A stretch of DNA of 64,000 bases. It comes from an uncultured Actinomycetes bacterium (lineage in GTDB: Bacteria > Actinomycetota > Thermoleophilia > Gaiellales > Gaiellaceae). The notes below the pieces were generated by a model. The model did not search any database. It was not told the DNA's origin and saw only the letters and a list, made by a program, of their open reading frames with translations. Position 1 is the first letter of the stretch, and every line of letters begins with the position of its first letter. The position numbers were made by a program, and so were the translations under genes. Positions 1 through 64,000 of the stretch are shown here, piece by piece. The stretch is taken from the NCBI GenBank assembly GCA_963698935.1, contig CAVOSU010000024.1:42952-106951 (forward strand), read 5' to 3'.

Positions 1-2
1 AG

Positions 3-461
3 ATCCCGAAGGCCTCGCAGATCGCCGGCGCGAACGGCGGCATCGGGGCGGGCTTCCTCGGCGTCGGTGACACGTCGACGTCGAACACCGGCAACTTCGC
101 CTCGATGAACGTGACCACGGGCAAGCTGACGTGGCACCAGCACTGGGAGGCGCCCTGCTACAGCGGCTCGATGAACACGGCCTCCGGCCTCACGTTCATC
201 GGCCATCTGGGTCAGGGCAACGCCCAGGACGGCAAGGGGTACCTCGAGGCGGTGGACACGAAGACGGGCAAGTCCCTCTGGACGTCGCCGCTGATGACCG
301 CGCCGGTCGGCGCGGCGCCGGTGACCTACATGGTCGGCGGCAAGCAGTACGTGTCGGTCGCAGTCGGCGGGCAGTCGCACAACGACGTCTCCCGCCCGAA
401 GGGCCTGACGAACCCGGCCCGCCTGCGGGACGACAGCATCTACACGTTCGTCCTGCCCTAG
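3..461 (+). CDS. PQQ-dependent (quinoprotein) dehydrogenase, C-terminal fragment; 5' end outside window
   Basis: Frame is open from the window edge to TAG 459-461. Last propeller blades are present: SMNVTTGKLTW, LEAVDTKTGKSLW, GGKQYVSVAVGG. Paralog of 6698-9464. Confidence 0.8.
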   Translation: MPKASQIAGANGGIGAGFLGVGDTSTSNTGNFASMNVTTGKLTWHQHWEAPCYSGSMNTASGLTFIGHLGQGNAQDGKGYLEAVDTKTGKSLWTSPLMTAPVGAAPVTYMVGGKQYVSVAVGGQSHNDVSRPKGLTNPARLRDDSIYTFVLP

Positions 462-470
462 CAAGCCTCA

Positions 471-506
471 AGAGCGGGGCGGCGGCCATGGCCGCCGCCC
501 CGCTCT
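471..506 (+). terminator. GC-rich hairpin 10 nt after the stop codon, intrinsic-terminator-like
   Basis: AGAGCGGGGCGGCGGCC / GGCCGCCGCCCCGCTCT is a perfect 17-nt inverted repeat, followed by TTTGC. Confidence 0.55.
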
Positions 507-585
507 TTGCTCGTGCAAGGAACCAGCGCCCAGCCTGAGACGACGTCGCTAGGCTGGCCAAGGGTCAACTTTCGAGGAGGTATCG

Positions 586-1341
586 ATGCGTCGCGGAGTG
601 AGTGTGCTCGTGCTCTCGGCTCTGGCGCTGGGTGGGCTGGCTGCCGGCTTGCTCGCACCGGGCGGAGGCGCGACCGTGAGGAGTCCGGTGAAGACCCATA
701 CGGGTCGGTCGGCCAAGGTCACCAAGATCACCGTCACGGCGAAGGAGTTCAGCTTCAAGCTCTCGAAGCGCAAGGTGCCGAAGGGCACCGTGGTCTTCAC
801 GGTCCTGAACAAGGGGAAGATCTCCCACGACTTCAAGATCGCGGGCAAGAAGACGAAGACGCTGAACCCGGGCAAGAAGGCGACGCTGCGCGTCGTGTTC
901 AAGAAGAAGGGCCGGTTCGCGTACGTCTGCACGTTGCCCGGTCACGCCCGGCTCGGGATGAAGGGCGTGCTCGGCGTCGACGTGACACCGCCGAAGCCCG
1001 CGCCGCCGCCCCCGACGGGCACGACGACGACCACGCCGCCGCCCCCGCCGACCGGCACCGTCGGTACGGCGAACACGACCGTGACCGTCAACATGTTCGA
1101 GTACCGCTTCGACCTCTCGCAGGCGAGCGTCCCCTCGGGCCAGGTCACGTTCGTGATCACGAACAAGGGCCAGGAGGTCCACAACTGGGACGTCGTCGGA
1201 GTAAAGCACGGTGCCCTGCTCGCCCCCGGCCAGACGGAGACCTGGACGGTGTCGCTGCCGCCGAAGGGCTACACCGGCGTCTGCGACGTCCCGTTTCACG
1301 TCGAACGTGGCATGACCACGTCGGTCACCGTCACGCCCTGA
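586..1341 (+). CDS. secreted di-cupredoxin (two plastocyanin/azurin-like blue-copper domains joined by a Pro/Thr linker)
   Basis: GAGGAGG SD lies 5 nt upstream. A signal peptide is present. Two type-1 Cu ligand sets: SHDF...CTLPGHARLGM and VHNW...CDVPFHVERGM. Linker is PPKPAPPPPTGTTTTTPPPPPTG. Confidence 0.85.
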   Translation: MRRGVSVLVLSALALGGLAAGLLAPGGGATVRSPVKTHTGRSAKVTKITVTAKEFSFKLSKRKVPKGTVVFTVLNKGKISHDFKIAGKKTKTLNPGKKATLRVVFKKKGRFAYVCTLPGHARLGMKGVLGVDVTPPKPAPPPPTGTTTTTPPPPPTGTVGTANTTVTVNMFEYRFDLSQASVPSGQVTFVITNKGQEVHNWDVVGVKHGALLAPGQTETWTVSLPPKGYTGVCDVPFHVERGMTTSVTVTP

Positions 1342-1357
1342 CGCACGACACCTCTAT

Positions 1358-1389
1358 GGCTCCCCGCGCCCGCACGGGCGCGGGGAGCC
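1358..1389 (+). terminator. 14-bp GC hairpin after the cupredoxin gene (terminator-like, no U tract)
   Basis: GGCTCCCCGCGCCC-GCAC-GGGCGCGGGGAGCC, 17 nt after stop 1339-1341. Confidence 0.4.
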
Positions 1390-1414
1390 ACGGGATTCCT
1401 CGAGAACCCTCGTC

Positions 1415-1420
1415 TAGCAT
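1415..1420 (+). promoter_or_regulatory. -10 box of a leaderless transcript (moxR-like operon)
   Basis: TAGCAT, then 6 nt, then ATG 1427. No SD is present. Fits the window-wide TANNNT-N6-8-start pattern. Confidence 0.5.
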
Positions 1421-1426
1421 GCGCCC

Positions 1427-2476
1427 ATGAGCGGCGCGGTGCGGCGCGAGGACGAGTCGAGCCGGCCGGCCGAGGCGAGCGCGCTCGCGCAACGGATGCT
1501 CGACAACGTCGAGACGGTCGTCCACGGGAAGCGCGAAGAGGTGGCGCTTGTCCTCGCCGCCCTCGCGTGCGAGGGGCACGTCCTGCTGGAGGACGTCCCG
1601 GGCACCGCGAAGACCGTCCTCGCCCGCTCGATCGCCCAGACGATCGAGGGCGCGACCGTGACCCGCATCCAGTGCACGCCGGACCTGCAGCCTGCCGACG
1701 TCACCGGGCTCTCGATCTACAACCAGAAGATACGCGACTTCGAGTTCCGCCCCGGCCCGGTCTTCGCCAACGTCTTGCTCGTCGACGAGATCAACAGGGC
1801 GATGCCGAAGACGCAGTCGGCGCTCCTCGAGGCGATGGCCGAGCGTCAGGTCACGGTCGACGGGGTCACGCGGCCGCTGCCCGCGCCGTTCCTCGTGATC
1901 GCCACGGAGAACCCCATCGAGCAGGAAGGCACCTTCCCGCTCCCCGAGGCGCAGCTCGACCGGTTCACGATACGGACCTCGCTCGGCTACCCACAGCGTG
2001 CCGAGGAGGTTCGGATCGTCCAGGAGCAGCGGCACGGGCATCCGCTCGCCACGCTCGCGCCAGTCGTCACCGCGGACGACGTGCGCGCGGTCCAGCGAGC
2101 GGTCGAGGACATTTACGTCGACGACCTGCTCCTCGACTGGATCGTCGATCTCGTGCGGGCCACGAGAGAGGTCGAGGGCGTCTCGACCGGGGCGTCCGTC
2201 CGGGGGAGCCTCGCGCTCGAGCGTACTGCCCGAGGCCGCGCGCTGCTGCACGATCGCCAGTTCGTCATCCCTGAGGACGTCGATGCGCTCTTCCTTCCGG
2301 TCCTCGGGCACCGGATCCTCCTGACGACGACGTTCCTCGCGGAGATCCGGGGCCTCGGCCACGAAGCCGCGCTCGAGCGGATCCGTCAGCGGAGCTTCGA
2401 GCTCGCGCCCCCGCCCGAGCCGGACTGGAACGAGCGCGAGCGCGGGCCGTCGTCGCTCGGCCCGACCGCGACCTGA
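1427..2476 (+). CDS. MoxR-family AAA+ ATPase (MxaR-like)
   Basis: Walker A DVPGTAKT, Walker B LLVDEINRA, and ENPIEQEGTFPLPEAQLDRF typical of the MoxR/RavA class. Confidence 0.95.
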   Translation: MSGAVRREDESSRPAEASALAQRMLDNVETVVHGKREEVALVLAALACEGHVLLEDVPGTAKTVLARSIAQTIEGATVTRIQCTPDLQPADVTGLSIYNQKIRDFEFRPGPVFANVLLVDEINRAMPKTQSALLEAMAERQVTVDGVTRPLPAPFLVIATENPIEQEGTFPLPEAQLDRFTIRTSLGYPQRAEEVRIVQEQRHGHPLATLAPVVTADDVRAVQRAVEDIYVDDLLLDWIVDLVRATREVEGVSTGASVRGSLALERTARGRALLHDRQFVIPEDVDALFLPVLGHRILLTTTFLAEIRGLGHEAALERIRQRSFELAPPPEPDWNERERGPSSLGPTAT

Positions 2477-2477
2477 C

Positions 2478-3419
2478 GTGGGGGCCGCGCTCGCCGGGCG
2501 GCGCGTCTTCCCGCTCGTCCCCCGCCCGCGGCTCGTCGGCCTCCCGTTCGGCGAGCATCGCAGCGCACGCCGCGGCTCCGGGACGGACGTCGTCGGCGGT
2601 CGGCCGTATCTGCCCGGTGACCCGGTCTCCACGATCGACTGGCACGCGTCCGCGCGGCTCTCGGCGGCGCTCGACCGAGACGAGTTCGTCGTCCGCTCAC
2701 ATCAGGCCGACGAGGCGCCGCGCGTCGTGGTCGTCTGCGACCGCCGCCCGTCGATGGCGGTTTACGGCTCGCCGTTCCCATGGCTCTCCAAGCCCGCCGC
2801 GCTCCACGCCGCGACCCAGGCGATCGTTGCGAGCGCCGTTGCCGCACGGGGCGACGTCGGGTCGCTCGACTATGCCGGCGGCGGCCCGGCAGGCGACGCC
2901 TTCTGGCTGCCGCCCGGAGGTCGAGGGGATCGATGGCTGATCGAGCGACGGCAGGCGCCCGAGACGGGATTCGACGCACCCGACGACACCGTCGAGCGCG
3001 CGCTCGGGTTCCTCGGCCGCATGCGTTCGGCGCTCCCCTCCGGGACGTTCCTCTTCGTGCTGTCCGACTTCCTCGAGCCCCCGCCTGTCGCGGCCTGGCT
3101 CGAGGCCGGCGCGCGCCGCTGGGACGTCGTGCCCGTGGTGATCCAGGACCCGCTTTGGGAGCAGAGCTTCCCGGACGTCGGTTCGGTCGTCGTGCCGATC
3201 GCCGATCCCGCCGGGGGCGGCACCCGCCTCGTGCGGTTGACCGGGCGCGAGGCGCGCGCCCGCCGCGACGAGCACGAAGAACGCCGCGCGCAGCTCCTCG
3301 CGGAGCTCGAGTCGCTCGGCTTCGCTCCCGTCGTCGTCGGCAGCGACCGGGAGGACGAGGTCGACGAGGCATTCCTGCGGTGGGCCGACGCGCGCGAGAC
3401 CGCCAGGTGGCGTCGATGA
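2478..3419 (+). CDS. DUF58 domain protein (MxaS-like partner of MoxR)
   Basis: GTG lies 1 nt after the moxR stop. DUF58 signature: RRGSGTDVVGGRPYLPGDPVSTIDWHASARL. Confidence 0.9.
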   Translation: MGAALAGRRVFPLVPRPRLVGLPFGEHRSARRGSGTDVVGGRPYLPGDPVSTIDWHASARLSAALDRDEFVVRSHQADEAPRVVVVCDRRPSMAVYGSPFPWLSKPAALHAATQAIVASAVAARGDVGSLDYAGGGPAGDAFWLPPGGRGDRWLIERRQAPETGFDAPDDTVERALGFLGRMRSALPSGTFLFVLSDFLEPPPVAAWLEAGARRWDVVPVVIQDPLWEQSFPDVGSVVVPIADPAGGGTRLVRLTGREARARRDEHEERRAQLLAELESLGFAPVVVGSDREDEVDEAFLRWADARETARWRR

Positions 3420-4243
3420 TCGGCGCGGCGACACTCGTTGCGGCAGTCCTCGCCTCTGCGGCCCCGTTCGCCCCGTCGACGTCGTTGGACCCCGCCACGC
3501 CCAACTTCGCAGACCGCGTCACCGCGACCGCGACGGTCGTCGTCGACCGCGGAGAGGTCGATCCCGGATCGCTCCGCGCCGTCGGGGGGTTCGGGCCGCT
3601 CGAGGTGCTCGCCGGCCCCGACGTCCAGCGCCACGACGTCGGGGCCGGCAAGACGGCGGTCGACTTCCGCTGGATCGTCGCGTGCCTGGACGAGGACTGC
3701 GTTCCAGGCGACGCACCCCGGACGATCGCGCTCCCACCGCTCCGGCTGAGCGGCACGCGCGAAGACGGAAGCCAGGCGACGGTGGTCGTCCGCTGGCCGG
3801 CGCTCGCGATCGCCGGACGCGTCTCGCGGGCAGAGGCCGGAAAGGCGACTCCGCCGTTCCGCCGGGAGACCGGTCTCCCACAGGCGAGCTACCGGGTCTC
3901 GCCCGACCAGCTGGCGAACGTGCTCGACATCCTCGCGGTCGTTCTCGTCGGCGCGGCAGGGGTGATCGGAGCGCGTGCGCTGCTCCGCACGCGGCGCCGT
4001 CGCGAGCACGAGCGGCTCGCTCGCCTGACCCCGCTCGAGCGCGCGCTGCTCTACGCACGCGAGTCCGAGGCGCGCCCACCGTCCGACCGCCGTCGTGCCC
4101 TCGGCCTCCTCGGCCGCGTCCTCGGCGGGACCGAGAGCACCCTCGGCGATCAGGCGTCCACGCTCGCGTGGTCGCCGCCCGAGCCCTCAGCCGACCAGGT
4201 CGTGTCGGTCGTCGACGACGTCGAGCGCGAGGTCGCGCGGTGA
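3416..4243 (+). CDS. exported/membrane-anchored protein of the MoxR-VWA operon (position of MxaA/BatD)
   Basis: ATGA overlap with the DUF58 stop. N-terminal signal-like segment and C-terminal TM (LDILAVVLVGAAGVIGARALL). The first 212 codons of track ORF 2780-4243 are an Arg-rich shadow. Confidence 0.65.
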   Translation: MIGAATLVAAVLASAAPFAPSTSLDPATPNFADRVTATATVVVDRGEVDPGSLRAVGGFGPLEVLAGPDVQRHDVGAGKTAVDFRWIVACLDEDCVPGDAPRTIALPPLRLSGTREDGSQATVVVRWPALAIAGRVSRAEAGKATPPFRRETGLPQASYRVSPDQLANVLDILAVVLVGAAGVIGARALLRTRRRREHERLARLTPLERALLYARESEARPPSDRRRALGLLGRVLGGTESTLGDQASTLAWSPPEPSADQVVSVVDDVEREVAR

Positions 4244-5061
4244 GCTCGATCCCGCTGAGCGACGCCCCCGCGCTCCGACGCGCGATCGAGCGGACCGATG
4301 CGCTCCGCATCGCGCTCGCAGCGCTGCTCCTCGCGCTCGTGGGCGCCTTGGCGCTCCTCGCCGGGCAGGCTCGTGTGCGCACACTGCACCTTCTGCCGCC
4401 CGGCTCGACGGCGATCGTCGCGCTCGATCTGTCCGCCAGCGTCTCGCAGGACACCTATGCGCGGATCGGGGCGACCCTCTCGGATCTCGCGGCGTCCAAC
4501 GGCCGCTACGGCGTCGTCGTCTTCTCCGACACCGCGTACGAGGCGCTTCCACCCGGCACGCGTGCCGCGGAGCTGAAGCCTCTCGTGCGCTACTTCACGC
4601 TGCCGGAGCAGACGACGCCCGGGTTCCTCCCGACGTTTCCGGTGAACCCGTGGTCGAGGACGTTCAGTGCCGGCACCAGGATCTCCTCCGGCCTCGAGCT
4701 CGCGCGACAGCTCGCGCTCGACACGCGCAGGCACAAACCCGGCGTGATCCTCGTCTCCGATCTGTCCGATGACCCCAACGACCTCCGGCGCGTCGCGCTG
4801 ACGCTGCTCGCCTATCGCCGCGACGGGATCCCCCTCCGGATTGTTGGCCTGAACCCCGTGCCGGCGGACGAGCAGTTCTTCCGGCGGCTGCTCGGCCCCG
4901 ACACGACGATCAGCGACGCGCGGCTGCCCCAGGAGTCGTCGGTCCTCTCCGGGCGCGGTGGGATCCCCTGGGCGCTCGGCGGCCTGGCGCTCGCGCTCGC
5001 TGCCGCGCTCGCATTGAACGAGCTCCTGCTCGCCCGGGTGACGTGGGGGGAGAGCCGATGA
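4240..5061 (+). CDS. VWA domain membrane protein (MxaC/BatA-like)
   Basis: GTGA overlap with the upstream stop. N-terminal TM and MIDAS motif IVALDLSASV. C-terminal TM is present. Confidence 0.8.
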   Translation: MSSIPLSDAPALRRAIERTDALRIALAALLLALVGALALLAGQARVRTLHLLPPGSTAIVALDLSASVSQDTYARIGATLSDLAASNGRYGVVVFSDTAYEALPPGTRAAELKPLVRYFTLPEQTTPGFLPTFPVNPWSRTFSAGTRISSGLELARQLALDTRRHKPGVILVSDLSDDPNDLRRVALTLLAYRRDGIPLRIVGLNPVPADEQFFRRLLGPDTTISDARLPQESSVLSGRGGIPWALGGLALALAAALALNELLLARVTWGESR

Positions 5062-5681
5062 GCAGCCGTCCCTGGCCCGTCGCGACCGTGCTCGTCGTTC
5101 TCGCCGCGCTCGCCGTCGTCCTCTCACACGACCTACGCTCGTGGCGGACGGCACTGCGCGACGGCGACGCGCGGTACGCGCAGACGCCCGCGGCGGCGCG
5201 CTGGAGCCCCTCGACGCTCCTACCGGCGTCCGTCAGCGGAGACCTCCTCGGCGTCGACGACGACGTCGCCGCCCGCCGCGCGATTCGCCTGTTCCGCATC
5301 GCCGACCGGGCGCGCGGCGGGCTCGACACGGCGCTCGAGCGTCAGGGTACGCGCGCGCGCGCGGAGCTCGCGCTCGCGCAGCTCGCACGCGACGCCGATC
5401 TCGCGGTCGCATCCCAGGCGAGCGATCTGCTCGGCGTCCTCGCGTTCGGGGACTTCGCCGCGGGTGGCGGGCGCGACGCCGACCAGGCGGGCCGGGCCGC
5501 CTCCGCGTTCGCCGCGGCGGTTCGCCTCGATCCGGAGAACGAGGCGGCGAAGGTCAACCTCGAGCTCGTGCTCCGTCTCTTCCAGGCGCACGGGGTCCGG
5601 CCCGGCTCGAGCCCGACGGCCGGTGGGCAGGGGCCGGGGAGGCGCGGAGCGGGAGCAGGCCTGCCGGGGAAGGGCTACTGA
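5058..5681 (+). CDS. membrane protein of the MoxR-VWA operon (position of MxaK/BatC)
   Basis: ATGA overlap. N-terminal TM (WPVATVLVVLAALAVVL) followed by a helical, Ala/Leu-rich soluble part. GC3-rich codons. Confidence 0.6.
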   Translation: MSSRPWPVATVLVVLAALAVVLSHDLRSWRTALRDGDARYAQTPAAARWSPSTLLPASVSGDLLGVDDDVAARRAIRLFRIADRARGGLDTALERQGTRARAELALAQLARDADLAVASQASDLLGVLAFGDFAAGGGRDADQAGRAASAFAAAVRLDPENEAAKVNLELVLRLFQAHGVRPGSSPTAGGQGPGRRGAGAGLPGKGY

Positions 5682-6655
5682 TGGCGGTCAGCTCGCTCGT
5701 GCTGCTCACGCCCCTCGGTGCGCTCGCGGCTCTCGGCGTGCTCCTCGTCGTCGGCGCGTTCGCCGTCGCTGCGCGGCGGGTGGGCGCGGTTCGGACGGCC
5801 CTTCGCCTGGACGCGCCATCCGGTTCGGATCGTGCCGTGCCCGCCGCGTTGGTCGGCGTCGTCCTGCTCGCCGCGCTCGTCGCGGTGCAGCCGGCCTGGG
5901 AGGCGCGCGGCGAGCGCCGGGTACGCGCCGACGCGCAGGTCGACATCCTGCTCGACACGTCGCGCTCGATGCTCGCCTCGGCGGGCCCTGGCGCGCCCAC
6001 GCGCCTCGACCGCGCGAAGCGAGCGGCGATAGCCATCCGGCGTGGCCTGCCGGACGTCGAGGCCGGAGTCGGGACGCTGACCGACCGTGTGCTCCCGAAT
6101 CTCCTGCCCAGCGCGAGCGAAGAGAGCTTCGAAGCGACGGTTCGCGAAGCGATCGGCATCGAGCAGCCTCCGCCCGCCACCTCCGGCGTGACAGCCACGA
6201 CGCTCGCGGCACTCGCTCAGGTTCCCGGCAGCGGGACGTTCGCCCCCGCGGCGCGCAAGCGAGTGCTCGTGGTCCTGACCGACGGTGAGAGCCGGCCGTT
6301 CGACCCCGGCTTCGTGGCCAGCGCGCTCCGCCGCCGGCCCGGCACCTCGCTCGTGCTCGTGCACGTCTGGAAGGCGCGCGAGTCGATCTACGGCGCCGAC
6401 GGGACGCCTGAGGCGGCGTATCGCCCCGACCCGTCGAGCCGCGCGGCGCTCTCCTCACTGGCCGACGCAGCGGGAGGGCGGGTCGTGGCGGAGGGCCAGA
6501 ACGGCCAGGTCGTGGATGTTGTCCGGAATGCCCTCGGCTCGGGCCCGACGGCGAAGACCGGGATCGAGCGGCAAACACATCCGCTCGGGCGCTATGTCGC
6601 CCTGGCCACGCTGCTCCCCCTCGCGTTCGTCCTGCGCCGTAGGAACCTCGGGTGA
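5681..6655 (+). CDS. VWA domain membrane protein (MxaL/BatB-like)
   Basis: TGATG overlap. Two N-terminal TMs, MIDAS motif ILLDTSRSM, C-terminal TM. Confidence 0.85.
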   Translation: MAVSSLVLLTPLGALAALGVLLVVGAFAVAARRVGAVRTALRLDAPSGSDRAVPAALVGVVLLAALVAVQPAWEARGERRVRADAQVDILLDTSRSMLASAGPGAPTRLDRAKRAAIAIRRGLPDVEAGVGTLTDRVLPNLLPSASEESFEATVREAIGIEQPPPATSGVTATTLAALAQVPGSGTFAPAARKRVLVVLTDGESRPFDPGFVASALRRRPGTSLVLVHVWKARESIYGADGTPEAAYRPDPSSRAALSSLADAAGGRVVAEGQNGQVVDVVRNALGSGPTAKTGIERQTHPLGRYVALATLLPLAFVLRRRNLG

Positions 6656-6683
6656 GCGCTTCGGCGCGCGATGCCCCGCGTCG

Positions 6684-6689
6684 TATCAT
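6684..6689 (+). promoter_or_regulatory. -10 box, leaderless start of the second PQQ dehydrogenase
   Basis: TATCAT, then 8 nt, then ATG 6698. This favours 6698 over the track start 6671. Confidence 0.45.
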
Positions 6690-6697
6690 GGAGTGAC

Positions 6698-9464
6698 ATG
6701 CCAGGGCGCCGCCGACGATACGTCTCATTCGGCGTCGCGCTCGCCGCGGTGCTCGCCGTCGCGGCCGGCGTCGCAGGTGGGGCGACGAACCCCGAGTCCG
6801 TCGACTGGGCCGCCTGGGGCAACACACCGGACCAGCTTCGTCACACGTCGCTGACGCAGATCGACAGGAGCAACGTCGACCGTCTAGGGCGCCTCTATAC
6901 GGTCGACTTCCAGAAGCTCGACCCCGATGTGCGCCGCGGTCAGCAGTCGTATCCGCTCGCGATCGGCGGCAAGCTCTTCGTGACGACGAACGACGACAAC
7001 GTCTTCGCGCTCGACGGCGCTACCGGCAAGGTGCTCTGGCAGTACAAGCCGCCCAACAGCGCGCTCTTCAAGAACTTCGGCATCGTCGCCAACCGGGGCC
7101 TCGCATACTGCGACGGCCGTCTCTTCATCGCTCAACTCGACATGAAGCTCGTTGCGCTGAGGCCAGGCGACGGCAAGGTGCTGGGTGTCGTCTCGGTCAG
7201 CCACGACGTCTGGAACGCGTCCACGAACTACGGCTACTCGGAGACGAGCGCGCCGATCTGCGCGAACCACCGCGTCCTCGTCGGCGCGGCTGGCTCGGAG
7301 TACGGGATTCGGGGGTTCGTGATGGCCTACACGACCGATCTGCGGCCGGCCTGGCCGAGCCCGTTCTGGACGATCCCGCCCGACCTCCAGTCTTGGCGGC
7401 GCACGTCGCGCGTCGTCGGCGGTGGGGCGGTCTGGACGCCCGTTACTGTCGACTCCGGCACGAACACCGTTTACTTCGGCACTGGATCGGCGACGCCGCT
7501 GTACTTCCCGGCGCTGCGGCCCGGCGAGACCCCGCGAACGGACGCGCTGGTGGCCGTCGACCTGGCGACCGGGCGCCTCAAGTGGTGGCAGCAACTGATC
7601 GCCGGCAATCAGTGGGCATACGACGTCTCGCAGCCGCCACTCGTCTACCGGGGGAAGGTGGGAGGCACGGTGCACGACGTCGTCTCGGTGGCGACGATGG
7701 AGGGCGTCTGGTTCGCGTTCGATGCCAAGACCGGGAGCCCGTTCCACGAGCGCGTGAAGGTCATCGACCGCGTGGAGCACCCACCCCTCCGTCCGGGCGA
7801 GCCCGTGACCGTCTTCCCGTCCTCGCTCGGAGGCCTGAACTACTCGCCCGCTTCATACGATCCAGCCACCAACTACGTGTTCAACGCCGCTGCGGAGACG
7901 GCCGCCGTCCTCGTCCAGCAGAAGCTGACGCCGACGCAGAAGCGGCGCAAGCTCCTCCTCGGGGACGTCTACCTCGGTCTCCAGAACGGGAACTTCGGCG
8001 GGGCGCTCGCCGGGTGGCACGACCATGGCTCGATCAGCGCGATCGACGTCTCGAGCGGCAAGCGCGTTTGGAAGTTCCGGACGCCGGAGCCCGAGCGCGG
8101 GGGCGTGACCACCACGGCGAGCGGGCTCGGCTTCGCGGGGGGCGGAGACGGCGTGCTGCGAGCCTTCGATCTTCGGAACGGGCAAGGTGCTCTGGACATT
8201 CAAGACCGGCAATCCGATCGCGTCCGGGCCGACGATCTTTGCTGCGGGCGGCAGGGAGTACGTCGCGGTCACGGTCGGCGGGACGCCCACGTCGTCCAAT
8301 GGAGGGACTGCCTCGCAACTCTTCGTCTTCACGCTCGGGACGGGCACGACCGCGAGGACGACGCAGAGTGTCCAGCCCGCGGCGGCCTGGCCCGTGACTG
8401 GCGCCGCGCCCAATGCCCACCGCACGCTCGTGGCAACCGGTGGCGGCGTTCGGATCACCGTCAGCGGCGGCGCCGTCCCGCTCGCGCTCTGGCGAGCCGA
8501 CAGCTCGAACGAAGCCACCGTCGCGGGGCGCCTCGGTCTGCGAGGCAAGCCTGTCGCTGGCGCCGTCGTCGCGGTCGACCGCTACCGGCTGCCCAGGAGG
8601 ACCGACGCCCAGGGTCGCTTCTCCGTGCTCGTGGACTCGACGCTCGCCCGTCGGCACCCAATCCATGTCGCGGCCGCCTCCCATGCAACCGTGGGCGGGC
8701 GCCCGCTGACCGCCGGCGAGAGGAAGACGTTGAGTCACGCCTCGGGCGGTGTGTCCGTCGGTTACCGGCTCGTCGGTCTTCGCGCGAAGCCGTCGGCGCG
8801 CGGCGTCTTCGTCACCGGGCGCGCCGTGCGCGTCGATGGTGCCCCCGCCCCCGGAGTCGTCCTGCTCTCGTATCGCCTGCAGGGGACGATCACGGACGCG
8901 AGCGGGAACCCCGTGCGCGGCGCGACCGTCGTCACGAGGACAACCGATCGAGACTTCTGGACGTTCTCCGAGCCTTCCAACGCGAACGGCCACTACGTCT
9001 CCTACTTCTCCGCCTCCGACGAGGCAGGGAGCGACCCGGTCGCGTTGAGCGTCCAGGTCGCGTCGGGCAGAGTCTCGTATGGCTCCGGCGTCCGCAACGT
9101 GTCGTTCTCGCGACTGCACAGCGCCACGATGGACGTGAAACTGCCCTCGACCGGTACGACGCTCGCCCTCCCGGTGTCGACACCGGAGGAGGGCGCTTTC
9201 TATCGTGGGCTGCTCGTGGGAGCCTCGGGACCGGCTGGAGTGATCAAGCCGCTCGCAGCGCGCTGGCCGGCAGGAGATGGACGCTTTTCGCTGCTTCTGC
9301 CCTCGAGTGCCCGCGGCAAGACCCTGCGGTTCTGGGAAAGCGACTTCGCATCGTTCTCGCGCTCTCCGGCGACACCGGGCGGCGCAGTCGATCTCCGCAG
9401 CTGGCCGACCAAGCTCTCGCCACGCGTCGCACGCGACGTCGCATTCCTCGCAGTCCGCCGTTGA
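6698..9464 (+). pseudogene. PQQ-dependent dehydrogenase with a ~370-aa C-terminal beta-sandwich extension; reading frame broken by 1 extra nt near 8180-8183
   Basis: Arg-rich signal (MPGRRRRYVSF...). Propeller continues as ...GVLRAFDLRNG (frame of 6698), then KVLWTFKTGNPIASGP...GGREYVAVTVGG (frame of 8187). Past 8183 the frame of 6698 becomes Arg-rich nonsense. Confidence 0.85.
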
Positions 9465-9501
9465 GGCTGGGTCGCCGGGCCTTTTGCACCAAGCTCCCGG
9501 A

Positions 9502-11634
9502 CTAGCGCGAGCCCTGCGGCGGCTCGATCGAGAGCGGCCCGTCGAACCCGGAGTACGTGTGCCGCATGAAGTGTGCGGGTGCGGTCATCTCGAGCGCGAG
9601 CGTGCGGTGCGTCCGCTTGTCGATCGAGGCCGTGTACCACGCCGGGACGCTCGGGTCGACGAACGAGATGCGCCACACGGGCCGGTCTGCCACCGTGCCG
9701 CTTCCGAGCACCATTGCCGTCGCCGGAGCGGCGCCCCAGGTGGCGGTCGGCTGCCGGAGCGGGACCTGGGGTGACTCGACCCAGCGGCGCTTGCCCGGTT
9801 CACGGTCCCAGCGCCTGTCGCCGACGATGATCGCCCGCGACCCGTCTTGAATGTCGTACGAGAGCCTGTTCGGCGCCTCGAGCCGCCAGACCGTCTGCGT
9901 GATGTGCGCCCCGCCCGAGGAGAGCGACTCGTCGATCCGGAGGGTGCGGAGCTCATCGAAGACCCGTGTCGCCTCGCGTGCGAGCCGTGTCGCCGGCGGA
10001 GGCGGCCAGCTCGCCGGGAAGGGGAAGCGAACGTCGGCCGTGCGCCCGTCGCCCCGCCGGATGCGGAGGATGGCCTCACGCGGGCGACCGTGCACGGCGA
10101 CGTCGGCCCGGTAGCACCCCGACCCGCACGAGGCGGCGTCGGTCGCGTCCGTTCCCCCCGACCGGAGACGGACGCCCACGTCGAGGCCGTTGGCCCCGTT
10201 GCCGCTCTGGTCGATCACCGTCGCCGTCACGGTGACCTGGCCGGTGCCGACGGGGCGTGCAGCGAAGCCGACCGCGAGGTCGCCGTCCTCCCGGGCCGAG
10301 ACGAACGGACCGGTCGGGATCGCCTTCCGATTCAACGGCGCGGAGCGGACCGGCGCCGGTGCGGGGGCCAGGCTCGTGGCCGCGGCGGAAGAGTTGCGCG
10401 GCGGCGCGAGGTTGACGAGCAGCCCTGCGGCCGCGAGGACCGCCGCGACGAGCCCGAGCTCGGGCAGCGTGAGCCGGCGGAGCAGAGGCACGTCGATGCC
10501 CGGGTTCCGATGCAGGGCGAAGAGCCTGCTCGCGAGGGCGAAACAGAGAGCGCCGGCGACGAGCCCGGACTTGACGAGGAGCGTCTGGCCGTAGCCGGTG
10601 TCGAGCACTGCCGAAAGACTCTTGAACTCCGCAAGCGCCGTGAGCACGCCCGTGGCGAGCACGACGAGCACCGTCGGAAGCGCGAGCTCCGCATAGCGGC
10701 GGACGGGCACCGCGTCGGCCGACCGGAGCGCGGGCACCGCGAGGAGCACGAGGACGAGATGCGCGAGCGCCCCCGTCCAGGCCGCCGCGGCAAGGAGGTG
10801 GACGGCGTCGGCCACGGGCGCCCACCAGTCGCCGCTCGTCCCGGCGTGGCCTCGGAAGGCGACCAGGACACTCGTCGCGGCGAGCGGCGCGAGCGCGACG
10901 AGGGGGCGGCGCGCCACGACGAGCGCCGCCGCGGCGAGCAGGAGGGCGAGCATGCCGACCGTCAGAGCGCCGGGCCTGCTCTGCGACACGTCGCGCAGCG
11001 CGGAGGCGTCCAGGCCGTCCACGAGGCTGCCGTGTACGCGGTCGGCGGCGAGGAGGACGAGCGACACCGCGCCGGCTCCCAGCGCGACGCCGATCCCGAA
11101 GACCACCGGCGCGCGGACGGGCGGCGCGCGCCAGACGAGCCGCTCGCTGAGGATCCCGCCGATTGCGAGCGCCAGTCCGGCGAAGAAGAGCCAGTCGGCG
11201 GCGGCCTCCGGCCACTGCGTCGGTCCGGACGAGGCCGTTGCGGCCGGGAGCGCGCCGCTCGCGCCGACGGAGAACGGGACCGACCCCTGGGTGGGGTGGC
11301 CGTCGTCCGACAGCAGCGTCCAGGTGAGGAGGAAGATGCCCCGCAGTCCGCCCGGAAGAGGCTGCGCGATCGTCGACCCACGCGCGACCGGCGGCGGCAG
11401 CGCGACGTCCGTGCCGTCGGTCTTCCGCAGCGTGACCCGCGCGCTGCCCGGGACGAAGTCTTCGTTGAAGCGCAGGACGATGCGCGGCGGGGAGGAGGCA
11501 AGCCGGGCGCCGGCGGGCGGGTCGGAGCCGACGAGGTAGGCATGCGCGCTCGCCACGGCCGGGAGGACGCACGCGACGAGCGCGACTACGGCGAGCAGTG
11601 CGCCGCGGCGACGGCGTCCACGTGCATGTCCCAT
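9502..11634 (-). CDS. fused copper-resistance protein CopC-CopD (YcnJ-like) with a large C-terminal extracytoplasmic domain
   Basis: Signal peptide, then CopC fold starting HAYLVGSDPPAG...LLSDDGHPTQGSVPFSV, then about 8 TM CopD-like helices. Start taken at ATG 11634 (MGHARGRRRRGALL). Confidence 0.85.
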   Translation of the reverse strand: MGHARGRRRRGALLAVVALVACVLPAVASAHAYLVGSDPPAGARLASSPPRIVLRFNEDFVPGSARVTLRKTDGTDVALPPPVARGSTIAQPLPGGLRGIFLLTWTLLSDDGHPTQGSVPFSVGASGALPAATASSGPTQWPEAAADWLFFAGLALAIGGILSERLVWRAPPVRAPVVFGIGVALGAGAVSLVLLAADRVHGSLVDGLDASALRDVSQSRPGALTVGMLALLLAAAALVVARRPLVALAPLAATSVLVAFRGHAGTSGDWWAPVADAVHLLAAAAWTGALAHLVLVLLAVPALRSADAVPVRRYAELALPTVLVVLATGVLTALAEFKSLSAVLDTGYGQTLLVKSGLVAGALCFALASRLFALHRNPGIDVPLLRRLTLPELGLVAAVLAAAGLLVNLAPPRNSSAAATSLAPAPAPVRSAPLNRKAIPTGPFVSAREDGDLAVGFAARPVGTGQVTVTATVIDQSGNGANGLDVGVRLRSGGTDATDAASCGSGCYRADVAVHGRPREAILRIRRGDGRTADVRFPFPASWPPPPATRLAREATRVFDELRTLRIDESLSSGGAHITQTVWRLEAPNRLSYDIQDGSRAIIVGDRRWDREPGKRRWVESPQVPLRQPTATWGAAPATAMVLGSGTVADRPVWRISFVDPSVPAWYTASIDKRTHRTLALEMTAPAHFMRHTYSGFDGPLSIEPPQGSR

Positions 11635-11681
11635 CCCAGACGCAATGGTAGGAGGCGCGCGCCTCCCGGTCGCTGAGCGCG

Positions 11682-11700
11682 TACCCCCGCGGGGTATCAT
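11682..11700 (+). promoter_or_regulatory. CsoR-type operator TACCCC-CGC-GGGGTA overlapping the csoR -10 box (TATCAT)
   Basis: The inverted repeat TACCCC/GGGGTA matches GC-rich operators described for actinobacterial and Bacillus CsoR. TATCAT at 11695-11700 is followed by 8 nt, then ATG 11709. Confidence 0.6.
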
Positions 11701-11708
11701 CGTTGCGG

Positions 11709-11993
11709 ATGCAGCACGGCTATGACACCGAGCGGCTCCGCAACCGTCTCCACCGAGTGGAGGGCCAGGTCCGCGGGATCGAGCGCATGGTCGAGGAAGA
11801 GCGCTACTGCATCGACGTCCTCACGCAGATCGCCGCCGTCCGGACCGCGCTCGAGAGCATCGGCTTCGAGATCCTCACCGACCACGTGACCCACTGCGTG
11901 AGCGACGCGCTCGCGTCGGGCGACGCGGACGAGGCGACCGAGAAGAGCCGGGAGCTCCTCGCGGCCGTGCAACGGTTCGCGAAGACGACCTGA
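11709..11993 (+). CDS. csoR: CsoR/RcnR-family metal-sensing transcriptional repressor
   Basis: LRNRLHRVEGQVRGIERMVEEERYCIDVLTQIAAVRTAL...HVTHC. The C-H-C copper ligand pattern of CsoR is present. Confidence 0.9.
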   Translation: MQHGYDTERLRNRLHRVEGQVRGIERMVEEERYCIDVLTQIAAVRTALESIGFEILTDHVTHCVSDALASGDADEATEKSRELLAAVQRFAKTT

Positions 11994-12081
11994 GCTCAGC
12001 GATGCGATGAGTGCCGGCCGCCGCGGCGGCCGACCCTCGCGTGACCGATCTGCCAGACGCCAGCGCTGGCATCCTGGGCGG

Positions 12082-12981
12082 GTGAACCGGGAGCTCGCCA
12101 TCCGCCTGCACGGGGTCGTCAAGCGCTACGGCGCGATCACGGCCGTCGACCATCTCGACCTCGAGGTCCCGCTCGGGACGTGCGTCGGCCTGCTCGGGCC
12201 GAACGGCGCCGGGAAGTCGACGACGATGCGCCTCCTCACGGCGCAGTCGATCGCGGACGAAGGCGAGCTCGAGGTGCTCGGCTTCGCGCTCCCCGGCGAG
12301 TCGAAGCAGGCGCGGGCGCGATGCGGCGTCGTGCCCCAGCTGGACAACCTCGACACGACTCTCACCGTCGAGCAGAACCTGCTCGTGTTCACCCATCTGT
12401 ATCGCGTGCCGCGCCCCGACCGCCGCGCCGCGATCGAGCGAGCCCTCGAGCTCGCAAAGCTCGTCGACCGCCGCGCCGAGCGGGTGGACAAGCTCTCCGG
12501 CGGGATGCGTCGCCGCCTCTTGATCGCACGGGCGCTCGTCCACCGGCCGCGGCTCGTCCTGCTCGACGAGCCGACCGTGGGGCTCGACCCACAGGTGCGC
12601 CAGGAGCTCTGGGCGCTGATCGACGCGCTGCGGAGCGAAGGAACGACGCTCCTCATGTCGACGCACTACATCGAGGAGGCGGAACGCCTCGCGGACACCG
12701 TCCTGATCATGTCCCACGGCACCGCGGTCGCCTCCGGGCCTCCGTCCGAGCTCGTGCTCGAGCACGCGGGCAGGGAGGCGCTCGAGGTCTACGGCGGGCC
12801 GGCGCGGCTCGCCGAGGTCGAGGCGGAGGCGGTCGCCGCCGGCCTGCGGACGCGGCGCACGGGGACGAGCGTCTCGATTCTCGCGATCGACGGGCGGAAC
12901 GGGTTCCACCTCGAGGGGGAGCGCCGGCCGGCGAACCTGGAGGACGTCTTCGTGCTGCTGACCGGCGAGGAGATCGCGTAG
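12082..12981 (+). CDS. ABC transporter ATP-binding protein (DrrA/NodI-like, ABC-2 type)
   Basis: Walker A GPNGAGKST, signature LSGGMRRRL, Walker B LVLLDEPT. The GTG 12082 start removes an Arg-rich 25-aa prefix from the track ORF. Confidence 0.9.
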   Translation: MNRELAIRLHGVVKRYGAITAVDHLDLEVPLGTCVGLLGPNGAGKSTTMRLLTAQSIADEGELEVLGFALPGESKQARARCGVVPQLDNLDTTLTVEQNLLVFTHLYRVPRPDRRAAIERALELAKLVDRRAERVDKLSGGMRRRLLIARALVHRPRLVLLDEPTVGLDPQVRQELWALIDALRSEGTTLLMSTHYIEEAERLADTVLIMSHGTAVASGPPSELVLEHAGREALEVYGGPARLAEVEAEAVAAGLRTRRTGTSVSILAIDGRNGFHLEGERRPANLEDVFVLLTGEEIA

Positions 12982-12986
12982 TGGCC

Positions 12987-13784
12987 ATGGCGACGCCCGA
13001 GGCACGCGTCGCGCGAATCGGCCGCCTGGAGCGCTCGGCGCTGACGGGCGTGCTGGTGCGCGAGGTCGTGAACTTCTCGTCGTACTGGAAGTCGACGACC
13101 TTCTCGTCGACCGTCGAACCGACGATCTACCTGATCGCGTTCGGCTTCGGGTTCGGCTCGCTCGTCAGCACGATCGGGGGCTACGACTACGTCGACTTCG
13201 TCGGCACCGGCACCGTCGCCACCGCGGTGCTCTTCTCGAGCGCGTTCCCGGCGATGTTCGGGACGTTCGTCAAGTACCAGTTCCAGCGCACGTACGACGC
13301 GATCCTTGCAGCCCCGGTCGACACCGAGGAGCTCGTCACGGCCGAAGCGCTGTGGATCGCCACCCGTGCGGGCGTCTACGGCTGTGTGCCGATGCTCGTC
13401 GCGATCGCGTTCGGGCTCGACCCTGCGTGGGGGATGCTCCTCGTCCCGTTCATCGGCTGGATCGCCGGGTTCGGGTGGGCGAACTTCGGGATCTCGATCG
13501 CGGGCTATTCGAAGTCGTTCGAGAACTTCAACTACGTGATCAGCGCAGTGCTGACCCCGCTGTTCCTTCTCGCAGGTTCGTTCTTCCCGCTGGACGGGTT
13601 CCCCGAGTGGGCACAGGTTCTGGCCGCGTTCAATCCGCTCTACCAGTGCGTCCAGCTGATCCGGGCGGCCGTGTTCGGCCAGCTCGGGTGGGACGATCTC
13701 TTCCGTGTGTCGGTGCTCGTCGCCTTCGGCCTCCTCGTGTGGCGCGTCGCGATCCGTGCGATGACGCGCAAGCTCATCGACTGA
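12987..13784 (+). CDS. ABC-2 type transporter permease (NodJ/DrrB-like)
   Basis: ATG lies 6 nt after the ATPase stop. Six hydrophobic segments. The real part of track ORF 12180-13784 starts at MATPEARV. Confidence 0.85.
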   Translation: MATPEARVARIGRLERSALTGVLVREVVNFSSYWKSTTFSSTVEPTIYLIAFGFGFGSLVSTIGGYDYVDFVGTGTVATAVLFSSAFPAMFGTFVKYQFQRTYDAILAAPVDTEELVTAEALWIATRAGVYGCVPMLVAIAFGLDPAWGMLLVPFIGWIAGFGWANFGISIAGYSKSFENFNYVISAVLTPLFLLAGSFFPLDGFPEWAQVLAAFNPLYQCVQLIRAAVFGQLGWDDLFRVSVLVAFGLLVWRVAIRAMTRKLID

Positions 13785-14524
13785 GCCGCTCGGGCTGGCA
13801 GCGGGGGCACCAGTACGCCGTCCGGTTGGCGTCTCCCAGCCCACGGGAGGCGATCGCGGTGCCGCACCGACGGCACGCCATTCCTGCGCGTCGATAGACC
13901 GCTCGTGCGCCGCGTGGCGCGCGCACCGCGGTCCGCATCGCGTGGCGCGCCCAGCCGAGGGCGAGCGTGAGCTCCTCGTCGGAGACTGCACCGAGCCTGT
14001 TCCACGGAGAGAACCGCGCCTCCCACAGCGCCTCGGCGAGCCACATGTTCCCGATGCCCGCGACCACCCGCTGGTCGACGAGCGCCTCGCCGACGAGCCG
14101 CGAGGACGGCTCGTGGCGGATGCCGCGCACGATCGTCCGCGACGTCCGTCTCGTCCGCGAGTAGGTCGGGACCCAGCCTGCGCAGAGGACGGCGCTCGAG
14201 CGCGAGTACGGGCCCGTTCCACTGCGTCGCCTCCCACGCCCCTCCGCGAAGGACGAGCCACGGACGGCCTCGCGTCGCGGCCTGCCGCGGTCCGAGCCGC
14301 CACCGGCCGTTCATCCGCAGATGGCTGCGCAGCACGACGCCTCCCTCGAAGTGGAGCAGCAGGTGCTTGCCGACCGCCTCGACGCGCTCGAGCACGCGAC
14401 CGTCGACGACGCGCGCGACGCCCGTCGCCTCGCCCTGCGGATTGGGGCTCCAAGCCTCGATGCGCTCCCCGACGAGTGGCTGCAGCCGCCCCGCGGCCCG
14501 GTGGAGCGCGTCACCTTCCGGCAT
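13774..14524 (-). pseudogene. nei: endonuclease VIII / Fpg-Nei family DNA glycosylase, frame broken by 1 extra nt near 14137
   Basis: N-terminal half MPEGDALHRAAGRL... is in the frame of 14524. The H2TH plus zinc-finger half (VVAGIGNMWLAEALW...CRRCGTAIA...YWCPRCQ) is in the frame of 14130. The join reads ...ADETDVA/TIVRGIRHE. Confidence 0.85.
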
Positions 14525-14533
14525 CGGGTCGCA

Positions 14534-15490
14534 TCATGCGACGGACGCCTGCAGCCGCGTCGCGAGCTCGCGGACGCTCTCCCGGAGCTCGCCGGGCTCC
14601 TGGATCTCGAAGCGGCAACCGAGGCGGGCAAGGACGCCCGCCATCCAGTCGAGCGATCCGACCCGCATGCGCAGCTGAGTGCGCCCTTCGCCTTCCTCGA
14701 CGAGCTCGGCGACGGTCGCCGGCACGCGACGCGCCGCCTCGTCGAGCGGCAGCTCGAGCACGACGACCACCTCCCAGCGCCAGGGCACACGGGCGAGGGA
14801 GCGGCTGACCGAGGCAACCGCGTCGAACCCCCGCGGCGGCGCCCGCCACTCGCCGTCGCGAACCGCGACGCGGCTCATCCGGTCGACGCGGAACGTGCGC
14901 CGGTCGTCGCGGCCGTGGTCGAACGCGGCGAGATACCAGCGGCCCGAATGGACGACGAGGCCCTGCGGGCTGACGTCGCGCGTCGTCTCCTCACCCGCGA
15001 ACGCGGTGTAGCCGAAGCCGAGGCGCAGCCGTCGTCGGATCGCCTCGGCGAGGAGGAGCGCGACGTCGCTCTGCACCGGCGCGCCCTCCCGCTCGGCCGC
15101 CGTGAACCCGAGCGTCGTCTCGAGCGCCTCGACCTTGCGTCGGAGCGTGTCCGGCAGCACCCGGTGGAGCTTCGCGAGCGCGCCGTCGACCGAGCCCTCG
15201 CTCGACTCGAGCCCCTGTCGGCGCGCCGCGAGGAGTCCGAGCACGACGACGACCGCCTCGTCGCCGGAGAGCATCAGCGGCGGCAGGCGGAAGCCCGGTC
15301 GGACGCGGTAGCCGCCGCCGACGCCGCGCTGGCCTTCGACCGGGATGCCGAGGTCCTGCAGCGCCTCGACGTAGCGCCGGACGGTGCGGGCGTCGATCGC
15401 GAGCCGCTCGGCGATCTCGCGGCCGGTCGTGAGCGGGCGCTCCTGGAGGAGCTCGAGCAGCTCCAGGAGCCGCGAGGTCGGCGTCTGCAT
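14534..15490 (-). CDS. YafY-family transcriptional regulator (HTH + WYL + WCX domains)
   Basis: MQTPTSRLLELLELLQERPLTTGREIAERL (HTH) and GRWYLAAFDH (WYL). Start at ATG 15490; the upstream part of the track ORF is non-coding. Confidence 0.85.
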   Translation of the reverse strand: MQTPTSRLLELLELLQERPLTTGREIAERLAIDARTVRRYVEALQDLGIPVEGQRGVGGGYRVRPGFRLPPLMLSGDEAVVVVLGLLAARRQGLESSEGSVDGALAKLHRVLPDTLRRKVEALETTLGFTAAEREGAPVQSDVALLLAEAIRRRLRLGFGYTAFAGEETTRDVSPQGLVVHSGRWYLAAFDHGRDDRRTFRVDRMSRVAVRDGEWRAPPRGFDAVASVSRSLARVPWRWEVVVVLELPLDEAARRVPATVAELVEEGEGRTQLRMRVGSLDWMAGVLARLGCRFEIQEPGELRESVRELATRLQASVA

Positions 15491-15577
15491 TCGACGAGTC
15501 AAGCACATATAGAGGGCGAAAGTCGCCCTATTTGCGATGTAGGTTCGGAGTCCGGCGATCGAGATCGAGGAGGCGAG

Positions 15578-16075
15578 ATGAGCGAGACGATGCAGGCCGG
15601 TTCGACCGTGAGGGACTTCGACTTCTGGATAGGAAGCTGGACCGCCCGGAACAGGAGGCTGCGCCGGCGGCTGGCGGGGTCGGACGAGTGGGACGAGTTC
15701 GATTCGAGGAGCAAGGCCTGGCCGATCCTCGCTGGCATGGGGAACGAGGACGACTTCCACACCGACTACCAAGGTGGATTCACGGGGATGTCGCTCCGCT
15801 TCTTCGACCCCGAGACGAGGCAATGGTCGATCTACTGGGCCGACAGCCGGCGCTCGGGCCTGCTCGACCCTCCCGTGATCGGCGGGTTCGAGAACGGCAC
15901 CGGCATCTTCGAGGGCGACGACACGTTCGAGGGCAGACCGATCCGCGTCCGCTTCACCTGGTCCCGCGTCGACACCACGACGCCCCGCTGGGAGCAGGCG
16001 TTCTCCGAGGACGGTGGCGAGACCTGGGAGACGAACTGGATCGCGGACTTCACACGCGTGGAGGACGAGGCATGA
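15578..16075 (+). CDS. conserved hypothetical protein (FDFWIGSW...beta-rich, function unknown)
   Basis: GAGGAGG SD 7 nt upstream of ATG 15578. GC3-rich codons. Divergent from the WYL regulator. Confidence 0.7.
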   Translation: MSETMQAGSTVRDFDFWIGSWTARNRRLRRRLAGSDEWDEFDSRSKAWPILAGMGNEDDFHTDYQGGFTGMSLRFFDPETRQWSIYWADSRRSGLLDPPVIGGFENGTGIFEGDDTFEGRPIRVRFTWSRVDTTTPRWEQAFSEDGGETWETNWIADFTRVEDEA

Positions 16076-16578
16076 CCGCGATCGCAGAGCAACCCGCTGT
16101 CGACCCGGGCTACCGTCACGTGCCGAAGCTGGCGCGCCCGGCGTCGAGCGTCGGGCTCGGGGAGGCCGTGCTCAAGTGGTACGACATCGCGCGGCCCGAG
16201 GACCCCGTGCCGGACGAGGTGCGTGCGCTCGCGCGGCGCGCTCTCGACGACGCCGCACGGCTCGGCGAGCTTCGGCTCGGCGACGCGCTGGGCTTCGTGA
16301 TCCTCCACCGCTGCGGGACGGAGGGGTTCCACTTCCTCCTCGTTGGCACGTGGCGCAACGACAACGAGCTCTGGGAGACGGTCTGGGCGAAGGACGACGA
16401 CGCCGACCCGGGCTTCCATCCTTGGGTCGTCGAGGATGGTCACCGGCCGACGTTCTGCGTGTGGGAGCTGGGCGTCGTGGCGCACGAGAGGCTCGCGTGG
16501 GCCGAGTACCTCGACTCGGGGCGCGACGCGGCCGCGCGACGCACCTACCTCGGGGACACGTTCGAGGGGCCGGTATGA
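16072..16578 (+). CDS. hypothetical protein, translationally coupled to 15578-16075
   Basis: ATGA overlap at 16072-16075. Non-repetitive, protein-like sequence with GC3-rich codons. Confidence 0.65.
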   Translation: MTAIAEQPAVDPGYRHVPKLARPASSVGLGEAVLKWYDIARPEDPVPDEVRALARRALDDAARLGELRLGDALGFVILHRCGTEGFHFLLVGTWRNDNELWETVWAKDDDADPGFHPWVVEDGHRPTFCVWELGVVAHERLAWAEYLDSGRDAAARRTYLGDTFEGPV

Positions 16579-16617
16579 GCCGCAGCCGGCTGACGCGGGC
16601 TCCTCCCGAGTCGAGCG

Positions 16618-16720
16618 GGGTTGCGGCCGCGAGAGCGGCCGCCTTCAGGGGTGTGCCCCGCCGAAGGCGGGGATCAAGCCGCGGGAATCCGCTCCCGCGG
16701 ATTCCCGCCTGGCGAGCAAG
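16618..16720 (-). repeat. three-hairpin intergenic repeat, copy A (only inverted copy)
   Basis: The reverse complement aligns end to end with copies at 26540, 27457, 27561, 30641 and 43866. H1 is GCGGGAATCCGC-GGGA-GCGGATTCCCGC. Confidence 0.9.
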
Positions 16721-16830
16721 GCGAAGGTGTGGATAGCCGAACCATCCGACTGGCGCGATCCCCCGAATTGTCAAGCGAAGGACACGCAATGCTGATGGGC
16801 GTGTCGAGCAAGAGACGCAGAAGGAGCACC

Positions 16831-17046
16831 ATGAGCACGACGTTCGCCCAACGACGAGACGGCCGGCGAGAGGTCGCCGGGCTGATCTCCGAGATCCAGC
16901 AGCTGACGACCGAGCGGCGGCGCCTCGTCGCGCGTGGAGTCGATGGCGTGGAGCTCGAGGCGAACGAGCGCTCGCTCGACGAGCTTCGCTGGCTGCTGGC
17001 CGACGCCGCGCGACGCTCTGCCGTCGAGCCCGCGACCGCGGCCTGA
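16831..17046 (+). CDS. small hypothetical coiled-coil protein (71 aa)
   Basis: AAGGAG 4 nt upstream of ATG 16831. GC3-rich frame: MSTTFAQRRDGRREVAGLISEIQQLTTERRRL... Confidence 0.4.
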   Translation: MSTTFAQRRDGRREVAGLISEIQQLTTERRRLVARGVDGVELEANERSLDELRWLLADAARRSAVEPATAA

Positions 17047-17091
17047 GCACTCCCCCGGCGCGCGCACCCCCGCATGCTGAACACTTAGGGC

Positions 17092-19746
<2,655 letters not shown>

Positions 19747-19857
19747 CGAGGGGCTAGGGCTCGTCCCAGGCCGTCGATCTCGCTCCCCTCCTCGGTGGAC
19801 GCGACACGTTACCCCGGCCGCCCGTCAAGATGACTCACTCTCGCCAGGAGGTCGCCG

Positions 19858-20664
19858 ATGTCCGCAGCAAGCCGTGCCCGCTTCGCAGAGCTCCACGCCC
19901 GTGAGGGGATCTTCGTGATGCCGAATCCGTGGGACACGGGCTCGGCGAAGCTCCTCGCCTCGGTCGGCGCCGAGGCGCTCGCGACGACGAGCGCCGGCTT
20001 CGCGTGGACGCTCGGCCGCCTCGACGGGCGGGTCGCGCGAGACGAGCTGGTCGCTCACGTCGCGGAGGTCGCCGCGGCGACCCCGCTCCCGCTGAACGTC
20101 GACAGCGAGCGCTGCTTCCCCGACGACGAGGGCGGCGTCGCCGAAACCGTCCGCTTGCTCGGCGCGGCGGGCGCGGCGGGGTGCTCCATCGAGGACTGGA
20201 ACCCCGTGGACGGCCGCATCGAGGAGCTGGGGCTCGCGGTCGAACGCGTCGCCGAGGCCGTCGAGGCGGCGCACTCGTTCGACCCGCCCCTCGTGCTCAC
20301 CGGTCGCTGCGAGAACCACCTGCACGGCGTCGACGACCTCGCCGACACGATCGCGCGGCTCCTCGCCTACCGCGACGCAGGGGCCGACTGCCTCTACGCG
20401 CCCTGGCTGCTGACCAGCGAGCAGGTCGCTGCGGTCGTCGACGCCGTCGGGGCGCCCGTGAACGTCCTTGCCGTGCCTGCCGCTCCCCCGGTGCCCGAGC
20501 TGCGGCAGTTGGGCGTGCGTCGGGTCTCGACCGGTAGCCTGCTCGCCTCGGCGGCGTACGGGGCGCTGCTCCGCGGCGCCCGCGAGCTGCTCTCGGACGG
20601 GACCTCCGAGTACGCCCGGTCGGCGATGACGCCGGCCGAGCGCGACGCCGCGCTCGGCGCCTGA
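19858..20664 (+). CDS. isocitrate lyase / PEP mutase superfamily protein
   Basis: CAGGAGG SD. FVMPNPWDTGSAKLL...PLPLNVDSERCF...CSIEDW, typical of the ICL/PEPM fold. Confidence 0.8.
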   Translation: MSAASRARFAELHAREGIFVMPNPWDTGSAKLLASVGAEALATTSAGFAWTLGRLDGRVARDELVAHVAEVAAATPLPLNVDSERCFPDDEGGVAETVRLLGAAGAAGCSIEDWNPVDGRIEELGLAVERVAEAVEAAHSFDPPLVLTGRCENHLHGVDDLADTIARLLAYRDAGADCLYAPWLLTSEQVAAVVDAVGAPVNVLAVPAAPPVPELRQLGVRRVSTGSLLASAAYGALLRGARELLSDGTSEYARSAMTPAERDAALGA

Positions 20665-20758
20665 CCCCGAGCAAGCCTCATTCCGAGGTGGACAACGCTT
20701 GTGACACGGAGTTGCTGGCGAGCCGCGGCAGGATCCGCCGGGAAGCCGGGCGCCCCGG

Positions 20759-21832
20759 TCAGCCGCGGCCCTTGGCCCGCCCCGCCTCGCGCGCGAAGGC
20801 GGACAGCGCCTTCCAGCGCTTGCGCTCCTCGGCCTGCGCGCGCCTGTCGAGCCGTCGATCGAGGCGCGCGAGCTCGCGCTGGAGCTTCAGGTAGCTCTCC
20901 CAGCGCTCCGGCGCGATCGTGCCGTTTGCAATGGCCTCCTTCACCGCACAGCCCGGCTCACTCTCGTGCGCACAGTCCGAGAACCGGCACCGGCCGAACA
21001 GCTCGGTGACGTCCTCGAACGCCTCCTCGAGCCCCTCCTCGGCGATCCAGAGCTGCACCTCGCGCATTCCGGGCGTGTCGATCACGAGACCGCCGCCGGG
21101 AAGCTGGACGAGCTCGCGGCGTGTCGTGGTGTGTCGGCCCTTGCCGTCGTCGCGGATTTCGCGGGTCTCGAGGAGCTCCTCGCCCGCGAGGGTGTTGACG
21201 AGGGTCGACTTGCCGACGCCCGACGAGCCGAGCAGGGCGGCGGTCACGCCGGGCTCGAGGTACGCGCGCACCTCGTCCAGCCCTGCGCCCGTGATGTTCG
21301 AGATCGCGTGCACGGGGACGCCGAAGCTGACGGATTCGACCCCGGCCACGGCGGCGGAGACGTCGTCGGAGAGATCCGCCTTCGTCAGCACGAGCACCGG
21401 GCGCGCGCCGCTTTCCCATGCGAGGGTGAGATACCGCTCGAGGCGGCGGAGGTTCATCTCCTCGTTCAGCGAGGTGACGATCAGGACGACGTCGACGTTC
21501 GCCGCGAGCACCTGCTCCTCCGAGGCCTGCCAGGCTGTCTTGCGCGAGAACTTCGTCCGGCGGGGAAGGACGGCCTGGACGGTGCCGGCCCGCTCGTCCG
21601 GGCGGGCGGCGACGGCGACCCAGTCCCCGACCGCAGGGAGGTCGGCCGGGGAGCCGGCCTCCTCGTACAGACGGCCGGCGACGTCGCAGCGCAGCTCGCC
21701 CTCGGTCGTGAGGACGTCGTACGCGCCGCGATGCTGCACGGCGACGCGGCCGGGGATCAGGCCGGCGCGGGCGTGGGGCTCGAATTGCTCGGCGAGGACG
21801 TCGTCCCAGCCGAGGGCGGTGAGGTCGTGCAC
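20759..21832 (-). CDS. rsgA: ribosome small-subunit-dependent GTPase A
   Basis: LTKADL, GSSGVGKSTLVN, DTPGMRE, and zinc knuckle CRFSDCAHESEPGCAV. AGGAGA SD precedes GTG 21832. Confidence 0.95.
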   Translation of the reverse strand: MHDLTALGWDDVLAEQFEPHARAGLIPGRVAVQHRGAYDVLTTEGELRCDVAGRLYEEAGSPADLPAVGDWVAVAARPDERAGTVQAVLPRRTKFSRKTAWQASEEQVLAANVDVVLIVTSLNEEMNLRRLERYLTLAWESGARPVLVLTKADLSDDVSAAVAGVESVSFGVPVHAISNITGAGLDEVRAYLEPGVTAALLGSSGVGKSTLVNTLAGEELLETREIRDDGKGRHTTTRRELVQLPGGGLVIDTPGMREVQLWIAEEGLEEAFEDVTELFGRCRFSDCAHESEPGCAVKEAIANGTIAPERWESYLKLQRELARLDRRLDRRAQAEERKRWKALSAFAREAGRAKGRG

Positions 21833-21912
21833 GGCGATGGTCTCCTCTCGGGGCTAGCTACAGGACGCGGCGCGGCGCGCCCGTTGCGAGAGGCCCGTCT
21901 CCGGTGCTGCTG

Positions 21913-21966
21913 CTATCGGCCGACGGGCCGCGCCGAACGCGGCCGGGAGGAAGCAAGCTCTGTCAT
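21913..21966 (-). CDS. possible 17-codon leader ORF upstream of rsgA
   Basis: GAAGGAGG, then 7 nt, then ATG. Peptide is MTELASSRPRSARPVGR, stop TAG. Too short for the ORF track. Confidence 0.2.
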   Translation of the reverse strand: MTELASSRPRSARPVGR

Positions 21967-22034
21967 CGTGCAACCTCCTTCGTCGGGGACGGGTTCCAGT
22001 ATGCCCGACACCCCGGCGATCGGGAAGGCGGCCG

Positions 22035-22922
22035 CTACGCGACCCGCCGCAGCTGCTCGTCGAGCGGGACGAGCGGCACGTGGAACACGCGTTCCGCGGC
22101 GCCGTCCGTGACGACGTTGTCGCCCGCCTCCATCATCGTCAGCAGGTCGCGGGTGAGGGGGATGTTGCCCGGCAGGCGCTCGGTGACGAGCGCGTTCGCG
22201 CGCATGAACGCCATCGGCACGTGGACGCTCGGCCTGCGCACCCCGATGGCCTTCTTGAGCTGCGCCCAGAGCTCGTTCCAGCTGACGACGTCCGGCCCGC
22301 CCAGCTCGAAAGTCTCGCCGGTCGCCGCGTCGTCGTCGACCGCGCGGACGAAGTATGAGGCGACGTCGTCGACCCAGATCGGCTGCAGGCGCTGCTCGCC
22401 GGAGCCGGCAATCGGCGTGATCGGCGTGAGCTTCGCAAGCTTGCGGAACGTCGGCAGGATCCCCCCGTCAGCGGCGAACACGAAGCTCGGCCGAAAGATC
22501 ACGAACGGCAGGGATGAACCCCTGACCGCCTCCTCCATCGCCCACTTCGCGCGGTAGTACGGGACGAGGTCCTTCGTCCGCTCGTCGACGCCGAGCGCGC
22601 TCATGTGCACGAAGCGCCGGACACCCGCCTCATTCGCCGCGAGGAGGAGGTCGCGGGTTCCCTGGCTCATGATCCGCTCGAACTGCTCGGCTTTCCCCTG
22701 TCGGATCGCGACGAGGTGGACGACGCACTCCATGCCCTCGACGGCCGAGGCGAGGCTCGCGGGCTCGGTCATGTCGCCCTCGACCAGCTCGCACCCGGCG
22801 AGCTGGGGCTTCGCGGCCGTGCGCAGATCGCGGACGAGGCAGCGCACCGGCTTCCCGGAGCGGCGCAGGGCAACCACGACGTGACCGCCGACGAACCCCG
22901 TGGCTCCGGTGACGAGGATCAT
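22035..22922 (-). CDS. NAD(P)H-binding SDR-family protein (NmrA/NDUFA9-like)
   Basis: Rossmann motif MILVTGATGFVGGHVV; 295 aa atypical SDR layout. Confidence 0.85.
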   Translation of the reverse strand: MILVTGATGFVGGHVVVALRRSGKPVRCLVRDLRTAAKPQLAGCELVEGDMTEPASLASAVEGMECVVHLVAIRQGKAEQFERIMSQGTRDLLLAANEAGVRRFVHMSALGVDERTKDLVPYYRAKWAMEEAVRGSSLPFVIFRPSFVFAADGGILPTFRKLAKLTPITPIAGSGEQRLQPIWVDDVASYFVRAVDDDAATGETFELGGPDVVSWNELWAQLKKAIGVRRPSVHVPMAFMRANALVTERLPGNIPLTRDLLTMMEAGDNVVTDGAAERVFHVPLVPLDEQLRRVA

Positions 22923-23149
22923 CCCCGCGGATCATGCAACCCGCGTGGGCCTGGTCAAACCTCGTCCCGGGGAGGGCTCAGCGAGCCCGGGGACCGGTGT
23001 GCCAGAAGACGAGCGCCGCCGCCGTTGCCTCCGCGAGGAGGCTGACCGCCGCCACGAGCTTGAGTGAGATCGGAATCCGCCGCATATACCGGTTATCGGC
23101 AGATTCGTCGAGTTTGTCCAGCGGACCGGCACACTACGATGGCCATCCC

Positions 23150-26100
23150 GTGAGCGCTCCGTTCGTCCACCTGCACGTCCACTCGGAGTACTCGATCCTC
23201 GATGGGGCCTGCAGGATCCCGGCGCTCGCGGAGAAGGCGGCCCGCCTCGAGATGCCGGCCGTCTCGCTCACCGACCACGGCTCGATGGCCGGCGCGATCG
23301 ACCTCTACAAGGCGGCGCAGGCGCAGGGCGTCAAACCGATCTTCGGGTGCGAGGTGTACGTCGTGGACGACCGGCGCGTCCAGAAGAAGGGCCACGCGCA
23401 CCTCACGCTCCTCGCCGCCGACACCACCGGCTACGCGAACCTCGTCAGGCTCTGCTCGCTCGCGTACCTCGAGGGCTACTACTACAAGCCGCGCGTCGAC
23501 TGGGAGCTGCTCGAGCGGTACGCGCCGGGGATGATCGCGCTCTCCGGGTGCCTCTCCGGCCGCGTCTCGCGGGCGCTGTCCGAGCATCGCGAGGACGACG
23601 CGCTCGCCGAGCTCGACCGGCTCTCGCAGATCTTCGGCCGGGACTCGACGTACGTGGAGCTGCAGAACGTCGGGCTCGACGTCCAGCAGCCCGCCTTCCA
23701 GGGGCTGCCCGGCCTCGCCGAGCGGCTCGGGCTGCCGCTCGTCGCGACCGGGGACGTCCACTACCTCGACGCGTCCGACGCCCATAGTCACGACGCGCTG
23801 CTCTGCATCCAGTCGGGCGACTCGCTGAAGAACCCCGACCGCTGGCGCTTCGGGGCGGACGAGTTCTACTTCAAGACCCCCGAGGAGATGTCGCTCGACT
23901 TCCCGGGCCACGAGGAGGCTCTCCGGCGCAGCCTCGAGGTGGCGGAGCGGTGCAACGTCGAGCTCGAGCTCGGGCGGATCCGGCTGCCTCGCTTCCCGGT
24001 GCCGGACGGGCGCGACGCGTTCGAGTACCTCGTCGAGCTCTGCGAGCGGGGGCTCGTCAAGCGCTACGGCTCGTCCACCCCCGAGCTCGACGACCGGCTC
24101 CGGTTCGAGCTCAAGACGATCCGCGAGATGGGCTTCGCGGACTACTTCCTGATCGTCGCGGACTTCATCGGGTTCGCGAAGGGGAACGGCGTCTCGGTGG
24201 GGCCGGGCCGCGGCTCCGCGGCCGGCTCGCTCGCCGCCTACTGCCTCGAGATCACGGACATCGACCCGATGCGGTACGGGCTGCTGTTCGAGCGCTTCCT
24301 CAACCCGGCGCGCAAGGACATGCCCGACATGGACATCGACTTCGCCGTCGAGGGCCGCGAGCGCGTCATCAACTACGTCGCGGAGAAGTACGGGCGCGAC
24401 CGCGTGGCGCAGATCATCACGTTCTCGAAGATGGCCGCGCGCGCCGCGTTGCGCGACGCCGGACGCGTCCTCGAGATCCCGTACGGCGTCGTCGACCGGA
24501 TCGCGAAGCTGGTCCCCGAAGGCCCCGGGCAGACGCTCGACGAGGCGCTCAAGCCGGGTGCGGAGCTGGCGCGGGCGGTCGCAGACGATCCGGTCGCGAA
24601 GGAGATCGTCGAGCTCGCCCGCCCACTCGAGGGGCTGACGCGCGCCGACTCCATCCACGCGGCCGGCGTCGTGATCGGAGCGGAGCCGCTGATCGACGTC
24701 GTTCCGCTCCAGCAGAAGGGGCCCGGCGCCGAGGTCGTCACGCAGCTGTCGATGAAGAACGTCGAGGCGCTCGGCCTCCTGAAGGTCGATTTCCTCGGCC
24801 TCCGTAACCTCGACGTGATCGACAAGGCTGTCGAGCTGGTCGACGGCGTCGACATCGGCGTGATCCCGCTCGACGACCGGAAGACGTACGAGATGCTGGC
24901 GCGAGCGGACGCGATCGGGGTGTTCCAGTTCGAGTCGTCGGGGATGCGCGACGCCCTGCGCTCGGTCAAGCCGACCGAGTTCGAGGATCTGATCGCGCTC
25001 GTCGCCCTCTACCGGCCGGGCCCGATGCAGTACATCCCCACGTACGCGGCGCGGAAGAACGGCCGGGAGGCGGTCACGTACATCGACCCGCGCCTCGCGC
25101 CGATCACCGGCGACTCGTACGGGATCTGCATCTACCAGGAGCAGTACATGCAGATCGCCAAGCAGCTCGCGGGATTCGAGCCCGCCGAGGCCGAGACCCT
25201 GCGCCGCGCGATCGGCAAGAAGATCCACGAGCTGATGGCATCGCTGAAGGGGAAGTTCCTCGACGGGTGCGCCGCCAACGACGTGACCCCCGCGGTGGCC
25301 GACCAGCTCTGGAAGGACATGGAGTCCTCGCAGGACTACTCCTTCAACAAGGCCCATGCGGCCTGCTACGCGCTGATCGCGTACCGGACGGCGTGGCTGA
25401 AGGCGAACCACCCGTGCGAGTACATGGCGGCGCTCATCTCGAGCGTGATGAACACGAAGGACCGCGTCCCGTTCTACGTCAACGCGTGCGACGAGATGGG
25501 CATCGACGTGCTGCCGCCCGACGTGAACTCGTCAGCGGTCGACTTCGCCGTGGTCGAGGGGAAGATCCGCTTCGGGCTCAACGCCGTGAAGAACGTCGGG
25601 GAGACCGCCGCGCAGCGCATCGTCGCCGCCCGGGACGAGGGCGGGCCGTTCGAGTCGATCTGGGACTTCACCGAGCGCGTCGACCCGCAGGTCGTGAACA
25701 AGCGCTCGCTCGAGTCACTCGTGAAGTGCGGCGCGCTCGACTCGACGGGCGCCTCGCGGATGGGGATGCTCGCGGTGCTCGAGCAGGCGCTCGGGCACGG
25801 CCAGAAGCTCGCGCAGGACCGGCTGATCGGACAGTCCTCGCTGTTCGACGGTGCGTTCGACCAGGGAGAGCCGACCGCCACGAAGCACCATCCGCCCGTC
25901 CCGCAGACCGAATTCACCAAGGACGAGCTCCTGCGCCTCGAGAAGGAGACGCTCGGGCTGTACGTCTCGGAGCACCCGCTATCGGGCGTCCGGGACCAGC
26001 TGCGGCGGAAGACGGACGCGAGCCTCGCGGAGCTCGAGCGACGTCGCGACGGCGAGGTCGTCACGGTCGGCGGTATCGTCACCGACACGAAGCAGGTGAC

Positions 26101-26539
26101 GACGAAGCGCGGCGAGCCGATGGTGTTCCTCGCCCTCGACGATCCCACCGGCTCGGCCGAGGTGGTCGTGTTCAACTCGACGTACCAGGCTGCGCGTGAG
26201 CTCTGTGTAGCCGACCGGATCCTCGTCGTGAAGGGGCGGGTCGACCACAAACAGCAGGGAGAGACGAAGCTCGTGGCAATGGAGGTCTCTTCGTTCGAGG
26301 CGGTCATCGAGCGGACAGAGGTCCGTTTCGCGCTCGACGCGCGGGAGGCGCCGGCCGGCGTCATCCGCGAGCTCGCTCGTCTCGTCCGCGAGTTCCCAGG
26401 GGAGTCGCCCGTCTACCTGTCGCTCGACACCTCGGAGGGGCCGAAGACGTACGCGCTCGGACCGGAGTACCGTGTCCGGCCGGACGCGGACTTCCTCGCC
26501 GAAGCACGCTCGCTCCTCGGCGGCGCGTCGGTGCTCTGA
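23150..26539 (+). CDS. dnaE: DNA polymerase III alpha subunit
   Basis: PHP domain start FVHLHVHSEYSILDGA. Palm, fingers and OB domains present throughout. GTG 23150 chosen; the upstream 72 codons of the track ORF are not DnaE-like. Confidence 0.95.
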   Translation: MSAPFVHLHVHSEYSILDGACRIPALAEKAARLEMPAVSLTDHGSMAGAIDLYKAAQAQGVKPIFGCEVYVVDDRRVQKKGHAHLTLLAADTTGYANLVRLCSLAYLEGYYYKPRVDWELLERYAPGMIALSGCLSGRVSRALSEHREDDALAELDRLSQIFGRDSTYVELQNVGLDVQQPAFQGLPGLAERLGLPLVATGDVHYLDASDAHSHDALLCIQSGDSLKNPDRWRFGADEFYFKTPEEMSLDFPGHEEALRRSLEVAERCNVELELGRIRLPRFPVPDGRDAFEYLVELCERGLVKRYGSSTPELDDRLRFELKTIREMGFADYFLIVADFIGFAKGNGVSVGPGRGSAAGSLAAYCLEITDIDPMRYGLLFERFLNPARKDMPDMDIDFAVEGRERVINYVAEKYGRDRVAQIITFSKMAARAALRDAGRVLEIPYGVVDRIAKLVPEGPGQTLDEALKPGAELARAVADDPVAKEIVELARPLEGLTRADSIHAAGVVIGAEPLIDVVPLQQKGPGAEVVTQLSMKNVEALGLLKVDFLGLRNLDVIDKAVELVDGVDIGVIPLDDRKTYEMLARADAIGVFQFESSGMRDALRSVKPTEFEDLIALVALYRPGPMQYIPTYAARKNGREAVTYIDPRLAPITGDSYGICIYQEQYMQIAKQLAGFEPAEAETLRRAIGKKIHELMASLKGKFLDGCAANDVTPAVADQLWKDMESSQDYSFNKAHAACYALIAYRTAWLKANHPCEYMAALISSVMNTKDRVPFYVNACDEMGIDVLPPDVNSSAVDFAVVEGKIRFGLNAVKNVGETAAQRIVAARDEGGPFESIWDFTERVDPQVVNKRSLESLVKCGALDSTGASRMGMLAVLEQALGHGQKLAQDRLIGQSSLFDGAFDQGEPTATKHHPPVPQTEFTKDELLRLEKETLGLYVSEHPLSGVRDQLRRKTDASLAELERRRDGEVVTVGGIVTDTKQVTTKRGEPMVFLALDDPTGSAEVVVFNSTYQAARELCVADRILVVKGRVDHKQQGETKLVAMEVSSFEAVIERTEVRFALDAREAPAGVIRELARLVREFPGESPVYLSLDTSEGPKTYALGPEYRVRPDADFLAEARSLLGGASVL

Positions 26540-26641
26540 ATTGCTCGCCAGGCAGGAATCCGCTTGCGCGGATTCCTGCGGCTTGATCCCCGCCTGCGGC
26601 GGGGCACACCCTGAAGGCGTCGGCTGACGCCGCCGCAACTG
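26540..26641 (+). repeat. three-hairpin intergenic repeat, copy B
   Basis: Starts on the base after the dnaE TGA. H1 is GCAGGAATCCGC-TTGC-GCGGATTCCTGC, H2 is CCCCGCC-TGC-GGCGGGG, H3 is GGCGTC-GGCT-GACGCC, and it ends GCAACTG. Confidence 0.9.
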
Positions 26642-26662
26642 CCTGCCGGCCGGGCGGCAGCT

Positions 26663-26863
26663 CTACAGGAGGATTCGGAGCGCGAGATCGACCGGGCAGC
26701 CCTGCTCGAGCAGGGTGACGGCACGATGGAGGTCGACCTCGGGGGAGGCGGCGAGCACCGCGGCCGACTCGAGGTCGTACCCGGCGCGCTCGAGCGAAGC
26801 GAGTCGCCACTGCTCGACCCTGTCGACCTCGAACTCCAGCTCTGTGATGTGTGCCGTGGTCAT
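26663..26863 (-). CDS. small hypothetical protein (66 aa)
   Basis: GAGG 4 nt before ATG 26863. GC3-rich, non-repetitive sequence: MTTAHITELEFEVDRVEQWRLASLERAGYDL... Confidence 0.5.
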   Translation of the reverse strand: MTTAHITELEFEVDRVEQWRLASLERAGYDLESAAVLAASPEVDLHRAVTLLEQGCPVDLALRILL

Positions 26864-27006
26864 CTGCCTCTACCCCTGGAAACGACGATGCCTCGACCGG
26901 TATTCGGCACGAGGCGCTGATTGGTTCTCTCGTTCTACGCCACGGACGTCTGGGAAATGCATTCACCGCGTGAACATGCTGTTAAACCTCGGTGCCGAGG
27001 AGGCAC

Positions 27007-27036
27007 TTGCGGTGGCGGCCACGACACTCGTAGGAT
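27007..27036 (+). promoter_or_regulatory. sigma-70-like promoter of a leaderless mRNA
   Basis: TTGCGG, 18 nt, TAGGAT, 6 nt, ATG 27043. No SD. Confidence 0.55.
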
Positions 27037-27042
27037 CGTGCG

Positions 27043-27456
27043 ATGCTCCACAAGGACGCGAAGATCGAGCTCCTCCGGAACGTCCCGCTCTTCGCCGGAT
27101 GCTCGAAGGCGGAGCTCCAGCAGGTCGCGCAGCTGGCCGATGAGCTCGACCTCGCCGAGGGCGCGACGCTCATTCGCGAGGGAGAGCGTGGCCGAGAGTT
27201 CATCGTCGTCGCGGACGGCACGGTCGAGGTGACGCGCGGCGGGAAGATGCTGCGCGAGCTGGGCTCCGGTGACTTCATCGGAGAGATCGCGCTCGTCGTC
27301 GACCGCCCGCGGACGGCCACCGTGACCGCGACATCTCCCGTGCGCCTGCTCGTCGTCACCGACCGCGCGTTCAGCCGCCTGCTCGAGCAGGTGCCGTCGC
27401 TCTCGGTGAAGGTGATGCAGAGCCTCGGCGAGCGCCTGCACGCAGATGCGCTCTAA
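27043..27456 (+). CDS. stand-alone cyclic-nucleotide-binding domain protein
   Basis: LFAGCSKAEL...GDFIGEIALV...RTATVTA is the canonical cNMP phosphate-binding cassette. No output domain (137 aa). Confidence 0.9.
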   Translation: MLHKDAKIELLRNVPLFAGCSKAELQQVAQLADELDLAEGATLIREGERGREFIVVADGTVEVTRGGKMLRELGSGDFIGEIALVVDRPRTATVTATSPVRLLVVTDRAFSRLLEQVPSLSVKVMQSLGERLHADAL

Positions 27457-27558
27457 CTTGCTCGCGAAGCGGGATTCCGCGGGAGCGGAATCCCGCCGCT
27501 GATCCCCGCCTGCGGCGGGGCACATCCCTGAAGGCGCCCGCTGTCGCGGTCGCAACTG
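27457..27558 (+). repeat. three-hairpin intergenic repeat, copy C1 (tandem with C2)
   Basis: Starts on the base after TAA 27454-27456. H1 is GCGGGATTCCGC-GGGA-GCGGAATCCCGC. Confidence 0.9.
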
Positions 27559-27560
27559 AT

Positions 27561-27660
27561 CCTTCTCGCGAAGCAGGAATCCGCAGGAGCGGATTCCTGC
27601 CGCTGATCCCCGCCTGCGGCGGGCAGATCCCTGAAGGCGTCGGCTTCGCCGCCGCAACTG
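27561..27660 (+). repeat. three-hairpin intergenic repeat, copy C2
   Basis: Follows C1 after 2 nt. The TGA inside C1's AACTGAT precedes it. H1 is GCAGGAATCCGC-AGGA-GCGGATTCCTGC. Confidence 0.9.
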
Positions 27661-27674
27661 CCTCCTTGCCATGT

Positions 27675-27698
27675 GGTGTCCGACTTCAGTCGGACACC
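27675..27698. repeat. perfect 10-bp hairpin GGTGTCCGAC-TTCA-GTCGGACACC
   Basis: Seen directly. Its outer arms GGTGTC/GACACC are the same as the two palindromes at 37435 and 37534. Confidence 0.6.
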
Positions 27699-27748
27699 TG
27701 AACCGAGCTACACCGCCGTGAGACAACCGTAGGCAGAATGCGTCGGCG

Positions 27749-28633
27749 GTGAGCTTCCTCGCGTCGATCCCCTCGCCGAGCTCCGGCACCGTCGAGCTCG
27801 GGCCGATCACGGTGCACATGTACGGGCTCACGTTGCTCGTCGCGATCGCGGTGTGCACGTGGGTCACCGGGAAGCGCTGGGTGAACCGCGGCGGGGACTG
27901 GGACCTGATCTTCCGCTGCGCCGTCTGGGGCGTCGCGGCCGGGATCGTCGGCGCCCGCCTGTACCACGTGATCACGAGCTGGGACGAGGTGCCCGACACG
28001 TGGTGGGGGCCGTTCGCGATCTGGCGCGGCGGGCTCGGCGTGTGGGGCGGCATCGCGCTCGGCTGCCTCGTCGGCGGCATCGTCGCGAAGCGCGCAGGGG
28101 CCGACGTGTGGCTCCTCGCCGACTGCCTCGCGCCCGGGCTCCTGCTCGCCCAGGGAATCGGACGGCTCGGCAACTGGTGGAACCAGGAGCTCTTTGGCAA
28201 GCCGACCGACCTGCCCTGGGGCCTCGAGATCGACCCGGTCAACCGGCCGCTCGCCTATCTCGACTCGGCGACCTTCCACCCGACGTTCCTGTACGAGCTG
28301 ATCTGGGACTTCGCGGCCGCAGCCGTGCTGGTGTACCTCATCGAGCGCCGTCTCAAGCCCCGGCCGCCGGGCGTGTTCGCCGCATACATCGCCCTCTACT
28401 GCGTCGGGCGCTTCGGGGAGGAGCTCCTGCGGGTCGACCCCGCGCACCACATCGCCGGGTTGCGGCTCAATGCCTGGGTGTCGCTGATCGGGATCGTCGT
28501 CGGCGTGGCGTGGTACGTGCTCTCGCAGCGCGACCGGACGTCTGCTCGCCGCAGCAGAGGACGGACGAAGCCGACGAAGCCGACGCGGCGGATGGCCGTC
28601 CCGGGCGAGAGGCGCGTCCGACCGCCCGGCTAG
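27749..28633 (+). CDS. lgt: prolipoprotein diacylglyceryl transferase
   Basis: HMYGLTLLVAI..., GARLYHV, WRGGLGVWGG and GRLGNWWNQELFG are Lgt signatures. Confidence 0.95.
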   Translation: MSFLASIPSPSSGTVELGPITVHMYGLTLLVAIAVCTWVTGKRWVNRGGDWDLIFRCAVWGVAAGIVGARLYHVITSWDEVPDTWWGPFAIWRGGLGVWGGIALGCLVGGIVAKRAGADVWLLADCLAPGLLLAQGIGRLGNWWNQELFGKPTDLPWGLEIDPVNRPLAYLDSATFHPTFLYELIWDFAAAAVLVYLIERRLKPRPPGVFAAYIALYCVGRFGEELLRVDPAHHIAGLRLNAWVSLIGIVVGVAWYVLSQRDRTSARRSRGRTKPTKPTRRMAVPGERRVRPPG

Positions 28634-28636
28634 ATT
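28631..28636 (+). promoter_or_regulatory. -10 box for leaderless scpA (overlaps the lgt stop)
   Basis: TAGATT, 6 nt, GTG 28643. Confidence 0.4.
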
Positions 28637-28642
28637 CGCGCC

Positions 28643-29401
28643 GTGGCGTCGGCGGTTCGCGATCTCGAGCTGGACCTCGATGCGTTCGAGGGTCCGTTCG
28701 ACCTTCTCCTGACGCTTGTCCTCAAGGAGCAGCTCGAGCCTGCGGAGATCGACATCGCGGCGATCGTGATCGCCTTCGTCGAGCACCTGACCGCACGCGA
28801 CCGAATCGACCTCGACGCGTGCGGCGAGTTCCTCGTGCTCGTCGCCGCGCTGCTCGAGATCAAGGCGCGGCAGCTCTTCCCCGACGAGGGTGCAGAGCTG
28901 GCCGAGCTCGAGCCCGAGGAGGCGGCCGAGGAGCTCGCCCGACGACTGGCGGAGTACCGCCGGATGAAGGAGGCGGCGGGCTGGCTGCGCGAACGGCTCG
29001 CGGAGGAGCGCGACCGCTACTTCCGCCTCGCTCCGGCGCCGCTCGCCCCGCGCGCCGAGCGCCGGCTCGCCTCGCAGGATCCCGTCGCGCTCGCGACGGC
29101 GCTCGCAGGGTTGGCCGAGCCACCGCCGAAAGTGTCCCTCTCGCACATGGCTCTTCGCTTCCCTCCCGTCGCGCAGTTCCTGGAGCGCTTCCGCGCCGTC
29201 CTCCGGAGGCGCAGGGTGTTCGACTTCGACGGCGAGGTCGCGGGCCTCTCGCGGGTCGAGCAGGCCGTCGCGTTCCTCGCGCTCCTCGAGCTCACGAAGA
29301 GCGGCGAGGCGGCGCTCGCTCAGGCCGCGCCGTTCGCGCCGATCCGCGTCACCCGTCCCGAGAAGGAAAGGATTCCGCAGTGGACCGTCCGCTCCGCCTG
29401 A
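28643..29401 (+). CDS. scpA: segregation and condensation protein A
   Basis: LDLDAFEGPFDLLLTLVLKEQL kleisin N-terminus; 252 aa. Confidence 0.9.
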   Translation: MASAVRDLELDLDAFEGPFDLLLTLVLKEQLEPAEIDIAAIVIAFVEHLTARDRIDLDACGEFLVLVAALLEIKARQLFPDEGAELAELEPEEAAEELARRLAEYRRMKEAAGWLRERLAEERDRYFRLAPAPLAPRAERRLASQDPVALATALAGLAEPPPKVSLSHMALRFPPVAQFLERFRAVLRRRRVFDFDGEVAGLSRVEQAVAFLALLELTKSGEAALAQAAPFAPIRVTRPEKERIPQWTVRSA

Positions 29402-29997
29402 TCTCCCGAGACAGCATCGTCGAGAACCCGATCGACGCCCTCGCGCGCACGGTCGAGGCCCTGCTGGTCGTCGCGTCGCAGCCGCTCACGGTCGAGCAGC
29501 TTGTCGACGCGACCGAGGACGACGTCGAACGGATCGAGACCGCGCTCGGCCTGCTCTCGGAGCGGTATCGCGAGGGGCGGAGCGGCATCGTCCTGGAGCG
29601 GGCCGCCGGCGGGTACGCCTTCCGGGCGGCACGCGAGGCGGCGGAGGCGTGCGGCCGTCTGTTCGAGCAGCCGGTCGAGCGTGGGCTCTCGCAGGCGGCG
29701 CTCGAGACGCTGGCGATCGTCGCCTACATCGGCCCCGTCTCGCGCCCGGAGATCGCCCGGATCCGCGGCGTGGCGGCGGATTCGACCGTCGCGTCGCTCG
29801 TCGAACGAGGGCTCATCGCCGAGGCCGGCCGCGAGGCCGGGCCCGGCGGCGCGGTGCGCTACCGCGCGACGCCGCTCTTCGAGCGGGTGTTCGGGCTCGA
29901 CAGCCTCGCGGAGCTGCCGCGGCTCGACGACCTCGGCGCCGACGCCGAGGAGCTGCGCGAGCGGCTGCTCGAGGTCGCGGGCGCCCGCGCGTCCTAG
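29380..29997 (+). CDS. scpB: segregation and condensation protein B
   Basis: VEALLVVASQPLTVEQL and LSQAALETLAIVAYIGPVSRPEIARIRGV winged-helix motifs. GTG 29380 overlaps scpA by 22 nt; the start is uncertain. Confidence 0.85.
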   Translation: MDRPLRLISRDSIVENPIDALARTVEALLVVASQPLTVEQLVDATEDDVERIETALGLLSERYREGRSGIVLERAAGGYAFRAAREAAEACGRLFEQPVERGLSQAALETLAIVAYIGPVSRPEIARIRGVAADSTVASLVERGLIAEAGREAGPGGAVRYRATPLFERVFGLDSLAELPRLDDLGADAEELRERLLEVAGARAS

Positions 29998-30052
29998 GAT
30001 CCGCAGGGTCAGAAGCGCTTGTAACACACTGTTGCACGCGCCTTTCGACCCG

Positions 30053-30058
30053 TAGCAT
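30053..30058 (+). promoter_or_regulatory. -10 box, leaderless DJ-1/PfpI gene
   Basis: TAGCAT, 6 nt, GTG 30065. Confidence 0.45.
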
Positions 30059-30064
30059 CGCGGC

Positions 30065-30640
30065 GTGACGCGGATCGCGATCGTCCTGTTCGAGGGAGTC
30101 GAGGAGCTCGACTTCGCGGGGCCGTGGGAGGTGCTCGCGGCCTGGGCGACGCAGCATCCGGACGACGGCGTCACGGTCTTCACCGTCGCGGACACGACCG
30201 AGCTCCTGCGGTGCGCGAAGGGCCTCCGGGTCGCGGCCGACCACACGTGGGACACGGCGCCTCCCGCAGACGTGCTGCTCGTCCCCGGGGGCTCCGGGGT
30301 CAACGCGAAGCTCGAGGACGAGGCGTTCCTCGACCGGCTCCGCGCGTATTCCGGTCGCGGCGCGCTCGTGACGAGCGTGTGCACTGGCGCACTGGCTCTC
30401 GCCGCCGCCGGTCTCCTCCGCGACCGTCCGGCCACCACCTGGTGGGGACGGCTCGACCGGCTCGCCGAGCTCGAGCCGACCGTCGAGCTGCGACCCGACG
30501 ACCGGTTCGTGGACAGCGGCGAGATCGTCACTGCGGCGGGGGTGTCGGCCGGGATCGACATGGCCCTCCACCTCGTTGCGCGCCTCCACTCCCTCGAGCG
30601 CGCACGCGAGGTCCGCCGCTACATCCAATACGACCATTAG
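30065..30640 (+). CDS. DJ-1/PfpI family protein
   Basis: Nucleophile elbow TSVCTGALALAAAGLL; GATase1-like fold of 191 aa. Confidence 0.9.
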   Translation: MTRIAIVLFEGVEELDFAGPWEVLAAWATQHPDDGVTVFTVADTTELLRCAKGLRVAADHTWDTAPPADVLLVPGGSGVNAKLEDEAFLDRLRAYSGRGALVTSVCTGALALAAAGLLRDRPATTWWGRLDRLAELEPTVELRPDDRFVDSGEIVTAAGVSAGIDMALHLVARLHSLERAREVRRYIQYDH

Positions 30641-30744
30641 CCAGCTCGCGAAGCGGGATTCCGCAGGAGCGGAATCCCGCCGCTTGATCCCCGCCTGCGG
30701 CGGGGGCACACCCCTGAAGGCTCCCGCTTCGCGGTCGCAAACTG
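30641..30744 (+). repeat. three-hairpin intergenic repeat, copy D
   Basis: Starts on the base after TAG 30638-30640. H1 is GCGGGATTCCGC-AGGA-GCGGAATCCCGC. Confidence 0.9.
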
Positions 30745-30793
30745 CCGCGATCGCCGTCACGTCCGAGCCTGTTTGGCGGGGATACCTCCGGGG

Positions 30794-31999
30794 CTACAGC
30801 TGCCAGGCGCCCGCGCGCAGGAGCGGCACCGGCTCGCCGTCCCGCGTGATCCCGTCTACGTCGAGCTCGGGGGAGCCGATCATGAAGTCGACGTGGATGT
30901 CCGAGCGGTTCACCCGCGCGAGATCCTCGTCGGATTGCACGCCAAGGGTGTACCCGCTCCCGAGCGCGATGTGACTCGCCGCGTTCTCGTCGATCAGTGT
31001 CTCGTAGAAGACCGTGCCGAGCGGTCCGATCCGCCCCTCGCCGTCGACGAGCGCGAGCTCGCCGAGGAATGAGCCACCGTCGTCCTTCGCCGCGATCGCC
31101 CGCATTGCGTCCGCGCCGCGGTCGGCATCGATCCGCACTGCCCGCCCGCCTGCGAACTCGACCCGGATGCCGTCGATCAGGGCGCCGTACAGCTCGAGCG
31201 GGCGCGTCCCGGTCACGTGCCCGTCGACGCGCAAGGGATCCGGCGTCGTGAAGATCTCCTCGCTCGGGATGTTCGGGAAATGGCGGAGGCCGTCGATCGT
31301 CTCGAAGTCCGCGGCGTGCCAGATCGACGTCGGGAAGAGGCCGATCGTCACGTCGGTGCCGGCCCCGTACAGGCGGATTGCGTCGAAGCGCCGCTCCGTC
31401 AGTCGTGCCGCAATGGCTTCGAGCGTGCGCGCGCGCTCGCGCCAGGCCGCCTCGGGGTCCTCGCTGTCGAGCCGGCAGATGTACGCGATCTCCTCCCAGA
31501 GACGCTCATACGCAGCGTCCGCGGCGAGGTTTGGGTACACGAGCGCTCCCCACGCGGGCGTAGGAGCCGGGGCGACGCACCAGTTGGTGGTGCGCCGGTT
31601 GACGACGTCGCCCGTCTTCGGGAGATAGGGCAGGACGTCTTTTCCGGCCCGGGCGAGGTCGATCCCGTCGAGCGAGTCCGGGGCGGCCGGCCCGTTGAGC
31701 GTCACCCGGGCCGCGTGCTCGGAGGAGAGCCACTCGAGCCGGTCCTCGAGCCAGGGCGGGATGTACTCGAGCGTCGACTCGTCCGCGTGCGCGAGGCGCT
31801 GACGCTTGACCCAGGGATCGAATGTGATCACGTCGACCCAGCTCGCGCCGCGCTCGTAGGCCGCGCGCGCGACCTCGCGCGTGAGCGCCTCCTTGCCCGT
31901 GTACGTCGTGACCCCGACGATCTGGCCGGGCTGGACATTTGCGCCGTACCCGACGACGAGATCGGCGAGCCGGCGCGTGAGCTCGGCGTGGTCGGTCAC
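30794..31999 (-). CDS. M29-family aminopeptidase (AmpS/aminopeptidase T-like)
   Basis: LADLVVGYGANVQPGQIV...AAYERGASWVDV is an N-terminus typical of M29; 401 aa. Confidence 0.85.
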   Translation of the reverse strand: MTDHAELTRRLADLVVGYGANVQPGQIVGVTTYTGKEALTREVARAAYERGASWVDVITFDPWVKRQRLAHADESTLEYIPPWLEDRLEWLSSEHAARVTLNGPAAPDSLDGIDLARAGKDVLPYLPKTGDVVNRRTTNWCVAPAPTPAWGALVYPNLAADAAYERLWEEIAYICRLDSEDPEAAWRERARTLEAIAARLTERRFDAIRLYGAGTDVTIGLFPTSIWHAADFETIDGLRHFPNIPSEEIFTTPDPLRVDGHVTGTRPLELYGALIDGIRVEFAGGRAVRIDADRGADAMRAIAAKDDGGSFLGELALVDGEGRIGPLGTVFYETLIDENAASHIALGSGYTLGVQSDEDLARVNRSDIHVDFMIGSPELDVDGITRDGEPVPLLRAGAWQL

Positions 32000-32006
32000 G
32001 GTCCGG

Positions 32007-32012
32007 AGCGTA
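32007..32012 (-). promoter_or_regulatory. -10 box, leaderless M29 aminopeptidase gene
   Basis: On the minus strand: TACGCT, 7 nt, GTG (31999). Confidence 0.4.
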
Positions 32013-32017
32013 CCCGC

Positions 32018-32023
32018 GAGAAT
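32018..32023 (+). promoter_or_regulatory. -10-like box, leaderless rluB
   Basis: GAGAAT, 8 nt, ATG 32032. No SD. Confidence 0.35.
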
Positions 32024-32031
32024 GGCGCGCG

Positions 32032-32724
32032 ATGCGACTGAACGCCTACCTCGCGCGGGCCGGTGTCGCCTCGCGGCGAGGCGCCGACGAGCTGATCAAG
32101 GCGGGGCGGGTGGCTGTGAACGGCGCACCCGGCGAGCTGAATACCTTCGTCGGCAGCGCCGACGACGTCCGCGTCGACGGCCGCGCGATCGGCGCACAGC
32201 GGCTTCGGCACGTTCTGCTGAACAAGCCGCGCGGCACGATCACGACGGCGCGCGACCCGCAGGGCAGGCCGACCGTGGTCGACCTCGTCGGCGGCGAGGT
32301 GCGGGTCGTCCCCGTGGGGCGGCTCGACCGCGACACGACGGGCGTCCTCCTCCTGACGAACGACGGACCGCTTGCGCACCGGCTCGCCCATCCGCGCTAC
32401 CGCGTCGAGAAGACGTACGTGGCGGACGTCGAGGGCGAGCCCGCGGACGACGTGCTTCGCCGCCTCGCGGACGGCGTCGAGCTCGACGACGGCGCGACCG
32501 CCCCCGCGAAGGCCCGACGACTGGGCCCGTCCCGCCTCGAGCTCGTGCTGCACGAGGGTCGGAACCGGCAGGTGCGGCGGATGCTCGAGGCCGTCGGGCA
32601 TCCCGTCGCGAAGCTGCGCCGGTCGCGGTACGCCGGTCTCGGGCCTGGGCGGCTGCGCCCCGGGCAGTGGCGCGACCTGACGTCGGCCGAGGTCGCCTCG
32701 CTCCGCCGCCTCGTGGGGCTCTAG
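32032..32724 (+). CDS. rluB: RsuA/RluB-family pseudouridine synthase
   Basis: S4 domain MRLNAYLARAGVASRRGADELI; catalytic GRLDRDTTGVLLLTNDG. Confidence 0.9.
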   Translation: MRLNAYLARAGVASRRGADELIKAGRVAVNGAPGELNTFVGSADDVRVDGRAIGAQRLRHVLLNKPRGTITTARDPQGRPTVVDLVGGEVRVVPVGRLDRDTTGVLLLTNDGPLAHRLAHPRYRVEKTYVADVEGEPADDVLRRLADGVELDDGATAPAKARRLGPSRLELVLHEGRNRQVRRMLEAVGHPVAKLRRSRYAGLGPGRLRPGQWRDLTSAEVASLRRLVGL

Positions 32725-32733
32725 GACGACTGG

Positions 32734-33789
32734 CTACTCGAACCAGACGAGGGTCGCGAGAACCACGTACAGGCTCACGAGCGCGAGCCCCTCGAAGAGC
32801 ACGGCCTCGCCGTCGCCGGTGATCTGCCACACGGCGATCGCGGTGAGCGCGAGCGCCCCCAGGTAGACCGGGTCGATCACGAACGTCAGTCGGTGCTCGA
32901 AGGCGAGCGACGCGATCACGAGCACCGGGTAGAGGAAGCACGCGATCTGCGAGACGGAGTTCTTCACGACCGAGATCGAGAGGTCGTTGTGGCCCTTCCA
33001 CGCGAGCGAGACCGCGACGACGTTCTCCACTGCGTTGCCTGCGAGCGCGACGATCACGAGCCCGGTGAACGCCTTCGAGATGCCGAGCGTCTCGACAGCA
33101 GGGTCGAGAGCGTCGACGAACCAGTCCGAGAGGAGAGCGGCGAGGACGCCCGCAGCTGCGAGCATCGCGATGGCGACGGGGAACGGGATGGAAGAGTGGG
33201 AAGGCTCCAGGAGCGCACGTTCGGAGGTCCGGTCGGAGCGGAGGTACGCGAACAGCCACGCGGCATAGACGAAGAGCAGGCAGATGGCGCCGACGACCGA
33301 GATCTCCACCTGGTGCTCGCTCGCGCGGTCACCGACCTGGTCCGACAGCCCGAGGATCGAGATGAGGAAGACGGCGAGGAGCACGAGCGTCGCGGTGTCG
33401 TTCGGCAGCCTCGCCCCGAAGGTCATCTTCCCGTCGGGCCGGCGGATCGATCCGGCGGCGATCGCGAGCCCAAGCACGAGGAGCGCGTTCGCGAAGAGCG
33501 AGCCGAGGATCGAGAACTGGGCGACGACGACCTCGCCGGCCGAGAGTGCGAAGAGGACGATGAACAGCTCGGGGAGGTTCCCGAGCGTCGACTGGAGCGC
33601 CCCGGTGACGGCCGGTCCGAACCGCGCGCCGACCGACTCGGTGGCGATGCCGATCGTCCAGGCGACGCCACCGAGCGCCGCGCCGGTGACCACGAAGGTG
33701 ACGACCGGGTCGGCCCCGGCGAAATGGAGCGCACCACCGACGATCGCGACGACGGCGACGATCGCCGCCCCCGCGTACGTACGGGTCAC
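32734..33789 (-). CDS. calcium/proton exchanger (CaCA family, ChaA-like)
   Basis: Alpha-repeat motifs GNLPELF and GNAVENV; about 11 TM segments. Confidence 0.9.
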   Translation of the reverse strand: MTRTYAGAAIVAVVAIVGGALHFAGADPVVTFVVTGAALGGVAWTIGIATESVGARFGPAVTGALQSTLGNLPELFIVLFALSAGEVVVAQFSILGSLFANALLVLGLAIAAGSIRRPDGKMTFGARLPNDTATLVLLAVFLISILGLSDQVGDRASEHQVEISVVGAICLLFVYAAWLFAYLRSDRTSERALLEPSHSSIPFPVAIAMLAAAGVLAALLSDWFVDALDPAVETLGISKAFTGLVIVALAGNAVENVVAVSLAWKGHNDLSISVVKNSVSQIACFLYPVLVIASLAFEHRLTFVIDPVYLGALALTAIAVWQITGDGEAVLFEGLALVSLYVVLATLVWFE

Positions 33790-34769
33790 GCCAGCCTCAC
33801 GAATCCCATCCGCTCGTACATCGCCGAGAGCGTCGGCGCGGACGCCGCCCGTGCCTTGTCGGCCCCGACCGCAAGCAGACGGAGGAGCTCGGGCTCGTCC
33901 GTCCGCAGCTCGAGGTACCGGTCGCGCACCGGCATGAGGAGCTCGACCACCGCCTCCCCGACATCGAGCTTGAGGTCGCCGTACCCCGCCCCGTCGTACG
34001 CCCGCTCGACCTCCTCGGGCGTGCGGTCAGTGGCGACCGAGAGAATGTCGACGAGGTTTGTCACACCAGGCTTGTCGTCGCCCCGTCGGACCTCGCGTCC
34101 CGAGTCGGTCACCGCCGAGCGGAACTTCTTCCGGATCACGTCGGGATCGTCGAGCAGCCTCACCGTCCCTTGCTCGGTGCCGCCGGTCGTCGACATCTTC
34201 CTCGTCGGCTCCTGGAGATCCATGATCCGTGCGCCGACGTCCGGGTAGATGCCCTCCGGGACCACGAACGTCTCCCCGAAGCGGGAGTTGAACCGCTGCG
34301 CGACGTCCCGCGCGAGCTCGAGGTGCTGGCGTTGGTCGTCGCCGATCGGGACGCGGTCGGTCTGGTAGAGCAGGATGTCGCCGGCCATCAGCACGGGGTA
34401 CGTGAAGAGCCCCGACGACACGAACTCGCGCTGGTCGGCCTTGTCCTTGAACTGGGTCATCCGCCCGAGCTGGCCGTAGCTCGTGACGGACGAGAGCAGC
34501 CAACTCGACTCGGCATGCGCGGTGACGTGGCTCTGGGCGAACACCGTCGAGCGCTCCGGGTCGAGCCCGGTCGCGACGAGCATCGCGAACAGGTCGAGCG
34601 TTTTCTCGTGCAGGTCGCGCGGGTCGTACTCGACGGTGATCGAGTGGAGGTCGACGATGCAGAAGAACGCCTCGCCGAGCTCCTGTGTCCGCGCGTACTG
34701 GCGGAAGCCGCCGATGTAGTTGCCGAGATGCTTGTCGCCGGTGGGCTGGATGCCCGAGAAGATCCTCAT
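33786..34769 (-). CDS. trpS: tryptophan--tRNA ligase
   Basis: MRIFSGIQPTGDKHLGNYIG (HIGH region) and KMSTT (KMSKS region). Confidence 0.95.
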   Translation of the reverse strand: MRIFSGIQPTGDKHLGNYIGGFRQYARTQELGEAFFCIVDLHSITVEYDPRDLHEKTLDLFAMLVATGLDPERSTVFAQSHVTAHAESSWLLSSVTSYGQLGRMTQFKDKADQREFVSSGLFTYPVLMAGDILLYQTDRVPIGDDQRQHLELARDVAQRFNSRFGETFVVPEGIYPDVGARIMDLQEPTRKMSTTGGTEQGTVRLLDDPDVIRKKFRSAVTDSGREVRRGDDKPGVTNLVDILSVATDRTPEEVERAYDGAGYGDLKLDVGEAVVELLMPVRDRYLELRTDEPELLRLLAVGADKARAASAPTLSAMYERMGFVRLA

Positions 34770-34770
34770 G

Positions 34771-34805
34771 GGTTCCTTTCGTCCGCTTCGCGGCCGAAAG
34801 GAACC
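34771..34805 (-). promoter_or_regulatory. SD-sequestering hairpin immediately upstream of trpS
   Basis: mRNA sense: GGUUCCUUUCG-13 nt-CGAAAGGAACC-C-AUG. This is an 11-bp perfect stem whose 3' arm contains the AAGGA SD. Confidence 0.6.
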
Positions 34806-34879
34806 TAGATCCTTCGGCCGCGCTCGTGCACGGGCGCCGGCGTGCGCCAGAACACGGAGTGGCGGTCGAGTCCGGCCAT
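34805..34879 (-). CDS. candidate 24-codon leader peptide of trpS (contains one Trp codon)
   Basis: TTGACG-17 nt-TAAACA-6 nt-ATG. Peptide is MAGLDRHSVFWRTPAPVHERGRRI. The G of its TAG stop is the first base of the SD-sequestering hairpin. Confidence 0.3.
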   Translation of the reverse strand: MAGLDRHSVFWRTPAPVHERGRRI

Positions 34880-34927
34880 CTCCAATGTTTAGCCGTTTTG
34901 GCGCAGAGCGTCAAAACGGGCCCTGGA

Positions 34928-34933
34928 TACACT
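34928..34933 (+). promoter_or_regulatory. -10 box, leaderless DAHP synthase gene
   Basis: TACACT, 6 nt, ATG 34940. No SD. Confidence 0.45.
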
Positions 34934-34939
34934 CGCCGC

Positions 34940-36292
34940 ATGGCAGTGACGGAGCCCTGGACGCCTTCCTCGTGGCGCTCGCTGCCTGTGCTGCAGCAGC
35001 CGGACTGGCCCGACCCGAGCGTGGTCGAGGAGGTTCGCGAGCGGCTGCGGCAGCTGCCGCCGCTCGTCTTCGCCGGCGAGGCGAGGGCGCTCCAGCGCGC
35101 GCTCGCGGAGGCCGTCGAGGGTCGGGCGTTCCTCCTCCAGGCGGGCGACTGCGCCGAGTCGTTCCGCGATGTCTCTGCGGTCGCGATCCGGGAGCGCCTC
35201 AAGGTGATCCTCCAAATGTCTGCCGTGCTCACCTACGGCGCGACGCTGCCCGTCGTCAAGGTCGGCCGGATCGCGGGGCAGTTCACAAAGCCCCGATCGG
35301 CGCCGACGGAGCTCGTCGACGGCGTCGAGCTGCCCGCGTTCCGCGGTCACGCGGTGCACTCGGACGAGCGGACCCGCGAGGCCCGCATCCCCGACCCCGA
35401 GCGGATGGTGCAGGCCTACTACCAGGCGGTCTCGACCCTCAACCTCCTCCGGGCGTTCACGAAGGGCGGCTTCGCCGACCTCACCCAGGTGCACACGTGG
35501 AACCAGGAGTTCGTCACGACCTCGCTGGAGGGCAGGCGCTACGAGGTGATCGCGAACGAGATCGGCCGCGCGCTCCGCTTCATGCAGGCGATCGGAATCG
35601 ACCTCGGCGACGAGCACTCGATCCACGAGGTGGACATCTGGACGAGCCATGAGGCGCTCCTCCTCGACTACGAAGAGCCGCTCGCGCGCCGGGACTCCAC
35701 GACCGGCGACTGGTACGCCTGCTCGGCCCACTTCCTCTGGGTCGGCGAGCGGACACGCCAGCCGGACGGCGCCCACGTCGAGTTCCTCGCCGGGGTCGAC
35801 AACCCGATCGGCGCGAAGATCGGGCCCGACGCGACCCCGGGCGAGCTGGTCGCGCTCTGCGAGCGGCTCAACCCACGGCGCGTGCCAGGGCGGCTGACGC
35901 TCCTCACACGCCTCGGCGCCGATCGCGTGCAAGACGTGCTGCCGCCCCTGATCCAGGCCGTCCGCGAGAGCGGCGTGCCCGTCCTCTGGGTCTGCGACCC
36001 GATGCACGCCAACACGTTCGTGACCCCGTCGGGCCACAAGACGCGCCGGTTCGACGACGTGCTCGGGGAGATCGAGAGCTTCTTCGCGGCGCACCGCGAG
36101 GTGGGGACGTGGCCGGGCGGCGTGCATCTCGAGGTGACCGGGGAGAACGTCACGGAGTGCCTCGGCGGCTCGGAGGAGGTGCTCGAGGAGCAGCTGGACA
36201 CGCGCTACGAGACCCTCTGCGATCCCCGGCTCAACGCCCGGCAGTCGCTCGACCTCGCCTTCCGCGTCGCGGAGTTGATGCGGGCCGCATGA
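34940..36292 (+). CDS. aroG: class II 3-deoxy-7-phosphoheptulonate (DAHP) synthase
   Basis: WRSLPVLQQPDWPD...LLQAGDCAESF is a class II (plant/actinobacterial type) signature; 450 aa. Confidence 0.9.
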   Translation: MAVTEPWTPSSWRSLPVLQQPDWPDPSVVEEVRERLRQLPPLVFAGEARALQRALAEAVEGRAFLLQAGDCAESFRDVSAVAIRERLKVILQMSAVLTYGATLPVVKVGRIAGQFTKPRSAPTELVDGVELPAFRGHAVHSDERTREARIPDPERMVQAYYQAVSTLNLLRAFTKGGFADLTQVHTWNQEFVTTSLEGRRYEVIANEIGRALRFMQAIGIDLGDEHSIHEVDIWTSHEALLLDYEEPLARRDSTTGDWYACSAHFLWVGERTRQPDGAHVEFLAGVDNPIGAKIGPDATPGELVALCERLNPRRVPGRLTLLTRLGADRVQDVLPPLIQAVRESGVPVLWVCDPMHANTFVTPSGHKTRRFDDVLGEIESFFAAHREVGTWPGGVHLEVTGENVTECLGGSEEVLEEQLDTRYETLCDPRLNARQSLDLAFRVAELMRAA

Positions 36293-36326
36293 TCGCCTCC
36301 GGCGATCTCCGGCCCCGGTCGAACGC

Positions 36327-37433
36327 GTGAGCTTTCAGCAGGTACAGCGGCTCGCCGTCGTCGGCACGGGCCTGATCGGCGCCTCGGCCGCGCTGGCCGC
36401 GCGTCGCGCAGGCGTGCCGACCGTGGCGGGCTGGGATCCGGACGGTGAGGCGCTCGCGCTCGCAGCGGCGCGCGGCGCCGTCGAGCCTGCCGACGACCTC
36501 GCCGCCACGGTCGCCGACGCCGAACTCGTGCTCGTCGCGGCGCCGGTCGGCGACCTCCCCGAGACCGTGCGAGATGTCCTCGGTCATGCGGCCGAGGGAG
36601 CGACGGTCACCGACGTCGGCTCGACGAAGCGGCCGGTCTGCGCGGCGGCCGCGGCGGACGAGCGCTTCATCGGCGGCCACCCGATCTGCGGCGCCGAGAC
36701 GCGCGGGCCCGGCCGCGCCGCGGCGGAGCTCTTCGACGGCGCGACGTGGTTCCTCACTCCGACGGCCGCGACGGCGCCCGAGCGGTTGCGGTTGCTCCAC
36801 GGCTTCGTCAGCGCGCTCGGCGCGCGACCTGTCGCGATCGGGCCCGACGCGCACGACCGGCTCGTCGGGCTGACGAGCCACCTCCCGCATGTCCTCGCAA
36901 ACGTGCTCCTCAACCACGCGGGCTCGACGCGGATCGACGGCCACGACCCGCTCCAGGCGGCCGGCGGCTCCCTGCGGGACATGACCCGGATCGCGGGCGC
37001 GAACCCGCGGATCTGGGTCGACATCTTCCTCGACAACCGGGAGGCGCTCGGGCTCGCGCTCGCCGAGCAGCGCCGTGCGCTCGAGCAGGTCGAGCGAGCG
37101 CTGGCGGACGGCGACGCGGGGTTCCTCGCGCGCTGGATCGGCGAGGCGAGCGCGCATCGGCGGCGTCTGCTCGGAACCGCCTTCGCCGATCCCGGCGCCC
37201 TCCAGCGGCTCCGCATCCACATCCCCGACCGCCCGGGAGTGCTTGCGGGCATCTTCCACGCGCTCGGCGCGGAGCGGATCAACGTCGAGGACTTCGAGAT
37301 GGACCACGTCTCGAGCGAGCGCGGCGGCACGCTCACGGTGCTCGTCTCCGGCGACGGCGAGGCGGAGCGCGCCGTCCGGCTCCTCGAGGGTCAGGGCTAC
37401 GGCGTCGTGGCCGCACCGGTGATCGAGGAGTGA
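36327..37433 (+). CDS. tyrA: prephenate dehydrogenase with C-terminal ACT domain
   Basis: Rossmann motif LAVVGTGLIGAS, then HPICG...; ACT-like tail RIHIPDRPGVLAGIFHALG. Confidence 0.9.
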   Translation: MSFQQVQRLAVVGTGLIGASAALAARRAGVPTVAGWDPDGEALALAAARGAVEPADDLAATVADAELVLVAAPVGDLPETVRDVLGHAAEGATVTDVGSTKRPVCAAAAADERFIGGHPICGAETRGPGRAAAELFDGATWFLTPTAATAPERLRLLHGFVSALGARPVAIGPDAHDRLVGLTSHLPHVLANVLLNHAGSTRIDGHDPLQAAGGSLRDMTRIAGANPRIWVDIFLDNREALGLALAEQRRALEQVERALADGDAGFLARWIGEASAHRRRLLGTAFADPGALQRLRIHIPDRPGVLAGIFHALGAERINVEDFEMDHVSSERGGTLTVLVSGDGEAERAVRLLEGQGYGVVAAPVIEE

Positions 37434-37434
37434 G

Positions 37435-37449
37435 CGGTGTCAGACACCG
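37435..37449. promoter_or_regulatory. 15-bp palindrome CGGTGTC-A-GACACCG, copy 1
   Basis: Perfect palindrome 2 nt after the tyrA stop. An identical copy lies 99 bp downstream. Confidence 0.5.
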
Positions 37450-37533
37450 AACTGCCGCCGCGCCTCCCCGCTTCGGCGTGAATTCTCTCGCGTGCAAGGG
37501 TTCTTGTGCGCCCACGCATGCACTGCGCGAAGA

Positions 37534-37548
37534 CGGTGTCAGACACCG
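37534..37548. promoter_or_regulatory. 15-bp palindrome CGGTGTC-A-GACACCG, copy 2
   Basis: Identical to 37435-37449. Lies 28 nt upstream of aroA ATG 37576. Confidence 0.5.
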
Positions 37549-37575
37549 TTTCCTGTCAAGACGTCCCGTCGGGCC

Positions 37576-38922
37576 ATGGTCCAGTTGGACACCCTGGTGA
37601 GCGCCGGCTCGAGCACGCTCGTCGAGCCCGTCGCACGGCTCGTCGGTCACCTCGCCGTCCCGGGGGACAAGTCGGTCTCGCACCGCGCGGTCCTGCTCGG
37701 GGCGATCTGCGACGACGAGACGCGTGTCACGGGGTTTGGCCGCTCCGCGGACACGGAGGCGACGATCGCCGCGGTGCGCGCGCTCGGGGTCGAGATCGAG
37801 GAGGAGGGGGCGGACACGCTGCTCGTGCGCGGAACGGGCGTCGCGGGGCTCACCGCCCCGGACGGGCCGATCGACTGCGCCAACGCCGGCACGCTCGTCC
37901 GGTTGCTCTCCGGGATCCTCGCCGGGCAGCGCGGATCCTTCACGCTCACGGGCGACGGATCGCTCTCGCGTCGCCCGATGGCCAGGATTGCCGAGCCGCT
38001 CGGGCGCATGGGGGCACGGGTCGAGACGACCGACGGCCACCTCCCACTCACGATCGGTGGCGGGTCACTGCGCGCCATCGACTACGCCCTGCCGGTCGCG
38101 AGCGCCCAGGTGAAGTCCGCGGTGCTCCTCGCGGGGCTCTACGCCGACGGCGAGACGACGGTCGTCGAGCCCGCGCCTACGAGGGACCACACCGAGCGGA
38201 TGCTCGCCGCCGCGGGCGCACGGGTCACGATCCGGCCGACGAGCGTGACGGTCTCACGGGCAGACCGCCTGTCGCTCGGCCCGTTCGAGGTCCCCGGGGA
38301 CTTCTCTTCCGCCGCGCCGTTCCTCGTTGCGGCGACGCTCGTGCCGGGCTCGGAGCTCCACGTGCACGGCGTGAATCTCAACCCGAGACGGACAGGGCTG
38401 CTTTCGATCCTGGAGCGGATGGGCGCGCGGATCACGGTCTACAACCGGCGCGAGGTCGGCGGCGAGCCGGCCGGCGACCTCGAAGTGCACGCGGCGCCTC
38501 TCGTCGGCACGGTCGTGGAACGCGCGGAGGTTCCCATCGCGATCGACGAGTTGCCGCTGTTCGCCTTGGCGGCAGCATGTGCTCGCGGCGAGAGCGTCCT
38601 GCGGGGAGCCGAAGAGCTCCGCGCGAAGGAGTCGGACCGGATCGAGGCGACCGTCGACGCGCTCCGCGCTCTCGGCGTCCGCGCCCGGGGGACGGACGAC
38701 GGGCTCCGCATCACGGGGGTCCCGGCACGTCTGCGGGGTGGGCGCATCGCGAGCCGCGGGGACCACCGGCTCGCGATGCTCGGGGCGGTCGCCGGGCTTG
38801 CGTCGCGTGAGGGTGTGCGCATCGACGACGCGGCTGCGGTCGCCGTCAGCTTCCCCGACTTCTTCGAGATGCTCGACGAGCTCCGGCGCACCTCGGCCGT
38901 CGAGGAGGACGACCGGCGATAA
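37576..38922 (+). CDS. aroA: 3-phosphoshikimate 1-carboxyvinyltransferase (EPSP synthase)
   Basis: VPGDKSVSHRAVLLGA, CANAGTLVRLL, LRAKESDRI, DHRLAM. Confidence 0.95.
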   Translation: MVQLDTLVSAGSSTLVEPVARLVGHLAVPGDKSVSHRAVLLGAICDDETRVTGFGRSADTEATIAAVRALGVEIEEEGADTLLVRGTGVAGLTAPDGPIDCANAGTLVRLLSGILAGQRGSFTLTGDGSLSRRPMARIAEPLGRMGARVETTDGHLPLTIGGGSLRAIDYALPVASAQVKSAVLLAGLYADGETTVVEPAPTRDHTERMLAAAGARVTIRPTSVTVSRADRLSLGPFEVPGDFSSAAPFLVAATLVPGSELHVHGVNLNPRRTGLLSILERMGARITVYNRREVGGEPAGDLEVHAAPLVGTVVERAEVPIAIDELPLFALAAACARGESVLRGAEELRAKESDRIEATVDALRALGVRARGTDDGLRITGVPARLRGGRIASRGDHRLAMLGAVAGLASREGVRIDDAAAVAVSFPDFFEMLDELRRTSAVEEDDRR

Positions 38923-38932
38923 CCTCCGGCGC

Positions 38933-39559
38933 GTGATCGTGGCGATCGACGGGCCCGCAGGCGCGGGGAAGAGTTCGGTGGCGAGGGAGCTCGCGACGCG
39001 GCTCGGGTTCAAGTACCTCGACACGGGAGCGATGTACCGCGCCCTCACGTGGCTCGCACTCCACGAGGGCGTCCCGCTCGACGACGGCCTCGGGCTCAGC
39101 GCCCTCGCGACGACGAACCCGGTCGAGTTCGGCGACGGCGGCACCGTCGCGATCGGCGGTGAGGAGGTCACGCGCCGGATCCGCGAGCCCGAGATCGACG
39201 CCGCCGTGCCGGTCGTCGCGCGCCATCCGGAGGTACGCGAGGTGATGCGCGGGCGCCAGCGGGAGCTCGGCCAGTCCGGCGACTCCGTGATCGAGGGTCG
39301 CGACATCGGCGTCGTCGTCGTGCCGGAGGCCGACGTCAAGGTCTGGCTCGTCGCCGACCCGGGTGTGCGCGTCACTCGGCGTCACGCCGAACGAGACGGC
39401 CTCGGCGTCGACGAGCTCGCCGAGGAGCTCCGCCGGCGCGACGAGCGCGACGCGATCAACACCCACCAGGCGCCCGACGCCGTCGAGGTCGACACGACGG
39501 AGCTGACGCTCGACGAGGTCGTCGACCGGGTCGCCGCCCTCGTGGCGGCCGCCCGATGA
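38933..39559 (+). CDS. cmk: cytidylate kinase
   Basis: VIVAIDGPAGAGKSSVAR...YLDTGAMYRA. Start at GTG 38933. Confidence 0.9.
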   Translation: MIVAIDGPAGAGKSSVARELATRLGFKYLDTGAMYRALTWLALHEGVPLDDGLGLSALATTNPVEFGDGGTVAIGGEEVTRRIREPEIDAAVPVVARHPEVREVMRGRQRELGQSGDSVIEGRDIGVVVVPEADVKVWLVADPGVRVTRRHAERDGLGVDELAEELRRRDERDAINTHQAPDAVEVDTTELTLDEVVDRVAALVAAAR

Positions 39560-40215
39560 ACCTCGCGCCGTACACCTGGGCCGTCGGGCGGCCGACGATC
39601 GGCCTCGCGGGGCGGTTGGCGACCCGTCTCCATGTCTACGGGCAGGACCGCGTTCCTCGCGAGGGCGGCATCGTGGTCGCCTCGAACCACTTCAGCTGGC
39701 TCGACCCCGTCGTGCTGGGCGCGGCGAGCCCGCGCATCCTCTACTACATGGCGAAGATCGAGGCCCATCGCGTCCCGGGCTTCGGGGCGTTCATCCGGTC
39801 GTTTGGCTGCTTCTCCGTGCGGCGTGGTGAGTCGGATCGCGACGCCGTACGCACGATGCGCCGCGTCGTCGCCGACGGCAACGCGCTAGGGCTGTTCGTC
39901 GAGGGGACCCGCCAGCGGTCCGGCGTCCCCGGCACGGTGCAGCCCGGCGCGGCCATGGTCGCGATCCAGGAGAACGCCCCGATCGTGCCGGTCGCGATCC
40001 ACGGCACGCAGACGTGGTCGCCGAGGCACCCCTCGCCGGTCTCGATCGTCTGGGGCGAGCCGCTCGCGCTCGAACGGCTGCCGAAGGGCGGCAGAGGGTA
40101 CAAGGAGGCGTCGGCGCAGATCGAGCACGAGATCCGGCGGCTCTGGGACTGGCTCGTCGCGCTGCACGAGCAGGGCAGGCCTGACGGCGTCCCCCCGCCT
40201 CGAGACCGTCGATAG
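39556..40215 (+). CDS. plsC: 1-acyl-sn-glycerol-3-phosphate acyltransferase
   Basis: ATGA overlap with cmk. NHFSWLDP (HX4D) and FVEGTR motifs. Confidence 0.9.
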   Translation: MNLAPYTWAVGRPTIGLAGRLATRLHVYGQDRVPREGGIVVASNHFSWLDPVVLGAASPRILYYMAKIEAHRVPGFGAFIRSFGCFSVRRGESDRDAVRTMRRVVADGNALGLFVEGTRQRSGVPGTVQPGAAMVAIQENAPIVPVAIHGTQTWSPRHPSPVSIVWGEPLALERLPKGGRGYKEASAQIEHEIRRLWDWLVALHEQGRPDGVPPPRDRR

Positions 40216-40262
40216 CCGTGGCCGACGAGGAACTCGACGCACGGCGGCCGAAGAGGTCAGGA

Positions 40263-41560
40263 GTGCGGGGACGGTCGCGATCGTCGGCTTCCCCAACGTC
40301 GGCAAGTCGACGCTTCTCAACCGCCTCACCCAGAGCCGCGCGGCGGTCGTGCACAAGACCGCGGGGGTGACGCGCGACCGCAAGGAGCTCCTGTGCGACT
40401 GGAACGGCGTGACCTTCAGGCTCGTCGACACGGGAGGCGTCGACGAGGAAGACACCGGTCCGTACGGCCGGCACATCGCCGACCAGGCGCGCGCCGCCGT
40501 GGCGGAGGCCGATCTCGTGTTGTTCGTCGTCGACGCGACGGCCGGCATCACGCCGGGCGACGAGGACCTCGCGTCGATCCTGCGCGTGTCGGGAAAGCCG
40601 GTGATCGTGCTCGCGAACAAGCTCGACGATCCTCGCCGCGACCTCGAGGCAGTCGAGTTCCACCGCCTCGGGCTCGGCGACCCGGTTCCGCTCTCCGCGT
40701 TGCACGGGCACGGGACGGGCGACCTGCTCGACGAGATCGTCTCGCGGCTACCGGGTCGGGACGAGCCCATCGTCGACGAGTCCGCGATCCGCGTCGCGAT
40801 CCTCGGCCGGCCGAACGTCGGCAAGTCGTCCCTGCTCAACGCGCTCCTCGGCGAGGAGCGCGTGATCGTCTCGAACGTACCCGGCACGACGCGTGACACG
40901 ATCGACACCGTCCTCACGCGTGGCGACACGACGTTCGTGCTCGTCGACACCGCCGGCCTGCGGCGCAAGCGGCGGCAGCGGCAGGGAATCGAGTACTACT
41001 CCGAGCTGCGGGCGCTCGACGCGGCGGAGCGCGCGGACGTCGCCCTCGTCCTGGTCGACGCATCCGAAGGCATCGTCGAGCAGGACCTCGCGGTGGCGGA
41101 CGTCGCACGGAAGGCGGGCTGCTCCACGCTCGTCGTCCTCTCGAAATGGGACATCGGAGTCGTCGACCTCCAGGAGACCCGCGGGCTGCTGAACCGCCGT
41201 CTCCGTCAGCGTCCGCCCGCGGTCGCGGTGTCGGCGGCCACCGGACGCGGGTTGAGGCGCGTGCTCGATCATGTCGAGACGCTGTTCGCGAAGCACGTCA
41301 CGCGGATCCCGACCCCTCAGCTCAACCGTGCGGTGGCCGAGCTGAAGGAGGCCCGTCCCGGGCCTGCGGGCGAGCGCGGACGACGCCTCAAGCTGCTCTA
41401 CGCGACCCAGACCGCAACCCGGCCACCGCGGCTCAGGATCTTCGTCAACGACCCGAGGCTCGTCACCCGCGACTACGCATACTGGGTCGAGAACGAGCTG
41501 CGCGCCCGCTTCGAGCTGCAGGGCGTGCCGGTCTCGATCGACTTCCAACGCTCCGAGTAA
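40263..41560 (+). CDS. der: ribosome biogenesis GTPase Der (EngA); 5' end needs 1 extra G in the GGGG run at 40267-40270
   Basis: Two GTPase domains: GFPNVGKST...DTGG and GRPNVGKSS...DTAG. The first G1 motif (from 40271) has no in-frame start after the stop at 39887-39889. With GGGGG the start reads GTG-CGG-GGG-ACG = MRGTVAIVGFPNVGKS. The track ORF starts only at 40349. Confidence 0.85.
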
Positions 41561-41633
41561 GAACTCGTTGCAGACTGGAGCCTTGTGCCGTCGTGACGCG
41601 GTGGGAGCCCTGACGGCCGACGGGCCGGGCGCG

Positions 41634-41639
41634 TAGGGT
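41634..41639 (+). promoter_or_regulatory. -10 box, leaderless gpsA
   Basis: TAGGGT, 6 nt, ATG 41646. Confidence 0.45.
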
Positions 41640-41645
41640 CGAGCG

Positions 41646-42602
41646 ATGGACGTCGTCGTCGTGGGCGGGGGCTCGTGGGGCACGGCATTCTCGCGACTCC
41701 TGGCCGACCACGGCCACGTCGTCACGCTCGCGTGCCGCGACCCGGCGCAGGTCGCGGAGATCGCGGAGACCGGCCACAACCCGCGCTACCTCTCGAGCGT
41801 CGATCTCGGCGGGATCGCGGTGACGACGATCGACGGGGCGGACGTCGAGAGCGCAAACCTCGTCGTGGTCGCGGTGCCGAGCGCGGCCTTCGGCGACGTC
41901 GTCGGTGCGCTGCCCGGGCGCGCACCGATCCTCAGCCTCACGAAGGGGCTCGACCCGGTGTCCGGCGACCGTCTCTCGACCATCGTTCGCGACCGGCCGA
42001 TCGCGGTCCTGTCGGGCCCCAACGTGGCGGAGGAGATCGCGCAGGGCCTGCCCGCCGCCGCGGTGATCGCGTGCGAGAGCCTCGCGCTCGCCGTGCAGCT
42101 CCAGCTCGCGATCACGTCGTCGGCCTTTCGCGTCTACGTGAACGACGACGTCCTCGGTGTCGAGCTCTGCGCAGCGGCGAAGAACGTGATCGCGCTCGCC
42201 GCCGGAGGGGCCGACGGGCTCCGGCTCGGCGACAACGCAAAGGCGGCGCTCGTTGCACGCGGCCTCGCCGAGATGCGGCGGCTGGCCGAGGTCGCCGGCG
42301 CCCGGTCCGAGACGTTCACGGGCCTCGCGGGGGTCGGCGACCTGGTCGTGACCTGCTGGGCGCGCTCGGGCCGCAACAGGCGCTGCGGCGAGCTCGTCGC
42401 GCAGGGCGCCACGCCGGAGGAGGCGGCTCGCTCGATCGGGATGGTCGTCGAGGGGCTGACGACGGCGCCGGTGCTCCGCGAGCTCGCGCATCGGCTCGGC
42501 GTGGAGATGCCGATCACCGAGGGGGTCTGCGCGGTCCTCTCGGGCGTGCCCCTGATGGACCTCGTCGCGCAGCTGATGCAGCGTGAGCCGACCCTCGAGT
42601 GA
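41646..42602 (+). CDS. gpsA: NAD(P)H-dependent glycerol-3-phosphate dehydrogenase
   Basis: VVVVGGGSWGTAF...GPNVAEEIA...AAKNVIALAAG. Confidence 0.95.
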   Translation: MDVVVVGGGSWGTAFSRLLADHGHVVTLACRDPAQVAEIAETGHNPRYLSSVDLGGIAVTTIDGADVESANLVVVAVPSAAFGDVVGALPGRAPILSLTKGLDPVSGDRLSTIVRDRPIAVLSGPNVAEEIAQGLPAAAVIACESLALAVQLQLAITSSAFRVYVNDDVLGVELCAAAKNVIALAAGGADGLRLGDNAKAALVARGLAEMRRLAEVAGARSETFTGLAGVGDLVVTCWARSGRNRRCGELVAQGATPEEAARSIGMVVEGLTTAPVLRELAHRLGVEMPITEGVCAVLSGVPLMDLVAQLMQREPTLE

Positions 42603-42644
42603 ACGGTTGCCGATCTCTCGATCGCGGCTAGGGTTCGACGGGCG

Positions 42645-43913
<1,269 letters not shown>

Positions 43914-44024
43914 TCCTCGCCTGCGGCGGGGCACATCCCTAAAGGCGGCGGCTTCGCCGCCGCAGAAGCGGCGTCCACTCGCGAGCAACTCGTTTCGTCC
44001 CGCGGACGCGCTGGAAGGGCTTTC

Positions 44025-44040
44025 CGCCGCAATTGCGGCG
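44025..44040. terminator. 16-bp perfect palindrome between convergent genes (possible bidirectional terminator)
   Basis: CGCCGCAATTGCGGCG, 15 nt beyond the stop of 44056-44655. No clear U tract. Confidence 0.3.
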
Positions 44041-44055
44041 TTCGCTCGCGATCAG

Positions 44056-44655
44056 CTAGGGCTTGGTTTCGTGAACGCGCTGGACGACCTTCCCGACCGC
44101 GTCCGTCAGCCGGGCGAGGACCTCATCCGCACGCTGCTGTGTGAGATGGCCGTTCGCCACCGCCGCGTCGAGGCGTGCCCTGGCCGGCGCGACGACCGCA
44201 TCGACGAGCCCCTCGACGGTCTTGCCGTGCGCCCTCGCGATCTGGGCGAGCGACTTCCCGGCGCGGAGCTCGGACCGGAGCTCCTGCGGCGTGATGCCGA
44301 GGTACTTCGTGGCGGGGCCGAGCCGATGGACGCGGGCGCGGATTCCGCGAACGAGCGCCGGGTGCTTCATGGCGAGGCGTCCGCGGAGGCGGAGCCCCAG
44401 GCCCTTGGCAACGGCAAGCCGCTCCTTCAAGTTGGCGCCCTGCTGGGGCGTCAGCTTCCCGGCCTTGACGGCGGCGTCGATCCGCGCGGTGATCGCGTCC
44501 TTGAACGCCTGGCGAAGCTTCTCGGGGGCGATCCCGAGCCGTGCCGCCACGTCGTCGGCGAGCGTCGGCGAGCCGGCGGCGGACGCGCCTGCTGCAGCGA
44601 TCCCCAGGACTGCGACGGCGGCAACGGCCGCGGCGATGGCGCTGAGACGTCTCAC
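44056..44655 (-). CDS. secreted hypothetical protein with two helical repeats
   Basis: GAAGGAG 8 nt upstream of GTG 44655. Signal peptide RRLSAIAAAVAAVAVLGIAAAGASA. Repeated LGI(A/T)P(E/Q)(K/E)LR...G(K/H)LT(P/Q)QQ motif. Confidence 0.6.
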   Translation of the reverse strand: MRRLSAIAAAVAAVAVLGIAAAGASAAGSPTLADDVAARLGIAPEKLRQAFKDAITARIDAAVKAGKLTPQQGANLKERLAVAKGLGLRLRGRLAMKHPALVRGIRARVHRLGPATKYLGITPQELRSELRAGKSLAQIARAHGKTVEGLVDAVVAPARARLDAAVANGHLTQQRADEVLARLTDAVGKVVQRVHETKP

Positions 44656-44739
44656 GTGGGTCACTCCTTCGGACGAGGTCTCCGGATCGAACCACCGCGC
44701 GGTTCGCACGCGATGATCGGAGGGTAAGCGCGGTGTAAG

Positions 44740-45426
44740 TCAGGCCGCAAGGCGGACGTACAGGCCCTGCGCCGCCTTCTCGCCGATCTCGCGCTCGCTC
44801 GCGTCGAGCACCACCGCGAGCTGGCCCGCCGCCTGGTGCACGGCACGGATCTCGATCTTCGACCCGGGGACGTACCCCTCGTCGTAGAACCAGTGCAGGA
44901 GGTCGCCGTCGTGCTCGGCGAGGCGGACGATCTCGCCCGCCTGCCCCGGGCTGAGCTCCGCGAGCGTGAGCAAACCCTCGTTCTCCGTCTGCTCGAGCTC
45001 CGTCGAGATCGGCCAGCCGTGCGGACAGCGGTCGGGCCGGCCGAGGCGCTCGTAGATCCGGTCGATCATCTCGTCCGTGAACGTGTCACCCATCTCGTCG
45101 GCGTACACGTGCGACTCCGACGCGGTGTAGCCCATGAAGTCGGTCAGGAAGCGCTCGATGATCCGGTGCTTGCGGACGACCCGCTCGGCGCGCTCGATGC
45201 CGACGGGCGTCAGGATCGCCTCCTTCTGCTCGCCGCGCTCGACGAGGCCCTCGGCCTCGAGGCGCTTCAGCATCTCTCCGGCGGAGGCGCGTGAGACGCC
45301 CAGCATGTCGGCGACGCGGGACGCGATCGCGCTCTCGCCGGCGGGGCGGTACTCGCCGATCGGGAACGCGAGGAAGTAGATGACCTCGAGATACTCGTCG
45401 ACCGAGTGCCCGTGACTCCCCGCCAT
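44740..45426 (-). CDS. DtxR/IdeR/MntR-family metal-dependent transcriptional regulator with FeoA/SH3-like C-terminal domain
   Basis: DEYLEVIYFL...SRASAGEMLKRLEAEGLV...HRIIERFL...ADEM...CPHG. Confidence 0.9.
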   Translation of the reverse strand: MAGSHGHSVDEYLEVIYFLAFPIGEYRPAGESAIASRVADMLGVSRASAGEMLKRLEAEGLVERGEQKEAILTPVGIERAERVVRKHRIIERFLTDFMGYTASESHVYADEMGDTFTDEMIDRIYERLGRPDRCPHGWPISTELEQTENEGLLTLAELSPGQAGEIVRLAEHDGDLLHWFYDEGYVPGSKIEIRAVHQAAGQLAVVLDASEREIGEKAAQGLYVRLAA

Positions 45427-45432
45427 CAGGCG

Positions 45433-45438
45433 AGTCTA
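45433..45438 (-). promoter_or_regulatory. -10 box, leaderless dtxR-family gene
   Basis: Minus strand: TAGACT, 6 nt, ATG (45426). Confidence 0.45.
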
Positions 45439-45474
45439 CCCTGGCAAAGCGGGAGGGTCGTCGCGGCTCGCCAG

Positions 45475-45480
45475 TACCCT
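45475..45480 (+). promoter_or_regulatory. -10 box, leaderless priA
   Basis: TACCCT, 6 nt, GTG 45487. Confidence 0.45.
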
Positions 45481-45486
45481 CGACAC

Positions 45487-47419
45487 GTGCCCCTCGCGTC
45501 CGTCTATCCGCTCGTCTCGACCCGAACGCTCGCCCGCCCGTTCACGTACGAGGTGCCGGAGGGGACGGCGAAAGGCGCGGTCGTCTCCGTCCGCCTCGGG
45601 CGCAGCGCGACGCGAGGGGTGGTCGCGGACGTCGGGGTCGGCGCGCCGCCCGGGATCGAGCTTTCGCCCGTCGGCCGCCTGCTCGACGAGATCCCCCCGC
45701 AGCTCGTCGACCTCGCCTTGTGGCTCGCCGACTACTACGGGTCGACACCTGCCCGCGCGCTCGAGCTCGTCGCGCCCGCGCGCCGCGCGCCGCGTGGGGA
45801 ACGGCCCTCGCCTGCCCTGCGCGAGTCGCTCGAGGGCGAGCCCGAGCCGGAGCGGCTCTCGGACGACCAGCGGGACGCGGTCGCGCGGATCGTCGCGGCG
45901 CTCGACGAGGGGGTCGGTGAGCACGTCCTGCTCGAGGGGCCGACGGGCAGCGGGAAGACCGAGGTGTACCTCCAGGCGTGTGCCGCAGCCCTCGAGCGCG
46001 GCCTGGGAACGATCGTCCTCGTCCCGGAGATCGCGCTTGCGCCGCAGACCGTCGGCCGCTTCCGGCGCCGCTTCGGCGACCTCGTCGCGATCGTCCATTC
46101 GTCGCTCGGCGACGCCGAGCGACGCGACGAGCGCGACCGGATCGCGCGCGGGGAGGCGCGGATCGTCGTCGGCGCGCGGTCCGCCGTGTTTGCACCGATG
46201 CGAGGCGTGGGGCTGATCGTCGTGGACGAGGAGCACGACGCTGCGTACAAGCAGGAGTCGGACCCCCGGTACGACGCGCGCACCGTGGCCGCGAAACGCG
46301 CCGCGCTCGAGGGTGCCGTGGCGGTGTACGGCTCGGCGACCCCGCGGCCCGAGAGCTGGGCGCGACTTCCGCGATGCTCGCTCGGCGCGAGGATCGGAGC
46401 GCCGATGCCGCGCGTGCGGCTCGTCGACCTCCGGCGCGAGGCCGGCTATCCGCTGTCGGCGCCGCTCCTCGAGGCGCTCGGCGGGCTCGTCGAGCACGGT
46501 GGGCGGGCGATCCTGCTCCTCAACCGGCGCGGCGTGGCGCCCGCCGTGCACTGCCGGGCCTGCGGCGTCTCGCGTCGCTGTCCGCACTGCGACGTCGCGC
46601 TCACGCTCCACGCGGACGGCGCGCTCCGCTGCCATCACTGCGGACAGACCGACACCGTCCCCACGACCTGCCCCGAGTGCGGCTCCGCGGAGATCGCGAG
46701 GATCGGGGCGGGCACGCAGCGCCTCGAGGCGGAGCTCGCGAAGCGGCTGCCCGAGCTCGAGCGGTTCCGGCTCGACGCGGATGTCGCGACACGCCCCGGC
46801 GCCGCGCGTGACGCCTTCGAGCGATTCCGCGCGGCCGAGCGCGCGGTGCTCGTCGGGACGCAGATGGTGGCGAAGGGCCATCACGTGCCAGGGGTCTCGC
46901 TCGCTGCGGTCGTCGACGCGGACACGAGCCTCGGCCTGCCCGACTTCCGGGCGGAGGAGCGGACGTTCCAGCTCGTGACGCAGCTCGCGGGGCGCAGCGG
47001 CCGCGACGCGCCGGGCAGGGTGCTGGTGCAGACGTTCCAGCCGGATGCGACGCCGCTCCGCCACGCCGTGAACCACGACGTCGCCGGCTTCCTCGCGGGC
47101 GAGCTCGAGCGCCGCGAGGCGCTTGGCTACCCACCGTTCCGGCATCTGGTCTCGATCCTCGTCTCCGGGCCCGACCCGCACGCGCCGCTCGCGGCCCTGC
47201 AGGAGCTGCGCGACCGGCTCGAGGGGCACGAGGGCGACCTGCTCGGTCCTGCGCCCGTGCTCCGGCTCCGCGGCCGACACCGCGCCCAGCTCGTCGCGAA
47301 GACGACGCAGCCGCGTTCCATCGCACGCCAGGCGTCCGCGCTGCTCGCGGCAGCGGCCAGGACGATGCGCCACGACGGGCTCACCGCGGTTGTGGACGTC
47401 GATCCCTCAGTCGCTGTAG
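45487..47419 (+). CDS. priA: primosomal protein N' (replication restart helicase); natural stop reached only if one C of CCC 47404-47406 is removed
   Basis: GPTGSGKTEVY and DEEHD are present, with Cys4 zinc fingers CRACG...CPHCD...CHHCG...CPECG. It ends ...AVVDVDP, then PQSL-TAG (47417-47419) in the +1 frame. The track ORF instead runs on as Arg-rich sequence to 47997 across the next two genes. Confidence 0.85.
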
Positions 47420-47428
47420 AGATCGCGC

Positions 47429-47836
47429 GTGGACGAGTCGCTCACCGCCACGATCCGCGAGTCGATGCCGCTCGCCGAGCTGCTTGGCTTCGAGGCGGTC
47501 GAGGGAGGGCCCGAGGGCGTCACCCTGCGAGGCACGTGGTCGCAGGAGCGCTGCACCGCCGCCGGCGTGCTCCACGGCGGTTACTTGACGGCGCTCGCCG
47601 ACTCGGCCGCGGCGACGCTCGCGTTCCTGAACCTCCCGCCGGGCGCGACCACCTCGACGATCGAGGCGAAGACGAACTTCCTCGCTGCCGTGCGCGACGG
47701 CGCGGTGACGGCGCGCTCCGAGCTCGTCCACAAGGGGCGGACGACGATCGTCGTCCAGACCGACGTGACCGACGACGCGGGTCGTCTCGTTTCGCGCACG
47801 CTCCAGACCCAGGCCGTGCGGCAAGGCGCGGGCTAA
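47429..47836 (+). CDS. PaaI-family hotdog-fold thioesterase
   Basis: GVLHGGYLTALADSAAA...ELVHKGRTTIVVQTDV. Confidence 0.85.
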   Translation: MDESLTATIRESMPLAELLGFEAVEGGPEGVTLRGTWSQERCTAAGVLHGGYLTALADSAAATLAFLNLPPGATTSTIEAKTNFLAAVRDGAVTARSELVHKGRTTIVVQTDVTDDAGRLVSRTLQTQAVRQGAG

Positions 47837-47839
47837 GAT
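47834..47839 (+). promoter_or_regulatory. -10 box, leaderless def (overlaps the upstream stop)
   Basis: TAAGAT, 6 nt, GTG 47846. Confidence 0.4.
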
Positions 47840-47845
47840 CGCGGT

Positions 47846-48436
47846 GTGTCCGACCACGAGCACGAGCCCGAGCACGACGACGAGCCGCTGACCGAGGCGG
47901 AGGCTCGGGCCGAGGCGGAACGCCTGGTCCGCAAGGAGGTGGCGCTCGCGCAGGTCAGGCAGTACGGCGACCCCGTGTTGCGCATGCGTGCGGATGACGT
48001 CGAGACCTTCGACGAGGAGCTCGCGCGGATCGCCGGGCGGATGGTCGAGCTGATGCACGACGCCGACGGGGTCGGGCTCGCCGCAACGCAGATCGGGATC
48101 GTCCGGCGGTTCTTCGTCTGCACACTCGCCGACGAGGACCGCGTCCTCGTCAACCCGGTCGTCACGCCCGTGGGCGACGACATGGAGCTCGACGACGAGG
48201 GCTGTCTCTCGCTCGGGTCGATTCGCGTGCCGATCGAGCGCGCCGTTCGGATACAGGTCGCGGCGCGGGACGAGACCGGCGAGCCGGTGTCGCTCTCGCT
48301 CGAGGGAATGGATGCGCGTGTCGTGCAGCACGAGCTCGACCACCTCGACGGGGTGCTCCTGCTCGACCGGACCGACGCCGAGGCGCGGCGCGAGGCGCTC
48401 GCGCAGCTCCGGCCGAGGCTCGTTCTCACCTCGTAG
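47846..48436 (+). CDS. def: peptide deformylase with acidic His/Glu-rich N-terminal extension
   Basis: GVGLAATQIG, EGCLS, HELDHLDG. Confidence 0.95.
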   Translation: MSDHEHEPEHDDEPLTEAEARAEAERLVRKEVALAQVRQYGDPVLRMRADDVETFDEELARIAGRMVELMHDADGVGLAATQIGIVRRFFVCTLADEDRVLVNPVVTPVGDDMELDDEGCLSLGSIRVPIERAVRIQVAARDETGEPVSLSLEGMDARVVQHELDHLDGVLLLDRTDAEARREALAQLRPRLVLTS

Positions 48437-48441
48437 GTCTA

Positions 48442-49254
48442 GTGTCCCCCGGCGTGGCACGGATCGCCGTCGCCGCGACCGCGCCGTTCGGCGCGGACGT
48501 GCTCGAGCGGCTCGCCGCGCGCCACGACGTCTCGGCGCTGCTCACGAGGCCCGACGCACGGGCCGGGCGGGGACGGCGGATCGCGGCACCCCCGGCCAAG
48601 CTCGTCGCGGAGCGCCTCGGGATCCGAGTCCTCCAGCCGGAGCGGCCGCGGGCCGGGCTCGACCTCGGTGCACCGACCGTGGTCGTCTGCGCGTACGGGC
48701 TCCTCGTTCCGGAGGAGCTGCTCGCGGAGCGCTCGTGGCTCAACGTCCATCCTTCGCTCCTGCCGCGCTGGCGGGGCGCCGCGCCGGTGGAGCGCGCGAT
48801 CATGGTTGGCGACGCAGAGACCGGCGTCACGATCCACGAGACGGTGGCGGCGCTCGATGCGGGACCGGTCGCGGCGCAGGAGGCGTTCTCCATCGGCGCC
48901 GAGGACGACGCCGGCGCGGTGTTCGCGCGAGCGGCCGAGGTCGCCGCCCGGCTGCTCGACGACGTGCTCGGGGATCCGTCCCCGACGTTCACCCCGCAGG
49001 CGGGGGAGGCCACGTACGCCGAGAAGATCCGCCCGGAGGACCGCACGCTCGATCCCGGGCGGCCCGCCGAGGAGCTCGTGCGGATCGTCCGGGCTCTCAG
49101 CCCGCACATCGGCGCCCGCGCAGAGCTCGAGGGGCGCCCCGTGACGGTGTGGCGGGCGCGCGTCGCCGACGACGGCTCCTTCGAGGCGCTCGAGGTGCAG
49201 CCGGACGGCGGCCGCCGGATGTCCGCGGACGCGTGGCGCCGCGGCCTCCGGTGA
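48442..49254 (+). CDS. fmt: methionyl-tRNA formyltransferase
   Basis: NVHPSLLPRWRGAAPVERAI...TGVTIH; sits in the def-fmt-rsmB order. Confidence 0.9.
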   Translation: MSPGVARIAVAATAPFGADVLERLAARHDVSALLTRPDARAGRGRRIAAPPAKLVAERLGIRVLQPERPRAGLDLGAPTVVVCAYGLLVPEELLAERSWLNVHPSLLPRWRGAAPVERAIMVGDAETGVTIHETVAALDAGPVAAQEAFSIGAEDDAGAVFARAAEVAARLLDDVLGDPSPTFTPQAGEATYAEKIRPEDRTLDPGRPAEELVRIVRALSPHIGARAELEGRPVTVWRARVADDGSFEALEVQPDGGRRMSADAWRRGLR

Positions 49255-50505
49255 GCGAGATCGCGCCGGCGCGGATCGTCGCGTTCAGGGTCCTGCGACG
49301 CGTGTTCGAGGACGACGCATACGCCGACCGTGCGCTCCGCTCCGAGTCGAAGGGCCTCGACGACCGCGACCGAGCCCTCGCGCGGCGTCTCGCCTACGGG
49401 GCGGTCCAGCGGAGCCGGACGCTCGACCACGCGATCGAGACGCTGGGCCGCCGGCCCGTCCGCAAGCTCGACCCGCCGGTCGTCGCGGCATTGCGGCTCG
49501 GCGCGTACCAGGTCGCGTTCATGGACGGCGTGCCGCGGTACGCAGCGGTGAACGAGTCGGTCGAGCTCGTCCGGCGCGCGGGCCTCGAGCGGGCCGTCTC
49601 CTTCACGAACGCGGTCATGCGCCGCATCGCCGAGGGCGCTCGGGCGCTGTGCGAGGCGCTGCCCGACCGAACCCCGGCCGAGTCAGCGCTCCGCCACTCG
49701 TATCCGGACTGGATCGCGGAGACCTGGTGGACGGCCCTCGGGCCGGATGAGGCGCGGTCGTTGATGGAGGCGCAGAACGACGAGCCCGAGACCGCCGTGA
49801 GGCTCGTCCGGGGGGCGATCGACGGTCGCCCGGATCCCGCGATCCCGGGCGCCTGGGTCGTCGACCGGGTCGACGAGCAGGCGCTCGCCGAGGGGCGGAT
49901 CTGGCCGCAGAGCAGGGCATCCCAGCTCGTCGGGCTCGCCGTCGGGTCGCAGTCGCGTGAGCGGACGCTCGACCTCTGTGCCGCGCCGGGAGGCAAGGCG
50001 ACCATGCTCGCGGGCGAGGTCGACGCGGTCGAGGTCGACGAGGCGCGCGCCGAAGCGCTCCGCAAGACTGCGGAGCGGCTGGACGCGCGCGGCGTCCGCG
50101 TGATTCGCGCCGACGGCCGGCGGCTGCCGTCAGAGCTCGCGGGCTACGACCGCGCGCTGGTCGACGCGCCCTGCTCGGGGCTCGGCGTGCTCGCCGCCCG
50201 TCCCGATCTTCGCTGGCGGGCGACGTCGCTGCCCGAGCTGCAGAAGGACCTGCTCCGCGCGGCGGTCGAGCGGACACGCCCCGGAGGGACCGTCGTCTAC
50301 TCGACGTGCACGATCAACGCCGCGGAATCCGAGGACGTCGTCGACGCCGTCGTCGTGGACGGCACGGTGACGGTCGGACCTATCCCTCGGTAACGACTGG
50401 CCGAGGTATCGGCACCGCGCACGACCGGAGTTCCTGCAGACGCTGCCGCACCTCCACGGGACGAGCGGCTTCTTCGTCGCGCGCCTGACGGTTCTCCGAG
50501 CCTGA
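49251..50505 (+). CDS. rsmB: 16S rRNA m5C methyltransferase RsmB/Sun; C-terminal 43 codons are in the +1 frame (extra G at 50376-50377)
   Basis: NusB-like N-terminus, then DLCAAPGGKAT...DAPCSGLGV...YSTCT. The track ORF stops at 50393. The conserved tail ...FLQTLPHLHGTSGFFVARL ends at TGA 50503-50505 in the next frame. Confidence 0.85.
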
Positions 50506-52038
50506 TCAGTCGGCCAAGCGGTGGACGTAGTGCCTTTTCAGGCGAATGTCCGCGCCCGCGAACGGCCCGGTGCCGTGCGCGTGCCACTCGAGCGTCGGCC
50601 GCGCCTCCACCGGCATGAACCGCTGCGCCTCGCGGTAGTCCTGGTTCAGCTCGGCGAGGCGCCCGAGCACGCGCTGCCGAAGCTCCTCGGCGTCGGCCGC
50701 CGGCGTGGTCTTGCCCGCGCGGAGCTCGAAGGCGAGCGCGAGCCGCTTGTTCGCTCGCTCGTCCTCCGTGACCACGAGCGCGAACGAATCCACCGTCTCC
50801 TGGAGCTCGGCCACCGAGAAGACGACGTCCTGCACGTTCCCGGGAGTGACCTTGCAGCCGTAGTACGCGACTGCGTCGTCCGCCCGCCCGTAGAGGAAGA
50901 GGAACGGGAGGTCCGAGCTTCTCGGGGCAAGGTCCTCGAGCCTGACGCTTTCCTCGTGGAGGATCGCCCGGAGCTCGGGATGCCGCACTATGTGGCCGAG
51001 ATCGCGAATGTTGTAGCGGATCTTCGGCGCCGCGTTCCGCGTGCGGCAGAGCGTCACGACGAGCTCGCCGACGTCGTTCGTCTCGACGTAGTAGTCGATC
51101 GGGTTGTACTGGAAGACCATCGGCAGATCGGTGCTCTCGACCCGGCGCAGCCGCCGGCGCAGCTCGGGGCGCTCCACGAGGAGGCGCCGCACCGCGATCG
51201 AGAGGTCGCTCTCCGCGGCGAGGTTGATCTCGAGGTCGGAGGCGCCGTACGAGCCGTACACCCGCCGGAAGGAGCGGAGGAGGTAGCTCCGCATGCCTTC
51301 GCTCATCCCTTCGCCGCCGAACACGGCAGTGACGTCGTACTGCGCCCAGTCGATGTCGGCCGTGTCGACGAAGCTCTTCAGGAACGGCGGGTAGCCGGCG
51401 ATCAGGTACCGGTAACGGGGGCCGAAGAGCGCGAGCGTGCTCTGGAGCTTCCCGATGTCGGGCCCGACGGACTTGAGGATCGCGATGTCGACGACCGACA
51501 TCGAGACGTTCATCCCGGTCGCCCACGGTCCGAGCGCGAAGGCGTTCAGGACGAACAGCGGCTCGCGGCCGAACTGGTGGTGGAGCGCGACCTGCATCGC
51601 CTGCTTCACCTGCTTCAGCTCGTCGGGGCCGCGCACCCAGTTCCACGGCGTGCCGCTCGTCCCCGACGACTCGTCGACCACGACGCCCGCCGGTGGGATC
51701 GCGCCGCCGCGGCAGCGCTCCTCGATCGAGAACCGCCCGACGTAGTTCTGCTTGTCGGTCACGGGCAGGATGCCGATGTCCGGGTCGAGGCCGCGTGCCC
51801 GGACCCTCGGGTCGCCGTGCTCGTCGAGCAGGGTGCGGTACGCGGGGACCTGCTTGCGGGCCCGCTCCGCGGCGACCCACGCGTGCCACTTCCCGAAGCG
51901 CCAGCGCACCGCCTCGAAGCCCGGGAGGAAGAGGAGCTTGTACGTCGTCTCCGACGAGGTTGCGAGCCGCCGCACGGCGCCGGCGACACGCACGATGCCG
52001 AAGACGAGCCAGCGTCGGACGGCCTGGTCAGGCGACAA
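50506..52038 (-). CDS. PaaK / coenzyme F390 synthetase-like adenylate-forming enzyme (COG1541-like)
   Basis: The DESSGTSGTPWNW adenylation motif lies about 130 aa from the N-terminus; 510 aa. Confidence 0.7.
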   Translation of the reverse strand: MSPDQAVRRWLVFGIVRVAGAVRRLATSSETTYKLLFLPGFEAVRWRFGKWHAWVAAERARKQVPAYRTLLDEHGDPRVRARGLDPDIGILPVTDKQNYVGRFSIEERCRGGAIPPAGVVVDESSGTSGTPWNWVRGPDELKQVKQAMQVALHHQFGREPLFVLNAFALGPWATGMNVSMSVVDIAILKSVGPDIGKLQSTLALFGPRYRYLIAGYPPFLKSFVDTADIDWAQYDVTAVFGGEGMSEGMRSYLLRSFRRVYGSYGASDLEINLAAESDLSIAVRRLLVERPELRRRLRRVESTDLPMVFQYNPIDYYVETNDVGELVVTLCRTRNAAPKIRYNIRDLGHIVRHPELRAILHEESVRLEDLAPRSSDLPFLFLYGRADDAVAYYGCKVTPGNVQDVVFSVAELQETVDSFALVVTEDERANKRLALAFELRAGKTTPAADAEELRQRVLGRLAELNQDYREAQRFMPVEARPTLEWHAHGTGPFAGADIRLKRHYVHRLAD

Positions 52039-53023
52039 GGTCGTCGACCTCCCGCCGGTGGCTTCGAGGCGGCTCGGCGGAGCGGCCCAGCCGCATGATC
52101 AGCCACAGCGTCCCCTCGCCGGGCTCGATCCTCGCCTGGAGCCGCGCGTTCGCCGTCGGATTCGTCACGACGGAGCCGAAGGGGTGGAGCCTGACGCCCT
52201 CGCGGGTCATCGTCAGCCAGAGGCGCATGAGCAGCCGGCCTGCCGCAAGGCCGTCCTCGAACGTCTCGAACGGCCCGCGGAGCCACGCGATCGTACGGGT
52301 CCCCCGCGTCGTGCGTCCGTACAGCCAGTGCGCCCCTTGGTGGATGCCGGGCAGCTCGAGGAGCGCGTGCCGCCGGAAGAAGAGGCGCAGCACCCAGCCC
52401 GGGAACCCGAGCGCCTCCGGAGAGAACCCGTCTCGGCGTCGGGCTGCCTCGGCGCTCGAGAACCGCAGCCAGCGGCCGACCTCGGCACGCGCGATCGGAT
52501 CCGCCATGTCGAGGAACAGCGTCTCGCGGTTGAGCTCCACGATCCAGCGGACGAGCTCGGGATCGGTGCTCGCCTGCCACGTGTGGCCTGCGGCAGCGGA
52601 GAGGGCCGAGAGCTCGTCGAGCAGCGACCTCTCGACCGCCGAGCTGTCGAAGGGCAGCCGCGACGTCCGCCGCTCGCGGAGCAGTGCGCGCTCGTCGGTG
52701 TGCTCGTCAGCCGGGCCGAGCGAGAGGACGACGACCGCGTCCTTGTCGCCCGGCACGCGGCCGGTCGACGTCGCAGTGAGGGCGAGCCGACGCGTGCGGG
52801 CCGCCACCGCGAGCCCTTCCACCAGGCATCCGATCCCGCTCCCGGTAAAGCGTCCGCCGGGGTCGGTGTCCGGGAGAAGTCGGTCGGTGGGGATCGAGAC
52901 CTCGGCCGTCCCGTCGTCGGAACAGCGCAGGAGCCACGGCTGAACGTTGTGAGGGGACGGTGCCCAGCGCGCGTCCTCGAGGAGCTCGCGCCAGAGTGCT
53001 CGGCGGTCGGGCGACCCGTTCAC
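52028..53023 (-). CDS. nitroreductase-fold protein, Acg-family-like (two-lobed, ~330 aa)
   Basis: ARWAPSPHNVQPW motif. Start at GTG 53023, preceded by GATACT plus 8 nt. The 11-nt overlap with 50506-52038 implies one operon. Confidence 0.7.
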   Translation of the reverse strand: MNGSPDRRALWRELLEDARWAPSPHNVQPWLLRCSDDGTAEVSIPTDRLLPDTDPGGRFTGSGIGCLVEGLAVAARTRRLALTATSTGRVPGDKDAVVVLSLGPADEHTDERALLRERRTSRLPFDSSAVERSLLDELSALSAAAGHTWQASTDPELVRWIVELNRETLFLDMADPIARAEVGRWLRFSSAEAARRRDGFSPEALGFPGWVLRLFFRRHALLELPGIHQGAHWLYGRTTRGTRTIAWLRGPFETFEDGLAAGRLLMRLWLTMTREGVRLHPFGSVVTNPTANARLQARIEPGEGTLWLIMRLGRSAEPPRSHRREVDDLVA

Positions 53024-53061
53024 GCGCCGCGAGTATCCCCGACCGCCCGGTCGGCGGCTCG

Positions 53062-53067
53062 TAGGAT
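53062..53067 (+). promoter_or_regulatory. -10 box, leaderless rpe (head of the rpe-rib operon)
   Basis: TAGGAT, 6 nt, ATG 53074. Confidence 0.5.
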
Positions 53068-53073
53068 CCACGC

Positions 53074-53754
53074 ATGGGCTGGACGGAATGGATCCGCGAC
53101 GGCGTGGAGGTGGAGCCGTCGCTCTATGCGGCCGACTTCCGCCGGCTCGGCGAACAGGTCGACGCGCTGCTGGCAGCGGGGTGCCGCATCTTCCACTTCG
53201 ACTGCGGCGACGGGCACTTCGTCCCACCGGTGACGATGGGGCCGGTAGTGCTCCGCTCGATCGCGCGCGGAATCCACGAGGCGGGGGGCCGGCTCGACTG
53301 CCACCTCATGGTCGACGACCCGGCCCACCACATCGAGGAGTTCGCCTCGTCCGGTGCCGACTCGATCACGTTCCACGTCGAGGTGCCGTCCGACGCGGCC
53401 CGTGTCGCGGAGCAGGCGCGCGCGCACGGCCTCGGGGTGGGGATCGCGTTCAACCCGGAGACGACGCCTGCGCGCGCAGCCGAGGTCGCGGGCGAGGCGG
53501 CGGCGGACATCGTCCTCTGCATGAGCATCCATCCCGGTTACAGCGGCCAGTCGTTCATGCCGGAGGCGTTCGGCCGGATCGAGGCACTCGCGACGCTCGT
53601 CGAGGTCCCGATCCAGGTCGACGGCGGCGTCGGGGAGGCGAACGTCCGCGCGCTGCGCGACGCGGGGGCGTCGCTCCTGGTCACGGGCAGTTCCGTCTTC
53701 TCCGCCCCGGACCCGGCCGAGGCGTACGCACGGCTCGCAGCGGCAGCGGCGTGA
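53074..53754 (+). CDS. rpe: ribulose-phosphate 3-epimerase
   Basis: PSLYAADF...HFDCGDGHFVP...DCHLMV...SIHPGYSGQSF...VDGG. Confidence 0.95.
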   Translation: MGWTEWIRDGVEVEPSLYAADFRRLGEQVDALLAAGCRIFHFDCGDGHFVPPVTMGPVVLRSIARGIHEAGGRLDCHLMVDDPAHHIEEFASSGADSITFHVEVPSDAARVAEQARAHGLGVGIAFNPETTPARAAEVAGEAAADIVLCMSIHPGYSGQSFMPEAFGRIEALATLVEVPIQVDGGVGEANVRALRDAGASLLVTGSSVFSAPDPAEAYARLAAAAA

Positions 53755-54692
53755 GCCTCGAGCGCGCCCTCGAGCTCGCGGCCGCGCACGCCGGCCGCGG
53801 ATACCCGAACCCGACGGTCGGCGCCGTCGTCGTCGCGCGGGACGGTGCGGTGGTCGGCGAGGGCGTCAGCGAGCCTGCCGGTGGGCCGCACGCGGAGTCG
53901 ATCGCGCTCGACGCCGCGGGCGAGGCGGCCCGCGGCGGGGCGATCTTCGTGACCATGGAGCCCTGTGCCCACCACGGGCGCACCCCGCCGTGCGTCGACC
54001 GGATCCTGGATGCGGGGATCGCGCGGGTGGTCGCCGGCTGCGCGGATCCGAACGACGAGGCGCGGGGCGGGGCTGAGCGCCTTCGGGCGGCGGGCATCGA
54101 CATCGAACTCCTCGACCTGCCCGAGGCCCGGCGTCAGAACGAGACCTGGCGGACGTGGGTGACCGACCGGCGGCCGTACGTGATCCTCAAGCTCGCCGTG
54201 TCGCTCGACGGTCGGGTCGCGGTGCCCGGCCGGCGCTGGGTGACGGGCGACGAGTCCCGACGGCGCGTCCACGAGCTTCGCGCGGCCGTCGACGCCGTCG
54301 CGGTCGGGATGGGCACGGTCCGCGCCGATGCGCCCCGCCTGGACGTGCGCGACGCGCCCGTCGTGCGGCAGCCCCGACGGCTCGCGTTCGGCGGCGGACC
54401 GCTCCCGGACGGCTCCGGGCTCGAGCTCCGCAACGGGCCGCTCCGCGACGAGCTCGCCGCGCTCGCCGCGGAGGGCGTCCAGTCGCTCCTTCTCGAGGGC
54501 GGCCCCAGGCTCGCCACGTCGTTCCTCGCGGCGGGGCTCGTCGATCGGCTGCTCGTGTTCGTCGCGCCGGTCGTCGCGGGAGAGGGACCGCCGATGACGG
54601 GGCCGCTGACGGAACCGCTCGACCTCGGCGAGCCCGAGCTCGAGCGGGTCGGCGCGGACGTCCTGCTCGGCTGGCGGTTGCGCGAGGCCTAG
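53751..54692 (+). CDS. ribD: bifunctional riboflavin biosynthesis deaminase/reductase
   Basis: GTGA overlap with rpe. Deaminase site HAESIAL...TMEPCAHHGRTPPC; reductase part ILKLAVSLDG. Confidence 0.9.
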   Translation: MSLERALELAAAHAGRGYPNPTVGAVVVARDGAVVGEGVSEPAGGPHAESIALDAAGEAARGGAIFVTMEPCAHHGRTPPCVDRILDAGIARVVAGCADPNDEARGGAERLRAAGIDIELLDLPEARRQNETWRTWVTDRRPYVILKLAVSLDGRVAVPGRRWVTGDESRRRVHELRAAVDAVAVGMGTVRADAPRLDVRDAPVVRQPRRLAFGGGPLPDGSGLELRNGPLRDELAALAAEGVQSLLLEGGPRLATSFLAAGLVDRLLVFVAPVVAGEGPPMTGPLTEPLDLGEPELERVGADVLLGWRLREA

Positions 54693-54697
54693 ATCGG

Positions 54698-54703
54698 TAG
54701 CCT
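54698..54703 (+). promoter_or_regulatory. -10-like box before ribE
   Basis: TAGCCT, 7 nt, GTG 54711. Confidence 0.3.
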
Positions 54704-54710
54704 CGGTCCG

Positions 54711-55301
54711 GTGTTCACGGGGATCGTGCGCGAGGTCGGTCGCGTCGTCGGCGTCGAGGGCGACGACGACGGGCTGGCCGTGCGAGTCGAGGCGCCGCAC
54801 ACGGCGACCGGGCTCGCGGTCGGGGATTCGGTCTCTGTCGCAGGCGTGTGCCTCACGGCCGAGGGCGTCGCCGACGGGGCGATCCGGTTCCACGCGGTTC
54901 CCGAAACCCTCGCGCGCACGACGCTCGCCCGTCTCGGCCCCGGCGACAGGGTGAACGTCGAGCCGGCGCTGCGGGCGGGTGAGCCGCTCGGCGGCCACAT
55001 CGTTCAGGGCCATGTCGACGACCTCGGCACCGTCACATCGCTCGAAGACGAGGGGGACGGAGCGCGGCTCACGATCGGCGCCGCGGAGAGCATCCTGAGG
55101 TACTGCGTCGAGAAGGGCTCGATCACGGTCGACGGGGTCTCGCTCACGGTCGCGGGCCTCGACGGCGACACGTTCTCGATCGCACTCGTCCCGCACACGC
55201 TCGAGGCCACCACGCTCGGCGCGCTCGAGCCCGGGACACCCGTGAACCTCGAGGTCGACGTCCTCGCGAAGTACGTCGAAAGGCTGCTGGAGCGCCGGTG
55301 A
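54711..55301 (+). CDS. ribE: riboflavin synthase alpha chain
   Basis: [10 protein letters not shown]...[12 protein letters not shown]...[12 protein letters not shown] shows the internal duplication. Confidence 0.95.
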
Positions 55302-56590
55302 ACGGGGCTACGATGGGCCGGGTGAGCACGACCACGAAGCCCGAGACGAGCCCGTTCGCCTCGATCGAGGAGGCGATCGAGGAGATCCGTGCGGGGCGAT
55401 TCGTCGTCGTCGCCGACGACGTAGAGCGCGAGAACGAGGGCGACCTGACGATCGCGGCGCAGTTCGTGACGCCCGACGCCGTGAACTTCATGGCGACGCA
55501 TGGACGTGGGCTGGTCTGCCTCTGTCTCACGCCCGAGCGCTGCGAGGAGCTCGGCCTCCGCCAGATGACCGACCAGAACGAGGCGCAGTTCGGGACCGCG
55601 TTCACGGTCTCGATCGAGGCGCGCGACGGGGTTTCGACGGGGATCTCGGCCGCCGACCGCGCGCGGACGATCCAGGTCGCCGTCGATCCGACGTCGACGC
55701 CTCACGACCTCGTCCACCCTGGCCACATCTTCCCGCTCCGCGCGCGAGCCGGCGGCGTGCTGAAGCGCTCGGGCCAGACGGAGGCGGCCGTCGACCTCGC
55801 GCGCCTGGCGGGACTCGCGCCGGCCGGCGTCGTCTGCGAGATCATGAAGGACGACGGGACGATGGCCCGCGTCCCCGACCTCGTCGAGTTCTGCGAGCGT
55901 CACGGCCTCAAGCTCGTCACCGTCGCCGACTTGATCGAGTACCGGCGACGCACAGAGAAGCTCGTCGAGCGCATCGTCTCGGTGCGGCTCCCGACCGACT
56001 ACGGCGAATTCCAGGCGGTCGCGTACCGGGAGACGCTGACCGGGAAGCAGCACGTGGCGCTCGTCAAGGGCGACGTCGAGGGGAAGGAGGACATCCTCGT
56101 CCGTGTCCACTCGGAGTGCCTGACCGGCGACGTCTTCCACTCGCGGCGCTGCGACTGCGGCGAGCAGCTCGAGCAGGCGCTCGCGCGGATCGAGCAGGAC
56201 GGCGAGGGGGTGATCCTCTACCTCGCGCAGGAAGGTCGCGGCATCGGCCTGCTCAACAAGCTGCGCGCGTACGAGCTCCAGGAGCAGGGTCTGGACACCG
56301 TCGAGGCGAACATCGAGCTCGGCTTCAAGGCCGATGCGCGCGAGTACGGGATCGGGTCGCAGATCCTCGCCGACCTCGGCCTCACCACGATCCGCGTGCT
56401 GACGAACAACCCGAAGAAGATCTCCGGCATCAGCGGGTTCGGGCTCGAGGTCGTCTCGCAGGAGCCTCTCGAGGTCGAGCCGAACGACGAGAACCGCGAG
56501 TATCTCGAGACGAAGCGCGACAAGCTGGGGCACACGATCGGCCGCAAGCTCCACCACCAGGGCGAGCGTTACGGCCACGACGATTCCTGA
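55298..56590 (+). CDS. ribBA: bifunctional 3,4-dihydroxy-2-butanone-4-phosphate synthase / GTP cyclohydrolase II
   Basis: RENEGDL...[10 protein letters not shown], and CDCGEQL...[11 protein letters not shown]. Confidence 0.95.
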
Positions 56591-56601
56591 GGACGGTGGC
56601 G

Positions 56602-57579
56602 ATGAACCCGAGCGACGAGCCTGACGAGCGGGACGACGAGCAGCGCGGCTGGGCGGGCGAGGAGCTGGAGCGCGCGAGCGAGAACGTCCTCGGCGGGTGG
56701 CCGAGCGCGCAGCTCGAGGACCCACCACCCCATGGTCCCGGCCCCGTCACGGCGTTCGACAGCGACAAAGCTGCGGTCGACGAGCCGGGCCCGGTCGCGC
56801 CTCCCGAGCCTGAGCCGGACGCGGAGGCTGCTCCTGCCGCCGACGGCGACGACCCGTCCCCCGAGGCCATCCGCGTCGAGGAGCCGAGCGAGGTGAGCGC
56901 GCCACTGGTGGAGGCGACGGGCGAGCACGCCCCGGGCGAGCTCACGGTTCCGCCCGGCTACGCGGTCCTCGAAGGCGAAGCCCACGGCGCACGTCGCGCG
57001 GTCGGGATCGTCGTCAGCCGCTTCAACGGCGAGATCACGGGCGGCCTGCTCGAGTCCGCGCTCCGAGAGCTCGAGGACCTCGGCGTGGAGCGCGACTCGA
57101 TCACCGTCATGCCGGTCCCCGGTGCGTTCGAGCTGCCCCTCGCCGCGATGGCGCTCGCCAAGACCCGTCGATTCGCCTGCGTCGTCGCGCTCGGCTGCGT
57201 GATCCGCGGCGACACGCCGCATTTCGACTACGTCGCGAGCGAGGCGGCCTCCGGCCTCCAGCTCGCCGCGATCGAGACGGGCGTCCCGGTCTCCTTTGGC
57301 GTGCTCACGCTCGACCGGCCCGACCAGGCAGCCCCGCGCCTCGAGAAGGGCGCGGAGGCTGTCCGCACCGCCCTCGAGATGGCCGACCTCTTCGCGAACC
57401 TCCGCGCGCCGCCGCCGCGAGGTAGGGACGAGGCGTTCGGCAGGCCGCTGCTGACCGGATCGTCGGCCGCATGTCCAGGGTCTGCGTCATCTGCGGGAAG
57501 AAGCCCAAGGCGGGGAACTCCCGCTCGCACTCGATGGTCGCCACGAAGCGGCGTTTCGAGCCGAACCTGCAGCGCGTGA
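56602..57579 (+). CDS. ribH: 6,7-dimethyl-8-ribityllumazine synthase with ~125-aa acidic/Pro-rich N-terminal extension; 3' end doubtful
   Basis: Core [19 protein letters not shown]...VPGAFELP...[14 protein letters not shown]...ALEMADL. The observed ORF runs 60 codons past the core and overlaps rpmB by 109 nt. A 1-nt correction near 57403-57420 would end it at TAG 57423-57425. Confidence 0.8.
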
Positions 57580-57662
57580 GACTCGTGCTCGACGGCAAGC
57601 CGACCCGCGACTACGTTTGCACCCGCTGCCTCAAGGCGGGCAAGGTCACGAAGGCCGTCTGA
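57471..57662 (+). CDS. rpmB: 50S ribosomal protein L28
   Basis: [34 protein letters not shown]; 63 aa. Confidence 0.95.
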
Positions 57663-57691
57663 CGCGCCCGGCCGCGGCGCGCACCGCCGCG

Positions 57692-58882
57692 ATGCGCCAT
57701 CATCCCGGCGCGATGCTCTACCGCCCCGAGGCGTTCGAGCCCCTCACGGACGTGCCGTGGGACGAGGCCCGGGTCCGGGCCGCGATCGGCCGCGTCGTCG
57801 CCCGCATCGACGCCGCGTTCGACCCCGGCGGGCTTTGGCCGGCGCACGAGTGGGACGCCTGGCAGGCGCCGACGCCGCTTCGGAATCTCTACGTCGGCGC
57901 CGCCGGAGTCGTCTGGGCGCTCGATCGGCTCCGAGGCGGCGGTTACGCCGATACCGGCCTCGACCTCGAGGGGGCGGCGGGGCGGACGCTCGCGGCCTGG
58001 CGCGAGCAGCCCGACTTCATGCGAGGGGCCGAGCTCCCCTCCCGGAAGGAGTCGGCGCTCCTGACGGGAGAGACGGGCATCCTGCTCGTCGCCTGGCGGC
58101 TCACGGGCGATCCGGCCCTCGCGGACGACCTCCTCGCGCGTGTTCGCACGAACGTCGCCAACGAGGCCGAGGAGGTGATGTGGGGAACTCCCGGGACGCT
58201 CGTCGCCGCGCGCCACATGCTCGAGTGGACGGGCGAGGAGCGATGGCGGGATGCGTGCGACGAGAGCGCGGAGGCGCTCTGGTCGCGGCGCGACGAGACG
58301 GGGGTGTGGACGCAGCGGCTCGAGGGGGAGTCATACGTCGGGCTCGCGACGGCGCACGGCTACGTCGGCAACGTCCACGCGCTCAGGCCGTCGCTCGACG
58401 ACGGGCGTCGTGCGAAGCTGGACGGCGAGGCGAACTCCCTGCTCGCTGCCACGGCCCACGTCGAGGAAGGCCTCGCGAACTGGCCGGGCACCGTGCGCGA
58501 CGCGCTGCCCGGGGGTGACGGCCAGATTCGGCTCCAGTGGTGCACAGGCGCCCCGGGGGTCGTGATCGCGGCCGGCGCCTACCTCGAGCCGGAGCTGCTC
58601 CTCGCCGGAGCTCGGCTCACGTGGCGGGCCGGTCCGCCGACGATGGAGAAGGGACACGGCATCTGCCACGGGACGTCCGGGAACGGCTACGCGTTGCTCG
58701 CGGCGTTCGAGCGGACCGGCGACGAGGAGTGGCTCTCCCGCGCCCGCAGGTTCGCGGTGCACGCGCTCGCTCAGGCGGAGGCCGGCCCAGGGCGCTTCTC
58801 GCTCTGGACGGGCGATCCCGGCGCCGCGGTGTTCGCCGCGGATTGCATCGAGGGCCGGGCCCGATACCCGATTCTCGGCTGA
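57692..58882 (+). CDS. LanC-like (lanthionine synthetase C family) protein, stand-alone
   Basis: WCTGAPG, GICHGTSGNGYAL and SLWTGDPG match the LanC/LanCL zinc-site and toroid motifs. The start could be 57692 or 57713. Confidence 0.8.
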   Translation: MRHHPGAMLYRPEAFEPLTDVPWDEARVRAAIGRVVARIDAAFDPGGLWPAHEWDAWQAPTPLRNLYVGAAGVVWALDRLRGGGYADTGLDLEGAAGRTLAAWREQPDFMRGAELPSRKESALLTGETGILLVAWRLTGDPALADDLLARVRTNVANEAEEVMWGTPGTLVAARHMLEWTGEERWRDACDESAEALWSRRDETGVWTQRLEGESYVGLATAHGYVGNVHALRPSLDDGRRAKLDGEANSLLAATAHVEEGLANWPGTVRDALPGGDGQIRLQWCTGAPGVVIAAGAYLEPELLLAGARLTWRAGPPTMEKGHGICHGTSGNGYALLAAFERTGDEEWLSRARRFAVHALAQAEAGPGRFSLWTGDPGAAVFAADCIEGRARYPILG

Positions 58883-58900
58883 GTCGGGGTCCGGGCGGCG

Positions 58901-58906
58901 TAGACT
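58901..58906 (+). promoter_or_regulatory. -10 box, leaderless DAK2/YloV gene
   Basis: TAGACT, 7 nt, GTG 58914. Confidence 0.45.
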
Positions 58907-58913
58907 CGCGCCC

Positions 58914-60518
58914 GTGACCGATCTCGCGAGCACGAGGCGGCTCGCGAGCGCGGCGCTCGCGAACCTCGAGCGGCACCGCCGGCGGATCAACGCGCTCAAT
59001 GTGTATCCGGTGCCCGACGGCGATACGGGCACGAATCTCACGCTGACCGTTCGCGGGATCGTCGACGCGATGGAGCGCTCGCAGGCCGAGACCGCGAAGG
59101 AGCTCGCCGCCGAGGTGCAGCGAGCCGCGACGATGGAGGCGAAGGGCAACTCGGGCGTGATCCTGAGCACGATCGTCCGTGGGATGGCGGCGACCCTCGC
59201 GGACGGAGCGCCCGTCGACGGCGCGCGGCTCGCCGAGGCGCTGCGTACAGGGGTGACGTCCGCGTACGACGCCGTGAAGCACCCGGTCGAGGGGACGATG
59301 CTGACGGTGATCCGCGAGATGGCCGAGGAGGCCGAACGACCCGAGGTCACTGCGCTCTCCATTGCCGACGCGCTGCGGCTGGTCGTGGCCCGCGGCGACG
59401 GCGCCGTCGCCCGGACGCCCGAGCTGCTGGACACGCTGCGCGACGCAGGTGTGGTCGACGCGGGCGGCGTGGGCGTCGTCGAGCTCGCGCGAGGCGTCCT
59501 ACACGAGCTGACGGGCGAGGCGCTCCCCGAGGTTCCCGACGTCGTCGACGAGCTGACGGAGGAGTCGATCCACCAGGAGGAGTCGGCGCGCCGGTTCTGC
59601 ACGACGTTCGTCGTCGAGGGGGACGACCTCGACCTCGACGGGCTCCGCGCGACGCTCGAGAGCCTTGGCGACTCGTTGCTGGTGACCGGTGACGTCTCGG
59701 TCGCGAAGGTCCATGTCCACACCGACGAGCCGGAGCGCGCGCTCGACCTCGGACGCGCGGTCGGCGTGGTCGATCCGGTGCGGATCGAGATCAGCGACAT
59801 GCATAGCCAGGCTGCCGAGCGGGAGCGCTGGCTCGCGCAGCTCCAGGCGGCGGCGACCGCTCCGACGACGTCCACCGCGCTCGTCGCCGTCGCGCAGGGA
59901 AGCGGGAACCGGGAGATTCTTCGCAGCGAAGGCGCGCTGATCGTCGTCGAGGGCGGTCCGACGGCGAACCCTTCCGTCGGTCAGCTGCTCGAGGCGATCA
60001 CCGCGGTCGGCTCCGAGCATGTGATCGTGCTCCCGAACGATCCGAACATCCGCCTCGCTGCAGAACGGGCTGCGGAGGAGTCGACGAAGGAGGTCAGGGT
60101 CGTCGCGACGGCGTCGATCCCGGAGGGCATCGCCGCGGCGCTTCCCTACGACGCGAATGCCGAGATCGATTCCAACGAGGAGGCGATGGACGCCGCGCTT
60201 GCCGGCATCGACGCGGCGGAGATCACCCGCGCCTCGCGCAGCGCGACGGTCGACGGAATCGTCGTGGCCGAGGGAGACTTCCTCGCGCTCGTCGGCGGTC
60301 GCGCCTTCGCGACGGGCGGCGACGTCTGGACGGTCCTCGACGCGGTCGTCGAGCGCTTCGCGACCGACGGGCACTCGTTCGTCCAGGTGCTGCGCGGGGA
60401 CGGATCGCCCGAGGCCGAGGAGATCGCAGCGCGATACGCCGGTCGTGGCGACGGTCTCGAGCTGGACGTCCAGTGGGGCGGGCAGCCGCACTATCCGCTG
60501 CTCCTCTCGGCCGAGTAG
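58914..60518 (+). CDS. DAK2-domain protein of the YloV/FakA (fatty acid kinase ATP-binding subunit) family
   Basis: LNVYPVPDGDTGTNL and AKGNSGVIL form the Dak2 phosphate site. 534 aa; conserved position between rpmB and recG. Confidence 0.85.
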   Translation: MTDLASTRRLASAALANLERHRRRINALNVYPVPDGDTGTNLTLTVRGIVDAMERSQAETAKELAAEVQRAATMEAKGNSGVILSTIVRGMAATLADGAPVDGARLAEALRTGVTSAYDAVKHPVEGTMLTVIREMAEEAERPEVTALSIADALRLVVARGDGAVARTPELLDTLRDAGVVDAGGVGVVELARGVLHELTGEALPEVPDVVDELTEESIHQEESARRFCTTFVVEGDDLDLDGLRATLESLGDSLLVTGDVSVAKVHVHTDEPERALDLGRAVGVVDPVRIEISDMHSQAAERERWLAQLQAAATAPTTSTALVAVAQGSGNREILRSEGALIVVEGGPTANPSVGQLLEAITAVGSEHVIVLPNDPNIRLAAERAAEESTKEVRVVATASIPEGIAAALPYDANAEIDSNEEAMDAALAGIDAAEITRASRSATVDGIVVAEGDFLALVGGRAFATGGDVWTVLDAVVERFATDGHSFVQVLRGDGSPEAEEIAARYAGRGDGLELDVQWGGQPHYPLLLSAE

Positions 60519-60521
60519 CCA

Positions 60522-60899
60522 ATGGCAATCCGCCTGCTGCTCGTCGAGGACAACGACGTGTACCGCTCCTCACTCGAGCTCCTCCTCGGCCTCCAGTCCG
60601 ACCTCGAGGTGGTCGGCGCGGTCGGCTCGGGCGACGAAGCCGCCGAGGCCGGGTCGCGCCTGAGGGCGGATGTCGTGTTGATGGACTACCGGCTGCCGGG
60701 GATCGACGGCGCCGCGGCCACGCGGGCGGTGATCGCGTCGTCCGGCGCTGCGGTCGTGTGCCTCACGGCGGAAGCGACGACGGACGAGCGCGACGAGGTC
60801 CTGCGCGCCGGCGCCGTCGCCCTCGTCGAGAAAGGCGTGCCGATCGAGACGCTGGCCTCCGCGATCCGCGAGGCCGCGTCCCCTCACGACGCCGGTTAG
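60522..60899 (+). CDS. stand-alone response-regulator receiver domain (NarL-type REC, no output domain)
   Basis: LLLVEDND, phospho-acceptor VVLMDYRLPGIDG, CLTAEA, VEKG; 125 aa. Starts 3 nt after the upstream stop. Confidence 0.9.
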   Translation: MAIRLLLVEDNDVYRSSLELLLGLQSDLEVVGAVGSGDEAAEAGSRLRADVVLMDYRLPGIDGAAATRAVIASSGAAVVCLTAEATTDERDEVLRAGAVALVEKGVPIETLASAIREAASPHDAG

Positions 60900-60908
60900 G
60901 GTCCGCGC

Positions 60909-61775
60909 GTGGAGCTCACGCGCGAGAGCACGGCGATCGTGCTCGACTCGACCTCGGACTTCCTCGACGCCCACGAGCGCCACACGAACATGCGGATCGT
61001 GCCGCTGTACGTCCTGTTCGACGGCGTGCCGCTTCGCGACCACATCGACATCGCGCCCGCGGGGTTCTACGAGCGGCTCGCCGCCTCGTCCACGCTGCCG
61101 ACGACCTCCCAGCCGACGCCCGGGGACTTCCTCGCGTCGTACCGGGAGCTTCGGGACGCCGGGTACGAGCGGATCTGGTCGCTGCACATCTCGGCGAAGC
61201 TGTCCGGCACCTACGAGTCCGCCCGGCGCGCCGCGGACGAGCTCGGGGGCGGAGTCGTGCGCGTCGTGGATACCGGTAGCGCCTCCCTCGCCTGCGGGCT
61301 CCTCGCAGAAGCAGTCGACCGCAGGCTCGCACGTGGCACGACGGACGAGGAGGTGGAGGAGCTCATCGCGCGGTTCGAGGGCGCGAGCCGCGTCGTGTTC
61401 ACGACCGCGACCCTCGAGTACCTGCAGAAGGGCGGGCGGATCGGCAAGGCCCAGGCGTTTGCCGGATCGCTTCTGAACGTCAAGCCGATCCTCGAGCTCC
61501 GCCACGGCGTCGTGGAGCCCGTCGGTCGGGTGCGTGGACGGCAGAAGGCCCTGGAGGAGTTCGCGCGCCTCTTCACGGAAGACACGGAGAATCGCGAGGG
61601 CCTGCACACGGCGATCGCCCACGCCAACGCCCCCGAGTGGATCGACGTCCTCACCGACCTCGTCGCGAAGACGCGGCCGAAGGCGACCGTCGACCTCGTC
61701 CAGCTCCTCGGCGCCGTCGTCGGCACCCACACGGGTCCCGGGGCAGTCGGCTTTTTCTGGTTCCAGGATTCCTGA
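60909..61775 (+). CDS. DegV-family fatty-acid-binding protein (FakB-like)
   Basis: AIVLDSTSDF, TSQPTPGDF, LEYLQKGGRIGKA. Confidence 0.9.
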   Translation: MELTRESTAIVLDSTSDFLDAHERHTNMRIVPLYVLFDGVPLRDHIDIAPAGFYERLAASSTLPTTSQPTPGDFLASYRELRDAGYERIWSLHISAKLSGTYESARRAADELGGGVVRVVDTGSASLACGLLAEAVDRRLARGTTDEEVEELIARFEGASRVVFTTATLEYLQKGGRIGKAQAFAGSLLNVKPILELRHGVVEPVGRVRGRQKALEEFARLFTEDTENREGLHTAIAHANAPEWIDVLTDLVAKTRPKATVDLVQLLGAVVGTHTGPGAVGFFWFQDS

Positions 61776-61823
61776 CGCCACCGGGCGGCGGGCTCCGGCC
61801 CCGGGCGAAGCCCGGCTCCGCCC

Positions 61824-61920
61824 GCCTGACGCCGCTGAGCGCGCCGCGCCTTTCGGGTCTGTGCTCCAGCACTATCCCCTCCGGCACGGCGCGCTCAGCG
61901 GCGCCCCGGAGGCGTCAGGC
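61824..61920. repeat. long interrupted inverted repeat in the degV-recG spacer
   Basis: GCCGCTGAGCGCGCCG (61831-61846) pairs with CGGCGCGCTCAGCGGC (61887-61902), a perfect 16 bp. Outer arms are GCCTGACGCC and GGCGTCAGGC. Four copies of GGCTCCG(C/G)CC flank it. Confidence 0.6.
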
Positions 61921-62062
61921 CAGCCGGCTCCGCCAGGCCCGGCCCGGCTCCGCCGGGCCCGGCCCTACACTCGCACCGGTGGCTCCTGCGACGGCCCGCA
62001 CCCGGCTACCCGCCGGTTTCGGCGGGGCGGACCCGCCCGCAACCCTCCCGTGGACGGGGGCC

Positions 62063-64000
62063 GTGCCGCGACCCGAGGTCCTCGAGCTGGGCGTCGAGAC
62101 GCTGGCCGGCGTCGGGCCTGGCCTGCGGCGCAAGCTGGGGCGGCTCGGGATCGCGACGATCGGCGACCTGCTGGCGCATCGGCCGCGGCGCTACGAGTCG
62201 GCGGCGGAGGAGCGCACCGTCGCGTCGCTGTTCGGTGACGACGAGGCGGTGCTCGAGGTCGTCGTCCGCCGCGTCTCGGGCCGTCGCCGTGGGCGGCTCC
62301 ACATCCTCACTGCCCACGTGGCGGACGGGACCGGGGAGATCCGCGCGACGTGGTTCAACCAGCCGTGGCTCGAGACGCAGCTGACGCCGGGGGCGCGCCT
62401 GCGCCTGCGCGGGAAGCGGAACCGCTTCGGGTTTCAGGTCTCGTCCTACGACATCGGCGACGCGGCACAGACGGCCGACTTCGCGCCCGTCTACCCGGCG
62501 ACCGCCGAGCTCGCGCAGAAGACGCTCCGCGGCCTGACCGACCAGGCCCTCGTCCACGCACGGGCGGGAGGCGAGCCGCTCCCTGCCTCTGTCCGCGTCG
62601 ACTCCGCGCTTCCGCTCCGCGGCGACGCTCTCGTCGCGTTGCACAGGCCGCGCTCCGAGGACGACGCCGAGCACGCTCGGCGCCGGCTCGCGCTCGACGA
62701 GCTCCTCGTCCTCCAACTCGCGCTGAAGCGGCGCGCCGCCGAGCGCGAGACGCTCGTCGCGGAGCCGCTCCCTCCGCCCGGTGAGCTCGCAGCCCGGTAT
62801 CGCGACGTACTCCCGTTCACCCTCACCCAGGCGCAGGAGCAGGCGCTCGCGGAGATCGACGCCGACCTCGCTCGCGCGACCCCGATGCAGCGCCTCCTGC
62901 AGGGTGACGTCGGCTCCGGCAAGACCGCGGTGGCCCTCTACACGCTTCTCCGCGCGGTCGAGGCCGGGCGGCAGGGCGCCCTGATGGCGCCGACCGAGAC
63001 GCTGGCCGAGCAGCACTTCCTCACGATCGAGGGGCTCTGCACGGAGCTGGGCGTCCGGGTTGCGCTCCTCACGTCGAGCATCACGGCGAAGGAACGGCGT
63101 GCAACCCACCAGCTCGTCGCCTCCGGCGACGTGGGCATCGCGGTCGGGACACACGCGCTGATCCAGCGTGAGGTGGAGTTCGCGGACCTCGCGGTCGCAG
63201 TGGTGGACGAGCAGCACCGCTTCGGCGTCGAGCAGCGCGCGGCGCTCGTCGAACGGCGGAGCCCGCACGTCCTCCACATGACCGCGACGCCGATCCCGCG
63301 AACCCTCGCCCTGACGGTCTACGGCGACCTTGCGGTCTCGGAGATCGCGGCGCCGCCTGCGAACCGGAAGCCGATCGTCACGGCGTGGGTTACGGAGGAG
63401 CGGAGCTCCGACGCGTACTCGCGACTGCGCCGCCACCTCGACGAGGGACGGCAGGCGTACGTCGTCTGCCCGCTCGTGGAGGGGTCGGAGACGACACTCG
63501 CGCGTGCGGCCGAGGACGAGGCAGCGCGGCTGCGCGTCAACGAGCTGCGCGGCTACCGCGTCGGCTGCGTGCACGGCCGGCTGAAGACCGGCGAGCGAAG
63601 AGCCGTGATGGCCGCATTCAGGGCGGGCGAGCTCGACGTCCTCGTAGCGACGACGGTGATCGAGGTCGGCGTCGACGTCCCCAACGCGACGATCATGATC
63701 GTTCAGGAGGCCGACCGGTTCGGGCTCGCCCAGCTCCACCAGCTGCGCGGCCGCGTGGGTCGCGGAGCCGAGCAGTCGTACTGCCTCCTCGTCTCGCGCG
63801 CACATGACGAGCTCTCCGAGACGGCCCTCGAGCGCCTCGAGGCGATGGTCTCGACGACCGACGGCTTCGAGCTCGCCGAACGCGACCTCGAAATCCGGGG
63901 CGAGGGGCAGCTCGTCGGCGCGCGGCAATCGGGGCTCACCGACCTCCGCTTCACGCGGCTCCGCGCGGACCGGGACCTGCTCGAGCAGGCGCGGGAGATC
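62063..64000 (+). CDS. recG: ATP-dependent DNA helicase RecG (3' end outside window)
   Basis: Frame is open from GTG 62063 to the window edge (not in the ORF track because it has no stop). LAGVGPGLRRKLGRLGI, Walker A GDVGSGKTAV, VVDEQHRFGV, QLHQLRGRVGRG. Confidence 0.9.
   Translation, partial: MPRPEVLELGVETLAGVGPGLRRKLGRLGIATIGDLLAHRPRRYESAAEERTVASLFGDDEAVLEVVVRRVSGRRRGRLHILTAHVADGTGEIRATWFNQPWLETQLTPGARLRLRGKRNRFGFQVSSYDIGDAAQTADFAPVYPATAELAQKTLRGLTDQALVHARAGGEPLPASVRVDSALPLRGDALVALHRPRSEDDAEHARRRLALDELLVLQLALKRRAAERETLVAEPLPPPGELAARYRDVLPFTLTQAQEQALAEIDADLARATPMQRLLQGDVGSGKTAVALYTLLRAVEAGRQGALMAPTETLAEQHFLTIEGLCTELGVRVALLTSSITAKERRATHQLVASGDVGIAVGTHALIQREVEFADLAVAVVDEQHRFGVEQRAALVERRSPHVLHMTATPIPRTLALTVYGDLAVSEIAAPPANRKPIVTAWVTEERSSDAYSRLRRHLDEGRQAYVVCPLVEGSETTLARAAEDEAARLRVNELRGYRVGCVHGRLKTGERRAVMAAFRAGELDVLVATTVIEVGVDVPNATIMIVQEADRFGLAQLHQLRGRVGRGAEQSYCLLVSRAHDELSETALERLEAMVSTTDGFELAERDLEIRGEGQLVGARQSGLTDLRFTRLRADRDLLEQAREI

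Follow-up and report, generated by a model that had tools for sequence, protein, structure and literature searches.

Why should one intergenic repeat begin, to the nucleotide, where unrelated genes end? The question is raised by a 64,000-nt stretch of DNA (hereafter the window) from an uncultured Gaiellaceae bacterium, in which a preliminary description had placed six copies of a repeat with three hairpins. Three candidates had been offered for it: a structured 3'-UTR RNA, a REP/BIME-like element or a non-autonomous mobile element. We conclude that the ~105-115-nt three-palindrome intergenic repeats of Gaiella-like Thermoleophilia probably form a previously undescribed, non-autonomous family of REP/BIME-like character. 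This reading is favoured over a structured 3'-UTR RNA because there are filled and empty sites, tandem duplication, no target duplications and no convincing terminal inverted repeats.

The repeat family and its spread

All six copies lie where they had been placed, at 16618-16720 (minus strand), 26540-26641, 27457-27558, 27561-27660, 30641-30744 and 43866-43968; Table 1 gives them with the bounds used here. In the window, the H2 core has 6 matches against 0.31 expected and the H1 palindrome 6 against 0.03, and in neither case was the number 6 ever reached in shuffles. Alignment, RNA folds and DNA folds agree on the proposed layout of leader, H1, linker, H2, linker, H3 and GCAACTG tail, that is, a unit of three unlike palindromes with conserved linkers between them. 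H1 consists of 12 bp and a 3-bp outer stem, H2 of 7 bp with the loop TGC, and H1 and H3 are unlike save for a common CCGC-N4-GCGG tip. The proposed bounds stood less well at the 5' end; the hexamer CTTGCT is merely 70-85% conserved, so that the strongly conserved part starts at CGCSAAGC. At the 3' end the element often runs on to CTGCCTC(N)TTGCCA.

Table 1. Copies of the three-hairpin element and the neighbouring REP2 hairpin in the window
Feature	Position	Strand	Description
Copy 1	16614..16720	-	Full three-hairpin element, 119.4 bits
Copy 2	26540..26646	+	119.7 bits; starts on first base after dnaE stop TGA 26537-26539
Copy 3	27457..27560	+	126.6 bits; starts on first base after cNMP-binding gene stop TAA 27454-27456
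Copy 3 hairpins	H1 27464-27499, H2 27504-27520, H3 27534-27553		
Copy 4	27561..27672	+	Second of tandem pair with copy 3; 3' tail CTGCCTCCTTGCCA included
Copy 5	30641..30748	+	119.9 bits; starts on first base after DJ-1/PfpI stop TAG 30638-30640
Copy 6	43866..43968	+	116.1 bits; fused onto metK end
REP2	27675..27698	.	Perfect 24-nt hairpin GGTGTCCGACT-TC-AGTCGGACACC, straight after the tandem pair

Copy 1 is undocked and antisense to the plus-strand genes on both of its sides, its 3' end and the stop at 16576-16578 being ~40 nt apart. Copy 2 has an orthologue at L017:1916-2026, and copy 4 was masked in the covariance-model scan by its overlap with copy 3. The model, run on relatives, returned 86 further strong copies at 64 loci in about 25 Gaiella-like genomes, the hosts being soil Gaiella bacteria. 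There are six copies in the 64 kb studied here, and one MAG has 10 or more loci. Because these loci were collected by an exact 35-nt pattern (H1 3' arm through H2), the apparent conservation of that part is inflated. The claim that this is not a described family holds against Rfam and the literature: the window had no match at gathering scores, the segment 26480-27720 gave only chance-level matches at E≤10, and nothing relevant was found in the literature on Gaiella repeats or on literal sequence strings.

The element occurs at unrelated loci and has been gained or lost between species. The DJ-1 site is filled in the window and empty in L050, as it is in the majority of the remoter orthologues that were compared; similarly, L031 is filled where L019 and L034 are empty, and L042 where L032 is empty, all of these filled/empty comparisons joining genomes just ~75-90% identical, with no fresh insertion with clean junctions among them. 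In a metagenome series of DJ-1 orthologues, about 15 carry no element, and two (L068 and L069) retain the ancestral C-terminus with the element 0-1 nt past the old TGA, the L068 copy having lost H1-H2 by internal deletion. In the window itself, apparent old C-terminal codons of DJ-1 lie 3' of the element, which suggests insertion within the coding end and a new stop at the junction. At one convergent gene pair, L010 has a copy docked on one gene, and L032 and L042 have copies docked on the other in the opposite orientation; the same spacer thus bears independent insertions in opposite orientations. An L063-specific insertion of 142 nt proved unrelated to the element.

Units of the head-to-tail arrays carry copies of the gene 3' end or of the 3' flank, and the arrays grow through local tandem duplication; H3-like modules are also duplicated in some copies. 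Arrays excepted, the longest word common to the 5' and 3' flanks equals that of the permuted control, in agreement with the initial impression that target duplications are lacking. Orthologous copies are 89% identical, compared with 85% for the upstream coding sequence and 85% for non-orthologous copies, and between species the consensus is about as conserved as coding sequence. The unpaired linkers are ≥95% conserved outside the 35-nt ascertainment pattern.

Docking on stop codons and other gene ends

Gene ends were called from GC3 periodicity and not from annotation. Of 37 independent contexts with an upstream gene, 30 have a stop codon at -4 to +4 nt relative to the 5' end of the element, in four the reading frame continues into the element, and in three the stop is more distant. 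For the window, docking on three genes had been described correctly, the ORFs DNA_pol3_alpha, cNMP_binding and DJ-1_PfpI ending at 26539, 27456 and 30640 and the element starting on the next base. The reported overlap with metK was also found: the ORF extends to 43913, passing H1 and stopping at a conserved TGA (43911-43913) in the H1-H2 linker, so that the last ~15 metK residues are element-encoded, and the orthologue L006 has the same fusion. The stop is thus sometimes supplied by the element itself; in 11 docked copies the TAG or TGA used lies inside its own 5' end. All three stop codons occur at docked genes, TAG being mildly commoner (54% vs 38%, p=0.07), and since the gap to the element varies (0-4 nt), no reading frame is conserved. 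The boundary need not be a stop, as the tRNA-Pro of L013 ends 1 nt 5' of a copy. Co-orientation with the upstream gene is seen for 57 of the 72 solo or first copies, ~20% being placed otherwise. The 5' end of the element, in one orientation, lies ~4 nt or less from the 3' boundary of a co-oriented gene, usually at a stop and once at a tRNA end.

Two simple accounts of this placement were set aside. That every 3' hairpin docks in these compact genomes is ruled out by generic hairpins of ≥7 bp, only 8 of 240 of which start 0-3 nt from a stop, as in the coding-sequence control. That spacers are simply tiny is unsupported, since empty convergent spacers have a median of 123 nt (n=15).

A more elaborate possibility is that docking reflects survivorship, in which copies land anywhere near gene ends and deletion bias and selection afterwards trim the spacer back to the last base under constraint or keep only those insertions that preserve or create a stop. 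Such a process would accommodate docking on a tRNA end in addition to stops, and it is consistent with the presence, in some related genomes, of convergent genes with 0-10-nt or overlapping stops, with the age of many copies, which are common to several species, and with the apparent old DJ-1 codons 3' of the window copy. However, trimming is difficult to reconcile with the asymmetry seen in convergent spacers, where the 5' gap has a median of 0 and the 3' gap a median of 35 and the 5' gap is the smaller in 11 of 11; in the same spacers, 5' gaps of 0 face 3' gaps of 20-70 nt. Antisense copies are not docked via their 3' ends, the length of the empty spacers is again unfavourable, and at one locus every one of the independent gains is docked. 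We regard survivorship as possible, if somewhat unlikely.

Alternatively, the repeat could be a MITE derived from a DDE transposon with a stop-like target (TA, CTAG or TNA, as in IS630/IS5 relatives); its insertions would look docked because stops are the main places at which a genome of 71% GC retains such targets. The element is of suitable size, the termini of some copies resemble CAG...CTG, and in the consensus of one H3 subfamily, but only there, part of the leader CGCGAAGCGG can pair with the H3 sequence CCGCTTCGCG. The mild enrichment of TAG and the 11 copies whose TAG or TGA lies within their own 5' end point in the same direction. Nevertheless, target duplications do not exceed the permuted control, the 3' end has no TA flank, an inverted-repeat search of the window copies shows no terminal inverted repeat, the stop-to-element spacing takes values of 0-4 nt, a tRNA end serves as the boundary for one copy, and the parent element was not seen. 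Such an origin is highly improbable.

Finally, docking could be made by the insertion mechanism itself, acting strand-specifically just past the gene end, or the element could be a 3'-end module domesticated by the host that couples translation termination to mRNA fate. We hold either to be quite doubtful. A possible targeting route would be an HUH/RAYT-type single-strand enzyme acting on the non-template strand, which may be exposed where the ribosome stops and nascent RNA can form an R-loop.

Pairing of the hairpins as DNA and as RNA

In the covariance alignment of the three hairpins, 98.8% of cells are paired, compared with 34-57% when the partners are slid, and double changes affect 20 of 29 pairs. 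Both compensated H1 pairs of the preliminary description were recovered (A:T/T:A, and G:C/A:T in the copies at 26540 and 27561), and H3 also shows a C:G/G:C swap. The copies fall into 41 haplotypes, any two of the pairs taken together show all four gametes, and double changes occur even among orthologous copies, a G·T intermediate being present in L034.

Compensatory changes had been taken to mean that structure is conserved beyond sequence, but they do not prove a structure at the RNA level: G·T is not above A·C (22 vs 18), and antisense copies are equally intact. Among the five polymorphic pairs, four are swaps by transversion, for which there is no wobble intermediate. Copies in antisense and divergent contexts score like sense copies. 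The covariation pattern, its 41 haplotypes and four-gamete combinations included, fits the maintenance of DNA palindromes at least as well as that of an RNA fold. The hairpins could be maintained by template-switch correction, by an HUH (RAYT-type) enzyme that recognizes single-stranded hairpins, or by both; quasipalindrome correction by template switching is an established process (PMC7202029). This suggests caution in covariation-based RNA discovery, as 'compensatory' changes in a repeat family can carry the signature of a DNA palindrome.

These observations bear directly on the proposal that the repeat is a selected cis-acting RNA element, each copy being kept because its fold stabilises, senses translation termination or acts as a U-less terminator, with spread being secondary. 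The co-orientation of most solo or first copies, docking precise to the nucleotide, the conserved linkers, the coding-like conservation of copies and the double changes that preserve pairing, those among orthologues and the L034 intermediate included, could all be explained in this way. However, beyond the wobble, transversion and antisense evidence just given, inner members of tandem arrays cannot dock, presence or absence varies at housekeeping genes, no U tract follows the element, and no Rfam family matches it. We consider a selected RNA element of this kind unlikely.

Barrier, terminator and ribosome-stalling roles are predicted for the docked copies from their placement. First, such copies would be transcribed together with the gene and form the first part of the mRNA 3' UTR, where the three stem-loops as a cluster may block 3' exonucleases or terminate transcription without a U tract. 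No T run lies past H3, and a terminator scan of 26300-31000 called none at any copy; termination without U tracts is possible at hairpin clusters (PMC8355165). Second, because H1 begins 6-16 nt past the stop, a terminating ribosome would have to abut it or partly melt it. This position would match the arrangement of those E. coli REPs at which ribosomes stall and the upstream gene is expressed less, REPs whose distance to the stop is below 16 nt having been found to lower translation (Liang et al., 2015, as cited in PMC12306157).

Relation to known repeats and to a RAYT-like gene

The closest parallels are the REP/BIME and REPIN-RAYT systems, with which the element has in common GC-rich extragenic palindromes at gene 3' ends without target duplications, many extragenic copies per genome that are clustered, persistent and conserved across species, and a RAYT-like gene in the Gaiella-like lineage. 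REPIN populations are long-lived (PMC8049555), and in E. coli a distance of 1-20 nt to a stop is seen for many REPs (PMC12306157, citing Liang et al., 2015). Docking is, however, far tighter here, with 30 of 37 contexts within 4 nt, and the unit is a fixed 105-nt set of three unlike hairpins and linkers rather than one 20-40-nt palindrome with a conserved 5' tetranucleotide. Neighbouring copies stand head-to-tail on one strand and not as the inverted doublets of REPINs, and the arrays arose by direct tandem duplication, flanking DNA being copied along with the element, whereas BIME clusters have palindromic units that alternate in orientation, with set linkers between them.

Pneumococcal BOX (boxA-B-C), rhizobial RIME and enterobacterial ERIC/IRU are units of about 100-130 nt with several palindromic modules. 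Like them, the element is intergenic, is predicted to be co-transcribed with its neighbours and varies in module number (H3-like modules duplicated; H1-H2 deleted in L068). In contrast, there is no sequence relation, the phylum is another one, and those families are not defined by 5' docking or orientation. MIRU, also an actinobacterial repeat, is likewise placed to the nucleotide at a gene boundary and oriented with transcription, and this precise, oriented placement makes its insertion nearly harmless (PMC12548453). However, MIRUs dock on start codons, using an internal ORF whose overlap is -4, and act through translational coupling, whereas the present element docks on stops, keeps no consistent frame (gap 0-4 nt) and is dominated by palindromes.

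The IS200/IS605-derived palindrome-associated elements (PATEs) carry a subterminal hairpin close to each end and lack target duplications, as here; they also lack terminal inverted repeats, of which the present element shows no convincing case, and single-strand transposition would be expected to insert in a specific orientation. Here, however, the 5' flank has no tetra- or pentanucleotide that is fixed, and the left and right hairpins differ; a TnpA with matching ends was not found. Hairpin-cluster terminators, in which two or three hairpins stand side by side no more than 80 nt from the stop and no U tract is needed (Gupta and Pal, 2021; PMC8355165), resemble the element in geometry but are locus-specific, where the element is a conserved dispersed repeat. 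The GC-rich hairpin plus U tract of a canonical intrinsic terminator is not what is seen. An integron attC site, a CRISPR, a SECIS element and a read-through peptide were rejected in view of the upstream housekeeping genes, the 105-nt units, spacers that are duplicated flank, the use of all three stops and the variable gap. An attC site is a single long imperfect hairpin that follows cassette genes in an array beside intI; the element has three separate hairpins, and its CTTGCT / GCAACTG termini do not fit R''/R' core sites (RYYYAAC / GTTRRRY).

That no transposase lies nearby was borne out for the window as far as tblastn with two RAYT-type queries could show, although in a relative, L024, a RAYT-like gene does stand beside a copy. 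With E. coli RayT and the L024 protein as queries against ~0.56 Mb, this gene was the only one found. It occupies L024:375-1163 and matches REP_Tyr_transpos (E=3e-13), with scores under the curated cut-offs. Its flanks are not the three-hairpin element: inverted REP2 hairpins lie at 435-458 and 1151-1174, and the three-hairpin element is present as one copy, 60 nt upstream and on a single side. The inverted flanking of a cognate gene that marks REP-RAYT systems is therefore a feature of REP2 in the ~0.56 Mb searched, and flanking of a RAYT gene by the three-hairpin element was rejected. No enzyme in this DNA could be tied to the three-hairpin element. An extra gene of L017, between the element pair and REP2, is presumably no transposase, its N-terminus looking glyoxalase/VOC-type.

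To our knowledge, the closeness of REP-type repeats to stop codons in E. coli is unexplained. The present family shows such proximity in an extreme and clean form, with fixed orientation, one tRNA end among the docked boundaries and, at one locus, gains that are all docked and seem to number more than one; it is thus a good system in which to ask whether targeting or selection is responsible. If docking were indeed made by insertion, or the element domesticated, this would be a gene-end-seeking repeat and could explain why REPs cluster just past stops. For the poorly studied Gaiellales, the element would be the first repeat family to be described, and the RAYT-like gene with REP2 would add a RAYT/REP pair.

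The three-hairpin element in the window and beyond

The three-hairpin element is a dispersed, oriented palindromic repeat docked on gene ends, with turnover and local amplification. All six copies listed for the window in the preliminary description are present where it placed them, and the six matches each to the H2 core and the H1 palindrome compare with 0.31 and 0.03 expected, respectively, no shuffle reaching six in either case (window G+C about 71%). Pfam assigns the upstream genes to dnaE, a cNMP-binding protein, DJ-1/PfpI and metK. The proposal that the element lies directly 3' of stop codons holds for the first three, whose ORFs end at 26539, 27456 and 30640 with the element starting at the next base, and the overlap with the end of metK was likewise borne out, its ORF stopping at a TGA inside the element and ending at 43913. 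The copy at 16618 (minus strand) is undocked and antisense to both neighbouring genes. A 67-aa ORF convergent with dnaE, for which no Pfam match was found, has its stop some 23 nt beyond where copy 2 (that following dnaE) ends on its 3' side, and a small GC palindrome lies in the spacer.

An exact 35-nt pattern taken from H1-H2 matched 64 loci in about 25 assemblies, all from Gaiella sp. or "uncultured Actinomycetes" soil MAGs; counts by this pattern were uneven, with at least ten loci in one MAG but a single locus in a Gaiella contig of 3.28 Mb. Scanning these loci with a covariance model of the six window copies gave 86 hits above 70 bits. Of the loci, the window's nearest relative shares 90.6% identity with it over 6.9 kb. 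Rfam gave no match to the element, and a literature search for its sequence found no publication carrying it.

Position relative to gene ends

With coding frames called from third-position G+C, 53 copies have a co-oriented coding 5' flank and represent 37 independent gene contexts. The stop codon ends between -4 and +4 nt from element base 1 in 30 of these; four show read-through into the element, with the stop either in the H1 loop or at the linker's conserved TGA, and three have a spacing of 18-56 nt. Eleven copies have a TAG or TGA stop formed out of their own CTTGCT. Where a solo copy sits in a convergent spacer, its 5' gap (median 0, range -4 to +2) is smaller than its 3' gap (median 35) in 11/11 cases; convergent spacers lacking an element have a median length of 123 nt (n=15). 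Copies are oriented as the docked gene is: the upstream gene is co-oriented with 57 of 72 solo or first copies, and the gene downstream points the same way in 39 cases and towards the copy in 32. Hairpins of at least 7 bp start 0-3 nt after the stop in only 8/240 other genes, the same level as in coding DNA, which rules out docking as a general gene-end architecture.

Docked copies would be transcribed as part of the mRNA 3' UTR, where the three strong stem-loops (folding energy -55 kcal/mol) could hold back exonucleases or serve as a terminator of the hairpin-cluster type (PMC8355165). Gaps of 0-4 nt put the start of the H1 outer stem 6-10 nt past the stop and that of its main stem 12-16 nt past it, distances inside the range over which E. 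coli REPs are reported to stall terminating ribosomes (PMC12306157).

Fold and covariation

Alignment and RNAalifold on the six copies gave H1 of 3+12 bp, H2 of 7 bp and H3 of 3+4 bp, with four covarying pairs already among these copies; RNA and DNA parameters yield the same fold in single copies (z-scores -2.9 and -3.9). Across 90 distinct rows, 98.8% of cells pair (34-57% with slid partners) and 20/29 pairs show double changes, values reached by no shuffle, although conservation of the H1-H2 stretch is overstated because the alignment was fitted to the covariance model and H1-H2 served to find the loci. The linker CACATCCCTGAAGGCG, outside the search pattern, is still at least 95% conserved.

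The compensatory changes noted in the preliminary description stand insofar as pairing is kept through double changes; their reading as selection on RNA does not fare as well. Mismatches are equally G·T (22) and A·C (18), and of the five common polymorphic pairs four swap by transversion (G:C/C:G or A:T/T:A), a change that lacks a wobble intermediate. Forty-one combinations of the five polymorphic pairs are present, and any two of these pairs show all four gametes. Orthologous copies differ from each other by double changes that are complete, apart from one G·T intermediate, and antisense copies score as high as sense copies; these details argue against RNA selection. Paired changes of exactly this kind arise when imperfect palindromes undergo template-switch correction in replication (PMC7202029). 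We infer that the element is maintained as a DNA palindrome.

Gain, loss and companion repeats

L050, a related locus, has no element at the DJ-1 site that is filled in the window; its copy stands one gene further upstream, at a position vacant in the window. One site is filled in L031 and empty in L019 and L034, and another is filled in L042 and empty in L032; both junctions lie at the old stop codon, with a native small palindrome displaced or split. One convergent pair has the element docked on gene A in L010 and on gene B, in opposite orientation, in L032 and L042. Among 80 metagenomic DJ-1 orthologues the C-terminus ...YDPEPPV* is widely conserved and about 15 sites lack the element. L069 carries a full element 1 nt after the TGA of ...YDPEPPV*, and the window, L066 and L067 combine an element with a shortened ...YDH*. 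In L068 the element, still docked on the ancestral stop, has its 5' leader AGCTTGCTCGCGAAG joined directly to H3 at a repeated GAAG, a microhomology deletion having removed H1 and H2. In the more distant orthologues L077, L079 and L085 other hairpin repeats, such as GGTCTGGCC-TTCC-GGCCAGACC and GGGGTCAGACC-TTC-GGGTCTGACCCC, start 0-2 nt after the DJ-1 stop. REP-like repeats of this group may thus commonly dock on stops. In L072, L075, L081 and L082 the convergent stops at the DJ-1 3' end overlap or abut (CTAG, TAGCTA), illustrating how compact some 3' junctions are.

Arrays are tandem duplications that include 17-28 nt of gene end, tRNA end or 3' flank. In L013 the element begins 1 nt after a tRNA-Pro, and the second array unit repeats 17 nt of the tRNA 3' end. 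Solo copies show no target duplications above a permuted control, in agreement with the absence first described. Docking may originate in targeted insertion, which the complete 5'/3' asymmetry and the docked state of every gain at one locus would favour, or in selection after insertion that sets the boundary, which the tRNA case and what looks like an insertion within the coding end of DJ-1 would favour. Orthologous copies are 89% identical (85% for 300 nt of upstream coding DNA) and unrelated copies from different species still 85%; some process, be it selection, conversion or turnover, is therefore holding the consensus, and REPIN populations behave alike (PMC8049555).

With E. coli RayT as tblastn query, one weak match led to a RAYT-like gene in L024, whose protein matches REP_Tyr_transpos (NCBIfam, E=3e-13) and Y1_Tnp (Pfam, E=8e-4), neither of which reaches the curated cut-off. 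A three-hairpin copy stands 60 nt upstream of this gene, which orthologue L038 lacks and whose own flanks are inverted copies not of the three-hairpin element but of a 24-nt hairpin, GGTGCCTGGC-TTCA-GCCAGGCACC (REP2). The layout is a classic RAYT/REP one, here in Gaiella-like genomes. No enzyme could be assigned to the three-hairpin element, the RAYT-like gene's own flanks being REP2. REP2, with the pattern GGTGYCYGRC-loop-GYCRGRCACC, forms a perfect hairpin of 24-25 nt; roughly half of its copies lie at most 70 nt 3' of a three-hairpin element, and in L017 it is docked 3 nt past a stop codon. L017 also has, between its element pair and REP2, a 144-aa gene that is missing entirely at window 27660-27675, an indel the size of a gene with one repeat type on either side; its product we take, from the N-terminal sequence, to resemble a glyoxalase/VOC-type protein. 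In L063 a 142-nt insertion unrelated to the element separates two genes whose counterparts overlap at stop and start in the close relatives L003 and L037.

Coordinates of the RAYT-like gene, REP2 copies and other features (L handles, related loci)
Feature	Position	Strand	Basis
RAYT-like gene	L024:375-1163	+	262-aa ORF, HUH-like and Y..NPV motifs
REP2	window 27675-27698		directly after tandem element pair
REP2	L006:4559
REP2	L010:7415
REP2	L017:367
REP2	L024:435 and 1151
REP2	L029:3970
REP2	L049:6027 and 6083
REP2	L052:3598
67-aa ORF	window 26665-26866	-
tRNA-Pro, then element	L013:591-900 (tRNA 826-900)	- (tRNA)
Internally deleted element	L068:1674-1736
144-aa gene	L017:394-828	-
142-nt insertion	L063:4811-4951

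Because it lacks one or more of the defining features tested for each of REP/REPIN, BIME, MITE, IS200/IS605-type PATE, attC and canonical terminators, the element is placed outside these classes. It works like REP/BIME and other mosaic intergenic repeats, and it resembles MIRUs in boundary precision, although MIRUs dock on start codons (PMC12548453) and the element on stops. The class of repeat is familiar; the docking is unusually clean.
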